A stretch of 64,000 nt of DNA, taken from Raillietiella orientalis. Taxonomy: Eukaryota. The notes beneath the pieces were generated by a model, which saw nothing but the letters and a program-made list of their open reading frames with translations, was not told the origin of the DNA and ran no database searches. Shown piece by piece: positions 1 through 64,000 of the stretch. The translations under genes and the position numbers were made by a program. Position 1 is the stretch's first letter. Every line of letters begins with the position of its first letter. Location of the stretch: NCBI GenBank assembly GCA_036172245.1, contig JAYWIR010000036.1, positions 1,054,001-1,118,000 on the forward strand. Reading direction: 5' to 3'.

Positions 1-554
1 GACTACTTTTAAATAGCAAACTTTCATTTTAAATCATTGTGGGGGCTAACGTTGATCTTTTGCTCATATTTGATTGCCGGACAGGTGCGGGGCCGTGCTA
101 TGAGTTTCATAGCAGCTGGTTCCTGCGGTCTTTGCTCCGGACAGAACATTCTAGATAACTTGTGTTGAATCGGTTCTCTTTTTCGGACCGTGGGATGAGG
201 TGGACCACAGTGCATTTTCTTTTGAAAAGTATCACTCTGACGGCTTTTGTGCATAATAGCATTGCTCGTGGCTTTTGTTGAAGTGGTCCCTCGTTTGCTT
301 ACAAGGGACCTTGTGTTGTTTCGGTGGACTCGACCACCCGGCAATCTGCCGCGCGACGCTCACTTATGCGTAAGGTGCACTGCGCTTCTTACGATGAATT
401 CGGATTACTTCCTCGTGCAGAGTGTACGCACCGTCATCTTATTCATTCGTTCATCATCTTCATTCTGATGCTTTAAAGCCGGAGCCACATCATTGCATCA
501 CTAAGCTTCCAAGTCGAAAGTCGGCCCACCGGTGTCCATCTGAAGCGGTCCTTG

Positions 555-590
<36 letters not shown>

Positions 591-3500
591 GTTTGTATAT
601 GTGTGCCCCCCCCCCCCCCCCCCAAGTCCAACTGACCTCCTTGGAAAGTTACTTTGGGTGCACCTTTCGAAAATAAGGGTAGGGGTTATCCTTCCACTAA
701 TGGTCGCACACGTCTACTGTGTCTGTCTGAAAGCATGCAGCATACGCTTTCAAGACTTTGCAGCAAAGTCAGTCAAAACCTGCAGAGTCCACATTTTCGG
801 ATTCCCTAAAAATGGATGCCATTGGAATCCGGCATTTCCAACCCACTCTGAACTGCGGGAAAAAGTTCTGCTCAGCTTCCCATATTCGATTCAGCAGTCG
901 CTGGAGTCACTTTCAATGCGGATAAATGAAGGGAAGGACTTCATAAATTAATGGGAGCAGAATCGGTTGGAAAAATTAACTGGGAAGCTGTGCGTCACTT
1001 TTATTGAAGGAGGATAAAATTCACGTGATAATAAAGGGAACGGAAAGCATCAGTTGTACAATGAGAACTCGATGGTATTAAAAGAAAGTCGAAGAGAGAT
1101 GAAAAGTGAAAAGCTAACGTCTTCCATCTTTCAGTATTGCGAAGACTTGTTTTCCCTGTGAATCATTACCCCACGTTTTGTGGAAATACATCTACAAAAA
1201 TGTAGATCGGCTCCGGGAAAGAACTTTAGCGATTTTACTGTGTAAATGCGAATTATCGAGGATGGAAAGACACCCAAAAAAGTCTTACGTAGAGTGGTTT
1301 CTTACGTACCGGAGGTCCGGCGTTCGCGGGAAGGCAGAACCGCCCGCTTCCTTCATGGTGATTCCGGAGCAATGAGTCGACAGAGTGGAGGAGGATGACG
1401 GTTTGACGAATTCACCGCGAAGATCGGTGAATCGTTTGTTCGAGATTCCCCACGGCCATCGACAGCCCGCGGTCAAGTACATAGAGAGCCATGGCGAATC
1501 GTCGATCCAAGAAATATGAGCCAGCAAGCTGCAGCACGGATAATGTTTCCACTATAACTATGGCAAGCTGCAACTTACCGGTTCTCCGGGTACGTGAAGA
1601 TGCTCCGGCACACGGCGTGAAAAGGTCTTCTCACACATTGCTCCTTGAATGAGATAATGAGTGTGTGGGCTTGGGAAAGCGTTCTCGATCGTTCTAACAT
1701 GTGATTTCTTCGAAATATGGAGGTTTTTCCTCAAACTTATTGCTGAGCCGAGGATCAGGGAAGCCCCGGTCGTATGCGTGATCAGCGCGAATGCTTTTAT
1801 GCCGATGCAGCCAGTGCGTAAATGGGACCTATCCGAACCGGAGCACGAGGAAGCGGAAGAGCCATTAAACAGCACACTACCTAAGACCAGTGCTGTTTAA
1901 TGGGTGCGAAATAGCTGCTGGCCGCTGGATCGCCAGCCTCTGATGTTCACGGAAGAAACCCTTTCCGGTGAGGGTTGCCGTGCTTAAGAATGATGGGCAA
2001 CGCCTGGTTCATTTTGGGTTTGCAGTGCCTCGTGCCGTCCTCATGGGCGACGACGCCTCGTTTCATTTCGTTCTTCGAACTTCTCAAAAGAGTCCAAGGC
2101 ATCCTACCAGAAATGGAATCCCGACTTATCCAGAGTTTCTTTGGGAATCGCGCGCGAGCTTCACACCGCAGTCATTGATGTGTCAGCGAGCCGCTTTTCT
2201 GCACAGATTTGTCCTCCACACGTAATGCTCATTAGGAAACATCTCGATTCGGAGTTTGGTTGCGAACAGCAGAAGGTGTGGAGATGCCGTATGGTTTAAA
2301 ATGAAATGTTTTCGGGGGCGCTGCTTTGATCAGTCGGGAACACCAGTTGCGTAATAAAAATAGCCTTGTTTGAAATTTCCTATAGCATTTGGGAAAGATT
2401 TCCATGCTCCTGTTTCAGTTCGGCGGAAGGAAAGGGGTTCACGCTTAGCCCGTTGACTCCACGATTTTCTTATGCGTGCGCGTGTGCTTCTCCTTGAGAA
2501 AACAAATGTCAGCCCGCATCCGAGGTGAGTCTCTATTTGTCCAAATAGGCACGCACGGTTTAGTCTAAATTTAGCCATCTCCGGAAAAGAGAAAGACAAA
2601 AAAAAAAAAAAAAAAGGTGAAAAGGAATTCCGTGAGTGTTTCGATGTTTCCCATTCGTATGGCGTTTCAGGGAGCAGCATTGTGTAGCATTCTGTCAATG
2701 AACCATCGATTGATGTGGTGCCGTAAACCGTACTCATCCGTCCACCAAGTCTTTTCTCGAAGTTGGTGGAAAGTTGGAATGGTGTTTTCCTTTGGTACAT
2801 GTCTAGTGAGCCAGAAAAGGCTTTCTAGGCCCAGCGGAATTGGGCTGAGGACTGTAGGGAACCAACAGCGGCATTCGCTCGATCCTTCTTCGTGAATTAA
2901 AAGTAAAAGTGGGCAGCTTGAGTTTCTGTCACAAAGATACGGAAGGATTCGTTAGCAGCTGAACTGAGTACCGTAATTGGGAAACCGTCGTGATGGGTCC
3001 GCTGCACTTAGGACGAAAGGCACACTCCAAAGCAACCGCTTTCTGGTTCCGCCCTGGTTTTCATCCCGTCGCGATTTTGTCCTGCAGTTACTGTTCGTAC
3101 ATTGGCTGTTTACGGGCGGGCATTGCGGAGCTTGAAAAACAGGGAAGAAAGATTAGCGTCCCAGCTCCTCTAAGGAGTGAAGTTTCCGAATTTGATCTTT
3201 CCGCAACTCGATGAATGTACGTGCTGGTGGCTTTTTGCCATTGTTCTGCTTTCAGCTGGTTTTCCCACGCTTGCGCATATTTTAGAAGTCGTAGAAGCTG
3301 TTCGAATACGAGTCGGAGGAGGTTGCATTCAAAATCCATTCAAAGTCGAATAGACCCCCCCCCCCAGGTTCTCTTCGACTTTGAATTGCTTCGTTCTCCC
3401 CATCCCACCCCTTGTGGGACTTGGGGAAAACCCTAGGTTGCTCTCTTCGCGAGCCTTAAATGAAATAATGCTTACCATATAGCTCGGAAAGCTGGCACGG

Positions 3501-6500
3501 AATCCAGGGAAGTCTGTTGTGTTCCAGACATCGTGTGTTCTAATCACGTGATGTTTGCAACACATGAGGCATGTAAAATTTTCTGACCCTGCTATCACTC
3601 CCACGTACACGGGACTTAGTGTACAAGTATTAGAAAAGTGGATGAAGATTTAAATTGAATATGAGCGCCTCCGATTGCAAGGTCATAATAACCTTGCAAT
3701 TTGCTGCAAATTATGAAACGTTTGTCAGTATAACGAATGGAATGCACTGCTGTGGAAATTTAGTGGTATTGCAAGTTTGTAATAACGAACGTTTGAATCG
3801 TGAAGCCCTTGAAGCAAACCCTTGTTGTTTCTGAAGGCAAAAAAAAAAAAAAAAATATCTACGAAGTGAAATCCATGTGAGCCTTCTTGGTGACTGCGTC
3901 ATGTGTGCCCTCTGTATTCGTCACGTGTGAAGTACACGTGTTCTGTGTTCGTCTGCTACTATAATTGCCCTCAGCCCTCACGATGCTCTGAAGCAAATAT
4001 CGGAATTTGTGCATTCCTTTTCTCACCACCTCAACTGTTTTCTCCGAAAATGCTTCCGGAACAGCGGATTCCGAAAAACTTGCGGTTTCTTCTCAAATTT
4101 CGCGAAATGTTCTCCGTGCAACACTACAAAAAAGGTTTCATCTGCAAACCTCCAGCTGTCTCCTTCACTTCTCGTGGAAAAGGGAAATGCAAATGTAAGT
4201 CTTCGTTGTCCGGTCTTTAAGCGTTTGGAAAATTCAGAAATTACTCAGAGCATGAAGTATGAGTTTCAACATAAACGGACTTGAAATAAAATCTCTTGCT
4301 GCGTTGGAAGTGGTATTAGTGAGTGTTTCCGGATGAGTGTCGCGTTTTTGATCATCTGCTTGTGTGTTGGTCACCCACTCTGTGATTCATTTGGACTCCA
4401 CTATGAATAGATCTCTTAGGTGTGGTTCGTTGAATGCGAAAGTAATGTGAAGTAACTCAGTGTGCATTGTTCTATGGGAATTTCTCTTTCGGGAATTTAG
4501 AGCGCTTATTTATCCGGATCTTGTGGAGCTGCTGCTGTTGGAGACTGAAAAGTTGTTGCTTTCGAATGCAAAACGGATCCCAGTTCGTGCAGCAGTTTCT
4601 TGTATTTTCTCATCCTTCAAGTCTTGTGAGAATAACAGCAATGAAATGAACTTAGTAGAACTTTACAGTAGCCTTTTTCGATTTTTTTTTGCTTCAAGTA
4701 GCCTTAATAGATTCTTTGGTAAGTGAGGTTAAAGAGAAGTGGTCCATAAAGCAACAGCATCGTCAAAGTTGAATTGAACTCGAAAGCACTCGGAAAGAAC
4801 TTCAGACGGGACCTCCTTAACTGTGTAATGCTAGATTCTTTGTTCATACAAGAGAATATGATCCTCGAAGAATGGACTCCTCACTTTCATTCCTCTAAAT
4901 CGGAAATGCTCTCCATTACCGCTTCTTTCGATAGCTTTCATTTAGTTGGTAGGGCGGTGTACCTTTGTCTGTGATTGTTCCGAAGAATGGAAGACGAAGT
5001 AATCACTGAAGAATGGAAGCAATCACGGAAAGTGCATGCTAGGTCACCTTGGAAACGTACGTTCACTCTGCAGCAGAAACGTGGTAATCAGAGATCGATC
5101 GTTAGTTGATAGTCATCACAGCATTAGAATTCACAAAAATCATTGGAGAAATGATTCCGTGCCAGGAGTGGAACCTTTCCCCGCCTCTCTAAATTCAGTG
5201 GTGGTGGTTGGAACGTTCTCCAGACAGTCCTTTCTGACTCGGTGTCGTGCTCATGCACTCATCGTCTCATTTTAAAGCACACATAGGTTGATGTGTTCTC
5301 TTAATTTTTTCAACCAAGATGCGTGTTCCTCTCAGTCTCTTGTATTGTTTCGCGCAGAATCTCGCGATTCCGCTGTTACGTCACGTGGTCTTTCGGAGTG
5401 GACGATCAGATCTGGTTGTCCAGTGCTGTGTCGTATGTGCCGTGCTGGGTTGCAGAAGTGTATGTGAAAGCTGTGTGCTCCTTCCGCTTTATTCCGTCCA
5501 TGTCGCTGGATACGATTTGCTCACCGTGCTTTTTATTTGGGAGGAGCGGACGAGGGAGCCAAGAGGAGGGAAAAACACAAAGCAAAACCAAAACAAAAAA
5601 AAAAAAGAGAGAAGCAGACTCGCCGCCGTTTATTCAAAAAGGAAAATTTGTTTCGCAGAATGCTACTACAGTGAGGACGGGTTTGCAATCGCAAGCCCTT
5701 CGCAGGGACAGCTCAGCGTCCAATGAAATACGATGCTCGCAGGCATTCAATTTGTAACAAATTCCCGGGATTTTGTACGACCGGGAAAAAAATCGAAACC
5801 AATCTCTTGGAGAAGCTGCTTCCGGCAATCATGCATCCGAAAACACAGTCCGTCCATGTGCGCCTTACAGTCACGGGATTGCTGGCGTCTTTCACTGGAC
5901 TCCGGATGTCTCAGGAACACTGTCATCCTTTTTTTTTCCTGTGAAGCGCCCCTGCAAACGCGCAGTTCCACGTCGAAATGGTGTTGTGTTAGGATGGCAG
6001 TCAGTTGACACGTCGGAAGACTTGTGTTTGGGTCGTTGGAGCACGGAACCCCTGCGTTGTAGACCTTGCATTCTGCGCTCTTTGACTTGTCGACTTGCGA
6101 TGTAACCAGTGACCAAGGCTATTATTTCTTGCTTTCCACTGGTTGTTTCCATGGTTCCTTTCCGCTTCAGCGTGGCATCACACTCGCAAATACAGATTCC
6201 CTACTAGGAGCGAATCCTAAGAGATCTCCGTAAGCAGTTTCCTGTTATTCTAACATAGAAAGGTCTCGTGGTTCCTCTGCTTGCGAGCGCGGAGCGTGTG
6301 AAACACACACGCGGGTGTATCCTCCTTGCCTCGTTCGGATCACATTTATCCTTCTGGACCTTTGCCAAAAGACAGCAGCGTTGTAAAGTGAGAAAGACTG
6401 CACGCTTCAAGTGATGCGGTGTAATCTTTCCATGTTTTCCCATACACGCGTCTCACATTCTCTCGTGCGAGGTAATGAAAAGAAAAAAATAGAAAATAAA

Positions 6501-6784
6501 CCAGCGGAACATCTTTTGATGCAACGTGCAATGTAATGTAAGATGACACGTCGGGTAGCGACAGTGCGTCCGTTCGTCGAGTGTCGAGGGCGGATTATCG
6601 GAAAGGCATCCTCTGCACTTCGCTTCCCACTCCTCGTTGTGTAGGTGTGGAATTCCTTGCGAACGTGGAATTCCTCACCTATGTGTCGTAGGTGCGCGCG
6701 TAGCACGTAGTCGTTTCGTGAGCGAGGGTTTCTAAAAGTAACCAACTTGCGAACCCTAGTGGTAGCACTCTTTGTGTCCCTACA

Positions 6785-7010
6785 ACGTCCAAACAACACG
6801 GAACCTGACGATACGTTTCCCAGCCAGGTCCGCCTCGGAAACGAAGGGGAGGAGGTGAGCAAGAAAAAGAAGAAGAAGAAAAAAAAAAAACAATACAAAT
6901 AAATAACCAAATCAACTAAGCTGGTTTGAAGGGGTTCGGGAAGGGATCACAATTCGCTGCGGGGCGTCCTCTGCATCCTTTCAGCCATGCCTGCCAAGTG
7001 CGAAAGGAAC
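6785..7010 (-). mobile_element. 3' fragment of the L1/Tx1-like LINE family
   Basis: Contains the family motif GGATGCAGAGGACGC (minus, ~6965-6979), then the T-rich tract and the CCGAGGCGGACC...CAGGTTCC 3' UTR block, as in the copies at ~37.4-37.5, 45.6-45.8 and 58.5-58.7 kb. Confidence 0.6.
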
Positions 7011-10000
7011 CCCATCCGTTGGGCGAAATTATCCTTGAGGATCGCGGAGAGTTGACCCCATCCGGAAACAAAAAACAGCCAACAACTGCTAAGAGCGCGG
7101 ACGCAGGCGAGGAGGGGATGAACATCGGCTTCTCGGTCGCTTCGAGAACAGCCCGAAGTGGCTCTGGGAAAGCAACCTAGATTTCGGCCTCCAAAGGGTT
7201 GATCAGCAGGGTTTTTCCTTCCTCTTTTTCTTTGCTCAGCGGAGGGGGTTTCGAAAGGGAAGCCCTCCGAAATCCGTCTGCAGAACTCCAGAGGCTGGTA
7301 TTCGTCTAGGGGTGCTGGTATTCGTATTTTTAGGGTAATTAGTAAAGCAAAGAAGGCGACGTCTCGTTTTTGCCCTGCACGCTTCCCCCCGAATTTTCGA
7401 AACGAGTCCCGATTTCCTACGTAAGTCCCCCTGGGTTGGCGTTCCTAGGGAGGAGCCCAGCGTTCCACGCTCGTGTTCGTTGGTGCGTGCGCCGCTGGCG
7501 CTTGCAAGGAAGACCCTCTCTAGCGTGCCTTGAGAAGCGTTCATCTGTCTGAGCAGCAGCCTCTCCGCATGTTCAGGTCGAGGTTGAAATTCTTCGGCTT
7601 CTTTCTTTTTCTTTGTCGCCACCTTTCAAATAATCCCAGAGGCAAAAATGAAATTGGACTAACGGAAGGCCAGCGGCACTCGTTCCTTTTCCGACTCCTG
7701 CTCGGAAATTCCTGCACACACCGCGCGGGGCTTCCTGTTTTCCACCGAGCACTTTTGCGGATGCGTCTATTTATCAGCTGGCTTCGGCAATTTATTATCC
7801 CATTCATCCCCGAAACCGTGTAATACGCAAATCAGTCTCGAGCCGGAGGTACTTAAGGGAACGAGGACTCTGGCTGAAGCCAAAAAAAAAAAGAAAAACG
7901 GAAAGAAAAAGGAAAAGAAAATCAAGGGAAGGGAATGATCGAAATGTGAAATCCCAGTTGATCGATAGATGGAACAGGAATGGTGGTTGGAGCCATGCGC
8001 GGCGAAGGCCGGCCGGTGCGGCGTTCGGGAACGCCGCCGAACCCCGGGATCTGCTCGCTACTCCGGGGTCCGCATCCGCATCCCCGGATGCAGCCAGTTC
8101 GACTCGTCCCGGCCGCGTGGCGGCGGAAACCGGAAGCGAACGCTGTCCCCCGCCGCATCTTTTATGAGAGTGTCCGGGGATGCTTGCCGGTGCTTCTCGG
8201 CTTCCCGCTCTACTTTCCATTTCAACTTCCAGCCGGGCTCTCCAGGGCAGCAGCAGCTTGAACAGAACTCAGCTGCAGGCCCAGCCGCGTCAGCAGGCAT
8301 CTGCTGGCATCCCCGAAGCGTCCATGTTGTTGCATCTGCAACGAACCCCCGAACCAGAATTCCAATATCTGCCGGGAAAAGAATGCAGTGCGCCGCGAAG
8401 ACTCCAAACGTTTTAATTGCTATCAGCGCTTTTGCCCAATTTTTTTTCCTCTTTTTTTTTATCTTCCAGTTCCATCGATCCTAGTGCGTCTCAAACACCA
8501 GTAAATTCCTTCCATCACCCGCGTTTTTGCGCTAAAGAAAGAAGAAGAAGAAGAAAAAGAAAAAAAAACTCCGCGCTTATCTTCGATTCCCAAGATAAGA
8601 GCAAGTTTTTGCGGCTTAAGCGTGCAGCAGCACTTTGGTACCTTTTCGCGTTCTTCTTCTCGTCGCGCTCTGTCGTTCGATCTTCGCTCTGTTGCCGAGG
8701 GACCGGCCCTCCTCTCGAGCACGGGTGGCGGGCGTGCCTTTGATTCGAATCTCCTCGTGTCCTGAGGAAGGTGGTCCTCCCGAACCTGCTATGCGTCCGA
8801 AATGCGTCCGTGGTACCTAGGAAGAGCCCATCGATCCGTGCGGTATTGCGGGAAGACGAAAGAAGGAGAAACGCAGCGGTGCGGAGACGAGGGGCTGCTT
8901 TGAAAACTGGCAGAAATTTTCCTCTCGTCTGAAAGACTCGAGTGAAGACGGTGGAAGATCAGGCGTAGCTGCGGCTGTGGGAGTGCTCCCGGCAAAAAGG
9001 AAGGAAAGAAAAGCCAAGTGAAAGCTCGGGAGCGATTGATCGGCAGGTTCCCGATGTTTCTCTGCTAGGAAGTCCAACCAAGCAGTTAAGTACTTGAGAA
9101 CCGCAGCGTCACTTTGGACTGGGGGGAGAGGGAGGGGGGGAAGCAAGTGCTTTGCCGAGCTCCTCGAATGCCTCGCGCTTGTGCAGACGCGATTGCCTCC
9201 TCCCCCCTCCTGGGAGGGCGGCCCTGAAATCCGTGAGAGTTGAGAGCAATGAAGGAGATGCGGGTCTGTTCCCTTTGTTTGTTCGTTCATCCCTCCGCCC
9301 GCATCATGGCTGGTGCTGCTGCTGCGAGTTTTGTCTGGAGCGGAAAAGTCGCACCTTTCGAAGTAGTTGGCCGTTGCCCCTTACTTAGAGAAGGAACCGG
9401 AACAGAGAGCGTTCGGGACCACTTCCGGAGGCCTGCGCGCGACGAGTCGCGTCCTACGGCCTCGCACTTGAGGGGGGCGCGCGCGCACTCTGGACCGCTG
9501 CTTCCCCACCGAAAGGGATCCGAAAGCATTCCTTCCTGTGTGTGCGGGGTGGAAGGAGAGGGAACTTTCATCTGCGCCGGGAAGATGCCTCCTCCCACCC
9601 ACCCCTGCCTCACTATCAGCTTGACAAGGTCGGGCGTGTCCTCTGTGATGGCTGGAAACTGCCAGCAGTGAACTCGTGGAATGCAAGCTAAAGCCAGCGG
9701 TTTTGCGGATTTTTTAGGTTAACTAGCAGGTCTCGACCTTTGAGGACTCTCCCGCGCTTGGCGCCTGGATCTCGCGGATGCGCTTCCTTTTGACTTTCAA
9801 GTGATCAGACTTGACGTTTCTTCTTCCGGCCAAGTGCTCCCACCAGCCATTCATTTCACCCGGGCTGCAAGCCGTTGATTTCATCCATCCTTCAGCCGTC
9901 TGCGGCATCCCTCGCTCGCTTGCATTCCCGGTAAGAAAAATTCGATTCCCTTGTAACACCGAGGACATCGACGCCTCCTCCACGGGCGAGGTGGCTTTCC

Positions 10001-10321
10001 AATGTCCCGACGCAAAGGGCGCGCGTCTCCATCCGTGTGCGCAAGCGAGGAGATCCTGGGAAGAGTCTTTCAGTTCGCTTCCGCCGTACCAGGCGCCGGA
10101 GAGAAGGGTTGGCGGCGGCATCTCGGGAGGGTTCGCCCGGAATGGGAAGTAGGTCTTTGGAGCACCCTCCCTCTCCTCAGACCAACTGCGCTCCCGGCTT
10201 GCGCTCGTGGGGCAGAGCTGCGCGCGTCGTGCAGGCTGTCGGATGGAAGCGACGCGCCGGCCGCGGGTCTCCTTCCGGACTTGCCCAACGAACTGTTGTG
10301 CCCCGAAGACAGTGTGATAGG

Positions 10322-10340
10322 ATTTTGTTCTTCCAGCAGG
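10322..10340 (+). promoter_or_regulatory. Splice acceptor (TTCCAG/CAG tandem) just before the PMCA ATG; cis-spliced 5' UTR intron or trans-splice site
   Basis: ATTTTGTTCTTCCAGCAGG|ATG. A possible upstream non-coding exon has a GTAAGA donor at 9931. Confidence 0.55.
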
Positions 10341-25588
<15,248 letters not shown>

Positions 25589-25668
25589 AAAGAAACGAGA
25601 AGATAAAAGGAGAGGAGGAGGAGGAGGAAAGGCAAAACGACAAAACAAGAAACAAACAAACAAACAAA

Positions 25669-25693
25669 ACACACACACACACACACACAAACA

Positions 25694-25747
<54 letters not shown>

Positions 25748-25805
25748 AAAAGGAAAAACCTTCCCTTTCTCCCCACCCCCCTCCCCGAAACAACAACAAC
25801 AAGAC

Positions 25806-25840
<35 letters not shown>

Positions 25841-25884
25841 CGCACGCGCGCGCGCGCGTACACGTACACGTACACGTACACACA
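25669..25884. repeat. Compound (AC)n/(CG)n/(TACACG)n microsatellite in the PMCA 3' UTR
   Basis: Read directly. Confidence 0.9.
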
Positions 25885-26807
25885 AAACCTAAAGTCCCCA
25901 CCTCCCTCCCTCCCCAGAAAACAGCGGAACCACACTCTCGGACAACGCAAGATCTCCACGTGTTCTCCAGTCGAGGAACATCAACATACAGCTGCTGCCC
26001 CTTTCTCTTCTCCCCAAGTGGAAACCGATTTGTTACGATAAACACGGTGTAAAGTTTTTCTTTCTTCCTTTCCTTCCTTTTTTATTTATTTATTTATTTT
26101 TTTTTTTCCTGTTGTTGTTTTAAGACCCTATACTTCACTCAAGAGCGAACACTCGTGGTGGGCGTAGTGTTGAGCGGTACAGCAGCCTCCTTGGTTTACC
26201 CATGCGGGTTTTCTGTTTGAAAAGAGTCAGAGCCCGAGGAACAGAATCTCTCCATCGAGAAAACAAAAGAAAAGAAAAGAAAAAAAAAAAAAACAGATAT
26301 TTATTATCGTTCGTTGCCTATCCTTGTTGATATCCCTGTTTCATCTGGAATATGATGGTGTACCTTTTTTCTGTTTTTTTTTTTTTTTTAAAGAAAGAAA
26401 AAGCCCCCCTCCCCCCTCCCCCCCCCAAAAAAAAAGGAAGTGAAGCTGGAAACGCAGTATGCGCTGAAAAAATTTTATTTATAGGATTCTAAAGGATGCG
26501 TCGAATAATCTCAACTGTAAATAATTATGGTAAACGGAATGCATTAAACACGTTCTAGGTAATTTCCCTTCATTGTGATAACTGTGCTAAATTGTGCGTT
26601 CTAAACCGAGGAAGACAGGAAGACGTTTGTTGTCGATTTTGTTAACATGGGGTTTTCTCCCCCCCCCCCCTCTCCCCTCTCCCTTCTTCTTCTTCTTCGA
26701 CGGGGGGGTTCTGGGTAGGGGGTAGGGGGGACGCGCGCCGGAAATCGCCCGCGTCCCGGCAGCGCCCCAGTCTCGCCGCCGCGCGCGGCTTCCGGCGGTA
26801 GGGTCGG

Positions 26808-26811
<4 letters not shown>

Positions 26812-26869
<58 letters not shown>
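26812..26869. repeat. (CT)n microsatellite
   Basis: Read directly. Confidence 0.9.
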
Positions 26870-26870
<1 letters not shown>

Positions 26871-27495
26871 CCCCCTCCCCTCTCTGCCCGCCCCCCCTAC
26901 CCGCCCTCTTCCCGCTCTCCCGTCCGGCGGCCGGGCGCGCGCTCCCCCTCGCTGGGCGTTCGTTCCTGTGGGAAGCCCGTGCGAGTCCCCCCCCCCGTTC
27001 TTCTTACCTCTTGTCCGTTAGATTTAGTCGAAGTAGTTTGTGCCGCACCCGTAGTTGGCGTTGCTCGAATTCGACCGTGGAAAGCGAGTGGGGAGGGGGA
27101 GGGGGGGAGGGGCGAAGCAAGCAAACGAGAAAAGTGACGGAACTCGCTCTCTCTCGAAACGTGTCGAAAGATGGAAGGGAAAAAGAGGAAGCAGGAAGAT
27201 GCAAAGAGGAGAAGAGGAAGCCGGAAGTGTCTGCGGAGCGAAAGCGGCCGTGGATGGATTGGTGCAAGCGTAGAGAGCTTACTTTTGATCCGCTTTTAAG
27301 ATGGGTGCTTGAAAAAGAGTCCTGTTTTTTTGCTTGTGGAAAAAAAAAAAGAAAAAAAGAAAAATAGAACTTTTTCATTTGTTCACACGGGGAAATTCCT
27401 ACAACTAAAACACGGCATCACGAGCACGATTCTAAAAAGATTCTAAAAAGATTGTTACCTAAACAAAGAATCTGTATCGAATTTTAATGTCAAAC

Positions 27496-27501
27496 AATAA
27501 A
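27496..27501 (+). terminator. Candidate PMCA polyadenylation signal AATAAA
   Basis: AATAAA followed by a T/GT-rich tract (27510-27580), just before the retroelement cluster. An ATTAAA at ~26543 is an alternative. Confidence 0.45.
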
Positions 27502-27699
27502 ATATTGATATTTCTTACTGTTGTGTTTTTATTTGTATGTCACTTCGAGTGTGTACAACATGTGTGTGTACTGTTTTATTTGGTGACTTGGTGACGGAAT
27601 TTCCCCCTCCCCCCTTTCCCCCTCCCCTCCCCCCCCCCTCTTCCCCGAAGAAGCGCTGCGTTCCCGCGGACGCTCGCGATCTGCTTATCTTCTGCTCGC

Positions 27700-30600
27700 G
27701 ATGCCGGTCGGGATGCAGGGGGTACGCATCAGTGGCCTTTCGAAACTCCGCATCGAGATGGTCACTGCTGATGCGAACGAGCCAGAGAGACAAAGGAATC
27801 CATGAACCCATTAGACGAAGACGCACGCCTTATCTCGGCGCGGACGCTGCGATAAGGGGGAAGCCGTCGAAGGGCTCGGTGCCGCTCCGCCGGAACGAAA
27901 CCTGACTGCCCGTTCCGGGAGGAAGGGGATTCGTTTGGCCGAGCACGACCACGCGGTGCGAGTGCGCGCCAGGTGCCCGCACTGGCAAGTGTGCTCTCCC
28001 GGATTGTGGTGCCTCGTTTACCTCTTGCAGCGCAGCACCCGCGCCATCCTTCCACCCCTCTTCCGATTGTCGCCACGTTGGCGGGACTCGTCTCATCTGC
28101 CCCCCTCCCCCGTTTCTGAAGTATTCCGAAGTATCGTCCGAAGCCATCCGAGCGTCGCATCTCTCCCTGTAGCCTAGATGCGGCGCCCAAGCGTAGCGCC
28201 CATCACCGTTAGCGTGTACCGGGTGCACGGGCGGCGCAGACCGGTGATCGCGTGCTTGGAACGAAACACCTGGGAAAGAGCAGAGGTGTTTGGGCACACG
28301 CAAGTCCGCGGCGTTTCCTTCCGGATGCTCCGCCCCCGACTTGGAAGGCTCTTCCTTTGGCATGCTGTGCTGGAGACGTCTTCCTGGAAGGAAGCGCGCC
28401 CGCTGGGGAGCAACGCTGCCGCACCGCGATGGATCGCCCTTGCCCAGGGTCTCTTGCGGTCCTACGAGCGAGTTCGCGGGACTCCTAGGAAGCCTGCTGG
28501 CGCGCTCCAGCGGCAGCAGGCGCATCCTTCGTTACACTCCGCCAACGAACCAGAGTCGAAAGAACTGGGTTCCAAAGCAGTCGCCTGCCTCCTGTCGGTC
28601 CTCGCTGGCCAGTGCCAGTTGCCCTGCGGCGAGCTCAAGACCCCCTGCGGTGTCAGGCGATGGCGGTTTCCGGCAGGTCGTTTCGGACCGTCACAGCGAC
28701 CGAGCTATCCTTGCGCTCTTCTCTGCTGCTCCAACCGCTGCTGTCGTTTTTTGCCCGCGGGATCGCGTTTTCTCGTGTCTGCAGTGTTTGTTCGCTGCAG
28801 GTGACCTCCTCGCCAAAGTGTTTTCGGTCACCTCGGGTGTGTCAGTTCGTGGGTGAGCGATGCTGAACCTGGTTTCTTTTTCTTCGTGGATCTTTTGGTT
28901 TCTCTCCCCCCCTCCCCCTTGAAGCCCTTATCTGCTTGTTCTTCCATGAGTAATTTGCCTTGCTGCCACCACCTGCTTCCCTGGAAGAAGCCTTCGCTCC
29001 CCCCCCCCCCCCCCGTGTCAGCACTCGTTTCTCCCTGATCCGCGAACGGTTCATTTATTGGTGATCTACTCGAGAGGATTCGGTGATGCTCTCGGGTTTC
29101 CCGTGTACGAAATTCTTGTACGCACGAGCTCCAAGGTGTGTCTTTGCCATCTTCACCAACTTGCGTTATGCACCGCCAAATTGTCTCCTCTTCGGAAACA
29201 GCACGAAACATCCAGAATCCGAGATGCTCGCGGCGAAAGAACGGTCGGACGTGTCTGCTCCGCACTGTCATGGTTACGAGCATTCGAATGCGAAACAACA
29301 GTTCAACTCTGCCGGGCTTCCGGAGAGGAACACCGGCAGAGTGGGGTCGACGCCGTTCCAGATGCTGCGCAGGGGCACACGCACGCTGCGGCTCCCTCGC
29401 ACCCGAAGCTCTTTGCGATTCGCAGAGGGCGTCGGGTCCCGAAGCAATTTTGCAGCGAGGTCCGTTCTTGTTCCCGGCGTCGGCACCTGCGCCATCGCCC
29501 CCCTTCTTCCGGACGTCCGGAAGGTCTTCTCGTCCCGTCAGATCGGGTCGTGAGCTTCCGGGAGAATCTTGTTCACTCTGCTCCCTCCACTTCGGCGATA
29601 GAATCACCCCCTCCTCCTCGTTCTGCGACGACCTTCTTCCGCAAACCTCCGTCGCCTCTTCGGCGGAGCGAGATCAGTGCTACCCTTTGCTGCCTCCTCC
29701 TCCCTTGGTGGAACCCAGCTGAGCACCGAGGAGAAGCCTTTTTTTTTCTCTCTCTCTCTCTCTGCGTGCGGGTGCGGCAAGACAGCCCGTAGGGCGCTGG
29801 CTTTCGTGGACACGCAGGAGCCAAGGGATTCCGCAGCGCTCGCGGCATCGCCCGCTCAAGAGTTGCATCGTCCGCACCTTCGCGTCCCTGTCCAGGAGCC
29901 TAACCTGAGACCCGCAGTGGTTCTCCGCGGAGGAGACGGGAGCTCTCGGCAACCGGCCAGCGAGCGCCTGACCTTTTTACGGGTGCTCCCGTGCCTCTCA
30001 GCATACGCCTAGGGTGAGTGGGGCAAGCAAGCAAATCCTCCGTCCACGAAGAACCGGAGCGATCCGTTCATCCCATGTTCCAGCAGTTTCGCTTGCGTCC
30101 GGGTTCGCGTTTTCGTCCCAAGCCTGCAGCTGCTGAGCCTGCACGTCACGCGTCCAGCTTATAGGTGGCCCGGGCCTTTTGCGCAGGGGCAGTCACGGCA
30201 TGCAGCTCGCCACGCTGCTCAGCGGATTTTTGCTTTGCCCCCTCCGACGTTCGGCCTCTCGCGTCCTCCGGCGCGAGTGCCGAGGAGGACGCGAGCGCGA
30301 ACTGTTCCAAGTGCTTCCCGATGCCCTTCGAGAAGAGTCCTCGGAAAATACCCCGCAGGCTGGTAGACGATCGCGTACTGTTCCATTCATCCAACGACTT
30401 GGCCTTGCCTTGCGCACCCATGTTCCTCCGGCCTGCTTTCATTCTCGGATCCTCCGGCACACTTAGCAGCTGAGACGACAATTGCGTGATCATGGCACCA
30501 CTGGTTCGCACAAGATTTAAGCGAAAAGCGAGCTGGGGGATGGCAAAAATTTCCTACGTCAGGAAAGCAGCACGCGGGCTGCCGCCATCACCGTGGGACT

Positions 30601-33600
30601 CCCTTTTGTGACGAGGAAGAGTGCTGCTGTAAAACAACAGCGACTTCAGACTTCAGAGGTTTCACTCCGGATCCCGGAAATCTTTCGGTACGCGTTCATC
30701 CCATAAGAGTTGCCCTGGAGGCATGCTCTGCATCATCATAGGTGTGTGAAAGCACACAATGCTCTCCCCGGTTTCCAACGTATCCTGTTGTCCGCGAAGA
30801 CGCCAGCGTAACTGGGATTCCCCTTCGGGTGTCTTGGTGGTGCTGTCGCTACGCAACGGTTTCGTTTCACGGAAGCATAGCCCCCCAGCTGTTCTCTCCC
30901 AGCCGCCCTCTTGTTGCTGGCACTTTTGCCGGAAACCATCTGGTAGAACATTCGATACCGGAGGGTGCTGAAAGATTGTTACTGCTAAGCCCAGCTTCCA
31001 CGTGCCTCTCGGCCCACCCACGCTCGTGAACGACACCTTCGCCACTGCTCGGCATCGCGTTCGGAAGTGCTGCGTCCGCTTGCGTGCCGCTCGCGGGAAG
31101 CGCCGAGTTTGCAGCACCGGCGGTAAGATGGCGCTGGCAAAACGGAATGCTGTGAGCGCGTTCCGAACCGTCTTGCCGCCTCGCCCGAGCCCCTGAAGCG
31201 CCGAAATCAAAGGAGTCATCAAGGAAGTCCAAAAAAGGCGTCGTTCCAATGGGACAGACACGGCACGGCGCCTGAGGACTCGCCCCCGAGGTTATCCACC
31301 CCCACACGGAAAGACCATTCAGTCCGTGGTCGAACGGAACCTCACGAAGGCCCTCTCGTGTTCGCTACAGGAACGCCCCCGGGTTCCCAGCGGATAAGCA
31401 GCTCCCGGTTTTCTGCGCGCAGGTGGTCAGGTTCAAGTGGGGAGTCCGAGCGAAACCGAGACCGCGGCGCCCTCCAAGCGGCAGCGCCACTGTCCAAGTC
31501 CTGTCGCCGCTGCGCCGGAGGAGGACTTGGAGGAGAGCCGCCCCCTCTTCGACCGCCGGGTGGCCGCGTGGGAAGCGCCCCGGGGGAAGGGAGAGTCGTC
31601 ATCCGGATCGGGTCGATCTCGGAGAGTTTGCGATGGCCAACCTCCCCCTCCTTGCTTCGAACGCTCAGCAAGCCCCTTCGAGAAGCAGCGCGCGTTGCCA
31701 GGGGAAACGGGTTCGCGGTTCCGAAGCGGGAAGCTCAGAGGCGGCTCTCGGCAACTCTCCTCCCCTCTTCCCGTCCGTGGCAACGGGATGGAGGGAGACA
31801 CCAAAAAAGAAAAAAAAGTGGAGGAGTGGAGGGGGGGAAGGAAAGGAGTGGAAAGAGGTGTTTTGGAGAGGTGGCTGAGCAGCAGAACGTGTAACTTCTG
31901 AATGCAGATTTCTGTTCCAGATCATGATGTTCTTCAGTTGCTCCGGGAGACGGCACCAGCGGGAGCGCGGTTACTCTGCAATACACGTTGTTTAAAGACT
32001 CTTTGATCCAGGTGACCGGGGCTGAATCTTCCCGGAGAGGAAGAAGGAAAAGCGGTGCGGAGAGGAGGGGAAAAAAGAAAGAAAAGGGAAGAGGGGAAGG
32101 CCTGTTAACTCATCTCCGGCACTGCCTCGCAGCCTTGGGCGCCTCTCCTCGATCCCTTCCGCCCCTAAAAGACCTCACGCTCTGGGTGCCTTGCCAGCTG
32201 CTGGGGGAGACGGTTGCGCGCACCAGGCATTGGGGAAGGCGCGCGGTGCTCCGGCCCGCACAGGGGAAGTGCGGGCAGGCGGCAGAGGGCTTACTGTCCG
32301 CCTCCCCTCACCCCTTCCCTCCCGAGTTCCTCAACCCCACCTGCGGCGTTAGGATCTCCTGTCCCCCTTCGGGCGGGAAGGGAATCTCTCCCTCCCTCCC
32401 CGAAACCTCTTCCCCGAGGAGCACCGCTCCGGCAGCTCGGGATGAGGAGCGGTGCGGATCACTCGTCTCCGAGGCAACCTCGGCGAACGCGCACGCGCGG
32501 ACCGTCCGTCTGAGCAGCGGCTTTCGTTGATCCACCCACGCACACACCAGGGACTCAGAGACCCTGAGACGAGCTGAATGGACGGGAAGCGATTCGAGAA
32601 TACTCGCAAATGAGGGTGGATCCTGGGGTGCCGGAGATCGGGTGAGGGGCATTAGGGACAAGTACGGAGCGTTTCCAGGTGCACCAGGAAGGATTCGTTG
32701 GCGAACTGCGGGGGCGGATCCAGGAGAAGAAGAAACTGCTCACGGTCGGTGCTTTCCGGTTAGGTCCGGCAAGGCTTCTGAGAAGTGAGATCCTCCCCAT
32801 TGCTACGTTCTAGTCTTTTGAATGCTGACGTCCTCACCCCTGCTTTCGCTCCTCCACTCAATCCTGCTAGGCAGGGGTCCTGAGCGGGCCCCCCAATATC
32901 CAGCCACCCCTACTCCCCATCATTGTCCTTGCTTGCTGCGCTTCCGGGACACTCGGAGAGGGGGGAAGTAGGGGCAAGAGCCGTCTCTTTCCCTGCGCAG
33001 CCGGCTTGCACGGAGATGTCCGCCCCCTGTGCTCCTGCGCCGCCAGTCTGCTTCCCCGGTGCTGACCGGTTTCCTAAGTGACGGTCGGCAGACGGAGCGG
33101 GTGGTAGGGCGACCGCATCTCAGCGCTCGGCTGGAGGGGGTTTTCGCGACCTCCCGCTGAAGTGCTGTGGAGGCTTCTCGATGACCTCCTGGAGCGAAGG
33201 GTCAGCCTTTTGCCCACGCACCCCTCCCCCATCTCCCGTCCCTCTGTGCCCTCGCTTGACCGCAGGGGAGCGGCTGATCCCACACAGAGGGGTCGGACTT
33301 AGAGACCCAGCGGCGGGACATCAATCCAGTGTTTTCCCGTGGGGCGACTTGGAACCAGCGGAGGCCTCCGACAGCGGCTGGTCTCTTTTGAGTTGCCAGC
33401 AGTGTTCAGTGGCGACCCCTCGGGGGCTGCGCCTAGAAGTCGCGCTGCGGAGTCTCCTCCTCCGTCCTCGAGGAGGCGGAGGTCATCCTCTCTTTCCGGA
33501 AAGGATTAAGCCCTCGTCGAAAGCCGTCGAGTGGACAGGAAAGGGGAGAGGCACTGCAGGAGCTGCGCTCCAGTTCGGCAGCCCGGCGGTCTCCCTCGCT
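27700..33600 (-). mobile_element. Heavily decayed, near full-length L1/Tx1-like non-LTR retrotransposon
   Basis: Frameshifted remnants occur in canonical order on the minus strand: ORF1-like LCGPEH knuckle (~32250), post-endonuclease GPRGTWKL (~31000), RT-like QKA (~30180), AYAE (YADD-like, ~30000), AGLRL (~29910), GGLG-like RKKGGDG (~29500) and a zf-RVT-like remnant (~28150). Ends approximate. Confidence 0.55.
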
Positions 33601-33899
33601 TTCCGGGGGTGAAGGGGTCAGGGTAGGTCGCCTTCCCGCTCGGTGACGGCCCGGTGGACGGGAGACGGCGCCGTCCGCCCGCCGTTTCGGTGCGTGGTGA
33701 GCTGCCGCGGCCGGACGTCAGAGGGCCGCGAGCTGCTCTCGCCGCCGCTGGCAAGGTGGTGCTGCAGGCAGCCGACGAGCTCCTCCCACCTGAGGCGGTC
33801 CGGGGAAGCCTCCCCCTCACTCTACTGCCCCGTCCTCGGAGAGGCCAACCGTGGCCGCCGTCCATCTGCACTGCACTTTGGCCATCTCCAGGAGTTTCT

Positions 33900-34790
33900 C
33901 CTCCAGATCACGCCGTGCTGCCGTCTGCTCAACAGCAATAAACGCACGCATCCAGCAACAATGGAGTAGGACAGAAGGGCTCACTGCCTGGTGCTCACTC
34001 GTCTAGGGGAGGCAGGCCGGGGGTGAATAGGGGCCGCAGGGGCGGCGCGACGCTTCGCCTCGGCCCCGCGAAGGCGGCTGCGAGAGGGAGGGAAGCGGCG
34101 GGAGAGCCGTCTCTTCTTCCAAGCGGGGCCCGTGCGAGGACGCGGCGGGCCTCGCACCACCGTCGCCTCTTCGCCTCGGGGAAGACCGCGCTGCGGCCGA
34201 GGATGCGGGCGAGCGCGCGTTGACCCGCCCCCTCGCTGCCTCCTCTTACCCGGGGAAACGATGAGGGAAAGGGTCCTCCCTCTTGGGGGTGTGGAGGAGG
34301 AGGCAGTCTTCCTGGCACGATCCCGGCAGCTCCGCCCATGTGTCCGCCGCTTCCTCTTCACCCCCAGGAGGGCGTCACCCATCCTTCCGACTCGGGGACA
34401 GACGAGGGGGCAGGTCCGTCCTTCCGAGTGTGTGGAGGAGGAAGCGGTTCCTACTGGCACGATTTCGGCAGCTTAGCTCACGTACCCGCCACCTCCTCCC
34501 GCCACGCGAAGGCGTTCGTGGGGAGGCAGGGGATCCACTTGTTGCCTTTCAGGAGCGAGGTCCGCCTGCCGCTCGGGGAACTTGGCGCAATTCCTCCGGC
34601 GTCGTCGTCGAGGAAACAGGAATACCAGTCTTCTGCAGTCGACTGCAGAGAAGTCCTCGCGCCCGTCGTCGTCGGAGCGGTCGATGGGTCCAGCCGGGCT
34701 GCTGCTATCCATCCGCAGGGGGAGGGTCCCCAGTCGTAGAAGGGAGGCTGGTAAAGCAAGGAACTGCACTGCCACTAGTGATCCCCCATC
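33900..34790 (-). mobile_element. LINE ORF2 post-RT fragment
   Basis: WIPCLPTNAFAW matches IRIPCLPVNCTAW of the + copy at ~44780. Confidence 0.55.
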
Positions 34791-34799
34791 GTGAGCCTC

Positions 34800-37280
34800 C
34801 CACTATTGCTCCAAGGCGCTGTTTCTGACATTCTGGACCACTCCTCATCAGGGTGCACGCAGAAGGAATCTCCAGAGGGGTCACGACTCTCCACTTCCGC
34901 TTTCGCCACCTCCGCCATTCGTAGAGGGTGGAGGGCTGGGTTGGCCAACGAGGAAGCATGCCCGAAGAGGTGAAGACCGTGTCAGCATTCTTCGCAGGAG
35001 GTCTCGAGCTGCTGACGCTACAGAGGGTCACCACCCCCGGGGGCAGGAGGGGGCTCCATTCTCACAGCTGGAGGAGAACCCCGGAGGGAACCTTTTCCTT
35101 ATTTTCTCCGGATGGACTCCCTGGGAAAGGATCACCCTATGGATCCAGGGAGGTTCCGGAGGAAGGCATCCGTTCCTCTATTTCGCTTGGCAGGGCATCC
35201 TGAAGGGAACCTCGAAGGGCTCCTCGATTCTTGGAAGGACCCCTAAGGGTCAGCCTCCAATCCCGGCCGGTCAGTGGGGACTTTCCGACTTTCGGATTTG
35301 GAGAGCATCGTTGGAGTGGTCAGGTACCCCAGCAGTGCCTCTGGGCATGCCGCAACGCACGCTGCTCTAGCAGCTTGGGAGGAGAGAGGGTACCCGTGGT
35401 GCTACGGGACGCGCGTACCCCTCAAGTCCTTCTTGCTGAGGTGCCGTGGCACCGCTCGCCGCCCGTCCCCCTTTGGCCCCATCTTCCCCGGGAGCCGCTC
35501 CGCTTTCCCGGTTGCCAGCCACCCGAGAGTTCCCTGCGGAGCCCCGGAGCATGCATTCCCGCTGCGGGCGGAGGCGATTGCCCGGTCTCCCTGCCCAGGG
35601 GCTTTCCGCAACGAGAATTCTTCCCGGAGAGGCATCCTCGGCCGGCACCAGCGAAGCTCGGGAACTGCCGGAAACGAGCGCCTACGGAGGCGCCTTCTCG
35701 GCCAGACTTCCGGCGAGGCTCCGGAGTTTCCTTCTTTGGAAGACGGAAGCAGCTGCGCTTCCGCTGCTCGTCTTGCCGAGCATTCCGCTGCCGGAAGCAA
35801 AGACGAACGGCGGGCTCCATCAAGGGAGTGCGGGGAAGAAGGAACTCCTGACGGCACTTGGAGTCTCCCTCCATCCCTCGCCCCCCTTCCCTTTTGCAGG
35901 AGGCGAAAGGACCATTAGGGGGGGAATGGAAGAGCGATCCCGGCAGTCAGAAGCGATTTTGGAAGCGCGATGCGTTCGGGAAGGGGAGGGATGCTTTCCT
36001 GTCTCCAGGGAGCAGGCTGCGCAGGCAGGGAGGCTTCCCGGACGAGAGGGAATACACCCCTGCCGCTGCACGGGGGGGCAGCCGATGGCGCCATGTCTCT
36101 GGCGGCGGGAGCGCAACTTGAACAACGCTCCCGGGCGAGCGGCGCCCACGATGTCGCCCTCAAGGAGCCACGGGGCACGTGATCCCCGCAGCGAACCGGC
36201 GACGTGCCAGCACAGCTTGTGAGCCGTCCGCGGCCCAGCAGGAACCCTCAAGGACGGCCATTTTTGCCCTCCAGGCATACGATCAGGGTTCCCCCAGACC
36301 CCGAGCTCCAAGCAGTAACCGCTAACAGCCCTGTACTCGACCCGGACACGTCTTCAGGTCATCCCTGCCATCCGCACCTATCGACCACTCCGTTCGTTCT
36401 CTCCTTCCTGCCCAGGCCAGGCCGCAGGGTCGACAGCTGCACGAAGCCCATCACCGGACGGAGCGCCACGCCCTGAAGAGGGCAGAAGCTGCTGTCGCTC
36501 CCTGCGAGGAGACGCTCCCGGCTCGACCACCATCTCCTCTCGAGCACGAATGGCGGTTGCGCAGCCGCGGTCCACGTCGCGAGCCGCGCCGCGCCGGGAT
36601 GCTGGGCTTGGGCGTTCCGAGAGTCACAAAGCGTCGGCACGCTGGCGCGCTTCCGCATGCTGCCAATGCGGGCCAAATAGCGAACTCCCCCGAGATGTGG
36701 GCAAGCACGCCTGCACGCTTCCTCCCTTCGCACGCTGCGTTGGCGGCGACGGACTCCGATCTTTGCCTCCGACCCAGCTTCCCGCCGAGCCCACTTCCCG
36801 CCTCTTGGGGGACCCCATGCCCTGGGATCTCCTGCCGCCCGACGAACTCGAACGAACTCCTGGAGACAGGAGGCGTCCGTGACCTGGGGGCTTCCGCGCT
36901 GGCCAGGGAAACTTCGTCCCCTCCACCCTTCCCACAGCCTTCCTCTGGGAGAAGCGCCGCAGGGCTGGACGAAGGGCGTCCGCGCGGCCGCTGCACCCTT
37001 GCCGCAACGCCGTCTGCCCTCGGGACAGTTGCCCGCCGCCGACGGGGCGGGAGCTCCCTGCCCGCTCCGTTGCGGGAAAGACCCAAAACTCCCTGCCGGT
37101 CGGACGGGAGGCGAGCGAGCTGACGGGCGCGAAGCCACGCCTCGTTTCCGGGCGAAGGGAGACCCCTCCAGTGCAGTGGGCTGTCGAGTACCCCCAACTC
37201 ACCCTCTTCCCCTTGAAACGCATGCCATCCCACCCCTGAACGCCAACACCTCGGGGCTTCCCTCGAGCTAAAGGTAAGGT
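34800..37280 (+). mobile_element. LINE 5' region and decayed ORF1 (gag-like zinc knuckle)
   Basis: The 5' block CCCTATGGATCCAGGGAGGTTCCGGAGGAAGG..CCGTTCCTC is shared with ~38890, ~41105 and ~44350 (reverse). CCQCGP remnant at ~36660. Confidence 0.55.
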
Positions 37281-37285
37281 TTGGT

Positions 37286-38740
37286 TTATCACCCGGTCAC
37301 TCCGGGGCATTTATTATAAAAAATAGACATACACATGTGTAGGGTCATCGGCCCTACATTGTCCGAAAATGCTCGGAACCTGCCGAGTAACCGGCACGCA
37401 GGCGAGGTTCTCCTCGGCAGCGAAGGGAGGAAGGGAGGGAGGCAGACAAAAATAAAAATAAAACAAAAAAAATACACGGAAAAAAATTGGGAGGGTTAGA
37501 GAAGAAATCACCAGGAGCTGGAGGGCGTCCTCTGCATCCTTTCCAGGATGCCGGCAAGTTCCATTCGAGGATCTAGCTACCGTCCGCAGGAAGCGCAGGG
37601 CGAAGCAAATGGCATCCCTATCTCACCGTCGTCCTCTCACTTAGCCCCAGGCCGCCACAATCCCGCGTAGACAGCAGCAAAGAGCTGATGTGGATGCGGC
37701 AGGCGAAAGGGCGTCGCGCACTAAGAGATGCATGTCCCTGGGATTGTCCGTTGGTGCACTGAGGGCCGTTGCGTAACGCACCATAGGGGCCGGAGGGCAA
37801 CATGGTCTACGAGCAGGTGCAGGAGCTGGGATTTTCCCTCCCCGCACCTGCAGCGGTTCGGGTCCAGCGAAGCTGGCGTGCGTTGAACGGGAGACCCCAG
37901 TGCAACAGTAGACGTGACGACTCCTGCTACTTCAGGGGGAGGACTCAGTTGTTCTTCAGCGTTGGAGGCCACTCGAGGTCTTCCTGCCGGATTCCCAGCA
38001 GCTCATCCCAGCACAATAGTGTTTTTGGTGGAACGCTTGGGGTCGCAGCATCCGTGAGCCGGCTCGTGGTCCAACCACCAAGTTCCCTCGTCTTCTGACT
38101 GATTTCGCAACTGACCTCCCATTTGAATGGCTGGTAACTTCCAGGTGCTTCCTGAGGAAGGGCAGTGCCGCGACTACGGAGGTTCTTTGCGCCTACCCAC
38201 AAGTGGTGGGCTGCACAATGGCGTCCTGCATCAATCGGTTGCTGTAGGAGTGCAGCAGTCGCTGCCGCATTTCCGTGCTTGCTTCCTTGTTCTTGGCCCT
38301 ACTCCCTGCAACGAGGCACTACCGTTCGTAGGCCATCAGAAAATCCAGTTGTTGGTCCCGGTCAGCTTGAACACTCGCCGGGGCTTCACCCCGCAGCTGG
38401 ACACGTTGCATCTACGCCGCCGCACCAGGAACGAAAATAGTCCCGCGTAGCCGATGGCTCGCTTGACGAGGTATCGTGCGGGCTCGCACCAGTTCGTGCT
38501 CCACAGCTTCTCGACTAGGGCAAGCGTCCTTCACTGGAGGTACCGCTCCAGGTGCTTCAGCGTCAGGAGGCAGAGGTCGCCGTCGCGATACGGAGCGTAC
38601 AAGTCCTTCAGGAGGAATCGGAGCCTCCCTGTGCCCCACAGAGCGATTCTGAAGAGGTCTTTCGTTCGCCTTTTAATGCTACTTGTTGGGGGCAAACAAA
38701 AAGCAGGGGGCGGAAGAGGGGGGACACGAAGGCGTTTCAC
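37286..38740 (-). mobile_element. LINE ORF2 C-terminal part plus complete 3' UTR
   Basis: FRIALWGTGRLRFLLKDLYAPYRDGDLCLL (the L1-clade W..P..GGLG region), zf-RVT remnant CRCGEGKSQLLHLLVD, structured 3' UTR, AATAAA-hairpin end at 37315-37286. Confidence 0.75.
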
Positions 38741-38799
38741 ACCGCGGCCCGTTCCGGCAAGACAAACTCACCATCCTGGAACGGGGCAATTGCCAACTC

Positions 38800-40200
38800 T
38801 TCCTTCTGGAGCCAGCTGAACCACGCCTCCTCCGGAGAATTCCCATTCCTCCACTCGATTTTGGGAGTGACTCCGGAGGGACCGCCAAATGAATCTAGGA
38901 AGGTTCCGGAGGAAGAAGTCCGTTCCTCTCTTGCCCTTGCAGAGGGGCTCCGAAAGAGACCCTTATCTCCCTGGTTGTCTTCGAAGGGAACCCCGAATGG
39001 AATCTCCTCTTCCTCGGTCTTTCTAGAGAACCCTTCCTCCAGTTTGGGGGGAGGCGTTGCTCCTCGTTTTCTCCTCTGGAGAGAACCCTGAAGAGAGCAG
39101 CGCACTTCTGACACTCTGGAGAGCCAACCTTCGAGGGGGGTATCAACCAGCTCCGTGGTGCGCCATGGAAGTTCCCACTCCAATGGGGGAGAGGGACGGC
39201 TCCCTTTCCGCAGCCGAAAGGGAACAGCCCCGAAGGGTTCCTTGACCTGGAAGAACCTCGGAAGGGCCATTTCCAGTCCTCTCCAGTCAACGGGGACATC
39301 CGGCTGCTTCCACCAGTGCCGCCGCACCCAAAGTTCATGAGCCAACCAGAGCCATCCTGCAAGGATGGGGGAATCGAAACCCACGACGCAGTCCCCGTTC
39401 TCGGCGGGTCGACCCTTCTCCCTGAGTGGGAATTGAACCCGCGACGCGCGGACGGGTCGCAGCCACCCGAGGAGACCATGACACGGTCCCTTTGGTCCAG
39501 AAGTCCCTCGGCGGGTGCTTCTACCGCGACGGTGGTTCTTGCACGGGAAAGCTGGCGCTCCTCCGCGATAGCGAGGAGGCACGCGCGCAGCTGCTCGGAG
39601 GTTACGCAAGGCACCGGGCTGATAAGAACGGCGGTCTGCGTGCCCTCAGTCGAGGTCAAAGGCCGGAAGGCAATAGCGCTGTCTGGAGCGTAATGAGAGG
39701 CTGTGCAAATACAGGGCGGACACCGGGATGCGTCTCTGTGAGGTGATAAGTGAGCGCCTTGAGGTCAGGGGGACCGTACTCGCGCTGCAGGAACGCCGAC
39801 CCTCCCCGGCGGCTCCCAGCTGCGCGCCGAACTGACACGGTCTGTCTTCGGGTGGCCGTGCACCGCGTGCGCGAGCAGGTGGGAAATACCCGTTTGAGCG
39901 AGCGGACGATGAGCCCGAGGAAGAGGGAAAGGGAGGGGGAGGGGTGAGAAAGGGAGCAGGCCCCGCCCGTGAACCTCGCGTCGGCCCCCTCTCCGTAGCT
40001 CTCCTGCTGACGGCGGTTCGTCCGCTCCCGGGAGAAAGAAGAGGCACCCGCGCGCTCTCGTGCACCCCCGAGCCTCGTCGGGACTCGCTGCGGGAGGCAG
40101 CTAAGGGCCGAGGCTTCCGTTCTCGCGAATCTTCTCGTACTGACGCAGCGTTGCTGATGGAACCTTCAGAGGGGTAGCGGCTCGCCAGAGAGGCGAGAGC
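38800..40200 (+). mobile_element. LINE 5' region/ORF1 remnant
   Basis: The block GAATCTAGGAAGGTTCCGGAGGAAGAAGTCCGTTCCTC...GAAGGGAACCCCGAA is shared with the other 5' copies. Confidence 0.55.
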
Positions 40201-40930
40201 CAAGCGGCGTCCCGCTCGTCCGCGGGATGCCTCGGGCTGCAGGACGCTGCTAAGGAGTAGGCGCTGGAGTGCCTCGATCTCAGAGCGCGAGTCCTGGGAA
40301 AGTTCTCCGCCCGCTCCAGACGACCGGGAGGCAGGTTGTCGAGTGGTCGGATGGGTGATACAGGAACGATCAAGGTGCGAAGTGCCGCACCGAGGAGGCG
40401 CAGCAGCGCTCCTGGTTCCGGTCGAGAGCTGAAACGTGGGCCGGGCTGGAGATGCTGCTGCGCGATCGTCTCGATGCCATCCCAGGAGTCATGGAGAGAT
40501 GGCGCTGGCGGAAGAGGGAGAGCGGATTCGAGAGACATCCGGAGGATACGCCTTCCGTGGTGGGCGCTCTGGCGACGAAGCCGACTTCTGCTGCCTCCGC
40601 CAAGACTGCGGCAGCCGTTCCCACTGAGAGCCATGGTCCAGCGCCCCCTTCCTCGAAGGGACTTGGGGGTTGCCGCTATGTCCTCCTGTGGAGGTCGGGA
40701 GGATGCGCGCGACGGGCCGCTCAGTCTTTTCCTACTGCTCCTTGGGTGCCGGTTCTGTAGAGCGGGTCGCGCCCGTGGTGGTCTCCATCTGCCCGCTGCG
40801 TGAGCGCGCACGGCACAAGAGGTTGGCGACCCGTGAGGCCCGGAGCCACGGAGAGGCACTGAAACTCGAGGGACCTCAGCAGCCGAGTGCAAAAGACTGA
40901 GTGGCCTTTTCACAGCTGCTCTTGCAGATG
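40200..40930 (-). mobile_element. LINE ORF2 endonuclease-end/linker fragment
   Basis: GRGRWTMALS (GRGxWKLN-like) followed by SWDGIETIA (WExxK-like). Confidence 0.5.
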
Positions 40931-40980
40931 GGAGGCGCTGCCGCCTTTTTTTTCTGGTTTTTTTTTCTTTTTTATTGATC

Positions 40981-41700
40981 CTTAAGGAGTGCTGAAGAAG
41001 AGTTTGTCCCTTTCACCTCCTGCCAGGGAGAACTCCTAAAGCTCTTTAAAGACTGTCTACGCCACCAGAGTCTGCGTACAACTCTTCAAGTTATAGGGAC
41101 TACCCTATGAATCTGGGAAGGCTCAGGAGGAAGGAGTCCGTTCCTCCTACCCTTGGTAGGAAACCCTCGCCTTGGGGGTGGTCACTAAAGGGAACCCCGA
41201 AACGAACCACCTCTTCCTCATTTCCATCAGAAGGACCCCTGGTTTGTGAATGGTCGCGCCTCATTTCTTCTCCGAAGGGAACTCGGAAAAGATCCGCTCC
41301 TGGAATTTCTTCCCCGGAAGGACCCCTGGCAAGGGAGTCTCTCCTTGTTTCCTCCTTTGAAGAGAACCCCGGAGGGGGCAGAGTGCTTCTTGCACGCTGG
41401 AGAGGCAGTTCCTGAGGGGGGTATCAACCATGTCCATGATACGCGATGGGGAGTTGCCCACGAGGACGAGGACAGCCCCATTTCCGCAGCTGGTGGAGAA
41501 CCCCACTTGGGAGAGGATCCTTCCTCCCCACTTGGGGAGGAAGGATCCATGCTGTGGATCCCCGACCCACCAGCTCAAGATGCTTCTCCTCCTTCCGGCT
41601 CCGCCCCTCTGCCGCCTTCCTTTCAAGAAGTTGTTCTCGAATCCGCTTCCAGGGATGAGGCAGCTGTCCAATCGTCGCCATGCAACAGCCCCAAGGTGGC
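40981..41700 (+). mobile_element. LINE 5' terminus fragment
   Basis: Begins CTTAAGGAGTGCTGAAGAA after a T tract. The same start, plus TAAAGACTGT and AGTTATAGGGACTACC, recurs on the minus strand at 44471-44358. Confidence 0.65.
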
Positions 41701-41702
41701 AG

Positions 41703-44471
41703 TTCCACCCGGGTGCTCCAGGGCGTTTATTCTTGAGAATAAAGCTTTTACAGAATTTGCGACTGGACCAGTGGTCCAGCTACGCTCTAGATGTTGGAAG
41801 CCTGCCGGGTCACCGGTTCACAGACCGGTGCGGTCCACCTCGGCAGCACAGGGGAGGGGACAAAAACAAAAAGAAAAACAAAACAAAATAAAATAAATAA
41901 AACTAGAAAGGACGTGGGAAGGAATCACAGTCTGCTGGCAAGATCCGTCACATCCCTGGGCCGGACGAAGTTCAGCAATTGAGTGTCGTGTGGATCCTCG
42001 ATAAAGCAATGAAATCCCTTTGAGTATGCCGGCAAGCTTTTCCTGGATATGGGATTCCAGGTGGGGACATCGCGTCGCCATCCTCAGAAAGTGGACGGCG
42101 TATTCGCTGGCAACCCTATCGCTGAGTCCTCCCGTCGCGTTGCTCCATGCAGCGACGACCCCGCCTAGGCAGCACAGGGCTTTAAGGAAGGCTGCTGGCC
42201 GGAGGGCGTTGCGAACGAAGAGGAGTCGAACTGTGTCCTTGGGGTTGCCACAGAGGATGTTTTGGGTCGCAGCAAATTGTTTCCATAAAGATCGGAGGGC
42301 AACACAATCCACAAACAGGTGGGGGAGGGACTGCCTCTCCCCGCACCTAACGCAATCGGGGTTGACACCGCCCCACGTCCAGTGGTGATGGCAGGCGCTG
42401 CATGGGAGACTCCAAAGCAGCACCAGCAGCGCAGACTGCTGCCACTTCATGGGGAGGGTGCGCGTGTCCATGAGCACCGGGGGAAAGCGGCAGCTTCCGA
42501 ACTGACCTCCACTTCTTGTTCGCTGAGCACTTGGAAGACTGGGAAGAAGCGTAGGAAACGCGAGGGGATCAATGCATCCCATCACCAGAAAAGAAAAAAA
42601 AAAGAGGGAGAGAAAATTCCGGAACCGCCGCCGCCACCATTCCTCGACGGTCTCTTGCGCGCTTTTCCGACATCGAGCCTTCCCTCCCTCCTCCACAGAA
42701 CGAGGTCTTCCCCTCTTCCCACTTCCTCTACTTTCGTTCCTTCCTCCTTCTGGTCGACCACCTCCCCCCCTTCTCGGCCACACACCACGAGTTCGGTCCT
42801 GAGTGCCATCGCTTCATCAACTCGCAGCCACCCTGCCGGAGCACTGGAAGGACAAAACCGCTGTCGTGCGCCGCGGATGTTCCCTCCACCGCGCCATCGG
42901 GCAGCCTCACGACGGCGCAAGGCAGAGTCCCAGGGAAGTCTCCTCTTCAGCAGCGGCGGCGGCAACCTCCCTGGCACGCTCGCCTCTCGGCTGGAACGAA
43001 GCTGATAATCAAAAATCTGGATCCTTCAGCCCTTCTGCAGCTAGGAGTCCAGGATGGATCCACGGCTGGGTCACCACTTCCCACCGGGTCGCGACGGGTG
43101 GGGACAGGGGTCAGAGGCGCCGGTAGCCGTTTCTTCTTTTCCGAGCCTGCGCTGGATGACGACAGAGGTCTCCGCCTCTTCCGGGCGAGGCTACTTCGCA
43201 GCCGCCTTCATGCAGGCGCCGGCTGCTATACAGGGGTGGCGCCTCCCCTTCGCTGCGCCCGCGTCTGCAAAAAGTGGCGCGGGCTCAACTCGCCGTCGTG
43301 ATCGTACTGCGCCCCAGGCGAGAGAGCCCGCACCATGCGCGAGGTCGAACCGCTGCAGCAGGTCGCTGGCGTGCGCTCGTCCGAACGGAAACGATCGCCG
43401 TTGGGTATCTTCCCCGACACGTTCCAAAGAAAAAGATGCTTTCCCTAGTGTAGTAGAGACGGACTGCTTTCTTCCCTCCCCTCTCCCTCTTCTTTCTCCC
43501 GTTTGGTACATGGCGCTTCCACGCTGCAAGACGTCTAACGACAGCGCACCGTCACTCCCGGAGGCCGTCGCTTCGGTACCCAGCCGCGCACGTGCTGCAG
43601 GATGACCTGCGTTTCCCACAGAGCGCACGACCTCTGGCCTTGAATCCTAAGCTGCCCGCAATCGACACGGCCGTGCAGGAGACAAGATGTGGATCGACCC
43701 TTCCTCAGCTTCCAGAGATACCTGCGCTGGCGGCCGTGCAGCACCGAGCGTCGCGGGTTCGAATCCTTTCCAGGGAAGGACCGACGCCGAGAAGCGGTGC
43801 ATCGGGGATTTCGAACCCCCCCATGCAACATAGCTCTGGTTGGCCTTCGTTGGCTTCGAGGGAGGCACCGGTGGAAGCTGGGAACCGGGTGCCCTTGTTG
43901 ACTTACCGGAATTCGAAGTTACCTTCGGGGTCCTTCCAGGACATTAAGGAGCCCTTCGGAGTTCCCCTTTGGTGGCGAACATGGAGCCTCCTCCCTCTTT
44001 TCGGGGGAGGAGGGAACCTCCATCGCGTACCGTGAAACTGGTGGAATGATACTTCTCCAGAGTGCTCCATTCGGCGAGGCACCCTTCAGAGAAATGAGGA
44101 AGCGTCCTTTCGGGGTTCTCTGCAGAGGAAGAGACAAGGAGCGGTTCCCTCGCGGGTTTCCTCCGGAGAAGAAATTTCAGGAGCGGATTCTTTCCAGTTC
44201 CCCTTCAAAGAAGCAATGAGGAGCGACCCCCACAAATCGGGAGATCCCTTCGGAGAGAATGAAAAAGGTGATTCCCTTCGAGGTTGCCCTCGGAGACAAC
44301 CAGAGCGAGGGTTTCCCACAAACGGGCACCCTTCTCCGGAGCCCTCCCGGATTCATAGGTAGTCCCTATAACTAGAACACTTGCATGCACCTCCTTGAGG
44401 CGTGAACAGTCTTTAGAGCGCTTTTTAAGCGCTCCTCTGAAAGGGCGGGTGGTTCTTCAGCACTCCTTAAG
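41703..44471 (-). mobile_element. Internally deleted LINE copy retaining both termini (5' end, ORF1 remnant, ORF2 zinc finger, 3' UTR)
   Basis: 5' terminus at 44471. ORF 41818-42783 contains an intact CCHC zf-RVT motif CVRCGERQSLPHLFVDC. 3' structure at ~41800-41850, AATAAA-hairpin end at 41731-41703. No RT core seen. Confidence 0.75.
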
Positions 44472-44499
44472 AACCAAAAAAAAAAATAAAAGCTGGAAG

Positions 44500-46272
44500 G
44501 AAGGCAGAGAAAGCAAAAGAACTCTCAAAAGATTTCCATCATCACAACTCCACATAGGAATGGTGGACTGGGCCACCTTATGCTGGAGAGGGTGGAGCGC
44601 GTCAGCTCCAGTTCAGAAGACTCGCCCTCGAGGCGAGATTATGGACCGCTCACCGGCGCAGCTCCTCGCGGAGAGCGCAAGACCGGCTGCGAGGGACTCC
44701 CATCCCTCCTCGTCACTAGCGATTGTGTTGCGGACGCCAACTCACACCATGCCAACCAGATGGTTATCATGGTGGAGATCAGGATCCCCTGCCTCCCCGT
44801 CAACTGCACTGCGTGGCTCCAGGAGCGAGGCTTCGCATGGGGATCGATGCACGGCGCGAGCGAGGCGGTGCACGCCTGCCTGCAGCGAGGCATCCACGAC
44901 CGCATGTCACTGGAGGGGGTCGTGTGCAACCCGCAGAAGATATACGGTGGGCCTCGTCACCCGCTTGCTCCAGCGCTGCCCTCCCTAAGGGGCGCAAGGG
45001 ACAGCGTAATCCCGGCAAGGTGGCAAGAGGAGCAGGAACTTCTGGGCAAGTGGACAACTCAGGAGGTGACGGACATTGCGACTCCGAGCGTCCCACCCCA
45101 ACGACTTGTACGCCGAGGAGACCTGCTCGGCGTTCCTCGGGAGGAAGTGAAGTAGCCCCCAGCACGCTGGAACAGTGGTGCCCTCCGGTTCAAGTGGCGC
45201 AATTTGCCGCTGCTGGTGGGGCACGGGGGAACCCCATGCCAAGCGCGCCTTCACAACTGGATACGGGGGAGCGAAGACGCTCAAAGTGCGACAGGTGCGG
45301 GGAGAAGGAGTGACCCTCCCGCACCTGCTGTTGGTTGGACTGTGCTGCCCTCCGAACTTTTCGGAATCGTCTCGCGCCCATCCTAGGAACTCTGGTGGGC
45401 GGCCCCAGGGACGTTTGGGAACGCCTCTTCGCGCGTGCCGCTCTGTCGCCAGCCTCGTCCCTCGCAGTTCTCTGCTGCGTACGCGGAATCGTGGCATCCT
45501 GGAACGCGGGAAGAAGGGGCCGAAATGGCAGGCACCCCCACCATCCACTGGGCGCGGATCTCCCTGAGAACCGCCTCGGGATTCCTGCACCTGGACACTT
45601 TCGGGACGGAACTTGCTAGCATCCTGAACAGGATGCAGAGGACGCCTGGCAGCGTACGTGATCCTTTCCTCGGTCCCCTCCTCCCTCCCCTTCCCGTGTA
45701 TAATTTCCCCTCTCCTGGTTTGTGTGCTTGTTTATTCTTTTTTCGTTTCCGTTTTCCCTTCCCCTACGCTGCCGAAGCGGACCTCGCCGGTCTGCGTACC
45801 GGTCCTCGGAAGGTTCTTTTGTGCGTGGTAGACGGTTCTACCGCAAAATGTATTTTTATTACTCCATTTAATAATATTTAATAATAAAGGCCCTGGCCAT
45901 AATCCGCTACAAAGCCCGCTTCGGAGGCTTTGCGGTTACGGTGGTCTCCACGCGTGGCACCAAAAAGAGTCGCGGTTTCGAATACTCCTACAGAAATGGA
46001 CGCAGTGCGTCGTTGGTTCCGCGTTCCTCCTGCAAGGTGACGCTGGTTGACCTACAACCATATTCGGGTGCGGCACTGGTAGCGGTTCACACTGGATGCC
46101 CTCGATGAAGGCAGGAACAATGGGAGTCGACCTCCGGGTGCCTCCAGGAATCAAGGACTGAGTTCCCCTCCGGTCGTGCCACGGAGAGAGGACCCCCCAC
46201 ACCGGAGGGACCCGTCCGGTTCGTTCAGATGGAGTAGGTGTGTAAACCAGCTCTCCATAACCGGGTGACAAT
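44500..46272 (+). mobile_element. LINE ORF2 C-terminal part plus 3' UTR (3' end interrupted by an insertion)
   Basis: HRNGGLGHLML, frameshifted CDRCGEKE-TLPHLL-VDC zinc finger, GGATGCAGAGGACGC, 3' structure at ~45768-45815. Confidence 0.75.
45903..46254. mobile_element. 352-bp insertion flanked by CCATAA direct repeats
   Basis: CCATAA at 45897-45902 and 46255-46260. Removing the insert restores AATAAAGGCCCTGG-CCATAA-CCGGGTGACAA, the family 3'-end motif. Confidence 0.6.
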
Positions 46273-47449
46273 CATCCGGCTGCCAAACTTCTGCTGTCAG
46301 AAGGATGGATGTTCGACGTTAGGGCGTCACACCACGTGGCCATCTGAAGTTCTTCACCCGAACTCGTGAGCGATCATCACCTCTTCTCCCGATTGCGCCA
46401 AGTTCGTCAGTCTGCGCAGCGTCATCTCGCCGCCTTTTCCGGCTGCGAGGGCGGGAAGCTGCTAACGCTCGACGTATGCACGGAGCTCATCTTCCACAAG
46501 GAGGAAGATGCGGAACCCTTTTCCATTTTCCGTCCTCCGTGTAGCGACACTGGCACCAGAAGAATTCCGCTTTCGGGTGGCGCAGAGGAAATCTTGGAGT
46601 GCGATTCACTCGAGCAGTTGTTGATCAAAGGGTGGACCACCAAAAAAAAAAAACAACAAAGATCCATCATGCAGGGTTTTTGGCTTACGGTCGTGGTTTC
46701 AGTCGTTTCTTTCCCACCCAGGGAAGGGATTTTTGCTGATAAAAAGCCGTTAACAGCTTTGGATGCCAGACCAGGTTTACTAAGCCCTTGACGAGGACCC
46801 ATTCGTCGAGCTCAGACTGGAAAGCAAACACAGTGGGTCCACGTATAACGTGACATAAAAATGGCTGCTGCCCTCGTATAACGAGGCCAACCAACCAGTC
46901 CTGTGCCACTCTGTGAAGATAAATCTTGATTTTGTATGGTGCAGTGTCACCGCAGCCGTTTTTAAAGTACATGTGATTTAAGCAGGTTGAAGTCTGCTCC
47001 GTACAATTCGAGTTTTCGTGACGAACGGAGCTCACGAAGATGCATTTTCGTTATGACGAGAGGAGCTGAAAGTACAGAATCCTTTGAACGGACTAAACAC
47101 CAACGTGACTCTAAAGTCTCTTTTTACCTTAAGCTAAATAATAATAATAAAAACAATTCGTTTTTTCTTTTTTGTTTAAAAGTAAATATTCAGTACTGTA
47201 ACGTTTAACATACATTTGATATCTTTTATAAATACTATCTCGTTGCACATTTAAAACCCACAGAGCTTGTACGACGTACCCCCCCGCGTTATGCGGATTT
47301 CGCTCTTCACTTCCATGTTACCTGGAAAAGATCTTTGGAAAAATTTCCATGTGAAAAGATGTTTCAACTGCGGAGCAATTCAAACGAAAAAATGCTTAAC
47401 GTTTAATGAATCAGCCTCTCTTCTTCCACAGGAAGGGAACAAATCGGCT

Positions 47450-48994
47450 AGTCGCGTCCAGGAAGATGCTCATTTTTCTGCCGCAACCGAAGGGTACCCA
47501 TCGCGAACCCTGTAAGAAATCTTCTGCATGGAACAGCGAAAACGAAGCCCGGTCCCCGAAACCCATGGTAACGGGAGGCTCTCGGGAGTCCCATGTAGGT
47601 GACAGAAAGCAATAAACGTGAAAATTGTTCAGCCATGCATCGCGTTCGAAGTGATTCATGGAATCTTTCAAATGCAGAATCCTGTTATCCCTGGATGGTT
47701 GGAACCCGGAACTGTTCCGAACTGCTCTCGTTGGTAGGTCGGTTGAAATGAGAATCCGCTTTCGTGCTGGACCAGCTGAGTACGGGGGGTGTCCGCATTA
47801 AATCTAAAATATACCTAAGCGGACGCCTCGCCTTGGGGGCATCACCACATTTGGGCTGATGCAGTTGCCAACTTTTGCTCCGAGAGCCCATTTATTGGAC
47901 CCGCTGCACTCTTGTCTTGCCAGCGAGCAGTCCTCTTGCGATGGGTCACAAGAGGCAGGCAACACGCATCAGTTTGTACCTAGTTTGGTACACAGCAAAG
48001 CCGAAACGAAGTATACAAACATTCAAAAGGGGAAAGAAGGAAAAAATTCCTTCGCTAATGGCTTCCTTCCATAATCACGCATTCCCCAGACCAAAGAGTA
48101 TATCACTTTACCACCAGCCAATTGCTAGAGGGCACACTGCGGCAGTGGGCAAAAAGAATCACATCCATGTCTCTGTGTTTGGCATTTCGAAAAGCTGGTC
48201 CACGGCAAGTGCCAAGTGTCCGCAGATTTTGGTACATAAACATCACACCTTCCTGCTCGTTTTCTTTAGAAGCAGATTTTATGATTTTCAGCTGAGTTCC
48301 ACAGGAGTGTGATGGGATCCGATGAAAACAAAGGTGGAAAACTTTGTGTTCACCTTGTCGTTGTTCTTACAAAATTTAACGACGGGGCAACCATCGGCCG
48401 TCCACCGGTTCCGTACGAAATCTTTTATCTCATGTAAGGAGTGGGCTGTGCCCAAGACGGCATTAGGCTGAGAATCGCCGTATGTTCAGACCCACGGCGA
48501 GAAGGCAAGGGGGAAAGAGGAGGAAAAAAAAAGAGATGCAACAACAGAACACTGCATACGTAGCATGTACACTGTACAAATTGCAATGGAATACGCTCAT
48601 CCACCTAAGACAATGATGAAATTCCTGAAGTCGAGGATTTGCGGGAGATTAGCTCATTAACAGAAGCACTAACTATTTTTCGAGAGGTCACCGGAATAGC
48701 CGACAACATGACGACGGCTGCCAGGTGGCCTCATCTTCCAGAAGTAAGAAAGGAGATCTCCGGCATCCAACGCCGATTCTGAAAGGAAGGAACGGCCAAA
48801 GCCAAAACCCCCCGTCCCCCCCCCCATATTTTTATTTATATATCTATTGGTGGTCCCCTTCCTGCCGTTCCGGACTTTCGGTTTTACTGACCTGCGTGTC
48901 GGGGAGCCCTCCCTTCGATCTTCTGTACCCTTTGTCTGGAAACTTTGTTCCCAAATCGTTTAGAAATAAACGCTCCGGCGCGCCCGGGTGAAAA
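47450..48994 (+). mobile_element. Older, AT-richer LINE copy remnant
   Basis: Knuckle-like HLG*CSCQL...C at ~47850-47910; 3' end AATAAACGCTCCGGCGCGCCCGGGTGAAAA at 48965-48994. Confidence 0.45.
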
Positions 48995-51487
48995 GGAGGA
49001 CTAACTATGGACGTTGAGCTGCCAGGCTTCCAGGAAGGCTGCCCGGAGTCAAGAGAGAATTTCTGCTCATAAAAGGATGCTCACCGTGACGAAAGTTTAA
49101 ACAAAAGAAAAAAAAAAAAATATCCTTGAGCCTCCTTGGTTTCCTTTCCCAAATTTTCTCGCGGCAGTGTGCTTGCAGTGCCCATCAGTTTCATTTTGTG
49201 CAAACGATTTCTCCTGTATTGACGTTCGATCAGCCACGGGCAATTTCCAACAGATGAGGTACAGGGTCTAAGCCCAAATTTCAATTCCAGCAAAAAACGA
49301 GAACGTTAAAGAGCATTCCCCGTCGTAGCCGAAAATAATTTATTATTCCAAAATGAACATTCCCTACATAGAAATGTGAAGCTTTGTCAAAAGCTTCGCA
49401 AGAATTTCGAGTCCATACGGCGCGACTACGAGGGTCATTCAATCTACTGAACAGCTTTAGCTCCGTACTCCATCTCAGCCAAAATTCAAAACAGACTGGA
49501 ACTGAACTCCGGAGCAGAGGATTCCCGAACACCTTATTCTTCCCTAAAACGCGTCCAGGATGTGTCACCACACGTCGTGGGTAAAACGATTGTTTTAAAT
49601 GACATCCGATGTGAAGCAGGTCACAAACAGAAAGCGTCACCGTGCGTTTGACGGCAGACGAAAGGAGCAGCAGGGAACGCAAGCACTAAAGGGTTTACGG
49701 GGACCACACTGCCGGCACTTGGACGCCGGGCAAAACGTGAGAGATGATCCGAAGATGGGAACAGGCGGGGCACGCTGCGGCCAGGCGACTCCTGGAGCGG
49801 GAGCTGGTTGCAAGATCATGAAATCGTGGGCACGCCCGACTGGACCCACACCGCTACCCCTCCCTAGAAGACGCCGTTCGTGCATGAATCGAATCGGCAA
49901 AAGGGGCGCAGAAATCGGCCCTTGGGCACGATTTGCGGGCAATCACCAGAAAAACGTGCTGGACTGTGTTGTTCCATCCGCGAACCGGTTCTGACTTGGA
50001 CACTGTCCGAAATTCTATCTGTTCAGACCAATCGAGAAGGCAGGTTCAGATCACTGAGAAGGTACGAGACGCGACCCCCGTAATCACCTCCTGCAGGACC
50101 TCACACCAACAAGAAATTGTCTGTTTCCAGATCCCGAAAAAACCAAAGACGGGGATGAACAGCACGCGGAGGCACTGCCTATGCATAAGGCATGTGACCG
50201 TTCCTACACCCGATTTCTGGCTTCGAAAAACGTCTGCTGAAAAAGAACGCTACGGGGCAAACTTTGTGATCCTGGTAATTGCCGGGCGTGGATCCTGGGA
50301 TTGAGCCCTTACTGCCTAGCTGGCACAGTGAGGAAGAAAAATTTTCGGAATCCACGAATACTTTGAATGCTCGCATAATGAATCATTTGAAGGCCCACCA
50401 AAATACAAAAAGTAGATCACTAATCATCAAACAGTGATGCCGGAATTCACATATAGCCATGTACACAAAATTTCAAACTCTTATAGCTTGGCATCAAGAA
50501 GCACTCGGTACCCAATTCCCCATCAAGTTGGTTTGGAAACCAACCCTGCAGGTACATCATAATTACTTGGCTGTACAGACTGCGTTTCTCTCCGAACATA
50601 AGAACATTTTTCGAAATTCTTGGAATTCATGCTTGCTTTTTGTTTCTTACTGATGTGGAACTTGACTTCCTTCAAAAAACATAAAAACAGCTACGTGCAA
50701 GTTCCTTCCTTGGCTCACATCTCAACATCTGGATTGTCATGCAAGTAAAACTCGCTAAAATAATACAAAATGGGCAAAAAACTTATCAATCTTCGAAATA
50801 CAGTGTAATCTAATCTTGCATGTGTACAGTGGGACATGGGAAATTACTAAAAACCATCGGGCAAAGAGCTTTAATAAATATTTCTCATTTTATCTCTTTC
50901 CCTATGATTTTGTTATTTTGGGCAGAAATATCCGACATGTTGCTTCTGTTCAGATTCGGAAATGTTTGAAAACATCATGTCAACTGTATTCTCACAGGAC
51001 CCAGAATACTCCCTTAGATGCCAGGTACTTTTCACTGTTGCTAGATTTCTAAGTTACTGGGGTAGGCTTATCATAGTAGACTTACACAAAAAAACTCTCT
51101 CACTCTTACTAAGGACTGCACCAAGGACTGAAATTCTGAACTTTTGAGATCAAAGGCATCACGAATTATCCATGCAACGTATTCTGTTATGACTACACCT
51201 TTCTTAATGCATCCATTGGTTTCATGTTGCCCTTAGTGCTTATAGATCAAAATGCCATAGTATCGAGTTCGCATATACAAAACTATCTTGAAGACACTTA
51301 TGGTAAATACACTTATGCGACATTTCCTGTGTAGGATGAAGAGAAATGTAAAAACAACATGTATAGAATACGCTTATGTAATCAAAGCGTATGAAATCCA
51401 AAAAGTTTGGAGGCAATCCTTGAACAGCATCCAGGAGTCAACATTGGATCAATACAGAAGCTGTTGTAGTAAAACATTCCATAGTGC

Positions 51488-53997
51488 TTACTTTTTTTTA
51501 AGACCACGAATGCTCGTTAGAAGAAAACTGCCTAAATTTTCATCCTGATAAACAAGATCTTTAACTAGGTCGAAAATACAAGATTATACACACCTGATAT
51601 CCCCATGACACATAAACATTTTTCTGAAGCTCGTCATCTGCACCAGACACTTTGATTAACACTGATTCCAGAGATAGAGAACCATCTGATAGCTGCTGAA
51701 TGGGCATATCTTTCAGTTTGCTGCCCTGACATGGAGCACATGATGGGAAAAGTGAAGAAAAACTTACTGTTTGATAATCTGGTAAATACGGTCTTGCATT
51801 TTGTTCACTGATCCTGAATCTTGTAAAGATACAGTAGATGTGAATCTGACTAAATGGCGAGTTATGCCCGTGTCCTTACATGCTTGATCCACATCTAGTA
51901 GTGTCATACCCTGACATAAAGATAATAACCATCCGGTCTCCAAGATACTTACCGAGTCCTTGACCATTAACACTCCATGCAAGATTCCTGGCTTGCCAGT
52001 ATAGAGGTTCACTTGCTTCAGCAGATCCACGCTAACATTAACAGGCAACTCTGGCTGCACCCCTATTGTCAGTGTTTCTCCATTTGCAGGCATGAAGCAT
52101 TCAACCCCAAACTCTTCAATGATCTTCTGACGAATAAAATCCATTTTGGATGCTTCTCCATGAACAAGCACCACATTGGAGGGCTCACAACTGCGTATGA
52201 GTTGCATGATGCCTTTAGCATCAGCATGAGCAGAAAAAGACATGTATTCCACACCCATCTTGACCTCAAGCACCTGCTTATTGTCCAGTTCAATTCTTTT
52301 AGCACCACTTAAGACCTTGTGACCCACTGTGCCCACAACACAATAGCCAGGCATGATGACTACATTGTTCTCGCCACCTGCCCACTTTTTAAACAACTGC
52401 AAGGAAAGACCACCATGCAGCATTCCTGGAGTGGCAAACACCACCATTGGGCCAGGATTATCAGCATATGACCGATCGAAGGGTTTAATGTGCTTGAAAT
52501 CAAACATGTTACGCTGCACAAAAGTGCGACGGATCTTCTGATTGGTCCATGTAATAAACAGCTTGTAGTATTGATTGGCCTAAACAATATGTGAGGAAAA
52601 AAAAAAAAAACGCTATGATTTACGAACCTTTTCTGTTAGCCCCAAAGCAAAGTAAATGGGCACAGTGAGATTCAGGCGCTCCCAATAAGTCTCCAGCAAA
52701 ATACATAACTCCTGTGCCCTTCCCAAGGCAAAAACGGGAATCAAAACTTTACCACCTTTCTCAACAGTGTCATGAACTTTCTTGAGGAAATCTCGCTCTC
52801 TGCAAATTTAAAGCTATATACTGCTGCAATCTTTGAATGTTGAAAAACCTGCAACGTTTGGAATCTCGGATTGTGGTAGCATAAGTAGATTCTGAGATGA
52901 GGACATTAGGATGACACTTATCAATCCAGGCTGCTCCAAGATGTCGATCTGGAGTCATATTGTAGTCGCCCTTTTGATGTGAATCATTTTTGAGGATCAC
53001 AAATTGAATGCACTTCTTACTGTATACACTACTGATTGACTGCCCACACGAATATGAAACATGGCTGCTCCAAGAACATGACCTGCATAATAAGCTTTAA
53101 TGTGCAACTCATTGTCCACCTGCACCACTTGATGCAGATTAACTGCAGTGACCTTCTTCATGCAATCTTTAATCATCTGGGAAGTGAAGAAATTGGTTTC
53201 TCCTTTCTTCTCCACAGCAACTTTCCGCATATCTTCCTGTCCACAGGAAATACTCTTTGAACAAATTATGAAGAATGACTCCTACCAACAAGATTGGACA
53301 GATAGCCTTGGTAGGGTGAGTCATGTAAATCGGTCCATTATATCCGATTATCTCTGTCATATAAGGCAGAGCACCACAATGATCCAAATGAAAATGGGAA
53401 ATAATAACACAATCCACAAATTCTGTCAAATTTCCTTCACAGATAAATGAGAAATCTGGAAATCTCCTCTAAAAACATCACATCATATAAGTCTCTTCAA
53501 TGATTTCGTCACTTACATACCTCATCTGAATAACCCATATGCATGCCACAGTCTAACATTACATTTTTGCCTTCAATTGTCAAAAGGAGGCAGCTTCTCC
53601 CAACATCCTGGCCTGCTCCTAATACCACATGAAGAGTCAGTTATAAGACACTGTCATGTTGGTGTTTGGTCACAATAAATACGCAATTGCCATCAAAAAT
53701 TTTCAACATTTTGCAAAGGACAACATGAAACATAACTTGCTATTTACTTCAAAACGTAAACGGTCTGAAACTATGAAGCGACTTTGGATTTCTCGTTTAC
53801 AAGGACTCTAGCACCTAATAATGAATAAAATCACGCATTACTTGTTACTCTAATGTTCGAAAGTAATAAGGTCTTGTTCCAGAGAATCTGTATATGCGTT
53901 TCATAAAAAAAACTGCGTGCCATTAACGTAATGAATGGAAGCAGTAAATATGTGAAGTTCTGAACTAACCCAAAGGAGTTATCTGGATTTCCAACAT
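51488..53997 (-). CDS. INTS11: Integrator complex subunit 11 (CPSF73-like metallo-beta-lactamase/beta-CASP endonuclease), 590 aa
   Basis: Exons (minus): 53997-53970, 53618-53521, 53468-53286, 53236-53021, 52970-52849, 52799-52628, 52579-51953, 51910-51768, 51720-51594, 51544-51488 (1773 nt, all GT-AG, phases consistent). Peptides [70 protein letters not shown] and the [15 protein letters not shown]-terminus are typical of INTS11 rather than CPSF3. Confidence 0.97.
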
Positions 53998-56900
53998 CTC
54001 GAAAACATATACGATATAACACAATTTCCTACATCACATCCACAGCCATGTACAAGCAGCCTCGATCCATAGGCGCCGAACGCTTGCTAGAATGCGAATG
54101 GACGGGAGTAAGGGTTACAAAATCACTATTCTTAAAGTTTAAAAAGAACGGGAATACTTTATGACAAATAACATGATTTCGAAATTTTCATTCCAGAATC
54201 GAACTTTCAAATAACGTCAGGTACCGTTCTATGATGATTTTAAACTTAAAATGTTGAATGCTTTTGCATAACTACAAACATAAGGGAGGCATACTGAGCA
54301 GTTAGTAAGTAAATTCTAGTTTAAGCTTTTGATGGTCAGTCAGCAAACCAAAAGAGAATCTAAATGAAAAGTAAGGACTGCAATGGTTTGAATGGTTCAA
54401 ATCGATTACACTATCATGGCTTAGCATACATGTTCACAGAAATAACCAATTTTTACTTCCTTTGATTTGCAATGATTTCCAGATTTTCACTTACAATAAT
54501 GAACAAATTACAAACTGGAGACTCGTTAAAGTTTAGGAATTTTTGATAAAAATCTAAGAAATATGGAACTGAAGCTTTGAGTGTTTGCATTTAAAAGGTT
54601 CCAGAGTCAAAAACTGCAGACTTTAGAAGACTTGAGGTAACTGATTTCAAAATATATGAATGATATAGACGAGACAAATCAGTGATGATGATAAGCAATG
54701 TCATTCGAGACAATTCCATGGTTTCTTTACTTTATAGAAATCTTTCTTTGATATAGAAAGCTTTTAGATTAATTACTCATTATTTCTCAACATTTTCATT
54801 ATCAAGAGTCAATTTCTGACAGTGTCACTAATTCTATCTTTGGATCCTGTAAGTTCACGGTTCACTGATGCAGAATTCTATTAAAAATGCTTGCCTTTTC
54901 AAGCTCATCGTAGATTTACGAGAACCAAGATTTAAAAAAATGTCAATAGTCATTCCTTTGTAATCACATGTTTAATTTACGTTTGTGGAAAGATACTAGA
55001 ATCGGTGTTGTTGTAGAAAATAAATTTCAAGGAGCTCTTTTTCCGAAGCAAAAGCATTAAATATGATAGGAGATATGAGAATGTATGCATAAATTAATCT
55101 GGGACCCAAATACTTAATTTAACGAAGAAGGAAAAATTAAAAGGAAAACGTCCGTTTTATCTAAGAATTCTCACACATTAAAGTTTCTACAGGTTCTTCG
55201 ATTTCCGTATCAATCACAAGAGGCAAAGCAATATTTTTTTTCTCTGTGCTGATCAGGATGATGTACAAATCGATAAGCAAATCCTCCTTGATAGTAAACA
55301 TCTGTAAAATAAATTTTGTCACGAATCAACAAAGTGAAAAGTTCTGATGCTAAATATTGAGATTGCCATGATCTTCACAATACAGAGACCATTTGAACAA
55401 TTTCCCTGGTGAATAGTATGCCTTATAGAGCAAAGAATTCAATAAAACAGTCGAAAAATTCTTTCGAAATGCATCAAGAAACGGAATCACCATATACACA
55501 AACCATCTAAAAAGTGTGATTACATCTCCGTCGCCACTCATAGATCCCAGTGCTTAAAGCGAACTTGTAGGAAATGCAATACAGATGTCACCATCCAGCA
55601 CATATTTGCCTCTAGTTCCTTTTTTAGAGGACGTTCACTAAGGAATGTTTAGCAAGTACGCTACTTCGACAGGCACACGACTGACACCTTTTGAATCTCC
55701 AGGAAAATGATAAGCAAAGTAGGTCTGAACAACACCGGTTAAAAAGGCATGATGGCGCTGAGATGTGAACACTCGATAGGTTTCAGATCAAACATCTTGC
55801 ATACAGAAGTGTGGGACTATTATCCGAAATTACATCCAAGGAAGGGAAGGAAGAAGATAATGAGTATCCTCATAACTTTATCTTTTCTTCAGAGACTTGG
55901 GGTACGCTTTGTAGTCATAAAGATAGGACGTGTCTGTCCCGGCCAAGAGCATCAGAGTCTGACGGCAGCGGACATTTTTGTCCACTCGACATTCTCGGCA
56001 GAACAGCAAACGAAGTCGGTTTCCAGTCCCCGCAAAAAGTGTCGAAACTAGGCAGTGGCTCATGTTTGCCACTATAGAAAAAGATGAGCTACAAAGAAAG
56101 ACACTGCTTATTCAACAGCGGTCTTCAATGCCTACATGTCACTTAATATGCACTATAATATAATGCACTACACGTCACTTAATATGCCAAGGCATGTATA
56201 TGAAAAAGCATGTACACGAGGGTTATTAACTAAATCTCGCAATTCAGAATCTGCTTCCAGAATTCAAAAACCAGTCGCAAACCATTTGGCAAAAGTCTTC
56301 TGCATGAACTCACGATTTGTGAAAGACGATCCGAGAGTCAGTTCAGAAAAGTATTAGAAGCTGAATTTCCATTCTCAACACAAAGAGGTCATCACTTGTC
56401 TTTAAATTCTTATTACTAAAAATTACTGTATTCACAAGGAACGGTTTGCTACTCAGCAAAACGTGATCGGCGTCGCCTTTCAGCATGCCTTCACCTAACA
56501 AAATTCGAACATGCTTTCATTTTCCTTTGACCAGTCCTCTGGCCCCAAGCAGCAACCATACATTTACGCTGAAATCGGTGAACGATACCCCCCAACTGTT
56601 GTGAAAAAATGGGGAAAACTGGGAGATGGGGCGGTAGGGATGGAAAGAAGGAAAGAGAGAATTCATGAGCAGCTTGAAAGACGAAACATGTGGTGGAAAA
56701 CGAAGAGCTAAGACAGCTTCGATCATTCCTACGAGCTTGCACTCGATTCTGTCAGAGTGGAAAATCGATAAAAAGCAGCCAGATTCGAAGAATGGAACAG
56801 CCCCTGACTTCCAAAAGCCATTAAAACTGGATTAAACGACTTTTGGTTTTATACGAACACATCTCTCAACATCAGGAGCTAAAGGAAACGAACAGTGGAA

Positions 56901-57129
56901 ACATCGCTAGGAATAGAAAGACCTAGACGCAATGCATTTATACATTGGAAAGAAAGCTGGTAGAAAGAACGACAGAATTGGAAGAGTTGGTTAAACATTA
57001 CTGTACACGAACAATGGACATGAAGGAATGGTCAACTTAAGAAACAAGAACACATGCTTACACGGTACTCTTCTGGGAACATCCAAAAGCAATGGCATTG
57101 TACCGCCAATACACAAAGACTGGAAGATT

Positions 57130-57159
57130 CATTGATAAAAGATGCATCTTTTATCAATG
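57130..57159. repeat. Perfect 30-bp palindrome
   Basis: CATTGATAAAAGATG|CATCTTTTATCAATG. Confidence 0.9.
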
Positions 57160-57849
57160 GGGAATTATCACAGAATCATCTTTTATAATCTTTTACAATC
57201 AACGCTCCGGCGTGACTGGGTGAAAACGAACGGCGGCGTTGAACATTTTTGCGGCGTCTGGACCGTTCCAACAACCATGTAAACAAGCATTTGCACAATC
57301 GGATCCGCTTAGGAAAGCAAACATCGGGCCTCTTAACGACCAGATTTCATCACGGGCAAAGAGGCAAGAGGTCACGATGAACTGGTGTGCTGTGATTTTC
57401 CGATCCACCCTGATCCACAAGCTCCAGCAGAAAGGTACCACCTCGGAAAGGAAAGGCAGCAACTCAACAGGGAGGAGAAATACAGCCACACAATCCGAAC
57501 AACACCAAATAGATACAACACATAGATGCGAAACTCCAAACATTTGAAAGCTGCCAACATCATTCCGACCCCCTAAACAGTCCACACGCATCCAGGAGTC
57601 CGGAAGATTCGACTTTGCGCCGTCCACAACCAAAACGAACGCTTCACCTGCACTGCAATTGAGATGCACGCGGCGGTCAGAGCGACGCGGTGCAATACAA
57701 AACAAGCTAACCAGAGCCAAAGGCTTTCAATGCGGACCCTTTCCTTAAGAGCGAAAAATACAGCCAACTAAGGCAATTAGCGAAAACACCAACACCAAAC
57801 GGCAGTGTTCGTAGGGGCCGATACGAAATCGAGTTCACAGCGGAGATGC

Positions 57850-58698
57850 AGCTGTTCTCTCCGTTGCGCAACAAAACCACCCAAAGCTGCCTCTCGCAGC
57901 CACCGAGCACCACAACACATCCTCGTCCAGCGCCCACCTCCACTCAAAATTCCTGGCAAGGTGGAAGTGAAGAAGAAACTTCTGGGTGCTTGGGAAACAC
58001 GGGAGGTGATGGACGCTGCAGCCTTCCAGTGTCCCACACCACGAACTTGTATGCTGGGAGAGCAGCTCGACATCACTCCGCAGGAGTTCAAGTGGCCTCT
58101 AGCATGCTGGAGTAGTGGCCCCTTTCCCTAAAGTGGCGGGAGTTGGCATTGCTGGTGGTGAATGGGGGAATCCCATACCTACACAACTCGACACGAGGGA
58201 GCGCGAACGCTCAAAGTGCGGGAGGTGCGGGAAGGAGACCCTCCTTTACCAGCTGGTAGACCTTGTTGCTCTCCAGCCCTTTGAAGTCGCCCACAGACGA
58301 CCTTGGAATCCTGGTATGCCATCCCAGGGACAATTTGAAGTGCTGAGTCTTCGCGCGTGGCGCACAACCTCCAGCCGCGTCCCACGCGGTTCCCTTGCCC
58401 TAGCAGAATGGCGGCGGCTGGGAAGGCAGGAAAAAAAGGTCCGAATGAAAGAGCCCTCACCCGCTGGTCAGGATCCTCCTGAAGACCGCCAACAGATGAC
58501 CCCTCCTGAGAAACATCTGCACCTATCTCGTCAGCATCCCGGACAGGATGCAGAGGACGCTTCGCAGCCAACTTCTATCCTTCCATGAGCAGAACGTTCC
58601 GGCCTTAGTTTATGTTTTGATTATTTGTGCTTTCCATACTCCCTGCTCCCCGTTCGCTGCCGAAGGGAACGAAGTCGGTCAGCGCATTGGTATTTGGC
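57850..58698 (+). mobile_element. LINE ORF2 C-terminal fragment, truncated by the inverted repeat
   Basis: KLLGAWETREVMDAA, QLDTRERERSKCGRCGKE and GGATGCAGAGGACGC are colinear with 45000-45650. The 3' structure starts at ~58655 and is cut at ~58699. Confidence 0.75.
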
Positions 58699-61600
58699 AC
58701 TACCGCTCTGGCCACACGCACGGTACCCGTGCGACCGCGGAACCCATCCACCTCCGGAAGGCGGAAGCATCCATACAGCTGCGCCGGTGATCCCCACCGT
58801 ACGCAAAGACCTTTCTTCTTCCACCACGTGAGGCGCCATCTTTGCCATCCGTTCTCCCGTGTCGCGGCCAGAAAAACAGGGCAGCGGCGGCCCCGGGATG
58901 CCGCCGGGTGGACGGACGTCCACCCGGCGGAGCGACGACGCGCGCCAAAAGACTCCACGCGCCCATCGGCGCGGCGGCGCCGAACATCGGGAGCCCACAC
59001 GCCGCATCCGCCGCAGAGGCGCCCTCCGCGCGGAGCCGCGACGCCACCGCCACTTGAACGCGCCGCGACCATCCCTGCACACCCCGAAATCGAAGGAAAC
59101 ACCCCTCTTGCAGCGGTCGATCATCAGCCTCCACCGCACGAACGACCCGCAGAGCACGCAGGAAGGCTCGGCCGACCGGCACACGGCGCCACTAGCGCCG
59201 TCGCCAAAAGACACGGGCGCAGCATCGATGCCGACCTGCCCGTCAGGTGCGGAGCCGCGAACCGCGCCGGCCCACCAGAAACGCGCGCGCCCCGCCAGCC
59301 TCCCCGAAGAACGTGCTCCGCTCACCCGGAGCAGCAACAGAAGGCGGATCCTCCCGCGAACACACCCGCCTGCACCCTTGGATACTTGCGGCGGCTAAGG
59401 CAGAGAGAGCGCGCAAGGGACGGCGAACGCCCTGCAGGCCGCATGGCCACCGAGCGCAACGCTCGGGGCGAGCGAAAGAGGAGTGCCGCCACATCGGAAG
59501 CCGCGCAGGTCCCAGCGACGGCGAGCGCGCGTCCGCCCGCCCTCCGTGCCTCCAGCCGTTAGCCGCCAGCCGCTGCGGCCCCCCGAGGAGCGACCCCCTC
59601 CTCCCGGTCGGCCGACGTCCGGCAAGAAGACTCCCCCGGGGAACGAGCTGCGGCCGTCCGCGTACGGAGGAAGACGAAAGCGTCGCTGCCAGCCGCCGCC
59701 CAGCCGGGCATCCCCGCCCGCGCTGGCGAACGGACGCCGGACGTCGCGGCGGCGACTAGACCGCGGGAGAGCCCGCGGGCGCGCCGCCGAGCTTGGTCAG
59801 CGCCCTCGAAGCGGGTCCGCTCTGACGGAGGATGTTCCGACGCGGTTCCCGTCCATCCCGCTCGCCCGCGGCCCGAGAGAAGCGCCCCGTCGCGGCGCCC
59901 GCCTCCCCAAACGCAGAGATCGCGGGTGAGGGAGCGCCTGCCCCACGCCGCGACCACTGCGCGACGCGCCGACCGTGGAGGCGAACGGCGCGGTGGCCGC
60001 TCACCCGCCGGATAGGGACCTCGGGCGCGCGCGGTACGCTGATCTGCGAGCCAACGGACACACGCATCCGTTCCCGCCCAACGAAAGGAGGAATCCCCAT
60101 TTTCCCCTCCCCCACCCGCCACCGCCTTCCGACCCCGCCGACAACCGGCTGACAACTGCCGCGCCTCCTCGGCTGCCGGACGACGATGCAGCGACCCGCC
60201 GGCAGCTGACGAGCAGCTCGCGGGCCGGTCAGACGGAGGTGGAGAAGCGCAGGCGGCCAAGCAAAGTCGGAGGACAAAGGCACAGCCCTCGGGAGCGAGG
60301 CCGAGGCGCGTCGGCGGCAGCTAGTCGCGTGCATCAACTCCCCAGGACGTCGTCTGCTTGACCTCCACACACCACCTTGTCCCGTGTCCTCGTGCGCGGT
60401 CGGACGACCCCGGGCAGCTCCGGCTGACCCGGCGAGGTCAGTCACGCGCGGCGGCAGAGGTCAGCAGGAAGGAGCCGGCCGTTACCTTCGCTTGGGGGCG
60501 CCGTCGGGCGTTGAGTAAGAGCGATCCCGGGAGTGCCACTCAGGAGAGCGCACGATGACCACTTCCGGCGAACGCCGGGAAGGAGGCGGCGGGCGCCCCT
60601 ATCGGGTGACTGCGCGGCGCGATCCCGCGCTGACGACGCGGCGGCGAGCCGAGTGCTCGGATCGTCGTCGCCGCGATCCACATTCCCGTCCTCTCGCCCG
60701 ACGGAGGGCGGACTCCCGTGCGGGGGAGCGCCTGGGACTGCTGCATGTGTGCCGGTCGGCCCGAGGCGGGGCAGGTCACCACCGTCCATTCGGCCGTCGT
60801 TCTGCAAGCAGCGAGGACTCCAGCGGTACGCGAGAGACTTACGCTCCGCCGTGGACCGCCCGGGTCGCGCACGCGCGCACCACCGAACGCAGCGGAAGTT
60901 GCCGAAGAGAGGACGACGTCGCCTCGCGCGGGAGTTCCCCCCTCCCTCCCTCCCTCCTCCTTCCGCCTGTCCGGGAGCGGCAGGAAACGTCCGTCACGCA
61001 GGCTGCGGCGAGCGGGGCGCCTCCGACAGGAAGGCGGGCGGGAGGCAGGGAACCTTGGCAACGCGTCTCCGCCGCCGGTGCCGCGGCGGATGCCGGCCGC
61101 CCCGGCAGACCCACGGATTATCGCAGGCCGCGGAGGGCGCTCGGCGCGGGAGAAGAGGGGCGTCTCCCAGGGAGATAACCGCTTATCGCGTCCAGGGAAC
61201 GCGCCGCGGGTGACGCGCTTATCGCCCGCGCAGTCGGCAGCGACCTCTGTCGAGTGCCGTTCCGCTAGCAGGGAGACGGTCCTCCAGCAGACGGTCCGCC
61301 CGCTGCTGACATTCTCCTCTGCGGGATGGACCCCTGGGAAGGTCCTCCTGGGGACGCCCACAGAGAGGGCGCACCGTAGCGGACGGCATAGCGGCGCGTC
61401 TCCCTGCTAGCGGAACGGCACTCGACAGAGGTCGCTGCCGACTGCGCGGGCGATAAGCGCGTCACCCGCGGCGCGTTCCCTGGACGCGATAAGCGGTTAT
61501 CTCCCTGGGAGACGCCCCTCTTCTCCCGCGCCGAGCGCCCTCCGCGGCCTGCGATAATCCGTGGGTCTGCCGGGGCGGCCGGCATCCGCCGCGGCACCGG

Positions 61601-63968
61601 CGGCGGAGACGCGTTGCCAAGGTTCCCTGCCTCCCGCCCGCCTTCCTGTCGGAGGCGCCCCGCTCGCCGCAGCCTGCGTGACGGACGTTTCCTGCCGCTC
61701 CCGGACAGGCGGAAGGAGGAGGGAGGGAGGGAGGGGGGAACTCCCGCGCGAGGCGACGTCGTCCTCTCTTCGGCAACTTCCGCTGCGTTCGGTGGTGCGC
61801 GCGTGCGCGCGGGGGTCCACGGCGGGCGTAAGTCTCTCGCTACCGCTGGAGTCCTCGCTGCTTGCAGAACGACGGCCGAATGGACGGTGGTGACCTGCCC
61901 CGCCTCGGGCCGACCGGCACACATGCAGCAGTCCCAGGCGCTCCCCCGCACGGGAGTCCGCCCTCCGTCGGGCGAGGACGGGAATGTGGATCGCGGCGAC
62001 GACGATCCGAGCACTCGGCTCGCCGCCGCGTCGTCAGCGCGGGATCGCGCCGCGCAGTCACCCGATAGGGGCGCCCGCCGCCTCCTTCCCGGCGTTCGCC
62101 GGAAGTGGTCATCGTGCGCTCTCCTGAGTGGCACTCCCGGGATCGCTCTTACTCAACGCCCGACGGCGCCCCCAAGCGAAGGTAACGGCCGGCTCCTTCC
62201 TGCTGACCTCTGCCGCCGCGCGTGACTGACCTCGCCGGGTCAGCCGGAGCTGCCCGGGGTCGTCCGACCGCGCACGAGGACACGGGACAAGGTGGTGTGT
62301 GGAGGTCAAGCAGACGACGTCCTGGGGAGTTGATGCACGCGACTAGCTGCCGCCGACGCGCCTCGGCCTCGCTCCCGAGGGCTGTGCCTTTGTCCTCCGA
62401 CTTTGCTTGGCCGCCTGCGCTTCTCCACCTCCGTCTGACCGGCCCGCGAGCTGCTCGTCAGCTGCCGGCGGGTCGCTGCATCGTCGTCCGGCAGCCGAGG
62501 AGGCGCGGCAGTTGTCAGCCGGTTGTCGGCGGGGTCGGAAGGCGGTGGCGGGTGGGGGAGGGGAAAATGGGGATTCCTCCTTTCGTTGGGCGGGAACGGA
62601 TGCGTGTGTCCGTTGGCTCGCAGATCAGCGTACCGCGCGCGCCCGAGGTCCCTATCCGGCGGGTGAGCGGCCACCGCGCCGTTCGCCTCCACGGTCGGCG
62701 CGTCGCGCAGTGGTCGCGGCGTGGGGCAGGCGCTCCCTCACCCGCGATCTCTGCGTTTGGGGAGGCGGGCGCCGCGACGGGGCGCTTCTCTCGGGCCGCG
62801 GGCGAGCGGGATGGACGGGAACCGCGTCGGAACATCCTCCGTCAGAGCGGACCCGCTTCGAGGGCGCTGACCAAGCTCGGCGGCGCGCCCGCGGGCTCTC
62901 CCGCGGTCTAGTCGCCGCCGCGACGTCCGGCGTCCGTTCGCCAGCGCGGGCGGGGATGCCCGGCTGGGCGGCGGCTGGCAGCGACGCTTTCGTCTTCCTC
63001 CGTACGCGGACGGCCGCAGCTCGTTCCCCGGGGGAGTCTTCTTGCCGGACGTCGGCCGACCGGGAGGAGGGGGTCGCTCCTCGGGGGGCCGCAGCGGCTG
63101 GCGGCTAACGGCTGGAGGCACGGAGGGCGGGCGGACGCGCGCTCGCCGTCGCTGGGACCTGCGCGGCTTCCGATGTGGCGGCACTCCTCTTTCGCTCGCC
63201 CCGAGCGTTGCGCTCGGTGGCCATGCGGCCTGCAGGGCGTTCGCCGTCCCTTGCGCGCTCTCTCTGCCTTAGCCGCCGCAAGTATCCAAGGGTGCAGGCG
63301 GGTGTGTTCGCGGGAGGATCCGCCTTCTGTTGCTGCTCCGGGTGAGCGGAGCACGTTCTTCGGGGAGGCTGGCGGGGCGCGCGCGTTTCTGGTGGGCCGG
63401 CGCGGTTCGCGGCTCCGCACCTGACGGGCAGGTCGGCATCGATGCTGCGCCCGTGTCTTTTGGCGACGGCGCTAGTGGCGCCGTGTGCCGGTCGGCCGAG
63501 CCTTCCTGCGTGCTCTGCGGGTCGTTCGTGCGGTGGAGGCTGAGGATCGACCGCTGCAAGAGGGGTGTTTCCTTCGATTTCGGGGTGTGCAGGGATGGTC
63601 GCGGCGCGTTCAAGTGGCGGTGGCGTCGCGGCTCCGCGCGGAGGGCGCCTCTGCGGCGGATGCGGCGTGTGGGCTCCCGATGTTCGGCGCCGCCGCGCCG
63701 ATGGGCGCGTGGAGTCTTTTGGCGCGCGTCGTCGCTCCGCCGGGTGGACGTCCGTCCACCCGGCGGCATCCCGGGGCCGCCGCTGCCCTGTTTTTCTGGC
63801 CGCGACACGGGAGAACGGATGGCAAAGATGGCGCCTCACGTGGTGGAAGAAGAAAGGTCTTTGCGTACGGTGGGGATCACCGGCGCAGCTGTATGGATGC
63901 TTCCGCCTTCCGGAGGTGGATGGGTTCCGCGGTCGCACGGGTGCCGTGCGTGTGGCCAGAGCGGTGGT
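58699..63968. repeat. Large near-perfect inverted repeat: arms 58699-61278 and 61397-63968, 118-nt spacer
   Basis: The ORF track is mirrored (e.g. 59756-60445 minus = 62222-62911 plus; 58842-59057 plus = 63610-63825 minus). I saw only a few substitutions and small indels (net 8 nt, clustered ~60690-60870). Confidence 0.97.
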
Positions 63969-64000
63969 TAGCATCGTTGCGTTCGTGAAGCGGATGATCA

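Follow-up and report, generated by a model that had tools for sequence, protein, structure and literature searches.

A 5.27-kb palindrome at the breakpoint of a dispersed repeat copy: a candidate snap-back dimer captured as a block

A long palindrome with near-identical arms

The 64-kb stretch of DNA analysed here (the window) contains a long palindrome, and the explanation that we prefer, tentatively and at slightly less than even confidence, is a genuine young palindromic insertion, that is, an inverted dimer that arose through snap-back or hairpin copying and was then taken up at a break. As a structure, the palindrome is of an ordinary kind. The inverted repeat was verified in the assembly sequence at 58699..63968, and gapped alignment, together with composition, divided it into a left arm (58699-61278; 2580 nt, GC 0.72, CpG o/e 1.20), an asymmetric spacer (61279-61396; 118 nt, GC 0.695) and a right arm (61397-63968; 2572 nt) that is the reverse complement of the left one; these parts, and the smaller features inside them, carry no strand assignment. 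The + strand of the left arm has more A than T and more C than G. The initial annotation, which had described a 5.3-kb palindrome with near-identical arms of 2.58 kb differing at a handful of sites, was thus accurate on these points.

The two arms are 99.6% identical, with 3 mismatches over 2572 aligned columns and 5 gaps summing to 8 nt, a match that is far above chance expectation. The substitutions (left/right) are T/C at 58701, T/C at 58724 and A/C at 59123, while the small deletions correspond, in left-arm coordinates, to CT at 60691-2, C at 60829, T at 60845, G at 60858 and GGT at 60863-5. All five indels are bases absent from the right arm, none being absent from the left arm, and they are gathered in a patch of 175 nt (60691-60865, left-arm coordinates), four of them within 37 nt. 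Deletions so restricted to one arm have the look of errors in base calling or in the consensus rather than of mutations.

No second inverted repeat of at least 100 nt was found in the 64-kb window, nor did the window hold a third copy of the arm, a solo terminus or a source copy. The spacer is weakly self-complementary, a level equalled by 67 of 2000 shuffles; it has no match to the arm above chance, and an exact metagenome scan with a 30-nt spacer word returned 0 matches. Each arm contains one local hairpin of 30 nt, 93% self-complementary, at 58901-58930 and, as its mirror, at 63737-63766. At 61118-61225, close to where the left arm meets the spacer, lie three TTATCGC motifs, mirrored by GCGATAA at 61450, 61486 and 61551; for TTATCGC, and likewise for GCGATAA, the palindrome holds 3 of the 4 occurrences in the whole window.

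Composition and content of the arms

That the arms are GC-rich, as already annotated, was evident from their GC of 0.72 vs 0.57 in the left flank. At the boundary itself, GC passes from 0.57 to 0.70 and CpG o/e from 0.67 to 1.2. The annotation had also reported no recognisable protein in the arms, and this held: none of the 19 arm ORFs matched a Pfam family at E<=0.01, and codon-phase GC periodicity was absent from the arm. The ORF spanning the joint between arm and spacer had no relative in the protein collection. Searches for structured RNAs gave 0 Rfam matches (gathering level for the window as a whole, E<=1 for 57500-64000) and 0 tRNA matches in the arms.

The dinucleotide signature of the arm lies in the host range, with a mean delta* of 0.130 to 22 host segments, the reference among those segments themselves being 0.117 +/- 0.047. 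A bacterial or otherwise foreign origin of the arms was rejected on the basis of this signature and the absent codon-phase GC signal. The spacer is similar in composition to the arms (GC 0.695 vs 0.72), as expected if one arm and the spacer were a single template. Arm-to-arm biased conversion as the source of the high GC is unsupported, the spacer being equally GC-rich, so that conversion is not needed to account for it. Palindromes of the sex-chromosome type have long gene-bearing arms kept alike through arm-to-arm gene conversion; arms of 2.6 kb with no genes do not fit this type.

The outer boundary and the interrupted repeat

The DNA on the left of the palindrome is the left part of a dispersed, retroposon-like repeat of ~0.8-0.9 kb (57951-58699, + strand), which was delimited by blastn and MAFFT together with further copies at 45010-45905 (+), 38092-37310 (-), ~42480-41700 (-) and 6999-6760 (-). 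The homology of the flanking copy to the others ends at GGCA (58696-58699), while the four other copies extend ~95 nt beyond that stop, to AATAAA and a GC-rich stem. The stop coincides with the arm boundary within 1-3 nt. The initial annotation had the arms start abruptly inside a LINE 3' UTR, which was confirmed in part: the flank is a dispersed repeat whose 3' end is of retroposon type and which is broken exactly at the arm boundary, but a search of 121 ORFs in 43.4-58.8 kb revealed no reverse transcriptase close to any of the copies. Matches were obtained for 4 of these 121 ORFs, all from the INTS11 gene, whose transcription is directed away from the palindrome. The scan covered 121 of the 124 listed ORFs; the other three are arm ORFs, whose same frames (ends differing by 3-6 nt) were included in the Pfam scan of the arms.

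On the right side the window stops 32 nt past the arm. The last 35 nt (63966-64000, + strand, GGTT AGCAT..., up to the window end at 64000) were compared by anchored alignment with the missing tails, as a putative resumption of the repeat. They resemble the absent repeat tail in the expected register, with GGCA abutting GGTT, and not the reverse complement of the left flank. The alignment against four repeat tails gave a sum score of 8, a value attained in 34 of 5000 shuffles and by 11 of 5000 35-mers drawn from the window; as a benchmark, leave-one-out sums of the true tails over 3 copies were 4, 12, 14 and -2, and the same test of the right flank with 3 copies was equalled by 68 of 5000 shuffles and 23 of 5000 window 35-mers. 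The result was significant in one register out of four, the other three giving 392/91, 1657/693 and 2500/1157 of 5000 (shuffles/window 35-mers). Without anchoring, the best placement of the right flank coincided with the breakpoint in one copy out of four and missed it by 4 nt in a second, while in the remaining two it lay elsewhere. The arm's own initial 35 nt scored -22 to -26 in the anchored test, so they are not a continuation of the repeat.

Insertion of a block, in-place duplication or foldback element

Given the stop of the repeat at 58699 and the tail-like right flank, the structure looks like one palindromic block of 5.27 kb (about 58700-63965) inserted without target-site duplication. 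Judged from the sequence, this points to a discrete block inside a repeat copy, rather than to in-place duplication of local DNA. Several points weigh against the insertion reading: the shortness of the right flank in the window (32-35 nt), significance in one register of four, the scattered unanchored placements, the window end close to the right arm, the clustered one-arm deletions and the failure to find a source copy of the arm in the window.

In-place fold-back inversion, or inverted duplication of local DNA, is a very improbable source, even though two inverted copies joined through a short asymmetric spacer, as seen here, are described as its hallmark in PMC10766183 and PMC7999016. It leaves unexplained why the outer edge is also the break of the repeat, and likewise the tail-like far flank, and the jump in GC and CpG o/e at the boundary also speaks against it. 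Moreover, an in-place event should involve native DNA with its natural flanks, whereas both flanks here seem to be one interrupted repeat copy, the evidence on the right being 35 nt long. Three readings had been offered at the outset, namely inverted duplication of recent date, a foldback element and a fold-back chimera. The structure is indeed present in the assembly, and insertion of a block is now favoured over duplication in place.

A block with inverted ends within another repeat is also what a non-autonomous DNA transposon of the foldback type would leave, with terminal inverted repeats (TIRs) of 2.58 kb, a middle domain of 118 nt and insertion into the repeat tail by a transposase. The layout given for such elements in PMC4079207, long TIRs and a short non-coding middle domain, agrees with arms of 2580 and 2572 nt around the 118-nt spacer. 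We nevertheless regard this origin as unlikely. The foldback TIRs described in PMC3573991 and PMC4079207 are internally repetitive, whereas Tandem Repeats Finder reported in 54000-64000 just three arrays of 1.9-2.0 copies, and the arms are without internal tandem sub-repeats. A target-site duplication of fixed length would also be expected, that of Tetris being 8-10 bp; in the 100 boundary pairs tried, with 32 nt of right flank present, no significant duplication was found. The best candidate, TTGGCA/TTAGCA for an element at 58700-63967, is imperfect (5/6 match), and, while it could be counted in favour of a transposon, ~0.46 such candidates are expected by chance. The single occurrence in the window, with neither a second copy nor a solo terminus in the 64 kb, also argues against a transposon.

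Fold-back reads as a possible source

An assembly or library artefact is a rather unlikely explanation that keeps real weight, because the window ends 32 nt past the right arm. On this account a fold-back long read would have lengthened the contig end in a region of 70-77% GC that is hard to sequence; the genome would continue past the spacer, the right arm would be a second reading of the same DNA from the opposite strand, with junk or adapter making up the last 32 nt. The position of the window end hints that the contig itself may end there, and contig ends are where artefacts from fold-back reads accumulate; if the two edges were unrelated, we calculate that such proximity would be a coincidence of ~5 in 10,000. 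Fold-back artefact reads are defined in PMC12870357 by a 200-bp limit and are near-symmetric; the turn-back of 118 nt onto the opposite strand is inside this limit, that of the Breakinator, the geometry being judged here on the assembly, and the arms are nearly equal in length (2580 vs 2572 nt). Further marks of such reads are a break close to the middle of the read and the existence of other reads that pass the site unbroken. In addition, PMC7229812 describes how bases of inverted duplicates are miscalled or missed on nanopores, and the indels, all of them deletions in the second arm, match such missed calls.

Against an artefact stands, in the first place, the outer boundary: it hits a biological repeat breakpoint within 1-3 nt, for which we calculate ~0.2% for a random read end in 2.6 kb. 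Furthermore, a fold-back read would not rebuild the far side of the target, and the right flank resembles the missing tail of the repeat. The arm-like GC of the spacer also speaks, as far as composition goes, against an adapter origin.

Proposed origin of the palindrome

What is directly observed is the palindrome, its GC-rich and non-coding nature, the interruption of the repeat exactly at the arm boundary and the likeness of the right flank to the missing tail; a snap-back step, a capture step and a young age are what we infer. The starting material would be 2.7 kb of GC-rich, non-coding, host-type DNA, corresponding to one arm plus the 118-nt spacer. A single-strand end of this molecule would fold back ~118 nt inward and prime the copying of its own strand (snap-back or fold-back priming); possible substrates are a DNA fragment, either resected or closed by a hairpin cap, and a cDNA in self-primed second-strand synthesis. 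The resulting arm-loop-arm molecule would then be joined into a chromosomal break through end joining, the landing site being the 3' tail of an old copy of the retroposon-like repeat. That inverted dimers can form by replication of snap-back and hairpin-capped intermediates is treated as established in PMC10766183 and PMC7999016.

Hairpin RNA and significance

If transcribed through, the palindrome would yield a double-stranded RNA hairpin of 2.6 kb. The formation of such a hairpin had been anticipated in the initial annotation and agrees with in silico folding, in which the duplex was near-perfect and the central 876 nt folded at -1024 kcal/mol (z -66). The further proposal, that the DNA is prone to cruciform extrusion, appears doubtful: according to PMC7999016, longer spacers reduce hairpin and cruciform formation, in eukaryotes fork stalling was absent at a spacer of 52 bp, and a pair of 6-kb repeats was stable with a spacer of 280 bp.

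Hairpin RNA (hpRNA) loci are expressed and give Dicer-dependent small RNAs of 21 nt, and their arms generally derive from their target genes. A functional hpRNA gene yielding endogenous siRNAs would be compatible with any reading in which the structure is real, and the near-perfect 2.6-kb duplex predicted for a read-through transcript is what such a gene would require; still, we consider it highly improbable. No arm ORF had a protein or family match, so that no hpRNA target can be named, and transcription of the adjoining INTS11 gene leads away from the palindrome. Flies are known to have hpRNA loci that give rise to endo-siRNAs, which in the cases described in PMC10317233 and PMC10292708 silence particular selfish genes, namely X-linked meiotic drive loci.

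If real, the palindrome is a clean case of an inverted repeat that arrived as a finished block and did not grow in place, and it bears on the birth of long inverted repeats, and of the hairpin-RNA loci derived from them, in arthropod genomes. More speculatively, and with little confidence, one may think of a single snap-back event, at a break or in self-primed retroposition, as a one-step natural route by which any non-genic DNA could become a long hairpin locus that supplies the siRNA pathway or, alternatively, of the palindrome as the first copy seen of a new mobile foldback element with long arms of unique sequence and without target-site duplication. If it is an artefact, the case is a warning that fold-back reads can mimic biology where a contig ends in GC-rich DNA.

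Comparison with known systems

The palindrome shares with the hpRNA loci of Drosophila, as presented in PMC10317233 and PMC10292708, a long inverted repeat that gives a double-stranded RNA hairpin if transcribed, and departs from them in arms whose ORFs match no known protein or family. Foldback transposons such as Drosophila FB, Tetris and Galileo (described in PMC4079207 and PMC3573991) are alike in their long inverted arms, short non-coding middle and insertion as a unit; here, by contrast, the 2.58-kb arms are unique sequence with 72% GC, no convincing target-site duplication accompanies them, and the window holds no other copy. With the fold-back artefact reads characterised in PMC12870357 and PMC7229812, the palindrome has in common a turn-back of <200 bp, near-equal arms, differences of the deletion type that affect a single arm, and its location next to the window end. 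Unlike what is expected of such a read, its outer boundary lies at a biological breakpoint and its far flank resembles the remainder of the interrupted repeat.

The nearest parallel to the origin that we favour is offered by the inverted dimers with snap-back or hairpin-capped intermediates, including the ODIRA model of yeast (PMC10766183, PMC7999016), which, as there described, are alike in the short asymmetric spacer and the near-identical arms, the whole structure being explicable by a single copying event. The cases reported in these two sources are in-place or fragment duplications, with integration by homologous recombination, whereas the palindrome described here seems to have entered, as a block from elsewhere, a repeat copy to which it is unrelated, and no source copy of it was found in the window.

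Geometry and composition of the palindrome

A repeat search of the window covered the region 58699–63968 with three collinear inverted pairs, and the limits of the arms were set by aligning the left half, with gaps allowed, to the reverse complement of the right. The palindrome consists of a left arm of 2580 nt (58699–61278), a spacer of 118 nt (61279–61396) and a right arm of 2572 nt (61397–63968). The two arms aligned over 2572 columns with 3 mismatches (58701, 58724 and 59123) and five gaps, one at 60691–2 and four inside 60829–65, totalling 8 nt, the right arm being the shorter one in every case. Both the inverted repeat with near-identical 2.58-kb arms and the handful of differing sites described in the initial annotation were thus borne out. 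Neither a further inverted repeat of at least 100 nt nor a third copy of the arm was found in the window.

Two of the three substitutions sit in the outermost 26 nt (58699–58724). Some 200 nt in from the outer end of each arm lies a GC-rich local hairpin of 30 nt (58901–58930 and 63737–63766), and a second small stem is present at about 58718–58732, with one of the three substitutions in its loop. At the inner ends of the arms, TTATCGC occurs three times within about 100 nt (61118–61225, mirrored at 61450–61557), with a total of four in the window; the CGATA core of these words may resemble fly insulator or promoter factor sites.

The arms have a GC content of 0.72 and a CpG o/e of 1.2, and on the plus strand of the left arm A exceeds T and C exceeds G, a skew that weakens toward the palindrome centre. 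That they contain no recognisable protein was confirmed, as a codon-phase GC signal was absent, none of the 19 arm ORFs matched Pfam at E ≤ 0.01, and the ORF spanning the arm-spacer joint had no relative (6097 candidates scored). Rfam gave no match on the arms, even at E ≤ 1, and a tRNA search returned none. The dinucleotide distance (delta*) of the arm to 22 host segments averaged 0.130, compared to 0.117 ± 0.047 among the host segments themselves; since this signature is within the host range, a foreign or bacterial origin is not indicated. The spacer, at 0.695 GC, is comparable to the arms, its self-complementarity is marginal (reached by 67 of 2000 shuffles), and a spacer word had no matches in a metagenome scan.

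An interrupted repeat at the left flank

On the left, the palindrome adjoins one member (57951–58699) of a dispersed repeat of about 0.8–0.9 kb. At least four further copies, with a roughly common 5′ start, were found in the window, at 45010–45905 on the plus strand and at 38092–37310, about 42480–41700 and 6999–6760 on the minus strand, several of them crowded at 37–46 kb in a region of 60–64% GC. In the alignments, the flank copy tracks the family as far as GGCA (58696–58699); past this breakpoint the other copies continue for about 95 nt, beginning GGTTCC, and three of them close with AATAAA and then a GC-rich stem, a retroposon-type 3′ end. The arm's initial 35 nt clearly do not prolong the repeat (anchored sum scores of −22 to −26 over four copies). 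The arm had been described as starting abruptly inside a LINE 3′ UTR: a repeat with a retroposon-type 3′ end is indeed broken at the arm edge, but a search for reverse-transcriptase ORFs close to the copies found none (of 121 ORFs, the 4 with Pfam matches all belong to INTS11), so that the LINE identity is only plausible and the copies may represent a non-autonomous family.

Further left, a perfect 30-nt palindrome lies in AT-richer DNA (57130–57159). The exons of INTS11 (Integrator subunit 11), identified by Pfam matches to metallo-beta-lactamase, Beta-Casp, RMMBL and IntS11_C, occupy 51564–53468, with introns of about 50 nt and one unusually long exon of 271 codons; being on the minus strand, the gene is transcribed away from the palindrome. 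A P-type cation ATPase gene (E1-E2_ATPase, Hydrolase and Cation_ATPase_C matches) lies on the plus strand at 16489–21926; it has two long exons, of about 450 codons.

The right flank and the reality of the structure

Only 32–35 nt of the window lie beyond the right arm. Read from 63966 (GGTT), they align to the four repeat tails immediately past the breakpoint, the scores summing to 8, while the true tails, each against the other three, reach 4, 12, 14 and −2. Of 5000 shuffles, 34 reached this score, as did 11 of 5000 window 35-mers taken at random (68 and 23 with three copies), and three other registers were not significant (392/91, 1657/693 and 2500/1157 of 5000, shuffles/window 35-mers). 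Without anchoring, the flank was placed on the exact breakpoint in one copy, 4 nt from it in another and at other positions in the remaining two. This moderate evidence, with p roughly 0.01–0.03 allowing for the choice of register, suggests that the interrupted repeat picks up again beyond the right arm. If so, the palindrome would be a single inserted block of about 5266 nt (58700–63965). Were the insert to begin at 58700–58702, the true arms might not include the substitution at 58701. No convincing target-site duplication was found, the best candidate being TTGGCA/TTAGCA, with about 0.46 such matches expected by chance.

These junctions also bear on whether the palindrome is a fold-back read, a serious rival that we consider rather unlikely. 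Its 118-nt turn-back and equal arms match how such reads are defined in the literature, as turning back within 200 bp and close to the midpoint of the read (PMC12870357). All indels are clustered deletions in one and the same arm, a pattern resembling the miscalled and skipped bases that nanopore sequencing is reported to give in inverted duplicates (PMC7229812), and only 32 nt separate the right arm from the end of the window, a hint of a contig end. An artefact, however, needs a read end landing by chance within 1–3 nt of a biological break in the repeat, and predicts a far flank that is the reverse complement of the left one, or junk, rather than one resembling the repeat tail that is missing on the left. 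We thus regard the structure as probably real.

Origin and comparison with known systems

A young palindromic insertion of a known general kind is the most likely reading, and formation of the palindromic block before or during insertion is best supported. A strand bearing the arm and the spacer would fold back about 118 nt from its own end and copy itself into an inverted dimer, which would be joined into a break, the target bases not being duplicated. Hairpin-capped and snap-back intermediates replicating into inverted dimers are described as established (PMC10766183; PMC7999016); that such a dimer was captured at an unrelated site is what we infer here. The interpretation proposed in the initial annotation is partly supported, and two origins offered there fit less well than a captured block: an in-place fold-back duplication leaves both flanks unexplained, and a foldback-type transposon agrees in general layout, but of two features described for such elements (PMC4079207; PMC3573991), tandem sub-repeats in the arms were not found and no target-site duplication was convincing.

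As for its consequences, the suggested cruciform-proneness appears less likely given the 118-nt spacer, judging from the spacer effects reviewed in PMC7999016, where no fork stalling was seen in eukaryotes at a 52-bp spacer, and repeats of 6 kb separated by 280 bp were stable as a pair in wild-type yeast; replication hairpins would be less likely as well. The RNA hairpin expected from a read-through transcript was upheld in silico: the central 876 nt folds at −1024 kcal/mol (z −66), and RNA transcribed across the centre would fold into a perfect hairpin. In flies, hpRNA loci are reported to produce endo-siRNAs (PMC10317233; PMC10292708), whereas the palindrome offers a predicted hairpin with no recognisable target gene.
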